From: Oculina patagonica
Taxonomy: Eukaryota
Assembly: GCF_052425735.1 (NCBI RefSeq)
Contig: NC_135769.1
Location: 15,562,001 to 15,626,000, forward strand
DNA: 64,000 bases
Reading direction: 5' to 3'
In this document: piece by piece, positions 1-64,000 of the stretch
Layout of the letters: each line of letters starts with the position of its first letter
Position numbering within the stretch: position 1 is the stretch's first letter
Program-made: the position numbers and the translations under genes
The notes under the pieces: generated by a model
Told to the model about the DNA's origin: nothing
The model's input: the letters and a program-made list of their open reading frames with translations, nothing else
Databases searched by the model: none

Positions 1-134
1 TTAATCATACTTCGAAAAACCTGGCCCTGAACATTTGTTGATACTTAGACTCATAAAGAAGTGTCCACACTTACGCTGGCCCTGAACATTTGTTAAATAC
101 GTAGAACTTCATTACAAGAAGTGTCCACACTTAC

Positions 135-715
135 GCTGCCAGTTGGGCTTTGCTTTTTGTTCCAACTGGAATGCGGCGCACAACCACAGAGGAGTTCTTA
201 GGTATCATTGTCATCTCATCTTTGTACTCTGCCAGAAGGGAAAATAAAAGATTATTATATCAACCATTGAATTTGCACCTAAGATCATTACAGCTGTAGG
301 CTTAAAAAAATGGAAAATGGAAGTTTCAGATACTTTCTACAGAAAAAAGTCTAGCAATTCAGGGGGTTCATGATAGGCCAGGTAGCAGCAATTTGGACAC
401 AGTATTACCAGCAGCTAAATTTTGGATAATCCATGTGCCTGCCTTTCAGTATCTTTGACAAAATAATTAATTATTTTCTTGACTGAAATACACCTGGAAA
501 GGTATTTTATCTGTCTCAGAGTGTAGCTACAAGCCAGCTGGGAAAGACCGTGAAACCAGATAACAGTACCAATACAACAATGACATTTTCAGTCAAGAGC
601 CAGCTGAATTTAATAGCAACAATAAACTTCAAAGTTGTTAGTTCAACCAAGGTGTTTGATATTTGATTTCAAACAATCATTTGGCAAATTGGGAACAAAT
701 CCAAAAAAGTTGTTT

Positions 716-746
<31 letters not shown>

Positions 747-1751
747 GGCTTTAACTTAACTTGGGTAAGGGAAAGTGACCCGATATGGACCAGTGAATCA
801 TACTATCAGCTTGCCCCAAAACATTTTGTAACCCAACAATACACAGTGCAGCTGTATTGGCATTTTGCTCTTTTTTTTCAAAATTTAAAAATATCTTCAG
901 AGTATGCATAAAAATACAAGGAACCAAAGGGTACCTGAAGCTTAAAAGACTTCATAACATATTTATGACATTTATCAACTGTCAACTGTTTTATATATTT
1001 TGTGGTTCATGTTTACCCTAATGGTATGATTTGGTATTTTCCTTTGTTTTTGTGTATGGTAATGATTATATGATAATGAAATATAGAACAAAGGGAAATA
1101 CCAAATTGCACCAAGGACTGAAACACAACATAATTTTCTAGTATTTTCTTGGGTCTTTGAAACAGTTTACTACTATTAGGTCATGTTCTATTGGGATCAA
1201 TTGTTTTTGTTGGTTGGGTTGGTTCAGTTTTTTGTTTTCTAGTAGGAAAAACTTTTCTGCTCAATTGATTAAAGAGGGACATTTCAACCCCATCAACCGT
1301 TTAATCCGACGCCATTTCAAAGAGCTTACCTGGCACAACTAAAAACGTTTCATTTTTGTATTGATCTTTATTTTGAAAAAACCCAACATGTTGTGTTGAT
1401 CCCAATAGAACTCGGCCATACGTACTCTCAACAGGAGTATAAAAGCTGGCCACTTCATTCACATTCAAATAGAACTACAAAATGGCAGAAAAAAGCGTTT
1501 ACCCAACTACATTTGAAAACAATACCCTTTAATGGATGAATATACTTCACAAGGAAACAAGAATGTACAAAGAATAGCTCACCTTCCTTCGTTTGAGCAT
1601 TTGTAACTTCCAAGTCGAAGTCGGTGTTTTTTCCGAATTTCTTCTGTGTGATAATAGACTGTTTGAGGTCGGCCAGCGAGATTGAAAGTCCGTCGAATGT
1701 AATTGTGTCATATTCTAGAGCACTTCGAAACTTGTAGTGAATACAAGACAT
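135..1751 (-). CDS. RBBP6: RBBP6 E3 ligase / cleavage-polyadenylation factor, N-terminal DWNN (ubiquitin-like) domain; first two coding exons, gene continues beyond window start
   Basis: Exon 1 1751-1583 (MSCIHYKFRSALEYDTITFDGLSISLADLKQSIITQKKFGKNTDFDLEVTNAQTKE, donor G|GTGAG). Exon 2 228-135 (EYKDEMTMIPKNSSVVVRRIPVGTKSKAQLA, acceptor CAG, donor GC|GTAAGT). Phases match, and the sequence is the recognisable RBBP6 N-terminus. Confidence 0.95.
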
Positions 1752-2386
1752 TAGGCTATACTATCTAAATTCGAACTGAAAACGAAAACGTTGAGCCAAA
1801 TGGCCAAAATGTCGTCCGACAAGATACCCGAGTCAGCTAGACATTCTAGTAAGGTTTAGTTATACGCAAAAATTTCTAGCTTCACGAAAAGAAAAACGAA
1901 CAGGGAAAGAAAAATAAACAACGAAAACTACCAAACAATTGAAATGCTCCAAAACTATAAACTATTACTAAAGAAAAACCCGTTGCGACAGGAAAACTCA
2001 GACCAAAGATGATGCACGAGACGAAGCAATTCCACCCCGCAAGGATCCTTGGGAATATTTGTAGCCGGAAAAGCGTCGAAGGATGACGAAGGACGACGAG
2101 ACGTCTTCGAGAAGTAATCGGAAAACATTCGGTTGGTGTCATTGACCCGGGTAAATCCCGCGGGAATGTCACAGACATTACACTGAGGAGGAATATTGTT
2201 GTTGCTGCCAATTTAAATTCTTTTCTCAATTGCAACGCCCTCAAACTCCGCTGGACGGCTAAATTCTTGAAATTAGACCGTTGTTGTCTCGTCTAAACTC
2301 TTTATCGTAGTCATTTTAGAGAACTGAGAAATCTAGAAAGCCTTTGTCGGACGTCCTTCTCAACTGTACTCAACCGGGAGAAGTGC
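1752..2386. promoter_or_regulatory. Putative bidirectional promoter / 5' UTR region between RBBP6 and SMDT1
   Basis: Two divergent ATGs ~635 bp apart; the region is CpG-rich relative to the flanks. Confidence 0.6.
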
Positions 2387-2668
2387 ATGCCAGCCGGAAT
2401 AATGATTGCAATTTGCATCAGACAAACTCTCTCAAGAGCACGCAATGTTCTGTTTTATGAATCGCCACATCTGACGAGAACTGCATTACTTTCAAGCTCA
2501 AGTCACATAAAGCAAGAACCGACCTCGACAAGGATAGGGGCCACGAAATTACTGCTTGTTTTGGCTCCGTGTATCTACATTGGTGGACAACTGGGGAAAA
2601 ATTTAGCCGAATTCTTAGACGAGTTTAGTATTTTCTGTCCTGAATGTGACGACGATGAAGATGACTAA
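2387..2668 (+). CDS. SMDT1: Essential MCU regulator (EMRE), mitochondrial calcium uniporter subunit
   Basis: 93 aa: basic presequence-like N-terminus, single TM segment (KLLLVLAPCIYIGGQLGKNLAEFLDEFSIFCPE) and poly-Asp tail DDDEDD. This matches the EMRE pattern P-x-x-Y-x-G...KN-x-A-x-x-L-E/D-E-x-x-IF-x-PE-DDDD. AATAAA at ~2743. Confidence 0.9.
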   Translation: MPAGIMIAICIRQTLSRARNVLFYESPHLTRTALLSSSSHIKQEPTSTRIGATKLLLVLAPCIYIGGQLGKNLAEFLDEFSIFCPECDDDEDD

Positions 2669-2938
2669 GAGGATAAAAGACAGGCAAGTAGCTCTTCTTT
2701 TTGTGGTCAGAATTTAACCACAGTTAATTATGGGCAATTGAAATAAATACCGTGTGCTTCCCTTTAATTTTATAATTAGGGAATTGATTTCACACTTCAC
2801 TTTCTCAAAATGTAATTGTTTACTGTATGGTTTATTAAAACTATAAATTGCTGAGAGACCTAAAACATTTTCAACTGTTACAAATGGTTTCCATGATATT
2901 TAACACAAAAAATACTGGCAGATCCAGGATTTTCCTTA

Positions 2939-4100
2939 GGGTCTGTTTACAAGCAGGTAGGGTAACCCTAGTGCTAGGGTTACCCTAGCAGGAGGGTTAC
3001 CCTAGAACTCCCACATTTCTTCTTTTTTTCATCAACGTGTTTACAAGGCAGCTAGGGTTACCCTAGCACTAGGGTAACCCTAGCTGAGCGCTAGGGTTAC
3101 CCTAGCGCCAGGGTAACCCTAGCGCCTTATAAACGCTCTGCTAGGGATAACTCGCCTACCCGGGACAACTTTATTTTGGCTCCAAGAAGCTAAATATGTT
3201 TAAAAATGCCGACAAAAACAGCGAATTGTGACCAAGAAACATCGTGTTCCTTCACAATTTGTCGTATTTTTGCTCTGGAACGGAATTACTTTCGAATAAC
3301 AGCTTCTTACGACAAAGTTTGTGGTAAAATGGTTGGCGCGGCTGCATATGTGAGGTTATTCCATAACATAACTACTGTATTTATTCGTTTAAGCGCCCTG
3401 GGCGCTTATTAAATTTTTAGACCTTGAGAGTGGGCGCTTATTCGAGGTGGGCGCTAATTCGAGGCTGGGTGCTTATTAAATTTTCACCATTTTTAGCAAG
3501 TAGTACGCTTATTTTGCAAGAAAAAAGTAGATAATAACAGAACATGAAGATGTCCAAAAGCTGAATTTTTACTGATCCTTGAAATTAAGTAACTGTAAAT
3601 TATTGAGAGAGCTTGCTCTTCGGGATAGTCTCTTGGTAGTACTTAGTCAATTTCACACGTTAATTTTACTCCTCTCGTGCAGGTCAATTTTTTTACTGGG
3701 GGTGGGCGCTTATTCGAGGCTGGGCGCTTATTAACTTTTTTCTACCTATAGGGTGGGCGCTTATTCAGGGTGGGCGCTTATTGGAGGTTGGGCGCTTAAT
3801 CGAATAAATACGGTATTTATAGTTTCTCCGTCAAACGCGTTCCAACTATAAAAAAATTGTGCTTGGGACGTTAATGAGCTTGGAAATTGAAATATGATTT
3901 TACTGGAACTGATAAACTGCGTAACTAAAATGAAAATTGGTTTTGGAGCTAAGATTATTACCCGTTACATGCTATATTTACAAGGTTAACTGAAGCGTAA
4001 CCGGTGTAAGTTGACCCGGGTAGTATAGGGTTACCCTACCTGTGAATTTTTGCTTGTAAACCCGGGCTATCTTCTAACCCCCTTGCTAGGGTACCCTAGC
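2939..4100. mobile_element. Non-autonomous DNA element rich in AGGGTWACCCT palindromes (possibly PIF/Harbinger-type), inserted in an older MITE (~2915-4228)
   Basis: Starts tta|GGGTCTGTTTACAAGCAGGTAGGGTAACCCTAG. An inverted counterpart CCCTACCTG...GCTTGTAAAC lies at ~4027-4060. Many internal GGGTAACCC/GGGTTACCC units. Confidence 0.55.
3375..3813. mobile_element. Tc1/mariner-type MITE with TA target duplication, nested in the previous element
   Basis: ta|CTGTATTTATTCGTTTAAGCGCC ... GGCGCTTAATCGAATAAATACGG|ta, with internal GGGCGCTTATT repeats. Confidence 0.8.
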
Positions 4101-7100
4101 ACTAATGGAATGGTGTAACTAATTTTTTTTTTGCAGAATTACCAGTTGTATTTAATAGAAAGCTGCAAGTCATCTCAGGAGGGGGAAGATGTGCACCTCC
4201 TGCACCCTGCCCCTAAATTGGCCCCTGAATAAAATTTAACAATGTGTTGCTCCAGAAAATATCCATACTCCCCTCACAAAAGTTTTATTACTTAGAAACC
4301 CCCTCCTCTCTGGAAAATACAATTTAGTAAAAGTTTTGACTTTTGAAACTCCCCGCGCCCTGAGAATTTCCAATGACCTTCCTTGGGGTAGGTTTGGATA
4401 TTTCCTGAACTGCATACAATTTTAATAGATGTCATATATTACCGGTATTTTGTTTTTATATTTATGATTTTCTGTACTTCCCTTTTTTGCCATGGAGTGC
4501 CTGAAAACTAGCAAATATATTTCCATGTTAAATAAATAATAAAATTAAATGAATACTTATGAACAATTGAATGACAAAAAATGCATAGTGATTATAGAAC
4601 AAACACAAATAACTTAGTGTAAATTATGCAAGGGTACCATAGACATTCCCAGGTTCTTAGGTGGACCAAGAAAAATCAGATTATGGAATGCTATTTTTTT
4701 TACCTGGACAGGGGAAAAATTATTTGAGGGTTTGTTTGAAGTTCAGTCAAGTTTCTATATGCAACACCATACCCAATTTCAGACCAATTGTAAAATTTAT
4801 AACCCATTTTCAGACAAAAACTGAGCAAATATTTGGGGACCATAAGTGGGGACAGTGTGTCTTCTCGTCAACTTTTCATCTTTTGTTTTGTCCCCAGAAA
4901 CCATCCCACAAGAAACAGTGACATATAGTTACCGGTAGTTTATTTTACACTTTTTATAACTTTTACTTTTTTTTCTGTTACAGGATGTGCTGATGATTTC
5001 AAGTTTCAACAGCTACTTTCAATTGTTACTGCCTATAATTATTTTGTGTAAAAAGTACTATTTTTGAGTCTGCCATGATTATTCGTTGAGGGGAAGAGTA
5101 TTTTTAACTCTGTATAAATGTACATTTTTTCTTATTCCAGGTAGTTTATCAAAATTATGGTCAGCTGTTATAATATATGAATGAAAAGCTTCTGCATGTG
5201 TTGAAATTTTAGTTTGTCTTTTGAGATTAATTTTAGTAAAAAGAAACAACTATTTTAAAAAGCTTTTTTGAAAAAGGTCCATTTTATTTTATGTACATAA
5301 ATAAAGTACAAATGTATCTTGTGTGTTTTACTTTTGGAGTTGTTGATGTATTCCCTTTTGGAGGGTAGCTGGTTCTAATGGTTAAGTTTGAAACTTTTAA
5401 GTACTACTGGTTTAAGTTAGGAGTAGGTTTTAGAGTGGGAAGAGGCTGGGGGAAGTTTAGTGCGGAGAGGTATACTGTGCCCACACCCCCCCCACACCTC
5501 CCCTGAAGAAAATTTGAAATTCTACTTGTAAATCTGACAAGCAAAATAGAAATTATGGCTTTAAGTGAAAAACTTAAATCTATACTCAGTCTATCGCCCT
5601 ATTCCAGAAAATACTTTTTGTTTCACATTAATTTGAATTTTTGGTGGATAAATAAACGTCCTGTGGGGGGGGGGAGGGGTACTCGCCCAAAAGACCTTTA
5701 CAGGTATGTGCGCCCAAACGTTTGAAAAGGGCCTTCTCGCAACCGTGCACTCTTTTAAATGCGCTAAAAAAAAGTACACAGACGCCTGCTATGCAGGCTA
5801 GAGTGTTGTTCAAAGGCCATACAAACTGTTTCCGAGCATTTTCCGAAACCATAGCCCATATATGGGCTATATAGGTATGTGCCGCCAGTTAGGGTATGGT
5901 TTTTTGAGGTTCTCGGTCCTTAAATAGGGTATCATTTTTGGTCCTTTTGGCATTTTGTTCCTGGTGTGATCCTTAGATATAGTACCTAAATTCTATCAGC
6001 TTTAATAAACGCCCAGATAAACAAAAAAAAGGTATCTTAAAACTGAAATACCCGTTCAAGTATTAGTAAAGCGATTTTATAAAGATTTGTGTTTGGCCGT
6101 GCGTGGTTAGCCGCTATTTGGGTCGTCACGGAACGCTTCTCCTTCCCTTGAATAGGGTGTCATTTTATGGTTTGGGGCCTTAAAAGAGGGTATCAATTTT
6201 CGCTTTCTTTATCCTTAAATAGGGTAAGGGTTTAAGAACCTTGGCGGCACACCCCTATCCGAAATTTATGGGAGTCACCCCCCCCCCCGGGGTAAAGTGT
6301 CACCATAAAAAATTACTTCACCTTTACTTTAATTTTGGAAATTGACTAGCTCTGACTAACTAGCCAGTTTTTCAATTTATTGATTTGTTTTATAACTTTT
6401 TTTATTGTTTTATGGGGGGATACTGGTGGTATATTTATTTTGCAGAAATAGTAGAACTGGATATCTATAGTTGGAGTCCACCTTTCCCTCATTTTTTTAA
6501 AAAAAAAAAAACAAGTGGGGATATGAGTAATATTTCCCTGGGATCAAAGGTATGTTTCCCTAGCTAGAGTCTTCTCGGGATTTTTAATATGCATCAGGTT
6601 TAATAAGCCCTTATTGTATAACCTTGTCATCAATCATAAAAATTGGTCTTGGCAGGAGTAATCTTAGTACCAAACAGATCCCAGAAATGGAAAGAGTGTG
6701 ATATAATGTAAATAAATATGAAACCAAAAAATATTTGTGGTCGATATATTTAATTTTTTGTTGTACAAGGTTTAATAAATTGGGAAGTCTTCACAAATCC
6801 ATCATTTTTTTTTTGAAACTTTGAAACCTTACAATTTCATCCCACTGTTTCCATTTTTTGCATCCATCTGTTCTATGCCAGATTATGTTTTTTGTGATGT
6901 GACAACTTCACGTCACAAGGTTTTTATATGCAAAGGAGACGGCCTCTTTCAATTTTCAGTTTCGCGCCTTTGCGTCGAATATTGAGAAATACTGGAAACG
7001 ATTCCTCTCCCCAGTCCACCTCCGAGTGAAGCCAGAAAATATACATGTTCATGTTCAACGACAATCTGCTCCTCGTTGCTTAATATAAAATTTATTTGGC

Positions 7101-7518
7101 GATTGTGCAGCGAAAGCTTGGCGGTTGTGAAAGGATTCCCTGGATGTTCTGGCGCTGATGGTTTCGAATAAAACACCAGCTATTTACACTTGATCAAGGC
7201 GGAAAGCGCGTTGTTTTGGCAATGTCTTCATCAATCAACTGCAATGCAATGAACGTCAACTTCAAATACATATGCAGTATTTCTTTCTTCAGACTTTGAT
7301 CAGTGGATATTCACACTACAAGTCTACATACAACGAGAATTGGCGTGTAAAATCGTGTGTTCGTGCTGGTATTGACGGTATGCCTGACCGACAAAATTTA
7401 GGTGCCTCTCGATCAACTGTACATTTTTTATCGTCAAGTACCTTGTCGGTGAATGGTTTTGACCAAAAACGCTCTGTAGTCAAGATTTGCGGTTTTATGG
7501 CTGAATTGTAAAGTGAGT

Positions 7519-10500
7519 ATGTCTGAAGAAATAGCCGGCAAGGCAAATACTGTTACAACAAACGAAACAACTATACGAGTATCGTGTACCACGGATGGGT
7601 TTCTTGTCCCGTTTGCAGAGATCGACAGCGACGCACCCGGCATTCAACAACAAGACATCGCTGGACCACTCAGGCAAGTGTTGTGTTTGTTTCTCGTAGT
7701 GTTGTAGATAAACTCGGCCGCAATTTGACCTCGATCATTTTTGTACAATTTCGATATTTTACTTGAGCGAATTTGGGTCTCAATCGTAGTATTCCGTTCT
7801 TCTATTCAATGCACAGGAAGGAAGGAAGATGTAGCGGTGCTTTACTAAATGGGATTGACGGTAATTCTTCATGCGACGAAGCTAGTAGTTCGTAAGTACT
7901 ATTTGCTGTCATGGTAATTAGTCTCATTTTATTTCGGGGGGCAGATTGAGCCGTAAAAGTGCGCTATTTGTAAAATGTCCGCAGGCTATATAGTCGCAGG
8001 AAATATATCACCGCTTGTTCATGTGAGTTTGCGCTGAATATTCTATATAGCTGGATTAAGCTGTCATCGAGTTAGGAAAGGAAAACAATTAAACTTTAAT
8101 GATTTCTTAATGATGAAAGCTAAAAGCATGGTGCTTTCGCGTTTTTCGATTTTTTTTTATGAATATTACAGTATTATGCAGTCAGAAATACTGAACTTTA
8201 CTGTGGTGAGTCTGGTGAAAAAATAAAAAGGGGCTTAAATTTCTGAGTCACAAATTATTTATTTGCTTTATTGTAAGTAATAAAATAAATTAAAATTGGT
8301 ATATTCATACTCGGATTCATACTGAAGATTGGTTATGCCACTAATAACACAAAATTAAAAACTAAAATGAAAAGCGGTTCTTAATTAGGAGAACTGCAAA
8401 AGTAGTTATCACGCTTTTAAAGGAATCAGTGGAAGCAATAAATATATTACAATTCTACTTTAAATTTGTTTTCTGATGATTATATAATATCAAGGCTTCT
8501 TTACTATTTATTTAGACAATCCTCTCCAGTTTTAGACCATTTTAAACTAATTCAACAGTTGATATTTAATATAAGCATCTTCAGAATATGTTGTAAGTTC
8601 ATGTAAAATTTCCAAATAAAGAAGATTGTTACTTTTGTGACAAAGTTCATAAATGTCAAATAAAGTAATTTATGCAAAGAATTGAAAGGTGTGAAAGATA
8701 AAAAATCTCTTAGTCATTATGCTTTTGATTGACTGTGAATTAAAAATCTCAGTTATCACACTCAGTACGGGCCTTTTTTATTTCTAACATTAAATTGGTC
8801 AATTTGTTCTTTGGTGTACATAAATTATTTCACACATACTATTGGCTGACTATTGGCAAAATGCACAATCTGATTGGCTACACAAGTGCCTTCTATTTAG
8901 CATAACCCAGCGGCTGTCTATTAGCAAAACGCACAATCTGATTGGCTACTCCGGTCCTTCTTTTAATTATTAGCATAACCCAGTGGCTGTCTATTGGCAA
9001 AACGCATAATCTGATTGGCTACACAAGTACCTTCTATCGATTGTAAGCGTAACTCAGTGTCTGTCTATTGGCAAAACGCACAATCTGATTGGCTACACAA
9101 GTGTCTTCTATCGATTGTAAGCATAACTCAGTGTCTGTCTATTGGCAAAACGCACAATCTGATTGGCTACACAAGTGTCTTCTATCGATTGTAAGCATAA
9201 CTCAGTGTCTGTCTATTGGCAAAACGCACAATCTGATTGGCTACACAAGTACCTTCTATCGATTGTAAGCATAACTCAGTGTCTGTCTATTGGCAAAATG
9301 CACAATCTGATTGGCTACACAAGTGCCTTCTATTAATTACCGGTATTAGCATAACTCAGCGTCTGTCTATTGGCAAAACACACAATCTGATTGGCTTCAC
9401 AAGTCCTTCTATCAATTATTAGCAAAACTCAGCGGTTGTCTATTGGCAAAACGCATAATCTGATTGGCTACACAAGTGTCTTCTATCGATTGTAAGCATA
9501 ACTCAGCGTCTGTCTATTGGCAAAACGCACAATCTGATTGGCTACAGAAGTGCCTTCTATCATTTATTAGCATAACTCAGCGTCTATCTATTGGCAAAAC
9601 GCACAATCTGATTGGCTACACAAGTACCTTCTACTCGATTGTAAGCATAACTCAGCTGCTGTCTATTGGCAAAACGCACAATCTGATTGGCTACACAAGT
9701 GCCTTCTATTGATTGTAAGCATAACTCAGTGGCTGCCTATTGGTAAAATGCACAATATGAATGGCTATACTGGTGCTGTCTATTTAACAATTAGATGGCG
9801 AGCCCGATGTTTCTATTGGCTGATATTTGCCTCTTGCCAGCTACAGTGGAACCTTGATATAACAAAGGGCCAAGGGACTGGCAAAATATTTTCGTAATAA
9901 CAAGGTTTTATTATATCGAGGCTCTTTTCAAATTTGTTTTACTATTACTGAAGGGAGGAATATCGTTCGTTATACAGAGGACATCATTTTATAGAGGTTT
10001 GCTAAAATGAGGTTCCACTGTATCATAGTCCGATAGAAACCGTGCAAGTGAGCCGTATCACTAGATTTGTTTTATTGAAGGTTTTGATTTAGTATACAAT
10101 TCAGCAAAAAACTGAGCATGCACTTTGAGAGCCATCCATTGATCATTATTAAAAACTAGCAATGGTATATTGCAATTCCTGAGTTTTGATTGGTTAACAG
10201 GCAATGGTATATGAGCTCATATACCATTGACCACAATATGGCAGCTGATACGTGTCAACAGAAACAGCTGGGGAGCTTAAATATTGCAATTCTTCGGGCG
10301 TTTTTAATAAAACAATTATTCTGCTCTTGTCCGATATGAGATCGTTATAGCCAACGCGGCGTTACGGGGGGTGCCTCATTGGCTATTTACCATGATCTCA
10401 TATCCAATGCGCGTTTGTGGAATTATTGTCAAATAGACAACACTTTTGTAGCCAATCAGATTGTGCATTTTGTCAATAGACAATAGAATACAGGATGGTA

Positions 10501-13500
10501 AGTATGTGGTATACCAATTCAAGTGCTCTCTTTCATTCATTCATGTATACCATTTGTAATGTTGTACCTCTGCACTATATGCGCTGCACTGCACTTAATC
10601 AGTGTTGTTTGTAGTCAATAATAATCATAATTTCATCCAAGTCGTCATTTCTCTAACCGCCTTTTGTTTTCTTTGTTAACAGATTGCAAAAACCACATCC
10701 TTTACGCAGCCCAGTAAATCAGTCCTCAGTGGTAAGGGCAATGACCATATCCTCCATCTCAGAAAATGCATGCAAGACTTTAGCCACAAAAGATTCCAGG
10801 AATTTTTCCAAAGCTCCTCTAAAGTTAAAGTTTCCTTTGTCTCCTAGAGGTAAGTCAGAAATTGTCACGCACTTTATGTTGTACATTTACCTTCTCTTCT
10901 TGCAATAGCCATGCAAACCTTGTTTTGCAAATTGAGATACGGTAGAAAAATGATGTTTGAGAGGTCATTGGTTCAATTCCCGTTGGGGATCAGACTTCTT
11001 GGTCTTTGTTCCAGGCTCATGACATGATGAACATTGCACCTATTTCGTTTCTTTACTGAGCTTAAACTTTACCATCTTTAATATATTTATTTATTATTTT
11101 TCACCATACAGTATGCTACTGACATGATATTTGCTGATCCCAGCTGTAGTTTGCAGGAGTCATGTCACATATGAACGTAGTGGATAGAGTGCCCACCAGT
11201 GTTTAGGAGGTCATTTTTTACTTGTCCCACATTTGTGATGTGATGAACATAAATTTTGCACCTTTCTCAACAATTTTTTTTGTTAAGATTGCCAAAAATT
11301 ATAAACTGCTTTCTGAAGACTTCCAAAAACTGTCTCACTAGTAAACAGCTGAAGGTTACTCAACTGTTTCTAATCATTTTCTCCACATTTCCAAAGATTG
11401 CTTAAGACATATATTAGCATGTGTGTTTGTGTTTTTTTCTTAGCGGCAGCTTGGAACCTGGAAGAGGATGAAGAGAGTGGAGTAGCTCCAAGTGGAAGTA
11501 CTGATGGAGCTCCTTTTGGCTACACAACAGGAGGGTTGTATTATTCTACTGATGTACATCTTCAAACATTACACACATTGCAGGTCAGGGTTATTTAACT
11601 TATAGGCCTTAGTAGTAATGACGTAAAGTATATAATAAAAATAATTCATTTATATGAATTTAATCATATACTTTACCTCATTCTATTCCTTTCACAGGAA
11701 AAACTCACACTTGACCTCACCCCCAATGTGTGGCTTCAATAGCTCAGTTGGTAGAGCATTGCACCGGTATCGCAGAGGTCACGGGTTCGAATCCCATTGA
11801 AGCCAAAAAAATTTCTGGTTTCTTTATTTGCAATTTCTTTAATTGCAATTGATTGCTCTTATTGACTTTTCGATACTTTCTGAAATGTGTCATACTACAG
11901 AGGGAGAAGTTCTGTCTAGCCATGTGTTGAATTTTATAATTATGTTACCTCAGTCCAACTCATTCCACACACAAAAACAAGTAACAAAGAAAAAATCAAG
12001 AAATTGCACTGTAAACGGGAACAAGGTTGTTTGCAGTGTTGCTAATTTTTATGTGGTGTTGCGGTGAATAAAATCCCATCTTGCATTGTTGCTGTGATCT
12101 CAAACCCTAATGTGCACAATCTTTGGTTTTCAAACCTACGGTGTTCAGTAAAACAAAGTTATTAGTGGTGTAACGGAACAAAATTTAGCTCTACTAATTT
12201 GTTAAAAGCACATACCATGTGTTTAATGTGTACAGTAAAATATTGTCTAGTTAACATTTATACCTTTAGCTGCCATTAATATTGTCTACCAATCCCCATA
12301 TGTTTTCATTGATGAGTAACTTGAGTATATTGTGGTGATGGTGTTTTGTCAAATTTTCTTGCAGTGGTGTAGTGTTGGTGTATTTTTTGCAGTGTTCAGG
12401 GTCCCCCCCCCCCGTGTCCCCCTCACTGTATGTTGCAGAGACATTCTTGTCCTGTTGCAGCTGGATGTGAATCATGCAATTCACAGGCATTTGTGTGACT
12501 TGCATGACTGCTGTCTTCTAAATTTATCGTCTTTTTTTTGGACAGGGCACTGAAGAAGAAGTTGTCACTCCAGCAGAGCTGGAGAAAAAGCAAAGGTGAG
12601 TTTTAATATAAGATTATCTTATCAGAAAAAAGCCCAAACTAAATTATGTCCCACTCTCGTCTCTGTAACTCTGTTTTGGGCCGTTTTGTTTTGCAGTGGC
12701 ATAAAGCAAACAAGAATTAGCAGACTAGCACGGCGACTTAGCCAGAGAAGGGAGAAAGGAAACCTAAGGTAAGCCAGGTTTAAAAGAAGAAATCACTAAA
12801 TAAATACAGTTGAAGTTCCTAGTAGAACCACCTCTCATAAGCCAACACTTTTCCAAATACCAATGAAAATTTTCCCAGGTAAGTCATTATGGTTAAAATC
12901 TGTTGTAAGTGACCACCTCTCGTAGCTACAGTAACAGGATGCCTCACAATCTTTATATGATCATGGTTAAGGTGGCTTAATTATTTGTTCTCACATTAGA
13001 GCATTTTATTTTTCATGTATCAAATTTTCGCAAGTGACCATTGGTTCATTGTGATCATCATCCTGTTTGCATTGTGACCTGGATATTGCAATTGTGTTGT
13101 TTCCTTTAGGAACCAAGGAAGATCGCACAGTTTAGAAGAACTTGCATCACCTTTAGGATCAGCAACAATACAGGGAAACAACAAATCACCAAGGTTACAG
13201 CGTACCATGTCAGTTAATCAACGTTCCTCTCCACGTATGCGGCTTTCTGTCCAGGAAAATAGATTCAGTTTCAATAACAGAGGTGAATACTAAATAATTA
13301 GTTAATAAACATGGCTGTGCTTTGACAGATCACCTGGTCACTTAAATTTTGTCTTTGGGACATGATAAACCTTTTTTCTTCTCAAAACATAAGCCTGATA
13401 ACCTTGGATTTCATAGCTGAGAGTCATTCCTTCCTTCCTATTCCAGCACGTACTTACACCTTTCTTTTGATAACTTGCTGAGTGTGCTCTGAATTCTCCT

Positions 13501-16500
13501 GGGGGAGGGACTGCCCGTTGGAAATTTTGAAAAGAACCCCTAAAAGAGACTAATCTGGGTGTGGCTAAAGGTTTTTTGACCTCTAAAAGATAACAAAATG
13601 CTAAAAAAATTAATAGTTAAATACATTTCTTTGTGTGCAACCCTAAACAAGACCTTGGTGGTTAAAAATATTGGCGTTCTGCCCGGAACTCCCTAAGTGA
13701 GACCAAAAATCGGAAATTAAGACCTCTAAGCGAGATGATGAGAATCACATCCCCTTTCATATAAGAGTCCCTCCCCCCCCCCCCCCTGAAGAATTCTGTT
13801 TTGGGAGAGTACATACATGCCACATCGACCACATGACTGGTACATATGGGCTGGGAATAGCTGTACATACAACATACAAACTGTAGTCATGTGAGCTTCT
13901 GAAGATCTAAACACCTAAGTTGATAGTTAGAGGTCTTTGACCTTGCCTAGTAATACATTATAACTTTTTTAATAATAATACCAATATTGTTGCAAAGAAA
14001 CTTACGCAATACACATACCGGTAGAACTTTACGTGATGATCAAAGCCCCTTAGAAAGGAATAAATGTCATAAATCAAATAAAAGAAATCTGCTATAACGG
14101 TTATTTAATAATAAATAATTCTCTAAATTATATTATTTCTAATCAGATCTTAAAGAAAAATCAAAGAAAAGGAGAGACACCAGATTAGATGGTTTGTTAA
14201 TTTCCTGCATTTTCTAAAGAACCTGTCAGAGAATTTTTTTTAGATTTGTTCACCAATGTATTAATTTCTTTAGAGGATAACTTAGAAATTGTTTCTCTGA
14301 GTTTCAATCTCTTCCAACCTGGTAGTGTTATACAGTAATAGCTAGCATGGAGGATTTGTGGTCTGTTCAATGCCAAGCAAACAGTGTCTTTCCACCCAGG
14401 TCTTGACTGTTCAGAGCTTGCAGATTGCTTTCCACAAAGCACTATCCAGTGGATAGCAGAGTTTGTTTTGCTAGACAGGGCGGGGGTGCTAGACAGCTAT
14501 TTAGTGTTATCTACCCTTTGAATAGCTGGGACCAGGTGTTTAAATGGGCACAGACTATTTATTGAGTATGAAAGTGTTCCTTGTGAGGGGTGGGTGGGGT
14601 ACCAGTACCATCAGGTTTCTGTGATAACTAGGATTAACACAGACGTTGTTAGCATTCAGGATCCATTGTGCTCTGTTACCACCATTTTCCTCAAGTCCAT
14701 ATTCTCCCTTCACAGCTCTTGTTGATGCAATTGTTCGTAAAGAAACTGATGAAATTAGGAACATTTTGGAATCAGAGGATGTAGACATCAATGGGTAAAC
14801 ATGCTATATCTTTCATGTAAAATAATAATGTAGAAAAAAAAGTCCCATCTGGTTGTCCAGGACAAGTAGATTTACCTCATACTTACAAGCCCCACCCTGA
14901 TGGGCAAGGACCCAGACAAGTCATCTGCTGACTAAATCATAATGCTCCATACATGTACATGATGTCAGTGAGGGTGCCCAGGGCTTACTTTTCCAATAAT
15001 ATTATCAGTTTGATGACAGGAAAAGAGGATGGGGTTGGGGTTACCTGAGTGCCATGATATTTGTACATCTTTATTCAAATAGTTGCTGATAAAATTAATG
15101 TACTATTGTAAAAAATGCTTAGTTGGGAACTAAAAAGTTACAAACCAAACCTCTTTAATTTGATAGCTGTTGGCAGTTCTAACATTATATGTATTAAATG
15201 CACAAAAAGATATATTTTGGTGATTTTGTTTGTTTACATTGTACAGGATCAACGAGGATGGATTTGCACCTCTGGATGTGGCCGTCATGCTTGGAGCCCT
15301 TCCCATTGTCAAAATGCTTTTGTTGTATGGTGCTCAAGAAAGTTCAAAATGTAAGTGCACTGTACTGGTAGTGGAGGTCTTGAGATAAAAACATTTGAGC
15401 ACAGCAAGTCATGTGGTATTTATGGTGTTTAGTGACAGATTTACATTGATAATAACTCAGTTCAAAGATTTGAACAGGTTGTGTTATCTTTCAGTACCAA
15501 GTACATATCTTGCTAAACACATAAACATGCTGTTGAAGGAAGCAGAGCTGAGAGTGGACGATCTCACCACAGCAGTGGTGCATGTCAGTTATACCGCATC
15601 ATCTGAAATAAAGGTACAGCACAATGTCGCTATGGAGATGTGGTTAGCACCCTGGGTTAAGTGGTCCAGCATTTAGCACTGGTCGGAGTCACTGCATTGT
15701 GTTCTTGGTCAAGGCACTTAGACTCTCTCATAGTGCATAGTGCCTCTCTCCACCCAGCTGCAGGGGGTAACCCTGTGATAGACTAGCATCCAGGGAGAAG
15801 TGGAAATACTTCTGGTCAGGCTAAGCTCTTGCCTGATGGGCCACTAGGCCCAAATGAAGGTCTTACCTTTCACAATGTTACTATGTTAACAGTATATTAG
15901 ATGCAGACTGTATGAGATCTCCTTTTTTCCTGTTTTTTTTTTTTGTTTTTTTTTTGTTTTTTTCTTCTGGGAGAGATCAAGAAGTAACTGTCAACAATGT
16001 AGAATATGACATTAATCATTCTTGTCTCCTTCAGGAAAATGAAAGGCTCTTTCAAGAATGGCTGTTGAGAAAACACTTGCTTGAGCAAATGAAGAAGGGA
16101 CTTTCAAAAATAGGTAACAGTAGATTATTAAGCAGGCATCTTTTCTTTCATATGTCAGATTCTCAACAAATGGTTGAGTGTTTAAGGTGGCTAAACACAG
16201 TTTCTGCACGCTCTCTGGATTCTAGTGGCTAGTATGTGCTCAAGTCTTTGAGACAAAAAATGAGGCATGCACAGTTGATCAAAAAGCTGTGATTGCACAT
16301 TTTATTGATATGTTAGAAAATGTTAGAAATGCACGATTTCTAACAAACCAGTCATTAGAATTTTAAGAAATTTTGCAAGGTTATACTTTAGAAAGCAAGA
16401 AAACTGTTGATAACAAAAAATCTGAAATTTAACAAAGGAATTTCTAAACATTCTAGAACATTATGATAAAACATAAAGCTGCAAAAAATAAAACTTTCGT

Positions 16501-19500
16501 CTGTGAAAACTTTTAAACTTCAGTGTTAAAATCTCAGAATTTTTCCAAGCTTGTTGTATACAATCAATGACTGAATGTTCTGAAATCCAGCAGAACTCAA
16601 CTTTATTTGTTGATTTGATTTGACATGCAAAAATTAAAAATGCAGTAGCTGATCAACTGAGCTTATCAACTGCAACGTTTTGGGTGTGAGAGCAATATAT
16701 AGGATAAGTACTCCCAAGATCAGAAAATTGTGTCTAGCCACCTTAATGTTCCAATTAACTGTTGTTGAGTGACCTATGTCTGATTCACAGCAGAGCCAAT
16801 GTCCCTGTGGCTGGACTATTTTTCTTGTCAGGTTATGTTCACAAATTACATTATTGCCAGGATTAAGTGAAGAAGGAGACAGTGTTGCGAACTAAATTAA
16901 ATGATTTTTGTTTCTTTGTTCAGATCCACCTGACAAGCCAAGCAGTGTGACAATATCAGTCGCTTCTGAAGACTCTCTACTTGTGCGTTTTATGGAACCA
17001 CTATCTGAAAAAGTTACTGTATCAAAGTACAAAAGTGAGTATACAATTTGATTTAGATACTTTCTTAAAAAACATGCAGTTATCATGATCGTCTCTTTGG
17101 CCAGTTGCTTTCTTACATGTCAAGATGACGAGAAATAAATTGACCTTGTTCATTTTGTGTGTTTATGGACTTCAATTTTGTCTCTGCCCTAAAGGTATTG
17201 AAATATATAACATTCCTGATTGTGTCCTGTTATGTATATATGTTACATAAATATTTGATAGCTCATTCCATACTAAATGTTATTTTTATCATTCATTTTT
17301 TGGCTGTTCTTTGTTTTAGTTCAATGGAGCAAAACCCTGGACTTCAAGTTATTGGAAGGGGAATATGTTCTTCATGATTTAAGGTCGCTAGAGTACACAA
17401 TATGTAATTTACAAAAGGTAAACATCATCTTGTTGTGTTTCTTAGCAGTACCATCACACAAAACATTAGACCTTGTTGTGCATGTTACATAGCTGAGGTT
17501 TCTTTGGCAAGAAAAGCTTGAGTTTGCCCAGTCTATCTATATTTAAACAGAACAAATGTCTGAAAATAAACAGATGCCCTGAGCGGGATTCGAACCCTCG
17601 AAGCCCTGATCTCATGGAAGGTGCCCCTAACCACTGAGCTACCCGAGGCAACCACAGTGGAGTGAGTTGTATATTTGCTACAAAGGAAACATTGATTACC
17701 AGACATTTTGTTCCTAGGCCTCTCGGACTGGGAATAACTTTTGTTGGTTGTCAAGACACATGCTCATTGGACCAGATTATAAACAATTATTATTATTATT
17801 ATTATTATTATAATTATTATTTGTTTCTCTGTATATGCCTTTTAAGTAAAGTTTTTGTTTTCTAGTCTGTGTTATACTATGTACGAGTTTGCTGTGGAAA
17901 TCTCAAAGGTTTTGGTCCATGGTTAGAATCCAGTCCCCCATGTGCAATGCCATCAAGTACGTTGCCGTGCAAATTGTCAGTATTTTATCAGATGAATTTT
18001 CTTTAGTTATCTGTTAATCTTGGGTCATGTTAATTTGTGGAATAACAAGCATGATAGTTCTGTAATATGTTAATCAACAATTGTAGTTTCCTCTTGTAAT
18101 GTGTTGTTCCAGAAAATATCCACAGCAATCCCATGGAAGGCTTTTTAGTTTGAATCCCCCCACCCCTCTGGAAATTTTATGAAGCCCACCCTCCACCCCC
18201 TCAGAATTTTTAATGACCTTCTACCTGGGGTGGGTATGGATATTTTCTGAAACTGCACAATAATGCAATATTGCAACAACAATCACAAGACAGACAAAGT
18301 AGAAACAAACAATGACATGTTCTTCACTGTGAGCCAACCAATTAAAGCAACTGGGGAAAAGCAGCCTGAAAAAAATTCAGGACAATTTAGAATAGCGAAA
18401 GTCATCTCTACTGGGGGTCCATTTTAAAAAATAAAAGACTGAAATGTATTGAAAAAGATTTGTCCACAAGTAAAAAATCTTACCAACCTTCATTTAGGCT
18501 CACCAATTATATGTCAGCATTTTAGTGATATAAATATCTTTGGAGGATCTCTTAACATAACTTGATGTACAAGTCAAATACACTGTTGTAATTTTACTCA
18601 AGATTTCATTTCTAATTCTGCAGCATGGCATGAGGTGGACGACTCAAAACCTCGTTTCCAAGGGCGATTAAATGTCATAGATGACTTGTTTGGTCGGGTG
18701 TGGCAAAGCCATGAGGAGTTCTCACCAGTTAGACCAGTATTAACTCATAGACCACGAAGTAACACCTTTGGCAATGAGACAGGTGAGAAAGGCACCTTTG
18801 AAATGTGGCAGGATATTTATTTGTGATAACCCAAACCTCCAAGCTCAATTTTATCCTTTTGTAAAATAGTTGCCACTAGAAAAATTTTGGTCACCAAAAG
18901 CAAAGCGTTTTAAAAGCAGGACACCTCATGTCACTTTACATAAGGTAATACTGCTGTCCGTGATGAACCAAATTGAAATCATTTGAAGAACCTTCCAATT
19001 TTTTGATCTGTTTTTAATTATCCTGTAGAGTAGAAAGTACATGATTGATGAAACAGGTACGAAAGATAAACATGCAGAACAAGCTTATTCTCCTAAAGTT
19101 TGCTAATAACACAATTGTAAATGTTGTTTTCGGATTAATGGTGGCTCCATGATCAAAGACATCATAAAGCACAACAGAAAGCTCAGTCTAAGCCAGATAA
19201 GAAAGATGTGCAATAAAGTTATAATGATATATCAACGCTATCAAAACATTCTATGCCATTCAAACTTTAAAGTCAAAATAAATCATCTGAACATCAGCTT
19301 TGACACGCCAGTTTACACCAAAGATTATGATTGTATGCCAGTGTGCCACTGAATTTTAAACATACATGATCGTCAGTGTAACCAGCATAAAATGCAGCCT
19401 GGCATGTAAGTCTTCTGAAAAAAATACATTAATCAAATTGTTTTGCCAATGCTCTAAGCTGCGGTGACAATCAATGACGGCAAACCAAAAGTAAACAACT

Positions 19501-22500
19501 TTAGTGATTAGTTTCCAATGCTCTTTGGCTCAATTGGAGTTATTGCAAAGCGTAACAAATCCCATCCACTGGCCTATAGCATTAGGCGTATGACTGACGT
19601 CGTCGCCTAAAAATGTTCCAGGCCTGTTCTTTCTTAGAAGTTCTGCATACATTTTACAATTTCTGTAACAGGAACTGAGAGTGGTGCATCCCCAAGAACA
19701 AGTCGGAAAGCAGCAATGAAGAAAAGTCTCACCAAGTACACTAATCTGCTGTTCCATTCGACCCCAAAATTTGCCAGGCACCTAAAAAGGTATATATTGT
19801 ATGCTTGATGCTCTTTTTAGTTTTGTATTATGCCTTCCTTGCAAAGCTGGAGGATTTTTATGCACCTACCGTCCTTGAGTTTTGTTCATGGGACAATAAA
19901 CAGCAGGGATGGATCCAGGATGGACCAGTTGTGGATACCAGTTGTACTAGAAAGCCGCAGGCCATCTCAGAGAGGGGGGGTGGCACAACCCCCTGCACCC
20001 CTTCCCCTTGATCTGCCCCTGTACCGTGTATTCTCACAATGTCTCTCTCCACCCATGTGTATGTAGATACAAAAGATCACCAAAAGATCACCAGCAAAAT
20101 GCTATGAATAATTTGTGATAGATTAGCATCCCATCCCTGGAGTTTCTATTTGTTTCATTTGACTAAGACTGGAGTTAAACAACACCATATGTTAACCACT
20201 AGAAAACAAACATCTTTTCTACTTTTCCTAGAACTTTGTAATAATGGTGATTGCCCTAAAATTTGTGACGGCATGGTGTTGTCTCGATTAATTTAACATT
20301 TTGACAATTATTTTTCTCAGAGGTGTATACCTAGCTTGTCTGTTATTCACTGATGATGACAAGCTACTTGTAACCTTGGATGAAAATATCCCCATCATCG
20401 AAGTGGATGATAACCACCCAAGTACCTTCCTTCAAGACTTCTGTTGGTTAATGAAGGTATACATGTGCTCTTGTTTCTCCTTCTTCTTAAGGCCACCAAG
20501 GTTCCAGTTTGATGAGTTTTATACTTAATGCCAAAATGGAAAAGAAACAGATAAGCCAGAAAGTACTGCTTGTTAGATATGGGGTCACACTCTGAGAGTT
20601 CACCCAAAAAAATAAGATAGGTTGAGTGGAAAGGGCGAAAATATACTCCAAAAGATGTTCTACAAGGCTGCAAATTATTATTTTATGCTGAAAATACATA
20701 TGTCAACTAAGTCACCATTTTGGTTGGATGAAACGAAAATGTGGTCGCCATCGAACATTATTTTATATTTAAAACTGTCACAACATTCAAGAGAAGCACC
20801 GACTGTTATTTGCAGTCCTTTTCTATAACTTTTGGTCTTTGGGTAACAGTGTGAACTATCCTTATAGGTATCTGAAAAGAGAGGTTCAACTACCAACCTC
20901 CATTGATTTGTAAATGGAATATCATTATCTTGATTACATTTACCATTTTAGGTTGCATGCACTTGGAAAGATGTAAAGAAGTTAAAGCTAGAAGTTGAGA
21001 AAAAGTCATCATCAACATCGGTCCTCTTTAGATGTAAATTGCTCCAAGCTGCTGATTCTCTGCAGGTAGGGCTCTTAAATCACTCCTGAGTGCAGGGGTT
21101 TAAAAATGTTTGGAGTAGGCATCAGCCAATGGAAGAGTAGGCGGCTGTGACACCTCTGAGTTGTTTGGTGCAAGCTGATTGCTTTAACCAGAATAACTGG
21201 CAACACATAATTGAGTTGCCGGTGGAACTCCAGCAGTCACCGGCTTGTTTTGAAAACCCTGTAAGTGCACTGGATTAAGGCCTACACTGCTAATCTTTTT
21301 CTCCTATTAAATAATGTTGGACCTATAGCAAACAAAGCAAACTGATCAAAACAAAGATTATGAAAACAAACGTTCATCATAAACCTATTTTCATCCCCTC
21401 TGAGATAGAATACAAGAGATAAAAGTGCAGTGATGACATACTACAGAGATACATCATTGCATTTTATTGGCTGAGAAACAATCCATCAGATACATTGCAT
21501 GCTTCACTGTTACCTACAGAGTGCTGGGTCACCAGTCTGACTTTGTCTCTTGTGGAGGTTACCGATGCCGATGTGGATCTAAGAGATGTTGATAAGGTTG
21601 ACATGCTTCAGACCATGACACACAATATTCAAAAATTTAATTCATTTCACCATTGCAAATTAATCCTGCCTCATTTGTTCTAGGGTGTTCTTGGCAAGCA
21701 AGACCTTGGAAGACTTCATTATAAACCTGTTAAGGACAGGAATGGAAGCACTGTGATTGTTGCTGTAAATTATGTTATTGTAAGTATTTTAAGAAAAACG
21801 ACAATTTTTTTAAGTTTCAAAGACATGTTTCGACAGAGCATCTGTCATCTTCAGTTGAAAGGTTTACAAAGCACAGTGAGTTGAATAATAAGTAGAAAAA
21901 ATGCTAATTAAGACAAGTAGTAACAACGGAACGTGAAAATGTGTGAATTAGAAGGATAATTTTAGATTTACATGGTGTAATTGCTGATTGAGGCAAGGTA
22001 GTTCCTTTTGAATATGGATAGCCTCCTTTATCTTAAGTTGAAAGCTGGTAGAGGCGTGATCTAAAATATGAAAGCAATCTGTTGAACACAAGGAGCGACA
22101 GCGTTCAGAATTCTGAAGGTGTTTGAAAATGTGGGAGGCCTTATCACTGGCTAAGTGCTCACGCACGCGTGTGGCAAAATGTCGGGTGGTTTCGCCGACA
22201 TAACAGGCATTACAGCCCGCACATGCAAACTTGTAAACCACACACGAACGGAGACCGCCAGGGATAGGGTCTTTCACTCCAAAAAGATTACCGATCTTAA
22301 AAGAAGAAAAAACTAGTTTGATATCTAAATCATTACAATAGCGCTTAATTAAGTGTCTAATCTTTTTCTGAGTGACGACAGAAAAATAGCCTACGTACGG
22401 CAGCTTAAAGTAAAATGTGGGCAAAGTAGTAGGGAGGGAGCCCCGGGGACAATGGTTGCTATGGATACCAGTGATGTAACGGTTAACTACCTTTTCAATT

Positions 22501-25500
22501 AAATGGGCAGGGAAAAGGTTCTTTTTTAGAATTTCAGTAAGCTTGGTTATGTCCTCGTGTAACCCCAACCAGGTGTTATTGATCTTGTAGGCCCGGTCGA
22601 CAAGAGTTCTAATGAGACCTACTTTGTACGAGTACGAGGTGAAGCTAAAATAATTAGTTAATAGCCCAGTATTAGGTTTTCTTGCGGTAAACTCTAGTAA
22701 GGAAAGAATTAGGGTCATTATTATCGATAAGAACATCAAGAAAGGGTAATTGGCGATTAAGTTCTTTTTCCATGGTAAACCTTATGTTAGGGTGCCTAGA
22801 GTTAATGTAGTTAAAAAATACAACAGCATCGTGCTCCGAGTGAAATAAACAAAAAGTGTCGTCAACATACCTACGATAAAATAAAATTTCAGACCCTTGA
22901 AAATTTTCCAACCATAGTTTTTCATGATGCCCCATAAAAAGATTTGCTAATACGGGAGCAAGGGGAGACCCCATGGCCACGCCTTTCTATGACCAAATTG
23001 ACGGCGTGGCCATGGGGTCTCCCCTTGCTCCCGTATTAGCAAATCTTTTTATGGGGCATCATGAAAAACTATGGTTGGAAAATTTTCAAGGGTCTGAAAT
23101 TTTATTTTATCGTAGGTATGTTGACGACACTTTTTGTTTATTTCACTCGGAGCACGATGCTGTTGTATTTTTTAACTACATTAACTCTAGGCACCCTAAC
23201 ATAAGGTTTACCATGGAAAAAGAACTTAATCGCCAATTACCCTTTCTTGATGTTCTTATCGATAATAATGACCCTAATTCTTTCCTTACTAGAGTTTACC
23301 GCAAGAAAACCTAATACTGGGCTATTAACTAATTATTTTAGCTTCACCTCGTACTCGTACAAAGTAGGTCTCATTAGAACTCTTGTCGACCGGGCCTACA
23401 AGATCAATAACACCTGGTTGGGGTTACACGAGGACATAACCAAGCTTACTGAAATTCTAAAAAAGAACCTTTTCCCTGCCCATTTAATTGAAAAGGTAGT
23501 TAACCGTTACATCACTGGTATCCATAGCAACCATTGTCCCCGGGGCTCCCTCCCTACTACTTTGCCCACATTTTACTTTAAGCTGCCGTACGTAGGCTAT
23601 TTTTCTGTCGTCACTCAGAAAAAGATTAGACACTTAATTAAGCGCTATTGTAATGATTTAGATATCAAACTAGTTTTTTCTTCTTTTAAGATCGGTAATC
23701 TTTTTGGAGTGAAAGACCCTATCCCTGGCGGTCTCCGTTCGTGTGTGGTTTACAAGTTTGCATGTGCGGGCTGTAATGCCTGTTATGTCGGCGAAACCAC
23801 CCGACATTTTGCCACACGCGTGCGTGAGCACTTAGCCAGTGATAAGGCCTCCCACATTTTCAAACACCTTCAGAATTCTGAACGCTGTCGCTCCTTGTGT
23901 TCAACAGATTGCTTTCATATTTTAGATCACGCCTCTACCAGCTTTCAACTTAAGATAAAGGAGGCTATCCATATTCAAAAGGAACTACCTTGCCTCAATC
24001 AGCAATTACACCATGTAAATCTAAAATTATCCTTCTAATTCACACATTTTCACGTTCTGTTGTTACTACTTGTCTTAATTAGCATTTTTTCTACTTATTA
24101 TTCAACTCACTGTGCTTTGTAAACCTTTCAACTGAAGATGACAGATGCTCTGTCGAAACATGTCTTTGAAACTTAAAAAAATTGTCGTTTTTCTTAAAAT
24201 CTTTACGTGTCTGCTGTTCTCAAGACCTTTTGTTATTGTAAGTATGTGCAACTAATCAAGACAAGTAATGGTGTGTCCTAGTAAACCATTATTGTAAGCT
24301 TTCTAGAGAAGGGGAAGCATTGGGCATGGACTATGAAGAAGAGTCTTGCAGTACCTCCCTTCACTCGGTTGTAATTTTCTACCGGTATTTGTTTAAGAAT
24401 CCTGGAAAACATACTGTGTGGCAATTCTGTGTGCACTAACCTTCCTCCATAGAGGGAGTAGTAACCCAATACCCTTCATACTAGTAATGATACCCTGATC
24501 CAGGGTCAATGTGGTGCTGATGCTGAGATACCCGTCTACTTGACTTTCTTCTAAACAGGAAAAAGTAATTTACCGCTAGAGATTAAAGAATTGAATGTCA
24601 ATGGCTTTTTTTCCTTCACCCTGACTAGCATGCCAGTTCATTTAAGCCACGTATCATGTCTCTCAAGTGGTTGTCCTTGAACAAACTTCAGAAGAAGGTT
24701 CAGACTGCTCCACTGCAGGCTGGGTTACAGGACGAGTTGTTCTCTGCATCAGAGATGCTTGTGTCCTCCGTTCAGGTGAGAGAAGAAACCACTAAACAGC
24801 GCTAGACACTTTAATGCTGTTTTATTCTGTCACATTGAAGAATGATTTCCTTGTTTGAGCCCTACAACTGGCCTTTTCTGAGAAACACAGTGGCCTAATG
24901 GTTAGTGCACTGGACTCTGGGTTGAGAAGCCTGGGTTTGAGCCCTGGCCTGGGTCATGTCTTCCTGGGCAAGACACTTTGCTCTCACAGTGTCTCTCTCC
25001 ACCCAGATGTAAAAATGGGTACCAGCATATTAAATGCTGGGCATAAACCTAACCCTATCCCCCACCCATGGGCAAGGAACTAAGCATAAACCTGCAGTGG
25101 ACTAACATCCCTTCCAGGGGGGTAGTAGAAATACTCCTGGTCACTTCATGCTACAGTAACCAAGATAAGCTCTGGTGGTATGGGCCACCTGGCCTGACAT
25201 AAACTTTACTAGCATTCTGCAGTCTAAATTGACTTTTTTGGAATTAAGTGTTATGGGGATTTGAAACAAGAAATATTCAGTCAGTGTTACATCCTTTGCC
25301 TGTAAGGTATCACAAGATGTCTGATTTATTTTATGATTAAGGTTAGCACTGCACTTAACTATCTTTTCGCTGAATTAACTTTGATTTATGTTTGATCTTA
25401 TAGGAGAAGATACATTACTATGAAAACAGTAAAAAAAGCCTCGAAAGGTAAGAGTTTGCAGTAGCTTACAGGGTTGAAATGGGTCAGGTAATGGTCAGGG

Positions 25501-28500
25501 AAACAAAAATTATCAAAGGTCAGGAAGAAGTCAGGTTATTCTTAATCAGGGATATTGAGAAGTTAGGAAATTGTAACATCTGATTTCTATGGCAAACATG
25601 ACCGTACAGCTCTGGCTGCCTTGCTAATTACTGACAATCAGGGCCCTACCAAATAAATGCCCTGACAAGTAAGGAGTACTGGCGAATATGAATATCACCA
25701 AATAATGGCCCAGGCAAATATGGGTCTTGTTAAATAAGATTCAGGTCAATAAAGAACCGGACAAATAAGGGATCTCTCAAATGAGACTCGTGCCAAATAC
25801 GTCTTTTCGAATAATGTCCCTGCAAATCAGGCCCTGTCAAAGAAGTGCGCTGTAGCTATGGGCCCTTACACGTGTTCTTTTATTTAGGGGCTTATACATT
25901 GGTTATCTGAAGCTCAGAACCTTTGTGGACGCTATTCATGTGGTGGTACAAGAGAACTGTCCCAATGTTCTGCCTCATGTCAAAATACGAGATAACCCAA
26001 ATGTGTCTAGGTAAGGAAAATCTTATTAATTAACTTTTTGCTGTGCTTCCTCTTTCTTGTTAAGATAATTTTAGTTCTTTTAGTTTGATGCTCTGACTGG
26101 GCGAGGGTACTGAATCCTGCCGAAACGGAGTGTTGCTGGTGACTGACGCTACACGTTCTACAACAACCTCAGTGGAAGTCTATTTCGAGTGAACTGACAC
26201 TCCTCTCAGGTTGTCTAAACGTCAGTCACCAACAACAGTCCTTTTGAGAACTAACCTACACTACGCAAACTATTACAGCTGAAACTGATAGTCCTGAATT
26301 AAACAAACGGCTTGTGAAAAAAAAAAAAAAAAACAGTGCAATAATTTTTCAAAATGATTTCATTTCAGAGAGGAATGGCAATGGCTTCAAACACTAGACT
26401 CCCTGAAAGTGAGTTTTTCCTTTTTTTTTCTTGAGCACTTCCTCCTGTCTTTATTGTTACTAGATGTCTTACTCCTTACTATTTCTGTTGTTGCTTATTT
26501 CTTTGTAAAGGAGGGCACTCAGGAGCCATCAAAGACTGCGCATGAATTTCAAGTGCTGGTGGCCAAAGCCGCCGAGACCTTGATGGAGAAAGTGGGAGTT
26601 AGTGAAGAGGTATTCTTTCAGAAGTGTAGTTGATTACTTTATACCATGCCATAGAAAATACAGCCAATCAGAATTCAGGAAAGCCGTTGTATATTCGACG
26701 GTATTCAACTCAACCTTCCCATCGTGCGCTGCTTTCTTATTCTCGACGTAATTTAGTCGGCGTATTTCTATGGCATGGTATAAAATAGTTAAAGGCTCGT
26801 GTGTATACCGCGAAAATACAAGTGACTCGTGGGATATTCCATAGTATACCACTCGAAAGCGTTGCATAACTAGTATTTATCTTTTTTTTTTCTCACTTGT
26901 GAGAAGTCCGGCGGGCTAAGGGTTAGTGAAGCAAATTGCAGTTCATTACTTTGTCAGTTTCCGCGTTGAGTAACGAGATTTCTTCCTCATTGTCAGGCGT
27001 CAAAACTTCACAGAATCTATGACCGGGAGGTGGTGGAACTAGATGAGAGTGTGTCATTTATAATTGTGTTCCCGCCCCCTGAGGAGGTGTGCAGTGCTCC
27101 AGGACAAGTGGACTCTCTCACAAATCAGAAAGGCTACATCTCTTTATCTGTACAGACGTTTGAAATGAGTAAGTAGGCATTGGGTGAATTATGAGTGCTT
27201 TATGAGTGATTTTAAATACTGCCAGTCAGACGGACGTATCGAGGATTACCCGGCCCTTCATCATTGACACTGATGAAGGGGTTCTAGGGGTTATCCCCGA
27301 AAGGTCTGACTGTTTTATATTTAAGACGGAATCCACTAGGAAGTCGAGTAATATTTATTAAAGTTGGACAAAAATCAATTTCCAGAATAATTTAAATCCT
27401 ATTGCGTTATTTCCTACCCTTAATAAAAGGTAAAGATGGAAGTAATTATCCGCGATAACACCAACAACAATTTCTTATCAGAGTCTGAGAAAATGAATTT
27501 CAAAGTTCACAAGGTATAGGAAAAATCTCACGTGTAGCCATTTTGTAAATTCGTCTTAAGCGATTCAGTGGAATTCAGCGGAACTTCAAAATGTGTTTTC
27601 GATGTGTGGTGTTGTTAGAAAAGATTTCTTTTGATAAGATATCTGAAGCAGTAACAAAAAAGTTTGCAATAAGGTGGAAATAATTCTGGTACAACAATTT
27701 CTTATCCGAGTCTGAGAAAATGATATTAAAAGTTCACAAGCTATGGGCAAAAGCTTACATCTTTTAAGCGATTCAGTGGAATTCAGCGGGACTTCAAAAT
27801 GTGTTTTCGATGTGTGGTGTTGTTAGAAAAGATTTCTTTCGATAAGATATTTGAAGCAGTAACACAAAAGCTTGCAATCAGGTGTAAATAGTTTTGGTAC
27901 ATAATTTTGTCCAATAACTACTCGAAGTCCTGGCGGATTTCCTCTTAAAAGCACTCCTAACATACGTTTCACCATTTTTGTCAATTAATTCTAGTGCTAC
28001 ACAGCAATATATTTTTTGTGACATTTGGTATATCATGCACAGTTAGTGGCACAAAACTGCGAGCAAGCAAACTAATTGTTTGTAAACAATTGGCTGATCG
28101 ATTGAACAGACGGCAAACTCGACAAAACTGATTAATTGACGGTTCTGCATGGCTTATATGTTTCGGGCTTAATGCAAGAAAAATCCGTTTGCGAACTCCG
28201 GGTGTACGAAATAACCTTGCTTAACGGTACCTTTTTTTTCAGTTCACATGTACACATACCAGCAAGAGTTTATTTGTCATTACTCTCGTCTCTCGTCTGT
28301 TCTGGATATGGACTCTGTCATCTCGCAGCAGTCGCTCAGAGAGGTACAGTTGGTTGGTTTTGTTCTCTGTAACTGGACACGGGAATTCATGTCGTACAAA
28401 CAGGCTTAAACTCTTTCTTATCGCTCTCTAAACTACAAAATGGCAAATACACAATTAAAATGACTAAAGAAAAAGAAATAAGGAAAAGAAAATTAACGAC

Positions 28501-31315
28501 CGTAAAGAAAGTCCTTGAATAGTTTTTACCTGTCCTTGTATCTCGCGTTTTCATTCGCATGTCACTTAAACAAATTTTTTTTTCCGTCTTCAAACAAGGC
28601 ATTCTCATCGCCCGAGGTACAGTTAGCAAAAGCACGACAAGAACAGCTGCTTGATTTTCAGCGGGTAAGTTGCCAAGCTATTTACGAACTTTCTAACTAC
28701 AAAATATGTTTTGTAGTCACTGCATGTGGCCGGCGCCAAGGGCGGGAACACACGTGTCGGCCAAATCACGTGGAGTTTAGCTCTTCACCTGATTGGCTGA
28801 ATGACTGTCGTTAAAGCAAAGCCAAAACAGGAGTTTACACATCTGGCCAATCACGGCAAACGCAAATAACACAACAAACCAATCAGAACTCGAAGTAAAA
28901 ACGTGCAACCGGCGCCAAGCGCGGGAAAACGAACTTCTGGCCAAGTCATGTTAGTTTTGATTTACTCCTTGTCGTAGTTTTGGATACAAAATTCCTGAAA
29001 AAATGGCCTTTTTTTTCTAGAATTTATACAAAAAGTGTTTATTCTTCTTTTAAAGATTTAGGAAGAAAGAATGATTGATAACCATAAGCTGCTGAGATAC
29101 TGATGAACAGATTGTTCTGACAGTCTCCAAAAGTATAATAAATACTTTTGCAGCGTTTTGCTTGTATAAAATTGTCCGTGAGACCTGAGTAAAATTTTAG
29201 AGAAACATCAGCTTCCGAATTTTACTCTGTACCTAAAATTCCCGAGATTTTATACAACTCTTTGTAACATCTTAAATTTTTGTATCTAAGCCTACCATGT
29301 CGAACAAGAAATGCAGCAACATGCTACATGATCTTTCCCACTAGCCAACCATTTACATAACTTTATGGTACCTAATGAATTATATGGCATATTTTCAAAG
29401 GAACTAGACGAGACGTGGCAAGGAATGCGTTGGATATTGGACGCTCTGCATTACGCCAGGGATCGTCAAATCCGAGGTGGAATACCGCTGGTCGAGGTGT
29501 TCCAATACTCTGTTTCTCATCCTGATGGTCAGTGTTGTGTCTGCTCGTCAGATTTGAAAGGAAAAGTCCTCTGCAATGGACAAAGTGAGTAAAAATCATT
29601 TTTAAAACGATTTTTGCAAACGACCATGCAAAAATAGACTGGACTTAAGCGCGGGAAAAATAATGTAAGCTTAGTCATGGTGGGTTTCGCTCCTGTTAAC
29701 AGTTTCGCTCCTGTTAACAGGAGTTAACAGTTGGTTGTAGGCGTTTGCCGAATTATAGAGGTCAGCGTACACGAGACCAAACCAAACACACCACTATGAT
29801 TCGTATAAATACTAGCTATGCAAACCTTTCGAGTGGTACACTATGGAATATCCCATGAGGCACTTGTATTTTCTGGGAATAAGGCTCGTGTGTATACCGA
29901 GAAAATACAAGTGACAAGTGGTATGGTATAAAGTCACATTCTGTGATTCGTGTTTCGTCAGATTCTACATCCAGCAACAGTCCCAAAGAGGGTGTGGTTC
30001 AAATTCACACAGCAGGGGAGACCAGTCTACCGCCTGGAGCCACAGTAACGGTACAGTAACACTAGAATCAACAACAACATCCTGCATTCCAATTGAAAGT
30101 AGAATCTTCAGAGGAAAAAAAACAGTTAATTCTGAGCAGAAACCCATAAGGGTTGAAACGTGTAACTCCCTATAATTTGCATTGCATAAAGCGTTTGCAC
30201 ATTCATTTACACTAAGGCGGTACCATATTTGGAAAATTACGAGAACCATTTAACCAATCAAAAAAACTATATTTGGATTAAATTCACAGCGCGCGCTAGC
30301 TCGCGCTCGATGGCGTAATCTTGTTTTTGAACAAGCTTGGTTGAATAAAGTTAAATTTGGTTAAATTCTCCTGTTTCACCTTCTTGAAGTAGTCTGGAGA
30401 ACTTCGCTTCGATGCACTTAATGTATTTCTTTAGTTTCTGTAAGAAATTAACGGCGTTTAGGTCGAAATTAAAGCAACTTACCACAAAACCAAAAATTAT
30501 GTTGCGTGTGTCATTACGTGTATAAAGCATTCGCGTACGAATTCTTCGTGTTTCCAAATATGGTACTTAGCAAAATGAATATTCTAACGCTGTGCGCGCG
30601 TGTTAACAGGTTTCAACCCTTATGGGTTTCTGCTCTGAGCTAATCTGTTGAGACTGCAGGCGGACAGTTCTTGTTCAAAACTAAGAGAAGAAACAGCCAT
30701 TTCTGGTTGCTTAAGTTCGCAATGGCCAGCTTCCTCTATGAGACGCGCCTGCAACGCTGAATACAACTACCATGATTCCCTGCAGGCGCATCTCATAGAG
30801 GGAATTGGCCATTGATTTCAGTTTACCTTTTTTCGTGGAACCCAGTCGCATCTCGTTCGCAATCACTCCCTAGGTTCCCCCTCCCCAACTGGGCAGATCC
30901 AAGATGGCGTCTGATTTGGACGATCCACCATTTTTGATTTCAGCGTGGAGGAAACCCTATAAACCCTGAAACAAGGCTACCTTGCTGTGTATCTAACCGT
31001 TCGTGTTTTATTTCTTTGTTATTTTAGCTTCATATAACGCCCAGCACAAGAGCGGGTGAAGTCGTAAAGATGGTTGTACAACAACTTCACAAGAAATGCC
31101 AAGATAGAGACAAATCTGCGCGGTGGCACAATCTCTCCGAGCAGAAAATTAAAGACTTGTGTTTAGTGGCAGTAATCGGCGGACAAGAAAAGTGTTTTAG
31201 AGACGATTTTAAGCCACTACAACTTCAAAATCCATGGAGACGAGGAAAGCTTTACCTCAGGTTGCGCTCTGAAGCTTTGGCTGCGTCTTCTTCGGGTTAT
31301 TTTACAAGTGTGTGA
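7519..31315 (+). CDS. ANKFN1: Ankyrin repeat and fibronectin type III domain protein (ANKFN1 / Drosophila wide awake-banderuola) with C-terminal Ras-association-like domain; ~1134 aa if exon 6 is skipped
   Basis: Exons: 7519-7673 (GC donor), 7817-7891, 10683-10849, 11444-11583, 12546-12595, [12697-12769 frame-breaking], 13110-13282, 14147-14191, 14716-14794, 15247-15350, 15495-15613, 16035-16113, 16924-17034, 17320-17417, 17866-17956, 18624-18782, 19672-19789, 20321-20456, 20952-21065, 21684-21779, 24629-24775, 25404-25447, 25888-26010, 26369-26408, 26511-26609, 26997-27168, 28243-28343, 28599-28664, 29401-29527 (or -29584), 29962-30050, 31028-31315. Phases are consistent apart from exon 6. 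Motifs: ankyrin (INEDGFAPLDVAVMLG..IVKMLLLYGA), FN3 (PPDKPSSVTISV...YYVRVCCGNLKGFGPW), family motifs GVYLACLLF, GLYIGYLKL, HVKIRDNPNVSREEWQW, MRWILDALHYARDR, and LCLVAVIGGQEKCFRDDFKPLQLQNPWRRGKLYLR. The low-complexity N-terminal exons are less certain than the domain exons. Confidence 0.9.
8845..9785 (+). repeat. Tandem array of ~74-bp unit (~12 copies) in ANKFN1 intron 2
   Basis: Unit CTGTCTATTGGCAAAACGCACAATCTGATTGGCTACACAAGTGTCTTCTATCGATTGTAAGCATAACTCAGTGT (e.g. 9061-9134). One inverted partial copy at ~10431-10482. Confidence 0.95.
9844..10020. mobile_element. pogo/Tigger-like MITE, TA TSD (related decayed copy at ~45015-45193, opposite orientation)
   Basis: ta|CAGTGGAACCT ... AGGTTCCACTG|ta. 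Confidence 0.75.
11732..11804 (+). mobile_element. tRNA-derived repeat/SINE head (not a functional tRNA)
   Basis: GGCTTCA...TGAAGCC acceptor stem, A box TAGCTCAGTTGG, B box GGTTCGAATCC. The anticodon stem is mismatched, and the GGT anticodon is not normally used in eukaryotes. Confidence 0.6.
17575..17649 (-). mobile_element. tRNA-derived repeat/SINE head
   Basis: Minus strand GCCTCGGGTAGCTCAGTGGTTAGGG...GGTTCGAATCCCGCTCAGGGCA: A and B boxes present, acceptor and anticodon stems broken. Confidence 0.55.
21815..21860 (-). ncRNA. Minimal hammerhead ribozyme, inverted copy
   Basis: Exact reverse complement of 24126-24171. Confidence 0.8.
21948..22983 (-). pseudogene. Inverted copy of the PLE RT + GIY-YIG fragment with the same frameshift (~22672)
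   Basis: ORFs 22672-22980 and 21948-22739 translate to the same peptides as the plus-arm ORFs. Confidence 0.92.
22984..24038 (+). pseudogene. PLE reverse transcriptase (C-terminal half) + GIY-YIG endonuclease, truncated, one +1 frameshift at ~23312
   Basis: FYDQIDGVAMGSPLAPVLANLFM, RYVDDTF, FTMEKE..QLPFLDV, VYRK; then in the shifted frame TGLLTNY...VVYKFACAGCNACYVGETTRHFATRVREH...IKEAIHIQKELPCLN. Confidence 0.92.
24126..24171 (+). ncRNA. Minimal type I hammerhead ribozyme at the PLE 3' end (sense to ANKFN1 pre-mRNA)
   Basis: TTTCAA-CTGAAGA-T-GACAGA(TGC)TCTGTC-GAAA-CAT-GTC|TTTGAAA: CUGANGA and GAAA cores, 6-bp stem II, palindromic ACAUGU stem III, GUC cleavage triplet, stem I UUUCAA/UU(U)GAAA with one bulge. 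Confidence 0.85.
24885..25200 (+). mobile_element. tRNA-derived SINE with conserved central domain (Deu/Nin-like); decayed relatives at ~15635-15860 and ~41165-41270
   Basis: TGGCCTAATGGTTAGTGCACTGGACTC...GGTTTGAGCCCTGG...CTGGGCAAGACACTTTGCTCTCACAGTGTCTCTCTCCACCCAG..TGTAAAAATGGGTACC. Confidence 0.65.
26131..26260. mobile_element. Decayed palindromic PLE-derived remnant (former hammerhead-bearing terminal repeat)
   Basis: TGTTGCTGGTGACTGACG / CGTCAGTCACCAACAACA and ACAACCTCAG / CTCAGGTTGT inverted arms; ends ...GTTGTC-TAAAC-GTC, i.e. a mutated GAAACGTC core. Confidence 0.45.
26634..26878. repeat. Palindromic interspersed repeat (related copy at ~29808-29935)
   Basis: TTTATACCATGCCATAGAAA ... 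TTTCTATGGCATGGTATAAA inverted arms; shared GGCTCGTGTGTATACCG.GAAAATACAAGTGAC. Confidence 0.6.
27223..27312 (+). ncRNA. Hammerhead-like motif within a short palindrome (PLE-type remnant)
   Basis: CTGATGA(27270)-A-GGGG...CCCC-GAAA-G-GTC, preceded by a degenerate antisense copy; outer arms CAGTCAGA/TCTGACTG. Stems I and III are imperfect. Confidence 0.5.
27465..27900 (+). repeat. Local direct duplication (~210-225 bp, 2 copies)
   Basis: ACAACAATTTCTTATC.GAGTCTGAGAAAATGA... begins at ~27465 and ~27691. Confidence 0.8.
30132..30637. mobile_element. MITE with ~28-bp TIRs (hAT-like, degenerate 8-bp TSD)
   Basis: CTGAGCAGAAACCCATAAGGGTTGAAAC ... GTTTCAACCCTTATGGGTTTCTGCTCTG; flanks AGTTAATT / AGCTAATC. 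Confidence 0.7.
30720..30814. repeat. Short foldback palindrome
   Basis: CAATGGCCAGCTTCCTCTATGAGACGCGCCTGCA ... TGCAGGCGCATCTCATAGAGGGAATTGGCCATTG. Confidence 0.7.
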
Positions 31316-33053
31316 CAAAAGTAATGTCTTAAACTGCCATCGTGTCATTTGGAGCAAAGGTGATCAGCGTTTTATTTCTTCAAAACCAAGTTAAACATGC
31401 AGGCCATGAGAAGGGAGAATTTCTTTTGATGCGTTAGCAAATTATCCCAGCTGGCACTAGAAGAAATCTATGGACACCAGCTAGGAGAATTTGTACAACA
31501 GCTAAAGAGGAAATGCGATACGCGAAAGTTCCTAATTTAAGCCGCAACCACGTTAACAGTTGTGCCGAGAGTGGTTGAAAACGTTAATCGATAGAAGGAA
31601 ACAGGATCTGCAAACCAGTACAGCGAGTTTTATTTCGTGGTGTTGGGAAGCATGAAAACAATATTTTCTCACAAGTAGAAAATCACCGTTTTCAAAGAGT
31701 TGACATTGAGAAACACGCGGATGGAAAGGGTTCTAAAAAATAATGCGAAGCTAATAGCTTGGAAAAATTCTGACTTGATTAAGCTTCAGGCCAGATAGCC
31801 CAAATTTTCAGTTGTATCACCGTACTTTTATTCGAACACGCATTCACATTCTTTTCTGAAACAAGATGGGTGAATCCGTCGTGGAAATAGCAACAAATTT
31901 TAATATGTGTAAGTATGAAGATAATATAGGTAGATAATAAATGGAATCTATTTAAGAGGTAAATAACAAGATTTCTGTCAAAAGAAACCGATTATATAAT
32001 ACAGATGTGATATTGTACATAGTTGAAGGTCGTGTAAGAAAAAGAATTCTGGTGTTTTTTAGTGTCGAATTTCTATTTCATATTTAATGTTAGGTAACCA
32101 TTACCATGTGTGCTCAGTAGACTTACCGTTGGGCAAAGAATTACGTCTGGGTATTAAAGAGGGCACAGTATTTCGATAAAACAGTCCTTTCCACTTTGGC
32201 TTTGCATAAGATAACCTGTGTATATAACTGGTTAAAAAATCAAGCAACACGCATTAGCAAATCAGATTACACCTACTGCTTTTCGGCCAATCACAGTAAA
32301 TATGCTATTTTCAGCAAATCGTGACTTGGCTTCAACTTGCATGTCTTGGCGCTGGTTTCATGTTTTCCCGCGCTTGGCGCCGGTAGCAGCTATATTCCCA
32401 CGCTTGGCGCCGTTTGCGTGTTTTCCCGCGCTTGGCGCCGTTTGCACGTTTTTGCTTTGAGTTTTGATTTGTTTTGTTTTTTTCTATTTTGCTCTTTTTT
32501 TGATGAGAACTGTAACTTGCTTGTTCCCTTGTGCCGTGAAAATAGCTTAGTTTGACCTTGCTAAGTTACGTGAAAAAGAATTAGAAGGGCTGGCTCCCTT
32601 ATTAATGAGAATACAGTATATTTATTAGCCGGTTTTAAATCGAAATATTTTTAGCAACACACCGGAATGTTTTAAAAATTGGTTAATGTTCTAGAATCAG
32701 AATGACTGGTAACAGTGAATATGTTTACCTCAAATCGAACAAATATTAAATAGCCTTGTTTTTGAAAAAATAATCGTCTGAATGGGTGGTTATCCTTTGG
32801 AACGTTCACTTTTATGTGGGAATGGTATTTGTTTTGTAATCAAACTGACACTGGAAAATAGTCTCCACTGTCCAGCAGTTATCGGTTTTCAGAATAATCC
32901 AGAATTTCTAGGCTACAGGAGTTTACATTGCGTCATCTGCAAGAGTCAATAAACTTGTTTCTACACTTCTTATTTTCGTTTCGATCTTTTGAGGTTGTTA
33001 CTTTAGATTGATACTACAGATTGTTCTATTATTTTTTTGTTCATCATAGGTTA

Positions 33054-33202
33054 CAGTCAACTCTCGTGATAACGGACACCTTCGGGACCACAATTTGCTG
33101 TCCACAATAGAGAAAGTCCGTAGTAGGGGGAGTTATTAACAGTAATTCTCGTGATAGCGGGTGTCCGTAATAGCGAGGTGTCCCCAAAGCGGAAGTTGAC
33201 TG
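33054..33202. mobile_element. pogo/Tigger-like MITE, TA TSD
   Basis: ta|CAGTCAACT ... AGTTGACTG|ta. Confidence 0.7.
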
Positions 33203-35862
33203 TAAAAATTTTAAGATTGGACTTGGCGTGTATGTTTGTAGATCTACGTAGTTAACGTAAAGAAAACTGCGACTTAATGAAGTGCTCACAAAGTACACGC
33301 GAGATGTAAATTAATGGAGTTTGCAAACTTGGTTTTTTTGGGTGTTGACAATATTTACTATGTTGGATTGTACAGCGTGGTGAAATGTTGATGTATAATT
33401 CCAGGATAATTGCATAGTAATAAACAGATGTAATTTATTTCTCAAATGTTTGTGTTTTCCTCTTTGTCCGTTGTTCTTGGGAAGAAAAATATTCGCAAAA
33501 ATATTGCAATAACTTATTTGGAAAGAGAGGCTCCTTCACAGCTGCTATTTGGATCATCACAGCTTTCCGTAACTGTTCATTAACGCCAGGTTTACACGGG
33601 CATTTTTTATGTGACAAATATATTTGATCGTGTAGATGACACAACTATTATTTGGCAGCAGTCCAATGTTTAGTGCACCAGTAATGATCTTGGACAACAG
33701 AGATACGGTACGCCCGCACAGTACCCAGTGGAAGATTGTTACCACACACACTGACACAATATTTGCCACATTGTAGGTGATGAGTCGTCTACACGAGCAA
33801 TTTTAATATTTTGGAGGATTTATTAAAATCGCAGTTTATTCGCTTTTCGCTGTTCATTTGCTTTTGTTTTTACTTTGGAGACTCACCTGGGAATCGGTGC
33901 TGTCAAGAAATGCAGGAAATGTATCCTAGATTTATAGAATGAATGTGTATGTACTCTGACATGTTTAGACCTTTCCCCATATTTTGCGCGTTGTGCTTGC
34001 CTATAATTCTTCCCACAATTCCTCTTATATTCGTACCCAGATTCCCCGTAAGTTTCGCGCCCTTCAAAAGAAAGAAACAAACACTCAAGTTTTCTGGTCT
34101 GTTTGAGCAGGTTTAAAATGATTGCTCTCTTCATTGTGGAAAGAAGCTGTTTTGCTGTTGATTCTTTCAAATTCTGTTGAAGCCAAAAGAGCTATAAACT
34201 GTAAGTAATCAATCTCAGCCTTCCTTTTCCTGTCATTTGATACGATGACTGTCTTGTATAAAAGTGATCAAAGTTCTTCAAAGCTATTTCCACCTGTTTG
34301 AACTCAAGGATTGTGCAGTTTGTTATTCCTGCCTGATTTAACATATTTAACAAAATTCTGATTCATTAAAGCACCAAGCGTACTTAAATACTGGAAATCG
34401 ATCGTCGGAAATCCAGTCGGAGGTCCGATATCAGCTTAGCTTAGAAGTTTATAGTTAGCTTATAAGCTAAATTATTAAGCTAATTAAACTTTCAACTTAC
34501 GTTCATCGTTTGGTGATGGTAAAGCTCCCTGTTTACAGAACAACTAAACTCAACTTATTTCTGTTCTGGGCCCCATGCATAATGACACCAAAAATATAGC
34601 GAAACAACGTCAAGAACCTCGAGTCATTTATGCAAAATACTAGACGACTGTGTAGTAAGAGTTACCAAAGAGCTGTAAATGTTGCAAATTGCATCATATG
34701 AAGCAAGTTGGAACCCGTTTCCTTTTAAGTTTCGAATAATAAATACGTATTGCATGCCCTTTCTAGTAATGATATCTTGCTTGTAAATGTTAGATCAGAA
34801 AAATGACACAAGTATTGCTATATCGTCCAATGGTGGGAGGAGAGAGGGTGGGTAGATGGATTCTCAAGGAGGCAGGAACTGGGAGAAATGAAGGGAGCGT
34901 CAGGGAAGAATTTTGCAACACTTCATAATGCATCAGTCCATTCCAGCATTGCCCATGCCTCCACCCCACACACCCCAGCATGACCCCTGGGAATTAGGAT
35001 TTTCTTGAAACCAACATGCAAATGCCTCACTACCAGGACAAACTGGCTGTTCTAATGCCCCAAAGGTAGTGGCTTGTAAATGTTTATTTTCCTTGTCTCT
35101 TGTCTTACTTTGACCAAAATTTCATCTAATTACAGCCAAACTAAGTCATAGCTGTAGGTCTTATTCCTTTCAAATATAATTACCAAATTGGTCATTCTGC
35201 AGGCCTAGCCTCCCATTTACCGGTATGTCCTATGTAGAAACGAATGTCAGACAACTCGCCCCCAATTTTGCCTACGAGTCGTTTTGCTAACGAACAGTTT
35301 GCCAAAGTTGTCTCTCTTTGCACATGCTTTAAGAACGAGAAATATTCAGGTTTTCACTCTCTTTTACCAAAACACAAGTCGGAGACAAATAATATTGTCT
35401 TAAGATTGGGGGCGAGTTATCTGGGGCGAATTTTTTAGGGGGCGAGTTGTCTGGATACCGTAGAAACTTATCGTGGTATTTATCAATGAATTGGTCATTA
35501 AAAAAGCCGTAATGCTGTAAGGTGAAAAAGCAAGATGGTCAAAATTATGCCCCAGGATAATTGGGTGGAAGGCTAATTCCCAACCCACGGGTTGGCCATT
35601 ATGGGTAAATGCCCCACTATTGCCTGAGGGATGGGCATTGCTGGATTGACTGATGCATAGTTTTTTGTATATAGAAAAAGCACCATCAGGTGGGAACCAC
35701 TCTGGAAGGGAAGGGAACCGGGAGTAAAACATTTGTGAAGTGCGAAGTTCCATTTCAGAAGTCCAGATCCTCCTGGCTCTGTGAACTGGGGTCCTGTACC
35801 AAATCTAATGAAAAGTTTTCACTGAGGATTAATACTCAATCTGATTCCTCCCTCAGGAAAAC

Positions 35863-36318
35863 ATGGCACAAGAAATCAACAGGCGAGGAGATTTGAGTTT
35901 ACATATTTTCCAAAAATGGAAGGATACCAATATTGGCATTATTGTAGCACCAGTGCTTGCTTTTGTCATGGAATACCCCATCGCCACCTTGTTCATTACA
36001 GTCTTCACTGGACTCTCAGCTTTGCCTATTGTGCTGTTCATTTCATTTGTGCTATACAGCTTCCTCTTCACAATACTTGGATTTGCAATGGTGGAAGGAA
36101 CACTGTTGATGATCGCTGTCTCTCTGCTTAGTGGTGTGATATTTTTTGTCATTTTTGTCTCAATCTGCATAACAGCACTGCTTATTCTTACCTGGAGTTC
36201 AGCTGCTGTTGGTTACAGCTTGGCCCAAAAGTTGCAAGGGATTCTTCGTTACTTTTTTCCATCACTTAATATTATTTTGGAGAACTGTTCAGCAATGGGA
36301 CAGTCAAGATCAGACTAA
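35863..36318 (+). CDS. LDAF1: Promethin / lipid droplet assembly factor 1 (TMEM159 family)
   Basis: 151 aa with a long hydrophobic double hairpin. EYPIATLFITVFTGLSALPIVLF and ..GFAMVEG resemble promethin HPFLAFTLLVFIVMSAVPVGFF and ..ILEG. Splice acceptor TCCTCCCTCAG|GAAAAC immediately upstream of the ATG (5' UTR intron). Confidence 0.8.
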   Translation: MAQEINRRGDLSLHIFQKWKDTNIGIIVAPVLAFVMEYPIATLFITVFTGLSALPIVLFISFVLYSFLFTILGFAMVEGTLLMIAVSLLSGVIFFVIFVSICITALLILTWSSAAVGYSLAQKLQGILRYFFPSLNIILENCSAMGQSRSD

Positions 36319-39132
36319 AACATGGACACAATCTATGTGAACATGACTTTAAACACAATTTTTGCCAAAAAAACACTGAAATTCTCTTTAATGACCAGTA
36401 AAACTTGGTCACTTAATATTATAACTGTGTTACATGTAGATTACAAATTTTAAGTTAAGGGTAGCCCCTATAGTAGCCCCAACTGTTATGAGGTATTCAT
36501 CAGTGGGGCTTAGGGATGGGAGGGTTAGGGCAGAAGGGGGGGGGGCACTATTTTAGTGGTCAGTGGAGACCAAAAAATTCCTTTTTAATTTAACTTACAA
36601 ATTATTGCACAATGTTAAAAGGGGTCTCAAGCAAAAAGAGATGATGTTGGGTACAAATGGACTCGCCAAAAACTAGCCTATGTGTCAGATATAAAACTAA
36701 AAAGAATAGACAAAAATTCCAAACTCCATAAAGTACACTATATCTTTGGCATAAAATGATGATAGATAGATAAATAGTCTTGATAATCTTGAAAGGAGAG
36801 AATAACTATTCATGGTCTGTGTAAAAGTTGCTGTGACAACAAAAACTATCGAGAAAATATTCAAAGATCTCCCAACAGGAGTCCATCATTGCCACCCATG
36901 TTTATTACAAATCTCAAAAATTCCTCTTACAGTACACACAGCTCGCCCCAAACAAAATACTAGGGAAAATTTATGGCTACAAAAATTTACCTATTTCAAA
37001 CCTAGAAGAGTGCTTAAATTTGAACCTCTAGATCACTTTCATTCTTGAGTACCTGAGCACAATGTATTGTATTAATATTTTATACTTGAAATGGCAAAGA
37101 GTGTTTTTTGCACACAATATAATAAATTATATTAGAATGATTAGCCCTCTTATTTTCAACAAAGCAACAGTTTTTTTAATTCTGGTCAGTCTTTTATGGA
37201 ATTTTAGTGTGCTTGCACCATAGACTCGATTGTGTTCTACAAAAAATTATAATTAACTTAAAGGTTTGGTAAGATTATCTAGTTTACTAGATGGGACTAC
37301 TGATCAAACCAGTGGTATCTGAGTCACAAGAAAGGGTGAAAGGAGACAATATATTTTGTGGAGTACATAATTTTTATCAGGGCTTATTTAAAGTTGTAAT
37401 AGTTATGTTGATATATTTTGGTCACCCACATCAGTATTGGTTATTTATCAATTGAAGCAATGTATTGCTCTATTCCCTTGATTTTATAGTGTTACTATGG
37501 TGTATTTGAAGTACAGTAACTTTTTATTTATGAAACTCAGTATTGTTGGAAAACTGTGGAAATGATAATAAATTTTTCCGGTCCCATGCTTTATCGTTGC
37601 TAAAGTTATGTGTTAATAATTATGCGTGGTTACGCTACTCTAGATAATCATGATTTTTCCAGTGTAATTTTGCCTTGGGTGGAATAGCCAGGACTTCATT
37701 AACTCACATAAATGTGTTAATTGTTGTACCCAGTTAATTGAGGTTCCTTCTACCCACAAAATTCAAGTGGATGAATTCTCAGTCTCTTATCTTATCTTAA
37801 GATTTTTACCGACCTAATTATATGTAGATGTAGATGTAGATGTAGATACATGTACACACCTCTTCATGAAATATCCATTTGCTGATCATGCACTGTCCAA
37901 AACTTCACCTTTGATTGGTAGGCTTACTGTGAGAACTGAATGAGACTTAAATACATAAATGGTAGGGCAAAGTCTGTGTCCAGCCTAGCGGCCTGAGGGG
38001 TACTCTATTCTAACTATAGGAAGGCCTCTTTTTCTTTAGGGTTTCTATTCTTATTCCGGTCAGATTTCTGGCAAGTAATACCCTATTCTTAGTAGACCAA
38101 AACTCTCTGATTCCAAGTACTCTATCCCAGACTAAAAAACTGCTTGAAAACCACACACTTTACAGCGGCACATATCTATATAGCTCATAATATATGGGAT
38201 TCTGATTTTAAATTCTGATTCAATCTTGTTCCCAGGGTCTCCCTCTCTCCACACCCCTGAGCAAGAGAACAGGCAGCAGGGAGAAAGAGACCCTTGGAAC
38301 GAGATTGATTCTGATTTTGATTTTCAACCGTGCGGGTAGGAGGCCTCCTGTAGCCTGAATAGAAAATTAAAGTTACACCTTACTTGTACATGGTTTAGCA
38401 AGTAACTATTATTCTCCTTTTTTCTGAGCCCCCCAAATGTCAGCCGCTTTTTTCAAAATCAAACTCTTCTAGCTTATGGATGGGAATCATTTTTAAGCCA
38501 GGCGGCAATGATTTTCCAGTGAATCAAGCCAGGCCCCTATAATACCTAGAGAGAACACTCCCTTTTATATACTTCAGCCTGAAAAAGGTAGCCCTTTCAG
38601 GCAATGCTTCCCCATAGAAGCCACTACAGGGAATATTCCCCTCCCTCCAGGTTAATGGAAGCTTCCAAGCACTTTCAGTGTTATTTCAAGCTACTGCTTG
38701 AAGAAATTTCTCATAAAAATGTTGCCCTCACCCCTGATGGTATGCTAGCCCAGTACTTTTCATGTACAGGTCTGGCGCTTTTCTGTTTGTTTAAAAATTG
38801 TTGGGCGTAAAGTTGGTTGTAGAGGCCAACAGATCACAGGGCCTTACATTGTTTGGGCCCTCACCTTATCCCCACTTGATGGCACATTTATGAAATTCAT
38901 ACCATTACACATTCAGGTATTTGCTGTTGAGGACAGCCCAGTCTGCAATGGATGATAAATTTCCCCTTAAAAAATTGAAGCTGTTTTTGACCTGACGATA
39001 GAAGTGCGGTGATCCAAATAAATGTGATGGTACTAAACAACTTGTTTTATTAAAAATTGAATAATTTATAGCAGCTTGTCTTCATTTATGTTACTAAAGT
39101 AGGAGTCCTGGTGACAGCAAGGTTACTGTAAG

Positions 39133-40968
39133 TGGGAGGGCAGGCGGTGAGAAGCTCACAGCTACGTCCTTCCAGGGAGGAGGGAGGAGGGGAGGAGGGA
39201 GGGCAGGCGGTGAAAAGCTCACAGCTACGTCCTTCCAGGGAGGAGGGAGGAGGGGAGGAGGGAGGGCAGGCGGTGAGAAGCTCACAGCTACGTCCTTCCA
39301 GGGAGCAGGGAGGAGGGAGGGCAGGCGGGAAAAGCTCACATCTACGTCCTTCCAGGGAGGAGGGAGGGCAGGCGGGAGAAGCTCACAGCTACGTCCTTCC
39401 AGGGAGGGGGAGGAGGGAGGAGGGAGGGAGGCGGGAGAAGCCACAGCTACGTCCTTCCAGGGAGGAGGGAGGAGGGAGGGCAGGCGGTGAAAAGCTCACA
39501 GCTACGTCCTTCCAGGGAGGAGGGAGGAGGGAGGAGGGAGGGCAGGCGGGAGAAGCTCACAGCTACGTCCTTCCAGGGAGGAGGGAGGAGGGGAGGAGGG
39601 AGGAGGGAGGGCAGGCGGGAAGCTACAGCTACGTCCTTCCAGGGAGGAGGGAGGGAGGCGGGAGAAGCCACAGCTACGTCCTTCCAGGGAGGAGGGAGGG
39701 CAGGCGGTGAAAAGCTCACAGCTACGTCCTTCCAGGGAGGAGGGAGGAGGGGAGGAGGGAGGAGGGAGGGCAGGCCATGAGAAGCCACAGCTACGTCCTC
39801 CAGGGAGGAGGGAGGAGGGGAGGAGGGAGGAGGGAGGGCAGGCCGAGAAGCTTACAGCTACGTCCTTCCAGGGAGGAGGGAGGGAGGCGGGAGAAGCCAC
39901 AGCTACGTCCTCCAGGGAGGAGGGAGGGCAGGCGGTGAAAAGCTCACAGCTACGTCCTTCCAGGGAGGAGGGAGGAGGGGAGGAGGGAGGGCAGGGGTGA
40001 GAAGCTCACAGCTACGTCCTTCCAGGGAGCAGGGAGGAGGGAGGGCAGGCGGGAAAAGCTCACATCTACGTCCTTCCAGGGAGGAGGGAGGGCAGGCGGG
40101 AGAAGCTCACAGCTACGTCCTTCCAGGGAGGAGGGAGGAGGGAGGAGGGAGGGCAGGCGGTGAGAAGCTCACAGCTACGTCCTTCCAGGGAGGAGGGAGG
40201 AGGGAGGGCAGGCGGTGAAAAGCTCACAGCTACGTCCTTCCAGGGAGGAGGGAGGAGGGAGGAGGGAGGGCAGGCGGTGAGAAGCTCACAGCTACGTCCT
40301 TCCAGGGAGGAGGGAGGGGGAGGAGGGAGGGAGGCGGGAGAAGCTCACAGCTACGCCCCAGGGAGGAGGGAGGAGGGAGGAGGGAGGGAGGCGGGAGAAG
40401 CTCACAGCTACGTCCTTCCAGGGAGGAGGGAGGAGGGGAGGAGGGAGGAGGGAGGGCAGGCCGTGAGAAGCTCACAGCTACGTCCTTCCAGGGAGGAGGG
40501 GAGGAGGGAGGAGGGAGGGCAGGCCGTGAGAAGCTTACAGCTACGTCCTTCCAGGGAGGAGGGAGGAGGGGAAGAGGGAGGAGGGAGGGCAGGCCGTGAG
40601 AAGCTCACAGCTACGTCCTTCCAGGGAGGAGGGAGGAGGGGAGGAGGGGAGGAGGGAGGAGGGAGGGCAGGCGGTGAGAAGCTCACAGCTACGTCCTTCC
40701 AGGGAGGAGGGAGGAGGGGAGGAGGGAGGAGGGAGGGCAGGCCGTGAGAAGCTCACAGCTACGTCCTTCCAGGGAGGAGGGAGGAGGGGAGGAGGGAGGA
40801 GGGAGGGCAGGCGGTGAAAAGCTCACAGCTACGTCCTTCCAGGGAGGAGGGGAGGAGGGAGGAGGGAGGGCAGGCCGTGAGAAGCTCACAGCTACGTCCT
40901 TCCAGGGAGGAGGGAGGAGGGGAGGAGGGAGGGCAGGCAGTGAAAAGCTCACAGCTACGTCCTTCCAG
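39133..40968 (+). repeat. Purine-rich minisatellite, ~30+ units of variable length
   Basis: Constant core GCAGGCGGTGAGAAGCTCACAGCTACGTCCTTCCAG separated by variable GGGAGGA/GGGA tracts. Confidence 0.95.
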
Positions 40969-43614
40969 ATCAGCCATCCCCAATTCAGCGACATTCCTCA
41001 CTTTCAAATTCCGGCCCATTATCAAACACGAGACAAGTCAGTTTGTTTCATCACATTTTCAAACACCAAGAAGAGAGTTAAAATAATTATGATACAGTAT
41101 ATTTGACAAAATTCGTTTTTTTTTTTGTCTTCTCAATCAAAAGATCACTGCCTAAGAATTTGGGAGCTGTAGTGCCTCATGGTTAGCCTGTCCAACTCCA
41201 GAACCAGTCTATGAATCTGGCAAGTCAGTTCTAGTGTCCTTGTACAAAATGCCTCTTTCACAGTGGCTTCATTATTAGACAACACACTACCTTTTTAGCT
41301 CTGCCATACTCTTTCCAGGTATGTTTGGTTTTCCCCTACCACAGATAAGGGGCATAAAAGGTTTATGATGGACAACGGCGAGATACATGGCGCATGCACA
41401 TGTTTACCGAGATACCTTACCTTAGAAAAAGACAACATCACTCATGAAATGATACACTTTACTCTGAAACAGGGCCTTGTATCAAACTTTACATGAACTC
41501 AGTTACTTCACTAGTGCTACAAAAATCAAAAAATATATTTTTATATCTAAAATAACTTTTAACAGAAGAAAATTAATCAACAGCTGCAAAGCACTGGAGG
41601 ACTGAGGAAGCCACCACTTGAAGCACAGTATTATTTAAGTTAATCAATTATCAGTGTTTAATTGACGATGCGATGCGAAAAAGATGAATCACAAGACATT
41701 CCATTTTAATGTTTAACAACAAAAAACTGTACTGCGAGACTTATGTTGCCATTTAAACACAGACCATGTTACATTGGAGAAATCTGTGTAAGCTACAAAT
41801 TTTGAAGCACTGTTTGGCATGAACTGACTGATATTTGAAATAACACTTTATTTACAATCATCCAAAACCTCACAAATTCCCCTGGAATTCCTGTGTTAAT
41901 CAATGACAACTTTTACGCACAATATGCATTGTAAAATAGTCACATTGAAATTATTTTGATATACATCATGGTCACTTGATTGGGAGAAAGAAGCACTTAT
42001 TAAGTAGAAATGTATTTGATATTTGACCCAACATCTAAGAACATTATCTCAAAGAGACAGCCTCTTATTAAACATGTTCTTACTTAGGTAGATACTTACA
42101 ATTTAATTCTTCACACTTGCATTGAACTGTAAAATACACTTCCTGAATCAATAAATTTCTAATACTATTAGGTACTACCTAACTTACACTTCTCACTATT
42201 ATTTACTGTTCTAGATTCTTAAAATTTAAGAAGCTTTAATTTGTTTGTTATTTTTATAAAAAGTCAACAAGCTGTCCAATTACTACTAATCGGTTTATTT
42301 GAATTATAATAATAAATCATCGTTAATTTTGGTTAATATGCTGACACGCACTGCATCGCTGGCTCGCAATGATACTTCATTACACATTAAAGCTATCTCC
42401 TTTAAAAGCTGTTTCAAATATAACAGTGAATTTGGCATTTTGGCATCAGGTCAATAAATGATAAAATGCTGCAAGATCTTTTCTTATACAGGGCTTTCAC
42501 TAAGACTCAGCTCACACTAGTGCTACGGTGGATGTTTTGTCATGAATAGCTGGCTAAAATTTATGCAGCCCCTTTCAGCTTCTTATAATGCTCTCCCATG
42601 GGTGCCACAAAAAGCAGCCACCTTCTACAAATCCTATTGAAAGCCCTGCTTGTAGCATGCACAGTAATATACCACTGCTCTTAAAGGTAAAACTGAACAT
42701 GGTTGTAGCCTGTGTTGGCAAATTGTAATTGTTTAAATGTTAATCCTATGTCTGTCACTCAAAACAAAGGAAAGAGCAGAGCATTAAAGAAAAGTGGAAG
42801 AACATGGATAAATGTAAGACTCCTAATAGAAAGCTCTTGCTGATCTTTCATCTTTCTTGATGAGACTTAATTCAATCTGAAAAGGACTTATCTGTAAATA
42901 TGATTTTATCTTGTAAACATGGCACTGCTTGGCAGTAAAAAGTTTACATTTTGCTGGATTGAACCTTCATGGACATCTCACATGACTTAGCTGAGCTACA
43001 CCACTTGATGCATAAAACAACCTCTTCCACTTTCCTATAAGTCTTTTTCTGTGCATTATATTGCAGCATTTTTTAGCCACCAAAATTTTTTAGAGACTTC
43101 TGTGCATGTCTCGACTCACTGCAGGCAAGCTTCATAAGTTATAATATCCAAGCTTTATCAAACTTTTGATAGTAATTATTATCAAACAACTGGTCAAAAC
43201 CAGCATAAAATGTAGTTTGGCCCTTTGTTTTGTGATAATCATCACAGACTTTGTTATGTATTAATACTGACTATACACAAATAGAATAGAAAAATTCACA
43301 ACCTAAACAATACTAACCTACATATATCAACCAGAATATTCTCAAAGTACTAAGAAAGAAGTAAAAAAGTTCCTTTTTTGGCAGTCCACAAGAGTGCTTG
43401 TCGTTATGTATGCTTTAGCAATTCACTTTTCTTATCTAAATAAACATTCTTTTAGACACAACCAAACAAATTGGAATGCCTTAACCTTGCTGCTGCCTAA
43501 GGACTGATTTAAGCACTTGTTTCTTGTTATCCCATCTACCCTGACATGATACCCTTTTAAATTGCAATATCTTGAACACATACATTGTATGACACTGTTC
43601 TTTGAGCTTTTGAG

Positions 43615-46600
43615 TTATTGCAGCATCAGTGACTTCAAATTGTCCTGTAATATAGTATCCTTTACTGCATGGAAAACAAACTTGATATTTTCTGTGTCGA
43701 TGGCCGTCGTAAAGTGATGAAAGAGAGCTTTAGACCTCTCTCGTCGCTTGCTATCAAACATCTGTAAAATAAAGTTCTGCACATCTTCTATCTTCCGTGG
43801 TTCTCCCTGAAAAGCCGGGAAGTAGTCCTTTATGTTTGCATATTTGATCTTTTCCATTAAAAGATCTGTCTTGTTGAGAAAAAGGATGATTGACACATTG
43901 GCAAAGAATTTGTTGTTGACTATTGTCTCAAAGATGTTGCATGACTCCACAAGACGATTTGTTGTTCTATCTTCCATTAGAACTTGGTCGTAAGCACTTG
44001 AGGACACTAGGAAAAGAATGGATGTGACCTCGTCAAAGCACTGAAACCACTTGGCTCTTTGTGATCTCTGGCCACCAACATCAACCATTTTGAATGGAAT
44101 CCCCTTGATGATGAACTCGTGTTCTACAATGCCCTTTGTTGCTTTTCTTGCATGGAGTACATCCTGCTTTGTTGGCAAGAAATCCTTTAGTGAAGAAGAA
44201 AAAGACACCAAGTTAGAAAATAAACTCTTATGTGATGCATGTGGGTGAAACAGTGGCATAATGATTTACTAGGGGAGAGGCCCAGACCCCCACCTTTTTT
44301 TAGGCCAAAAAGAGGACCATAGGCGTGAAGCAGAAAAATTATTTTCGAGAGCAGCCACCCCCTCCCCCCCCCCCTCCTTATTCCAGGGTCTGGATATTCG
44401 GGCCCTCCCCTTATCTGAAGGTCTGGATCCGCCACTCTTGGGGATGGTTCAATGAGTTCATTGGGCTTTGTTCTTGGGTTCCTTGTATTATGTTCTTGGG
44501 TTGTCTAGAGTGACTCTCTTCGCCCAGTAAAATAAATGGCTACCAAAAATCTGTGGTAACCTTGTCACATCGATTGCTATAGAAAATGGGCTAGGCTTCT
44601 GCAGTATGCAAACTTTGGCCCAAGTGCACATTTTAGCACTCAGTGAGTCCCACACTCCCCTACTTAGTAAGTATTAAACTCCTCAGTTGTCTCAAACTCC
44701 CCACTATCCTGGACTGATATCCAATTGCCTTGGATTTGCTTTTCAGACATTTACTGTCAGCTACCTTGAACTCCCTGCTTTCTTGTTTAAGTTCGAGATA
44801 GCTCGGTCCAGCTGTACATGATAAAAAATGACTATTCCTTTAACATTATTATTGTAATGAGCAGTGCCAATACATGTAGTTTAACAAAAATGCATAAATA
44901 TGAGCATATGTCTTTGAAATTGTTATCCTGTTACAGGATTAAAGTTGTTAAAGTATTTTCATCCTCGTTGGTCTGTTCAACATTCATCTTTTGTCGCGTG
45001 TTACGTTTAATTCGTTAAAACAGGATACATTTTATGTTTGGGCTTCCAGATTGTGTCCATTATAACATGGATTCTGTTACATCGAGGCACTGTTCCATAC
45101 ATTTTACTGTAACTTTAGCTGGGCTGAAGAACATTGTTTGTTATACTAAAGACTTCATTATATAGAGGTTCGTTAAACCGATGTTTCACTGTAACTAATT
45201 TTTAACTAGATCGTTGTTTTCACAAGAAAAATACAACTTACCCGGATAATTGACTTTTAACAAAGGGCATTTGATTCATGTAGTAAAACTGATTACATTT
45301 GAGCCAAGGTTCTTTCTGTGATTTATTTCACAAAAAGAACCAAAAGTCAGTGGAAATTTGGGGTATTGACATCAAAACATCTTCCCAGGTATATCCTGTT
45401 TTTGTTCATTTAATACAGGACTTTTCAAATCATTTAAGCCTCATAGCGTACATAAATCCTGATTGTGATTACACGATTCCCTCAATCCCAGTCAAATTGC
45501 ACAGACGCTTGAAAATAAATTAAGCAAATAAAACGAGACCCACAAAGTCACCGACTTAACAAGTTTTGATTTACTGTGGCTATGCAGATATTGCATTACA
45601 ACAATCGTAATTTTACATAATTTTATCTACTGTTCAAACAACATCAAACTACTTTTTGTAGTAAGTTTTTGGGCAAACTTTCCAACATAGATGTCACATG
45701 AAAAACGTATCTGTTCTTTGACAAGGGATTGTTAAAGAAAATAACTAGAAGAGACAAAGCCAAGAGATTTCAAAAAGGTTCCTTTGTGTAAATGAAATTA
45801 TTGCAATCTAAATTTAGTTATTATATCTGTTATTGCACAGACAATGACCACAGCTTCTTAACCCATGCCAAACCACACAAAATAAAATCGATAATAAATC
45901 TAAAACGAATGCACAATAAAACTTAAAAGATCGACTTTGAAAATTATCTTTATTTTGCTCACACGAACTTGAAGTGTGTGTATATATTAAATAACTTTGT
46001 ATAACCACTTCTGACACTCAACATAAATCACTTAACATTGGTTGATGAATAAAGCTCTCTCAAACGCAACTGACCAAGTTGTTTTCGCCCAGTTGCGTTC
46101 GTAAATTTTCAGTCAGAGAAAACGGAAAACAAATTTTTCTGGGACGTGCATTGCTGCATTTAAACAGGAACTTTTGGATTTTGATATGGTGATAAAGTCA
46201 GTGTTTACTTGTGTTTGCTAAAAGCATGGACAGATTATTTTATGAAGTCTCGAATTATTAAACATGTCTAAACATGGAAATAAAAAATCTATTTTAAAAC
46301 TACAATTCTCTGGTTCAGTTCTCGTAGTATAAACATCCGACGATAACAAGTGTAAAAAGAGCAATCGACTAAAAAAACCAATAAGAACGCAGGGTTCTTT
46401 CCCTTCTCGTGACTAATGACAAAGCTTCGAAATTTATTGGGCTGGCTTTATCCTAAATTAAATATATTCCCCAGCAGCTTGACAGGGGGAAAGTTTAACT
46501 GTATTTAGAAAGTTTTGTTTGTCCTTGTGAGTAATAATAGGAGAAAGAATTCGACAGTAATATGTTTGGTCAAAATGAGTTCTGAGTTCGTCGGTATGTT

Positions 46601-47828
46601 TACATCTCCGACAAAAACTTTACCTCGATTGAACGTTCTAAGGAGCAATATAAAAGGAAGAAGTGTGTATTAAAGGTAAAAACAACTTACCGGCCGACCA
46701 ATTCTCTCCAAATGGTCGAGGAAATATTTCGATGAATCGCCCTGAAAAAAAGAATGATTACAATTGAGTCAAAACACGCCTGAAAGAATGTCAATTTCTA
46801 CCCTCCCAAACGGTGGTCGATTCAATAAAACCAAAACTACAATACGACATATTCAAATGCGTGTTCCACGATGTTACACAAATTAAAACTGCGTTTGGCA
46901 AGTTAATTTGACGATAGTACACAAAAGCCTCCTGTTCCGAGTGTTCTAACACAATAATTGGGCTTATGAAGCAACGAACAAAGAAGGTACCAAGATCAGA
47001 TGCGATAGCTGAATTGTATCGCTCTGATATCATTAGTCGGTAAACCCAACCTTCATTTTTTGTTCCACGAAAATTGTCATCAGGCCTCGCTTTACTTTCG
47101 CGTGTAATGCAAAATATCTACGTCCAAAACAAATCAACGACGTGGTAAGTAGATCGAGTGTGTGTGCAACCAGAAAAAACATAATAAATACAGCTTTAAT
47201 TTCCTTCATGGACAAGCATTGTTGAAATCAGCGCGAGTTGTGTGTTATGCATAATACATTGTTTGTGGTGGCTCGCAGAAGCCGCTTTTTTAGCGAGCGT
47301 AATGTATATTTTACGATCACCAATTTAACCTCCTAGAGATCAGATCAATAAAAGTTAAATGCACATTCTCACCAGCTGAAATTCTCTTCTTCTGTCGTAC
47401 GCATCTTGAATGCCTTTATCCCGCCAAAGCCTCTTCACACAGTCGAAGTAGCTCATGAACATGTCCGTGTCGATGTGTTGTGGCGCTTGGAAATTCAAGA
47501 TCTTTTCGGCGTACATTTGGTTCGAAGGGTCTTGCCATTCTAGTCTCAACTTCCTTCGAGCATCAGCCAGAACTTTCATCCCCTTGAGGATGTTACCATA
47601 AATGATGGGGCGAAATTCATTCAATGCATCGCCGTCGAAATCCTGGCCATGAATGATGCGCATTTGCTTAAGGAACGTACTTTTTCCACTCTCCCCGGCC
47701 CCTAAAAGCAAGACTTTAACTTGACGACGATACTGAACTTTCTCTTGAGCTATTTGTCTGTCTATTTTTTTCGATCTGGCTTTCTGTTCAGCCTCCTCCG
47801 GGCTGAGGCAGCAAGCGTCGAACACCAT
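43615..47828 (-). CDS. GNA12/GNA13: Heterotrimeric G protein alpha subunit, G12/13 class (concertina-like), 358 aa
   Basis: Exons 47828-47373, 46741-46691, 44184-43615, all GT-AG and phase 0. Motifs [43 protein letters not shown]-terminal LKSLMLQ characteristic of G12/13; N-terminal CC palmitoylation site. Confidence 0.95.
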
Positions 47829-50577
47829 TATGGCCGACAACAGGCTGCAACTGACTGCAAAATCCACACCCACTGAGGGTTGGAGCTATGGAGAACCTGG
47901 CCTTTGATCAGTCCGACCAATAAAAGAGCTCACCGGAAGGAACACGTATTTTAACACGTTTGGAGACCTGATTTTCGCCGCTAATTATGTTAAACACATT
48001 TTATTGCTCCGGCTAGCTCCAGGAAGGATAATTACTGGTTTAAGTGTTCTTTTCGAAAATTAGCCAAGAGAAAACAATTTCAACGTGGTAACAATAGCAA
48101 CCATAACAAGCAAAACATGGCAACATGTTTTTCGACATTCTCGAGTTCACCGATTTTCGATGTTTTTTTCAGGCCCAGTTTAAAATCAAGCATTTTACTA
48201 TCAAGTCAGCGAAAGAATATTAAATAATGAACAAATCCTGGGCTTGAAATGCGAAGTTTATAAAACTATTTTCGCGGCACTCGCAGATAACAACATATCA
48301 GTTACTGCTAATTTCGGAAAATATCTGCACCATATTGCTGAACTTTGAGGTCTATATGTCTGATTACTTTTCATCCAAATGCAAACTTTATAAAAATTAA
48401 GTTGAAATGTTCTTGAATAGATCCTTATGTCTTTTACGTTGCCTTCGAATACATACATGTTTGTTTTTATCTGAATTGTATCTGAGCTGTGCTTTTTTGA
48501 CATTTGAAATCATTATTATTACTAACTTTCCCCCGTATATTTATTACTTTTTATTTGCAATTTACGATATGGATTCGAATGCTGAAATCCTATAAACAAT
48601 TTCAATTATCTATTGACGTCATTGAGAAATTTGTAAATGTAACGTTTTAAAAATGCAATTGATACTCTTCACTGTCGAGAAATTGTTCACTGAACTTGAC
48701 AGACCCTCAAATATAAATATTAAAAATTATACATATAAAAAAGTATACTCGGCTGATGTATACCTTATCTGATCTTCTTTGTTGCTGAAAACAGTGTCGT
48801 GTCTGGAATTAAAAGATTGAAATGGCAACCTTTACATTTTGCAAAACAAATATCTTTGACGTAATTAAGCCCTTTTAAAAATGCTTAATTCATAAACGCG
48901 ACCATTCATTAAAGTCAATATCTACTGGCTATCAAATTTCGACTAACATACATTATTTTACTGAAACTTGCTTGTTGAAACACTGTTCAAAAGCATTTCT
49001 TTTCAAATGGTGCGAAACTAACTATGCTATAAATAGAACTGGCATAAGGGACGCAATTTGCAAGACTTTGAGAGGGACTGATAACTACCATCCCATCCCT
49101 TTGACATAGAAATGATTTTTAAACCCGGAAAGTTTATAATATTGCAAAAAAAATAGCCAGACATGAACAAAAAGCTCATTCTCTGCCGCATAAACTATTG
49201 ACAAATGCAGGTTTTAAAAAATAATAATTAAATAATAAAAACAGATCACAGTAGCCTGATAAAATTTAACAGAAGTTTGATTGGATTTTTCCTCCATTGA
49301 TCGTCAGCTCCCGATGGCTTAATAAAGGAAAAATACTTTTATTCAAAAACTTGTTTATAGAAGGAATTTTATCTAAGCACGTTTTTTCATTCCGGTTTAA
49401 TCAACCTTTTCTTTACGGGGGCACATTTATGTTTCCTTGTTTGCCGATAAATGACATCCGTGTTAATAAATAGAAATATAAGTGGCGAACAATCTTTTCA
49501 CAATATTGTTTTAGCCCTCAAGAGGATAAAAATAGCCTTACTATCTTGCAAGAAAGCTAAAAACAGAATGTGTCGGGGGTGGTGTTGAATGATTCTTTGC
49601 GTTAATTACAATTCGCAAAGGTGTCCTGATCCTTGTTTTGGTAGACTTATCGGGTCTCATCAAGCTTGTCTGAGATCCGCTTTCGTGGGAGCGAAATCAG
49701 TAATCTGGTGCCTACTTCCGGTTTGTTCACTTGATTCACCTCCGCTAGCCACTGGAATTGTGTGCCGGAGGGCGCAATAAGGATGGCCTTGCTACAACTG
49801 ATTTCTGCAGTGAGTAGAATGTTCACCGCCAACTGTTTTCTGGTATTTTTCTTTGATCTAGTTGAACGCGCGAAAAAAATCGAACTGGACGGTAGCGCGA
49901 AAGCGAAAGCGCGAGCGATGGGTGGGGGGGGGGGGGTGTCAGGATAAGCGAGAAAAATTATGTTTCGCTCGTCCTACTGCCCCATCCCCTCTCGCTCGCT
50001 CTTTCCCTTCTTTCTTCGAGTTCAGTGAAAAATATAGAGGATGCGAACAGTCTACGTTTTGAGGGCTCCATATCCTTTCTGATACTTGTTTTAGATCCCC
50101 TCCCACCCCGTAAGGTGGACCCCAGTCCCCGTCACTCTTGTCTTATACATATGAAAGTTACAACAACGATTTGCCAAAAACGACTCATGTTTTCCTGCTA
50201 TTTAAATCTAGTACAGTAGTATAAAGAAAGCCCTCCCCTGGTGACTAACGGCGTTGTAGTGTTGTTGTACTGACCTGTAGCTGTATAAACTCGAAACTCG
50301 TCCCCATCCCAGGTTGTTATCACGCTGAAATCCAAGATGTCGGGTATAACGTTGTGTAGCGGCAACTACTGTTGGTTAGCTAATGTGCTGTGGTTTGGGT
50401 ATTGTTTATTGGCGTCATTTGGTGATTGCAACATCCGCAACACTTAGAAACTACTAGTTGATAGAGAATAGCGCTTGGGTTAGGCAATGTATAATGATTA
50501 CGCCTTGTTAAATTCTATATTATACCTTAGTTTCTAGTTTGCCACTTAATGATTTGTTTTCGTGCATGCTTCAAAAG

Positions 50578-51153
50578 GCCTTATCACGGTTTTCGACGCC
50601 ATCTTGACGAGTAGGCAAAGCGTGTAGAAATTACAGTGTTTGTATGGGAATCCGACGGCAAATATCTTTTACAAAAATTGAATTCTGGACAACTTGTGAA
50701 TTACCGGAATTAAGTTTTCCCGCGAACCGCGTCAATCATGGTATATAGACAAATGTACGGCAAATTAAAAACGTAACTGAACGCTTTCTAACCCATCTAC
50801 ATCCTTCAAACTCGGCGAATAAAAACGTTTGCCTAGTATCTTAACTTTACAATTCATAAGTTGTCCAGAATTCAATTTTTGTAAAAGATATTTGCGTCGG
50901 ATTTCCATACAAACACTGTAATTTCTAACCGCGTTGCACAAGATGGCGTCAAAAGCCTTGATAAGGCTGCCTCGTCCCCAGGCGTCCTCCTCCTTGGTAG
51001 TGCACGGTTCGCTTGGTGTTGTGGGACTGACATACACGGTTCGCTTGGCGTTATGGGCCTGGCTCGCTCCCTAACCATCAACCCCCCGCGCTCCCTGTTT
51101 TCCCGCCTTACAGCCTTTGCCGTCCGGCCGACCGGCGCCTGGGGACGAGGCAG
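50578..51153. mobile_element. Two adjacent MITEs (50578-50967 and 50967-51153)
   Basis: GCCTTATCACGGTTTTCGACGCCATCTTG / CAAGATGGCGTCAAAAGCCTTGATAAGGC, and CTGCCTCGTCCCCAGGCG / CGCCTGGGGACGAGGCAG. Confidence 0.65.
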
Positions 51154-54136
51154 TTGATAATTAATCGGGCGTGGCCGATTTATAGTTTACCCTTTGGTCG
51201 TCCTAGACGATAGTCTCCTGTCGGCTAAAAATGACGGGGATAGCCTGGGCCAATCGGTTTCATTTCAGTTTTGACAGTAAATCGTTGTAGGAACACTGGG
51301 TCGACTTTTGGGCTAATCTGCAATCTGGTTCTCTTCTTTGCTTCGGCGGGAGGACAGAGAAAAATGCTTAAGGGGTAAAGTACTAATAATCACCATTGTG
51401 AAACTGTAGTTGCTTTGACAAATTGAAGCTATTTTTGTAAATAAAAGGGGTAACGTCATTCATGTCACGCAATGTTTTTGTGGGAAACTTTGAAACTAGA
51501 CGCTTTGCTGGTTTCTACAAATAGCAGTGTGATCTGGCGGTACATTTTTTTGAGGCGGACTCCACTTTAAAACTATGTTTTATATATTTAGCAAGAAAAA
51601 TGTCGATTTTCATTTCCGCACAGTTGGGCGTCAAAGTCGCCTGTCACAAAATGTAGAATGTTTGCACAACATGGTTTGGATATATTTCAGATTTGACTAG
51701 TGACGTTAGAAAGGCACTTCTCAAGACGTCAGCAAAACATTGGCAATGTACAGTATTGGTGTGAACTTGAATGGAATTTTTTACGAGATCAGTAAAGCTA
51801 TCGAATGAAAAGATGACTTGAAAATGAAAACTTCGAATAATTATAATTAAATACCAATTTTGAACACATCTGTGTTCAAAATAGGAATTTTTGTACAACT
51901 TAAAGTTCCGAAAAAAAAGACCAGATGTTTTGTAAAAATCACAGACAAACATGATCAGGAAAACAAAACAGGCCAATGGGTTTTATTCACGAAAATACAA
52001 CTTTCTTAAGAAAGAGTTTGTAAACAAGACAATGGAATCGAATTATATTTCACACGAAATTTGCATACATTTGAACTTGCAAAAAAGAAGTATCTCTGCC
52101 GAGACATAATAGCGAGACCTTACATTAATAATTATTGTATTCTGATCTGATTGTTATTTTTTATGCATTAACTATTTGAAAGTGGTTCTCATCGATGAAA
52201 CAAAACGGTTTTTCATTCACTGCTTGAAGTATTTATAGACGTGAAAACATTCGCTTAATCAAATTACATTCTGCACGAAATATTTTGTATCCATTTGTCC
52301 CGAAACTTTGAGGAAATTGAAATCTTTGTGGACAGTACTGCATAAAAGCAGTTCATAGAATTGAATAAAAAGATAAGAACCATATTGATAAAGGAAATTT
52401 TAAAACTTTATTTTGGCTCATTTTGACGAAATTCAGGATTTTCAAAGACTGCCAGTAAACGGCTGTATCTTGTCTGTCTCTAACGATTTTGCTACGGTTT
52501 CGAACGAGCTAATTTTTCAACATGATATCATGGTAGCGGGCAGAAGTCGGTTCGTTCTGAATTTTTCAATACGGCCGTATACAAGTTACAGGTCAATATA
52601 CAGACCCTCTGTACAGTAAAACACGTTTTGGGAACAAACCATTGTGAACTTATTTTCTGTGTTGATCAGTAAAAATCCTTAGTACGACATGGAGTTTGTT
52701 ATCAAGTTAGTTAGTACGTTAATACTGCAAGGTGTATAACCTCAGAGAATTATTATCAAGTGTGTTTTGTTTTATTTGCGGTTTATACTCTAAGGTCTTG
52801 GTATGGGAGATCAAAATTAAGGCAAATTTCTGTTATTTTCTGATTGCTTGGCACAGATTAGTACGATACTGAATTGGTTAGGAAATGTAAACAAACATTT
52901 AATTGAATGAGAGCAGAAAGGGAGGGACAGTTGGGGGTGAAAGGCTAAGGAGATGGAAAGGGAGGGAGAATTAAAATCCATGCTTGGTTATATCACGCAA
53001 CCTTTGACTTCTGTTGTTTTCTCACAAGAACAAAACTTAAGGTGGGGTTCTACCTGAATTTGAATGGAACTTTAAGAGATTTAAAGAAGGGATTGAAGAA
53101 AAGAATGGAAACACCTCCAAACAGTTGACCCCCTCGCAAGAGCACTCCGGGTTGTCAGGAGACTGTTTGGTGTCCGTTCACCAATTTTTAACTTCAAATT
53201 TAAATTTTAAAATCACATTAAATCTCCAATATATCTTATTTGTCTAAATTTTACTAATCCTTTGAGAAAAACTATCGCCTCTCAGACATCCCCCAAAATC
53301 GTCCAAAAATTAACAAAATACTGCAAAACAAATATATATGGGATAAGTAAAGCTTTTTTGGATTCCTTGAAACGCGGCTGAAATGGTTTTCAGTGTTTTC
53401 CAGCCCTTATACTTTGGGTCAGTACTACTATTCACCAGTTGCTATTACAGTAATGGTATGAAACAAATACCTAATCATTGGTCAATAAGTTGTGATCATT
53501 TTCTTGACAATAGTAGTTACCTGATTAGAAGTTGTATACTGTTCCATTAAAGTGTAAGGGCTGGAAAATACTGAAATGCGTCAGCCACCTAAAGCGTTGG
53601 AAAAATTGGTCTTCAGGTAAAAAATCCGCCTTTATTAAGTATTGCGAAAAGGCTGCACTTTGCTAAGTGTTACAAATTTATATTTTCTAGACGTCTAGTT
53701 CAATCGTTTATTTGTATTGTGCGAAATATATTTTTATAAATTGAGACCATTATGTCATTAAGTAATAATGCAATCTTGAAAACATTCCAGATTTTCATTA
53801 TTAAATAGAAACACGAAAAATTCAAATTTGGGAAAACAAGCCTGTCAAAATGACGTTCATGGTGATTTCAAGTTACTGGCACAATAACTAATCCTACCAA
53901 ATTATTGCGAGATAAATTTTAAATAAACTCGTAAAGTTTGGCAGCGTTTGGTTGAATCTTGAAAAAGTTATAAGCGTCCAAAGTCAGTGCGGGCCTCAAA
54001 AGTCCCCCCCCCCCCGGCCTGAATAGGTTTAAGTGACTATTTTTCCAGTGATTTTTACTGTACTGTACCCTGCCTTTCAAGTCAAAACAGATAGCTAATT
54101 ATTAAGCGCCCGATTTTAAGCTTCTCAAGCTTCTTG

Positions 54137-54705
54137 TTAACAATTAGACTACGAGCCGGAGTTTTCTATGAGCGATTATAGTTCACCACTAAATTTTCTC
54201 CGATTCTGATTGGTTTAAATTGAACACGTGACGCGATAGTGCCCATCCGCCGGAGGGCACTATCAGCCCATAGTGCCCTCCCGTGAAAAATGCCCGGATC
54301 GATAGTGCCCGCCCGTGACTGTTTTTTGTAAACAAGCTGCCTACAGACAAAAAAACCCAACCAAATTCACTGCATTTAGTGGGTTTCTCGTCTGGTTTTG
54401 TTTCGTTTGTTAAATTTCGGCTTTCAATTGAGTTTTTTGTCCTCAAAAGTAAAAATAATTCACGATGCTTGTTTTTGTATGTGCGCGCGGAAGAAAATTT
54501 AGTGGTGAACAATAAAGACAATAGAGTGTTTCTGTCTCTGAACTATCGGTCTGATAGTTGCCCCTTGGAAATTTGATGTTCTTAAAACTAGCATATTTGC
54601 CCTCGAAGCTTCGCTTCTCGGGCTAATATTTGTTTTAAGAACATCAAATTTCCGCGGGGCAACTATCAGCTGATAGTTCCTCGACAGAAACACTCTATTG
54701 TTAAA

Positions 54706-54741
<36 letters not shown>

Positions 54742-57552
54742 ATAGAAAACGAGGGCATAAGGACTGCAGTCCAAAAACCTCCAATTTTTACGTTCTTATA
54801 AGTAGGCATAAATAGATTGTGCTCGGCAACTTTTGAGCAACATTTAGCGTTTTGAGCAACTTTCTGTAGTGCCAGCAACCTAAGGCAACTTTTGCCTTCC
54901 TTGGCAACTTTTGAGCAACAAATTGACATAAAACCGATCCAAACCATAAAAGGTCGTTTCATTTCGAAAGATTTTTCTCATTTTTAACTATTTTTTATCT
55001 TATTTTTATTATTTTTTATTTATTTTTTAATTTTTTACACTCCTTCTTATTAAAGCGTGAACACTTAAAATATGTCTGGAATGTTCTTTGTGTTTTAACC
55101 AATCACATGCGAGAACTTCAGACCGCAGAAACCACAAACAACGAATGATGGGTTTCCATCGGTCACGGAACAATATTCGGTTCTCGTTGCGCTCCAATTT
55201 ACAAGGAAACACTAATTGTAATTCCTTTCTTTTTGAGAACATTCACTGCCGTACTGAAGAATATGTATGAGTGATTTTTTTATAGAAAAAATTGAAAAAC
55301 CAATGCGCCCGATGCCACGATTTGCCCCAGTTGCCGCCAATTTTCAAAAATTGTAACGAATTCGTTTCTGCAGTTACCGTTCGCCTGATGGCATGTTACA
55401 ATTTGAACTGAGGTAAGCTTGCATTTTCCGGTTTTTATCTCACCCCAACTATTGTAGCAGACCTAAACACTGATAGAAGGAAGGTTCGTTTCTTCGATAT
55501 CAGCGAAACGATAGCGGGAAGGAAAAGCGAAAATCAAGCGATTGAGGTGTTTACTTTGCACCAATCTGTTATCACGGCCACATTTTGAATAATTTTCGTC
55601 TGGAGCCTTTACAGTTTGCAGTCTTACGATCACGGAACCTCTGATTGCCTTAGGGTTGAAATCGTTTGCCGAAATAAATCGAATCTCTTGTTCTACCGAA
55701 AAGATTTACAATCAGTAACGAAAACTCCACAATTTTGTATTTTATTTTTGGTTTATCGTGTTTACATCTTATGTCTAGACGTGTCTACAACATACTGCAT
55801 GCACTGAACCATGTCGTATAACGTCGCTGAAGGAACCGTCCTTTTTTTTTTCCTTCAAAAAGCCCTGAAACCTTGTTCTGGATGGCCCTCGATACGACAG
55901 AATAGCAGTTCTTTAAATTCCTGAAAAAGACAGAGCGTGTATCCTGAAACAAAATAAGAACTAAAGTTGCTCCGTGACCGATGGAAACCCATTTGTTGTT
56001 TGTGGTTTCTGCGGTCTGAAGTTCTCGCATGTGATTGGCTAAACATAAACATTCCAGACATATTTTTTAGTGTTCACGCTTTTATAAGAAGGAGTGTAAC
56101 TATTATTGAAGTTATGTTGAGTTTAAAGAGTATATTGATTACAACAAAGTATTTATATTTCTCACATTAAGAACATCAAATTTCCGCGGGGCAACTATCA
56201 GCCGATAGTTCCTCGACAGAAACACTCTATTGTTAAAATAGAAAACAGTTGGAGAACCAATCAGATTCGCGGATTTTCAATAGAACACGGTTGAGTTTCT
56301 ACTAAGGCCTAGTAGTAGAAACTCAGCTGTGTTCTATTGCAAATCCGCGATTCTGATTGGTTCTCCCACTGTTTTCTATTTACCTACTAGAAGATCGTTT
56401 TCCATGGCGTACACAACTCCAGAGAAAAACCAACAGATTTCAACGATTCTTTCTTCATCTGTCGCTTCCTTTGACACTGTCTTACTTCCATTTAAGCAAG
56501 TAAAACGTTTCTGATAAAAAACTTGCTGCTTTAAAGCATCATTTAAACAACAAAACAAGAGAATAGAGGCGAAGTCGACGAAGTCGTTCAGCGACATTCG
56601 ACAAACAATTCGCACATCCGGGGTACCGGGCTTCTATAGTTTTCAGCTATGTTCTTTAACAAATAAATAAGCCTTGGCCGTGCTTTGTTCTGTTATAAAG
56701 CACGCAAGGAAGTGACGAGAGCACGAAAGAAGTGTAGGGTGCTATCGTCACTTCCTTGAGTGGTTTATAACAGAACAAAGCACGGCCAAGGCTTTTTTAT
56801 TTGTTTTATAATAAAGTTTTACTTAAAACTTAAGAGAAATTGGATTTAAACAAGATGTTATCTCAGGATGCGCGCGCGGAATGGCGTGACGGATCGTACT
56901 CGACGGCGTCAAAAGCCTGTTGATCTACAAATTCCTTTTATTTCAAAAACGCGTCTGAATTTTTGAAACAAAAGCACGTTAAGCACTACTTGAGGTCTTA
57001 TCGTTACTTTTTGATAGAGCTGAACCACTCAAACCTTGAAAATTCTCCTCGGTTTGCTAAAACAGCAAGATTTGAAATGATCCGCAAGCTGCACGCGCAC
57101 ACACGGTAAAAGATGGCGAGAGCACTCGTAAGCAGCGTGCTTTATACTCTCTTAATATACAATTCTTCGTCCACGCGCGCAATTGGTTAAAATAGATCAC
57201 GTGATTTTGCTTTACCTGTCGTCAGCAAAAACAGACGAGAAACCCACTAAATGCAGTGAATTTGGTTGGGTTTTTTTGTCTGCAGGCAGCTTGTTTACAA
57301 AAAAACAGTCACGGGCGGGCACTATCGATCCGGGCATTTTTCACGGGAGGGCACTATGGGCTGATAGTGCCCTCCGGCGGACGGGCACTATCGCGTCACG
57401 TGTTCAATTTAAACCAATCAGAATCGGAGAAAATTTAGTGGTGAACTATAAGGGCTGATAGTGCCCTCCGGCGCGCGGGCACTATCGCGTCACGTGTTCA
57501 ATTTAAACCAATCAGAATCGGAGAAAATTTAGTGGTTAACTATAATTGCTCA

Positions 57553-57584
<32 letters not shown>
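54137..57584. mobile_element. Composite nest of non-coding palindromic elements bounded by ~260-bp inverted repeats
   Basis: TTAACAATTAGACTACGAGCC...GGGTTTCTCGTCTG (54137-54394) is inverted at 57232-57584. Inner inverted pairs 54520-54700, 55037-55170/55965-56098, 56237-56378, 56660-56802; direct repeat 54637-54710/56169-56241. Confidence 0.75.
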
Positions 57585-57588
<4 letters not shown>

Positions 57589-59933
57589 AAAATTCCTGAC
57601 TCTTTCAAAAAAACGAGTAAGCAATGTTGAACAAAAAATGATGTATAAAAGGCTAATAATGGATATAAACAATTAAAATGAACCAAACGTTTTTGAAATG
57701 TTAGTAATAAAGATGTGTATGCCTAGCTGTAAGTCTTGTATTTGTAAATAAGTCGAAATTAGCGTAAGGCAATGTAATGTATGGTTGTAAGCAGTGTGTA
57801 TCATTTTCTCACTTTTTTATTTATAAGTGTATTTGTAAAATGTAAATGTTTTCGAAATAAAAAAATGTTAAAAATAGTTTTGATTCCGTAACGAATAATA
57901 CCTCACTCAGACAGAGGGAAGCACTTTAGTTAGCAAAAGAATAGCACTGTCGAACTCTTTCTTTTGGCCTGGGGAGAGTAGTACTCCCTATAGTGGACTG
58001 TACGTGGAGGTGCTCCGCACGAAAGGGGCGCCTTTATCAGGCTTGAAGTATCTAAAAGGGTAGGCATTTCACGTGTAGGAGTATAGAAAAGGTAAGGAAA
58101 ATTGTCTTTTAGGCATTTACAATGTTTTTCAAAATGTCTTGTACCAACTGAACGATTGCTTCATATAATTAAGTATGCTAAGGGGTTATTCAAGCGAAGA
58201 GTTTAGAAATAGTTGCAGTATCCCGCTGGTATGCAAAATGGATATCATTTTCTAATTTTATCGAAGGTATATGAAAAAATTAGGAATAAAAATGAAATGG
58301 TGTATTAAAAGGTGAGGGTTTGGACCTCGGGGTGGAGCCTCCCCAAATAAAGTAAGGAGTCATCAGGCAAAGAATATTATTCGAGACAGGTAAGCCTTTT
58401 TATTGGGTTCAGCTCAAGATTAAGGTTAGCTCTGAAAACGTTTTCATGTGTTCGATGATTACCTGGTTATCAAAGTAGGTTATGTAGGTCCGCAACAGTG
58501 CAGAGAGTGTCCAATCGCTGCATACGCGTTCGTTACCGTGAAGACAGCGGGAAAGGTAAGTACCATTCTGATAATTTTTCATTTTAAGGAAACATCGTTC
58601 TGAAAATGGACTCATTGAGCCTGATAGAGAGGGCGTGTCTACTCTTGGCCGAGGGACAACCTCTGCGGGAGCTAAATAAAGGGTAGTCGAGAGTAGTCGA
58701 GAATTCTCTCGACTATTCTCGGTTAAAGACGTCAGTAGTCTCGAGTAGTAGTTAAATGCGCAAATAAGAACCTGTTTATTATTATTTCCTATTATTAGTC
58801 ATGGTAACTACCTCTCGGAACGAGGCACGCAATTTAATCTTAAAACAACAGACAACAGTTAACGAACGAATGAAAAGAGAGGTTTCAGGAAGTTAGTGGC
58901 TTACTGCAAATTTAAAGATAACTGCAGGAAATATACCAAAACAACACTAGCCATATCTACTTACAAATCCGACATTTTTTCATATTGTGGACCTTATTTA
59001 CAATGGAACTACGTATGTGGTCGATAAGAAAACCACGCCAGCAAACGTTTATTAAATCACTGTTAAATTTCTTGCTTTATAATTCTGAAACGAAATACGA
59101 CAACAAATTGTAAACTGTTTCTTGTATTACATGTCAAGAATTTATGTACACAAACTCCTCGATTTTTGTTGTTAGCTCAATATCCTATAGTTCATGTTTT
59201 TTAACATGACATCTGTTTTTAAGTACAATATCTTAAACACTTTAAACTACATTTCTTTGGGTTTTTGAGTTACTGCTTCTCCAGTGACTTTAAATCGTTT
59301 TGCAATATAGTATCTTTAACTGCAGCGACTACAAAACTAAAATTTTCAGTGTCACTGGCTGTCATAAAATGATGATAAAGACCAACAGACCCCTCTCGTC
59401 GCTTGCTATCAAACATCTGTAAAATGAACCTTTGCACATCTTCCAGCTTTTGTGGATCACCCTGAAACTCTGGGAAGTAGTCCGTGATGTTCGAGTGTTT
59501 GATCTTTTCCGCTAAGAGGTCGGTTTTAGTAAATAACAGGATAATTGACGCGTAAACAGAGAAACGGTCGTTGAACATTAATAATCTTTCAAAGAGGTCG
59601 CACGAATACTCAAGACAATTCACTCCTGGGCTTTCTTCAACTGGGTCGTAAAAATTTGACGACACCAAGAAAATAATACTGGTGTGATATGTCCTGATAT
59701 CCATAAAACAAGCGGATTGAAGGCGTGAGAAGCAACCCCGGTAGCTAAGAAATCCCTGGTCTTTTACACGGGTCACGTTCATAATGAGTCCGCACGTGTG
59801 CATGTCTAAATCGTACTCTACAACTCCGCCATGGCATTTTGCTTCCTTCGCATAGAGAGCATCTAATTTCGTGGGCAGGTATTCCTTCAGTAAAGAAGAA
59901 GTATGTGAGTCAAGATAATTTATTTAAAGTTAA

Positions 59934-60274
59934 AGGAACTGTGTCACGGCTGAGTTAAGTTTATTTTATTTAGTTTTGCCAAATGCTTGCTACAAAATTT
60001 ATGTGGGCAAATAAATTTATTCAATGGATCTTAATGACAAAACCATAGCTTCACTGCAACCAAATGTGTCTTCCGGAGGTTAAAATTTAGAGTTTCAAGC
60101 AAACAGGACTAACTTTGAAAACTGTTCAGCCCAACAATATTTCAAAAAACCCATATCCCAATCCGTTTCAATCTTCGTCACTTTTGGCCATCCGTACCTT
60201 CTTTTGTATTTGTTGTGTTATTGGTCATTTCCCATCACTAAACTGATTTCACTTAAATCCGTGACACAGTCCCT
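59934..60274. mobile_element. MITE with TTAA TSD (Kolobok-like termini)
   Basis: ttaa|AGGAACTGTGTCACGG ... CCGTGACACAGTCCCT|ttaa. Confidence 0.8.
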
Positions 60275-60540
60275 TTAAGGCTTGTTTTCATACAGAAGAT
60301 GCATCATTAGTCAGTACAATCGCTTGATAATTAGCTGAAATAAGAACACTCACCGGCTCACCAATCCGGTCTAAATGTCTGAGAAAGTATTTGGATGGTT
60401 CCTCCTGGAAAATGGAATGGTTAAATAAATTAAACCAAAGCGAGAACGCTTTAAAGAATGTACTAGCAACACTCGACACCATCAGCATCAACAACCACAC
60501 AGAACTACCAATTATAGTATCACTACCTCTACCACTGCCA

Positions 60541-60795
60541 NNNNNNNNNNNNNNNNNNNNNNNNNNNNNNNNNNNNNNNNNNNNNNNNNNNNNNNNNNNN
60601 NNNNNNNNNNNNNNNNNNNNNNNNNNNNNNNNNNNNNNNNNNNNNNNNNNNNNNNNNNNNNNNNNNNNNNNNNNNNNNNNNNNNNNNNNNNNNNNNNNNN
60701 NNNNNNNNNNNNNNNNNNNNNNNNNNNNNNNNNNNNNNNNNNNNNNNNNNNNNNNNNNNNNNNNNNNNNNNNNNNNNNNNNNNNNNNNNNNNNNN
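60541..60795. other. Assembly gap (255 N) within intron 1 of the G-alpha paralogue
   Basis: Run of N flanked by CTA/CCA low-complexity sequence. Confidence 0.99.
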
Positions 60796-60973
60796 CTACT
60801 TCTATGTTGTGTTTCTGGCGTAGATTGACTGAATGAATTATGTAATTTGACGATACGAAGTCCTAAGGGCTATGTTGTTATTTTCAAACGTTTTCAAACA
60901 GTTTTCCTCATTTCTTGAATGTTCTTCTGATACTACTAACTGGAGGACTCCCACTATATGGTAATTATGGTAA

Positions 60974-61373
60974 GGCCATCCCAATAAAATGTTTCGTTTT
61001 CCATCGCCCCGTCCCTTGTGATGGTGGGTCGGTCGGTCGGTCGGGCAAAAAAAAAAAAAGGATGAACACTTGAAGGGTTCTGGGTTCCAGAAAAGGCCCG
61101 GCTGCTACGTAAGAAAGCCTGATTACAAAAGTCAACTCGAAAACGTGGTCTTTTCGTTCGTTATTCCTTAACAGTTTTAAAATAACGTTGTATCGATGTT
61201 TATTAAAAACAAAGACATCACATCATACCAATTGTGTTAATAAAACAAGATCGTGTGCTTGTAAATTGAAGTACTTGCTTCTTTGAATAGTGAACCTGGA
61301 ATTTTTTTTTTTACTTTTCGAAAAAAATGGGTCGGTCGGGCGATGGGAAACGTAACATTTTATTGGGATGGCC
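60974..61373. mobile_element. PIF/Harbinger-type MITE, TAA TSD
   Basis: taa|GGCCATCCCAATAAAATGTT ... AACATTTTATTGGGATGGCC|taa. Confidence 0.85.
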
Positions 61374-62729
61374 TAATTTCAAAACGAAAAAAAGGCGCAG
61401 AAATAAATGGTAATGGATCTAATCGGTGTAAATTGCAATTTACATCAGGATGACAGATTCGATTGACAAGGACGAGTTTGTACATAGTGTTACCTGTTGA
61501 ATAATGAATTTTTGACACTTTTCAGTTTTTTTTTAATAGCTGTCATGATCCGTAACAGTTCGACGGTTTAAAGTCGAGTTCAATATGCATATTACATTGG
61601 CCAAATATACACCTGCCGATAATATTACTGCGAAGTCATGAACACGCTGCATGCTCGCCAGTTAAAGAAGTTGCTGTTTTTCGCGAGCGTTATATGTGTG
61701 TCACGATCAGGGATTTAACATCCTACATACAAAAATAAAATAATGCGCGTTCTCACCATTTGAAATTCTCTTCTTCTGTCGTACGCATCTTGAATCGCTA
61801 TATCCAACCAAAGACTCTTTAAACTCTCGAGATAGCCCATAAACTTGTCCGTGTCGATGTATTGTGGTGCTTTGAAATTCAAGATCTTTTCTGCGTGCTG
61901 TTCGTTCGAAGGATCTTGCCATTCCAGTCTTCAGTTTCTCCAAGCATCAACCAGGACCTTCATGCCCTTGAGAATCTCGCCATAAATTATGGGCCGAAAT
62001 TCATTTAATTCATCGTTGTCGAAATCCTTGCCAAATAACATGCTCGATTGCCTTAAGAACGTGCTCTTCCCGCTTCGTGGGGTCCCTGAAAGCAACACGT
62101 TTATCTGCCTACGGTATCGAACTCTGTCTTCAGCTATTTGTCTGTCTATTGCCCTCGATTGCAATTCCGCTTTGCTGATACTGATACAACAACCGCAGTA
62201 GGCTTCGTACAAACGTTGCGACCTGCTATAGTTAGACATGATAGCAAAACCCACAACCAACAGAGCTGATTATTGTGTTACAAGCCTTGTAGGAATTGGC
62301 CTTCGATCTGCACAGTAAAATTAGATTACGCTAGGCGAGATCAATGGTATGACCGAATGCGGAAAAGGACGGACACTCTCTGTTAAACGCGACGAGCATT
62401 GTATATTCTCCTCATTCTCCCACAGTATCAGGACTCGCACTCACCTTCGCCGGCCGCGTGCGTTTGCCTTGTAATCGCGCGAGTAACCACGGTGACCCTG
62501 GCCAAAACACAGGTAACCAAAGCGTACTATGAGAGTTTGTATAGATGTACTATAAGAGCTTGTATGGATTTGAAATAAAGTTGAGAAAAATATCTCTTTT
62601 TACAGTTGAAGAGTTAATATAAAACTTAAAACCTTACCTGGTGTCACTTTTTTGTCTTTCTTGTGCCTTAGAAAGCCATACGCGTGATTTTCGTCTTAAC
62701 CGTCTGTTGCGTACAAAAAGATATAAATG

Positions 62730-64000
62730 AGTTATGGTACACTTTTATGGTGCACTGTTATATGATGTTGGTTTGGTGCACTGTTGAGTTATGGTGCACT
62801 GTTAAGGTGCACTGTTGAGTTATGGTGCACTGTTAAGGTGCACTGTTGAGTAATGGTGCACTGTAAAGGTGCACTGTTGAGTTATGGTTAAGATGCACTG
62901 TTGAGTAATGGTTAAGGTGCACTGTTGAGTAATGGTTAAGGTGTGTAATAAACGTCACACAGGAAGATATAGACAGTTCCTGAAGTCGTTTTTACTGTTT
63001 TAATCGCGTAGCCGAGTAACAAACAACAACATACACCGAAGTCAAATCGTTCTCTCTACCACGTGCTTTTAGTCCGATCCTTACACTATGTATCATGCAC
63101 AAAGTGTCCCATTACAGGTGCACTGTTGAGTAATGGTTAAGGTGCACTGTTGAGTAATGGTTAAGGTGCACTGTTGAGTTATGGTTAAGGTGCACTGTTG
63201 AGTAATGGTTAAGGTGCACTGTTGAGTAATGGTTAAGGTGCACTGTTGAGTTATGGTTAAGGTGCACTGTTGAGTAATGGTGCACTGTTGAGTTATGGTT
63301 AAGGTGCACTATTGAGTTATGGTTAAGGTGCACTGTTGAGTTATGGTTAAGGTGCACTGTTGAGTTATGGTTAAGGTGCACTGTTGAGTTATGGTTAAGG
63401 TGCACTGTTGAGTAATGGTTAAGGTGCACTGTTGAGTTATGGTTAAGGTGCACTGTTGAGTTATGGTTAAGGTGCACTGTTGAGTAATGGTTAAGGTGCA
63501 CTGTTGAGTAATGGTTAAGGTGCACTGTTGAGTTATGGTTAAGGTGCACTGTTGAGTTATGGTTAAGGTGCACCGTTGAGTAATGGTTAAGGTGCACTGT
63601 TGAGTAATGGTTAAGGTGCACTGTTGAGTAATGGTTAAGGTGCACTGTTGAGTAATGGTTAAGGTGCACTGTTGAGTTATGGTTAAGGTGCACTGTTGAG
63701 TAATGGTGCACTGTAAAGGTGCACTGTTGAGTAATGGTTAAGGTGCACTGTTGAGTTATGGTTAAGGTGCACTGTTGAGTTATGGTTAAGGTGCACTGTT
63801 GAGTAATGGTTAAGGTGCACTGGTTGTGGGTGTAAAGGTGCACTGTTGAGTTATGGTTAAGGTGCACTGTTGAGTAATGGTTAAGGTGCACTGTTGAGTT
63901 ATGGTTAAGGTGCACTGTTGAGTTATGGTTAAGGTGCACTGTTGAGTAATGGTTAGGTGCATTGTTGAGTAATGGTGCACTGTTGTTAAGGTGCACTGTT
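62730..64000 (+). repeat. 24-bp satellite running off the window end
   Basis: Unit GGTGCACTGTTGAGT(A/T)ATGGTTAA; degenerate copies at the left edge. Confidence 0.97.
62944..63116. mobile_element. Putative solo LTR (173 bp) inserted in the satellite
   Basis: ggtg|TGTAAT ... ATTACA|ggtg: TG...CA termini, 6-bp inverted ends, 4-bp TSD taken from the satellite unit. Confidence 0.75.

Follow-up and report, generated by a model that had tools for sequence, protein, structure and literature searches.

A near-perfect palindrome in an ANKFN1 intron of Oculina patagonica very probably records a single recent Penelope-like retrotransposition event

An intron of ANKFN1 in Oculina patagonica contains a near-perfect palindrome, and we consider it very probable that the whole structure is real and was made when an endonuclease-bearing Penelope-like element (PLE) inserted there by retrotransposition, very recently and in one event. 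The window, meaning the whole stretch of DNA that was analyzed, comprises 64,000 nt, and all positions given below refer to it. An inverted-repeat search returned arms of 1204 nt each at 21780-22983 and 23003-24206, with 19 nt between them. Base-by-base comparison gave the true arms as 21786-22983 and 23003-24200 (1198 nt each). The arms disagree internally at a single position, 21928/24058, and their limits are set by mismatches further out, at 21784-85/24201-02. These results agree with the original prediction of near-perfect arms of ~1.2 kb that are separated by a 19-nt spacer and differ at one base. An inverted repeat of 1198 nt cannot have arisen by chance.

Judged from its coding content, the insert at 21788-24230 is a 5′-truncated endonuclease-bearing PLE. 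The right arm (23003-24200, plus strand) is a PLE copy in the sense orientation relative to ANKFN1, and the 19-nt loop (22984-23002, plus strand) is the 5′ end of this copy, where its reading frame continues (FYDQID). A remnant reading frame at 22985-24038 (plus strand) gave profile matches corresponding to the end of a reverse transcriptase, a linker, and a GIY-YIG endonuclease. The RVT_1 match on the 113-amino-acid remnant (E = 2.3e-6, 27.9 bits) was slightly below the 29.6-bit cut-off, and the GIY-YIG match (E = 0.0037, 18 bits) was below the 22.6-bit cut-off, with the motif VVYKF...YVGET...R..EH readable in the GIY-YIG part. This profile evidence is weak, yet the domain order seen in the translation, reverse transcriptase and then a C-terminal GIY-YIG, is diagnostic. 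In longer copies of the family, the same frame reads through from the reverse transcriptase into the endonuclease. The remnant frame is broken by a stop at 23312-23314, which is present in both arms and private to this insertion; other copies read through. A candidate minimal type-I hammerhead motif (CUGAAGA, a 5-bp helix II, GAAAC, and the palindromic ACAUGU) was seen in the sequence at 24126-24171 (plus strand); its form agrees with the published one (PMC4209133), and the Rfam models score nothing there at E values up to 10. The Rfam matches at the palindrome center involved miRNA models that recognize hairpins in general; none reached its gathering score, and they carry no meaning. The left arm (21786-22983, minus strand) is an inverted, tail-less, 5′-truncated PLE copy antisense to ANKFN1, ending at approximately family position 1217. 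Both the assignment to Penelope-like elements and the inverted 5′ partial copy that had been proposed were therefore confirmed, the former by the reverse transcriptase end and GIY-YIG domain encoded in the arms and the latter by the left arm.

The exon upstream of the insert (21684-21779, plus strand; 32 codons, phase 0), identified by translation and alignment, ends at the splice donor. It shares 80% identity with residues 616-645 of Nematostella ANKFN1 and 88-97% identity with coral fragments. The intron (21780-24628, plus strand; 2849 nt) extends from a GTAAGT donor at 21780 to an AG acceptor at 24627-24628, and the next exon (24629-24775, plus strand; 49 codons) carries on the Nematostella alignment. 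The ANKFN1 exons were compared individually. A Pfam search with single exons gave one weak ankyrin match, and the five best matches of the exon search were discarded because they were very large, repetitive proteins matched in numerous short segments. The exon alignments, together with an insert that begins 6-8 nt after the donor, support the location in an ANKFN1 intron close to the donor that had been claimed for the palindrome.

A 15-bp target-site duplication brackets the whole palindrome, and the flanks outside the palindrome are unique and non-palindromic. The left copy (21773-21787) consists of the last seven exon bases followed by GTAAGTAT and overlaps the left arm by 2 nt (AT microhomology). 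The right copy (24231-24245) is the identical 15-mer. The duplication contains the GTAAGT splice donor, and its right copy makes a second, decoy GTAAGT at 24238. Because the duplication keeps an intact donor beside the exon, ANKFN1 can still be spliced. A tail of 30 nt (24201-24230, plus strand) is found on the right arm only, and since the identical 30 nt terminate other tail-bearing copies of the family, the tail belongs to the element itself. The predicted limits of 21788 and 24230 thus correspond to the insert bounded by the two copies of the 15-bp direct repeat, including the tail of the right arm. Without the insert and one copy of the duplication, the intron measures ~391 nt. When a second haplotype was sought across the assembly with each flank, only short dispersed repeats were obtained. 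Separately, the coral fragment P0007 reads through the donor and has a weak alignment (E = 1.7) with the sequence on the right side of the insert; a relative may thus have an empty site, although the alignment alone would not be evidence of one.

The divergence between the arms at 21786-24200 was the lowest among the 14 pairs compared, and the claim that the insertion is very young accordingly holds in the sense that this is the youngest pair sampled. The single difference between the arms had been predicted to be a CpG transition. The one-base difference was verified, but its interpretation was not: ten other copies of the family have T at this site, matching the right arm (24058), and the C at 21928 in the left arm is therefore derived. 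The change was T to C and creates a CpG; CpG decay at 21928/24058 is thus ruled out. Three further variants, including the frame break, are common to both arms and absent from every other copy. These results indicate that both arms were derived from one template. Older short-loop palindromes in the family persist at 1.4-6% arm divergence, and their survival counters the idea of strong palindrome instability or fragility.

The same family is found across the genome of O. patagonica, with at least 112 3′ ends; a search with the 30-nt tail returned 83 tail-bearing ends. Of the 100 ends listed, ~40% belonged to head-to-head pairs (19 such pairs lay within 3 kb), and no two ends were arranged tail-to-tail. 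The tail was located on exactly one arm in 27 of 29 pairs, in a pair and tail census that leaves out ~25 further tail-bearing ends. Duplications of 10-15 bp bracket whole pairs at at least 12 loci, and their length varies within the family, from 15 bp at this insertion to 10-13 bp at 11 further pairs.

We propose that the target was an AT-rich site that by chance straddled the exon-intron junction, and that its staggered cleavage produced the 15-bp duplication. One RNA template would have given a 5′-truncated copy of 1247 nt with the 30-nt tail, and the same template would have given the inverted tail-less copy that begins 19 nt further in. The most likely route would be a strand switch by the reverse transcriptase of the element, either by copy-back on its own cDNA or by a jump to a second cDNA of the same template. 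Through this insertion, the ANKFN1 intron grew from ~391 nt to 2849 nt. Simple copy-back was rejected as a full explanation because in pair L026, which also has a 19-nt loop, the loop belongs to the tail-less arm. How PLEs integrate has yet to be defined mechanistically in published work (PMC8557442).

A less probable course, to which we nevertheless give some weight, is that each cut strand primed on a separate RNA and that two independent cDNAs were then joined, the 19-nt near-symmetry being coincidental. The arms of most family pairs are unequal, with offsets of 36-441 nt, and pair L024 has a classic twin-priming layout; both observations speak for this course. Against this, the three private variants common to both arms make two RNAs unlikely unless one unsampled source copy gave both, and small loops are over-represented among the family pairs, with loops of 19 nt or less in 7 of ~30 pairs and of exactly 19 nt in three. 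The 19-nt loop in three independent palindromes provides a weak mechanistic lead. We favor a single event from one template, with strand switching as its most likely route. Twin priming as known for L1 forms an inverted 5′ part during target-primed reverse transcription, with one duplication round the whole insertion. The palindrome resembles such insertions in its inverted 5′ part and in the one duplication surrounding it. However, the inverted segment of L1 lies upstream and does not overlap, whereas here both arms span the same 1198 nt; twin priming was rejected for 21788-24230 because its arms overlap completely.

Transcription of ANKFN1, if it occurs, would give an intron RNA with a predicted stem of ~1.2 kb (computed folding energy of -2321 kcal/mol, 1203 base pairs in register), on which ADAR or Dicer could act. 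ADAR-type deaminase domains and Dicer domains are encoded in the genome. In maize, Mu killer is a partial inverted transposon duplication that is read from a flanking host promoter and makes hairpin RNA; it descends from a DNA transposon, and the heritable silencing that it causes is proven. A long inverted transposon duplication is likewise present in ANKFN1, but it is derived from a PLE and not from a DNA transposon. By analogy, the palindrome transcribed in ANKFN1 pre-mRNA would be a natural small-RNA source against a still-active PLE family, and thus a cnidarian counterpart of Mu killer, a proposal that we regard as unlikely.

The corresponding reading of the locus, a hairpin-RNA gene driven by the host promoter and silencing the entire PLE family through its small RNAs, appears similarly improbable. 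It is suggested by a perfect 1.2-kb inverted repeat in sense orientation within an intron and by the Dicer and ADAR-type domains in the genome. ADAR editing, however, opposes Dicer processing, and intronic hairpins may be degraded along with the lariat. The genome also contains many other inverted pairs, yet near-identical young copies are present, which indicates that the family is not silenced. A precedent is the rearranged Penelope in transformed Drosophila melanogaster, in which the element body likewise forms an inverted duplication capable of giving dsRNA, and siRNAs mapped precisely onto the inverted regions (PMC3681739). Such siRNAs silence Penelope inefficiently (PMC3681739). In the coral, transcription would be driven by the host promoter through an intron. 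In corals, ADAR hyper-editing is frequent close to reverse-oriented repeats; in A. millepora, a nearby reverse-oriented match accompanies 34.8% of hyper-edited regions (PMC5850803). In ADAR-edited intronic pairs, such as inverted Alu elements and the coral hyper-edited regions, opposite repeats form dsRNA in the pre-mRNA, as is predicted for the ANKFN1 intron. Pairs of that kind mostly consist of two distinct insertions that have diverged, whereas the palindrome studied here would stem from a single event.

Long palindromes that are near-perfect and have short loops are known to arise as artifacts. That a mis-join, or a long read that was mirrored or folded back, created a palindrome absent from the animal is nonetheless very unlikely: although PLE arrays are known to cause assembly trouble (PMC8557442), the flanks are unique sequences that do not mirror each other, the entire structure lies between the copies of a direct 15-bp duplication, the tail is on one arm only, as in 27 of 29 other pairs, one base differs between the arms, and the left arm terminates outward in the 3′ end of the element, which fold-back of a single-arm insertion cannot yield. 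The original prediction that the palindrome is probably not a mirrored-read artifact is upheld by the duplication, the unique flanks, the one-arm tail, and the rules that apply throughout the family.

The features of the insertion are those of endonuclease-bearing PLEs (Penelope/Poseidon, Neptune, and Nematis), which have one frame encoding a reverse transcriptase and then a C-terminal GIY-YIG. Their insertions show heavy 5′ truncation, an adjoining inverted 5′-truncated copy, a tail of 30-40 bp at one end, and a duplication of variable length (PMC8557442), and they carry a hammerhead motif near the 3′ end (PMC4209133), for which a candidate is present here. No difference in kind was observed; in this case, the duplication happens to copy a splice donor. 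Since these published hallmarks occur throughout the family, an assembly artifact is very improbable, and the architecture is already known. In itself the locus adds a further insertion of textbook architecture to a known retroelement class; what makes it valuable is that it documents natural PLE integration very cleanly, with almost unmutated arms, private variants common to both, a sharp 15-bp duplication, a tail on one side, and a 19-nt loop. If the intron is expressed, it would be a test case for how a coral handles a perfect 1.2-kb intronic dsRNA, whether by editing, by dicing, or not at all, and would show whether splicing tolerates a stem a few bases past the donor. Compared with inverted pairs in general, the PLE pair at 21786-24200 is unusually long and symmetric.

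A repeat search of the window returned an inverted repeat of 21780-22983 and 23003-24206 with 19 nt between its halves. Base-by-base comparison revealed a single internal mismatch (21928/24058), and because the next mismatches outward lie at 21784-85/24201-02, the arms were delimited as 21786-22983 (left, inverted copy) and 23003-24200 (right, + strand), 1,198 nt each. The near-perfect palindrome of the original prediction was thus confirmed. A 15-bp direct repeat (21773-21787 and 24231-24245) brackets the entire structure, and outside it the left and right flanking sequences are unrelated to one another. An assembly fold-back is very unlikely to have created the palindrome, since it predicts mirror-image flanks and no duplication. 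The duplication and the unrelated flanks, together with the family-wide pattern of Penelope-like elements (PLEs), agree with the prediction that this is not a mirrored-read artefact; no second haplotype of the site is present in the assembly. Thirty extra bases (24201-24230) separate the right arm from the right 15-bp repeat and have no counterpart on the left. The right arm's reading frame runs on through the 19-nt loop (22984-23002; FYDQID...), indicating that the right copy is merely 19 nt longer at its 5' side. Two dispersed repeats of ~170 nt (21092-21267 and 24878-25050) flank the locus; their copy numbers run from hundreds to thousands, with 78-84% identity, and they are SINE- or MITE-like in appearance.

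Within the right arm (+), Pfam models recognised the final part of a reverse transcriptase (RVT_1, E=2.3e-6) and, after it, a GIY-YIG endonuclease (E=0.0037); on these short remnants the two scores fell slightly below the Pfam cut-offs. In endonuclease-bearing PLEs, the reverse transcriptase is followed by a C-terminal GIY-YIG domain, and other genomic copies of the family have an open frame across both domains. At 24126-24171 (+) the sequence shows a candidate minimal type-I hammerhead, with a helix I of 6 bp, CUGAAGA, a helix II of 5 bp, GAAAC, and the palindromic ACAUGU; no Rfam model scored on it. Hammerheads of this form are known from metazoan PLEs, in which single motifs gave no detectable cleavage (PMC4209133). 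An antisense copy of the motif (21815-21860) would lie opposite it in the predicted 1.2-kb duplex, and sense/antisense pairing in the host pre-mRNA, if formed, should block the ribozyme fold.

Family copies were sought in the 529-Mb assembly, whose contig 12 contains the window. There were at least 60 genomic matches to the right copy, and a 30-nt 3'-end pattern located 112 family 3' ends (57 forward, 55 reverse); a pattern derived from the tail, the 30 nt closing the 3' end of the element, matched 83 ends. Among the 100 of these 112 3' ends that were listed, 19 head-to-head pairs no more than 3 kb apart and no tail-to-tail pairs were counted by eye. The tail was present on exactly one arm in 27 of the 29 pairs having both 3' ends, and the tail-less arm of those pairs stops at family position 1215-1222. 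Since all tail-bearing copies end in the identical 30 nt, the tail is part of the element and not of the target. Target duplications of 10-15 bp surround entire pairs at at least 12 loci. Published PLE insertions are heavily 5' truncated and accompanied by an inverted 5'-truncated copy, with a 30-40 bp tail often at one end only and an undefined insertion mechanism (PMC8557442). The locus and its family agree with this description in the inverted partner, the one-sided tail, and the 5' truncation; the architecture is therefore a known one for PLEs and the locus a typical member.

Which arm bears the tail was independent of which arm reaches further 5' in the family pairs. The exceptions to the one-tail rule were L059 and L056, a complex cluster with both arms tailed. 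L056 (G000:C1:48699800-48701100) and L005 form a multi-fragment cluster 100% identical to the locus element, with one direct and two inverted 3' ends, all tailed, adjoining a 1.2-kb copy; this is a very young complex array. Two PLE insertions each have an identical second copy, with matching flanks, about 200 kb away (L044/L046, G000:C13:6.32 and 6.55 Mb; L047/L048, G000:C4:29.77 and 29.96 Mb), which points to segmental duplications younger than those insertions.

Arm-to-arm identity ranged from 87.6% to 99.9% in 14 pairs, the lowest divergence being that of the present locus (1 difference in 1,198 nt). The nearest other family copies differ from the locus element by only 2-6 substitutions, indicating that the family was active very recently. 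Three variants (23313, 23314, and 23495) are shared by both arms and private to this locus among eleven sampled insertions; the first two create a stop at 23312-23314, where all remaining copies are open. The arms were therefore copied from one template molecule, or one from the other. The original prediction of a young, real PLE pair was supported, but its reading of the arm difference as a CpG transition was not: T occupies the site in the right arm and in 10 of 10 other copies, so that the left-arm C is derived and creates a new CpG. Methyl-CpG decay was rejected accordingly, and the C may stem from an error made while the element was copied in, or from a single mutation since then.

The loops of about 30 pairs fell into two groups, small (19, 19, 19, 16, 13, 11, and 1 nt; the repeat search gives the 16 as 0) versus broad (36-441 nt), with none of 20-35 nt. 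A loop of exactly 19 nt occurs in three independent insertions at three different element positions, namely the present locus, L012 (2577-2595), and L026 (1482-1500). This recurrence, a lead and not a result (post-hoc estimate, p about 0.05), could mark a fixed-distance strand switch by the PLE reverse transcriptase. The 19-nt loops and the private variants common to both arms suggest that the palindrome probably arose when the enzyme switched strands just behind its growing end (copy-back) or, alternatively, jumped to a second cDNA of the same template. The loop belongs to the tailed arm at the locus and in L012 and to the tail-less arm in L026; on account of L026, simple copy-back was rejected as a sufficient explanation. 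In L024 (G000:C7:25034712-25035753), inverted family positions 245-551 abut a direct copy of 528-1247, the layout of classic L1-type twin priming, here in a PLE.

RNA spanning 21684-24330 was predicted by ViennaRNA to fold at -2321 kcal/mol, with 1,203 in-register pairs across 21780-24206. ADAR-type deaminase domains are encoded at four sites of the genome, which also codes for a Dicer dimerisation domain. In the coral A. millepora, ADAR hyper-editing is abundant and often lies beside reverse-oriented repeats (PMC5850803), and in transformed D. melanogaster, inverted Penelope copies yielded siRNAs matching the inverted regions, although these failed to silence the element efficiently (PMC3681739). 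Given the predicted fold, these domains, and these precedents, the proposal that the host transcript would form a dsRNA hairpin appears reasonable. As for the suggested fragile site, two other short-loop family palindromes persist with ~570-600-nt arms (98.6% and 93.8% identity), which argues against strong DNA fragility.

The host gene was matched one exon at a time. A 1,178-aa Nematostella isoform matched collinearly on the + strand at 10684-31312. The exon at 21684-21779 (32 codons) shares 80% identity with Nematostella vectensis ANKFN1 and 88-97% with short coral fragments; the next exon is at 24629-24775 (+). The insert plus one duplication copy accounts for 2,458 nt of the 2,849-nt intron (21780-24628), which was therefore previously about 391 nt long. 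Because the 15-bp duplication spans the last 7 exon bases plus GTAAGTAT, the exon retains an adjoining intact donor, and an identical decoy donor (GTAAGT, 24238-24243) follows 2.46 kb further downstream. In the sense arm, an AG also comes directly after a pronounced pyrimidine tract (23671-23690). Judged by these motifs, a cryptic exon could run from this acceptor to the decoy donor, although the predicted stem would probably hide it.
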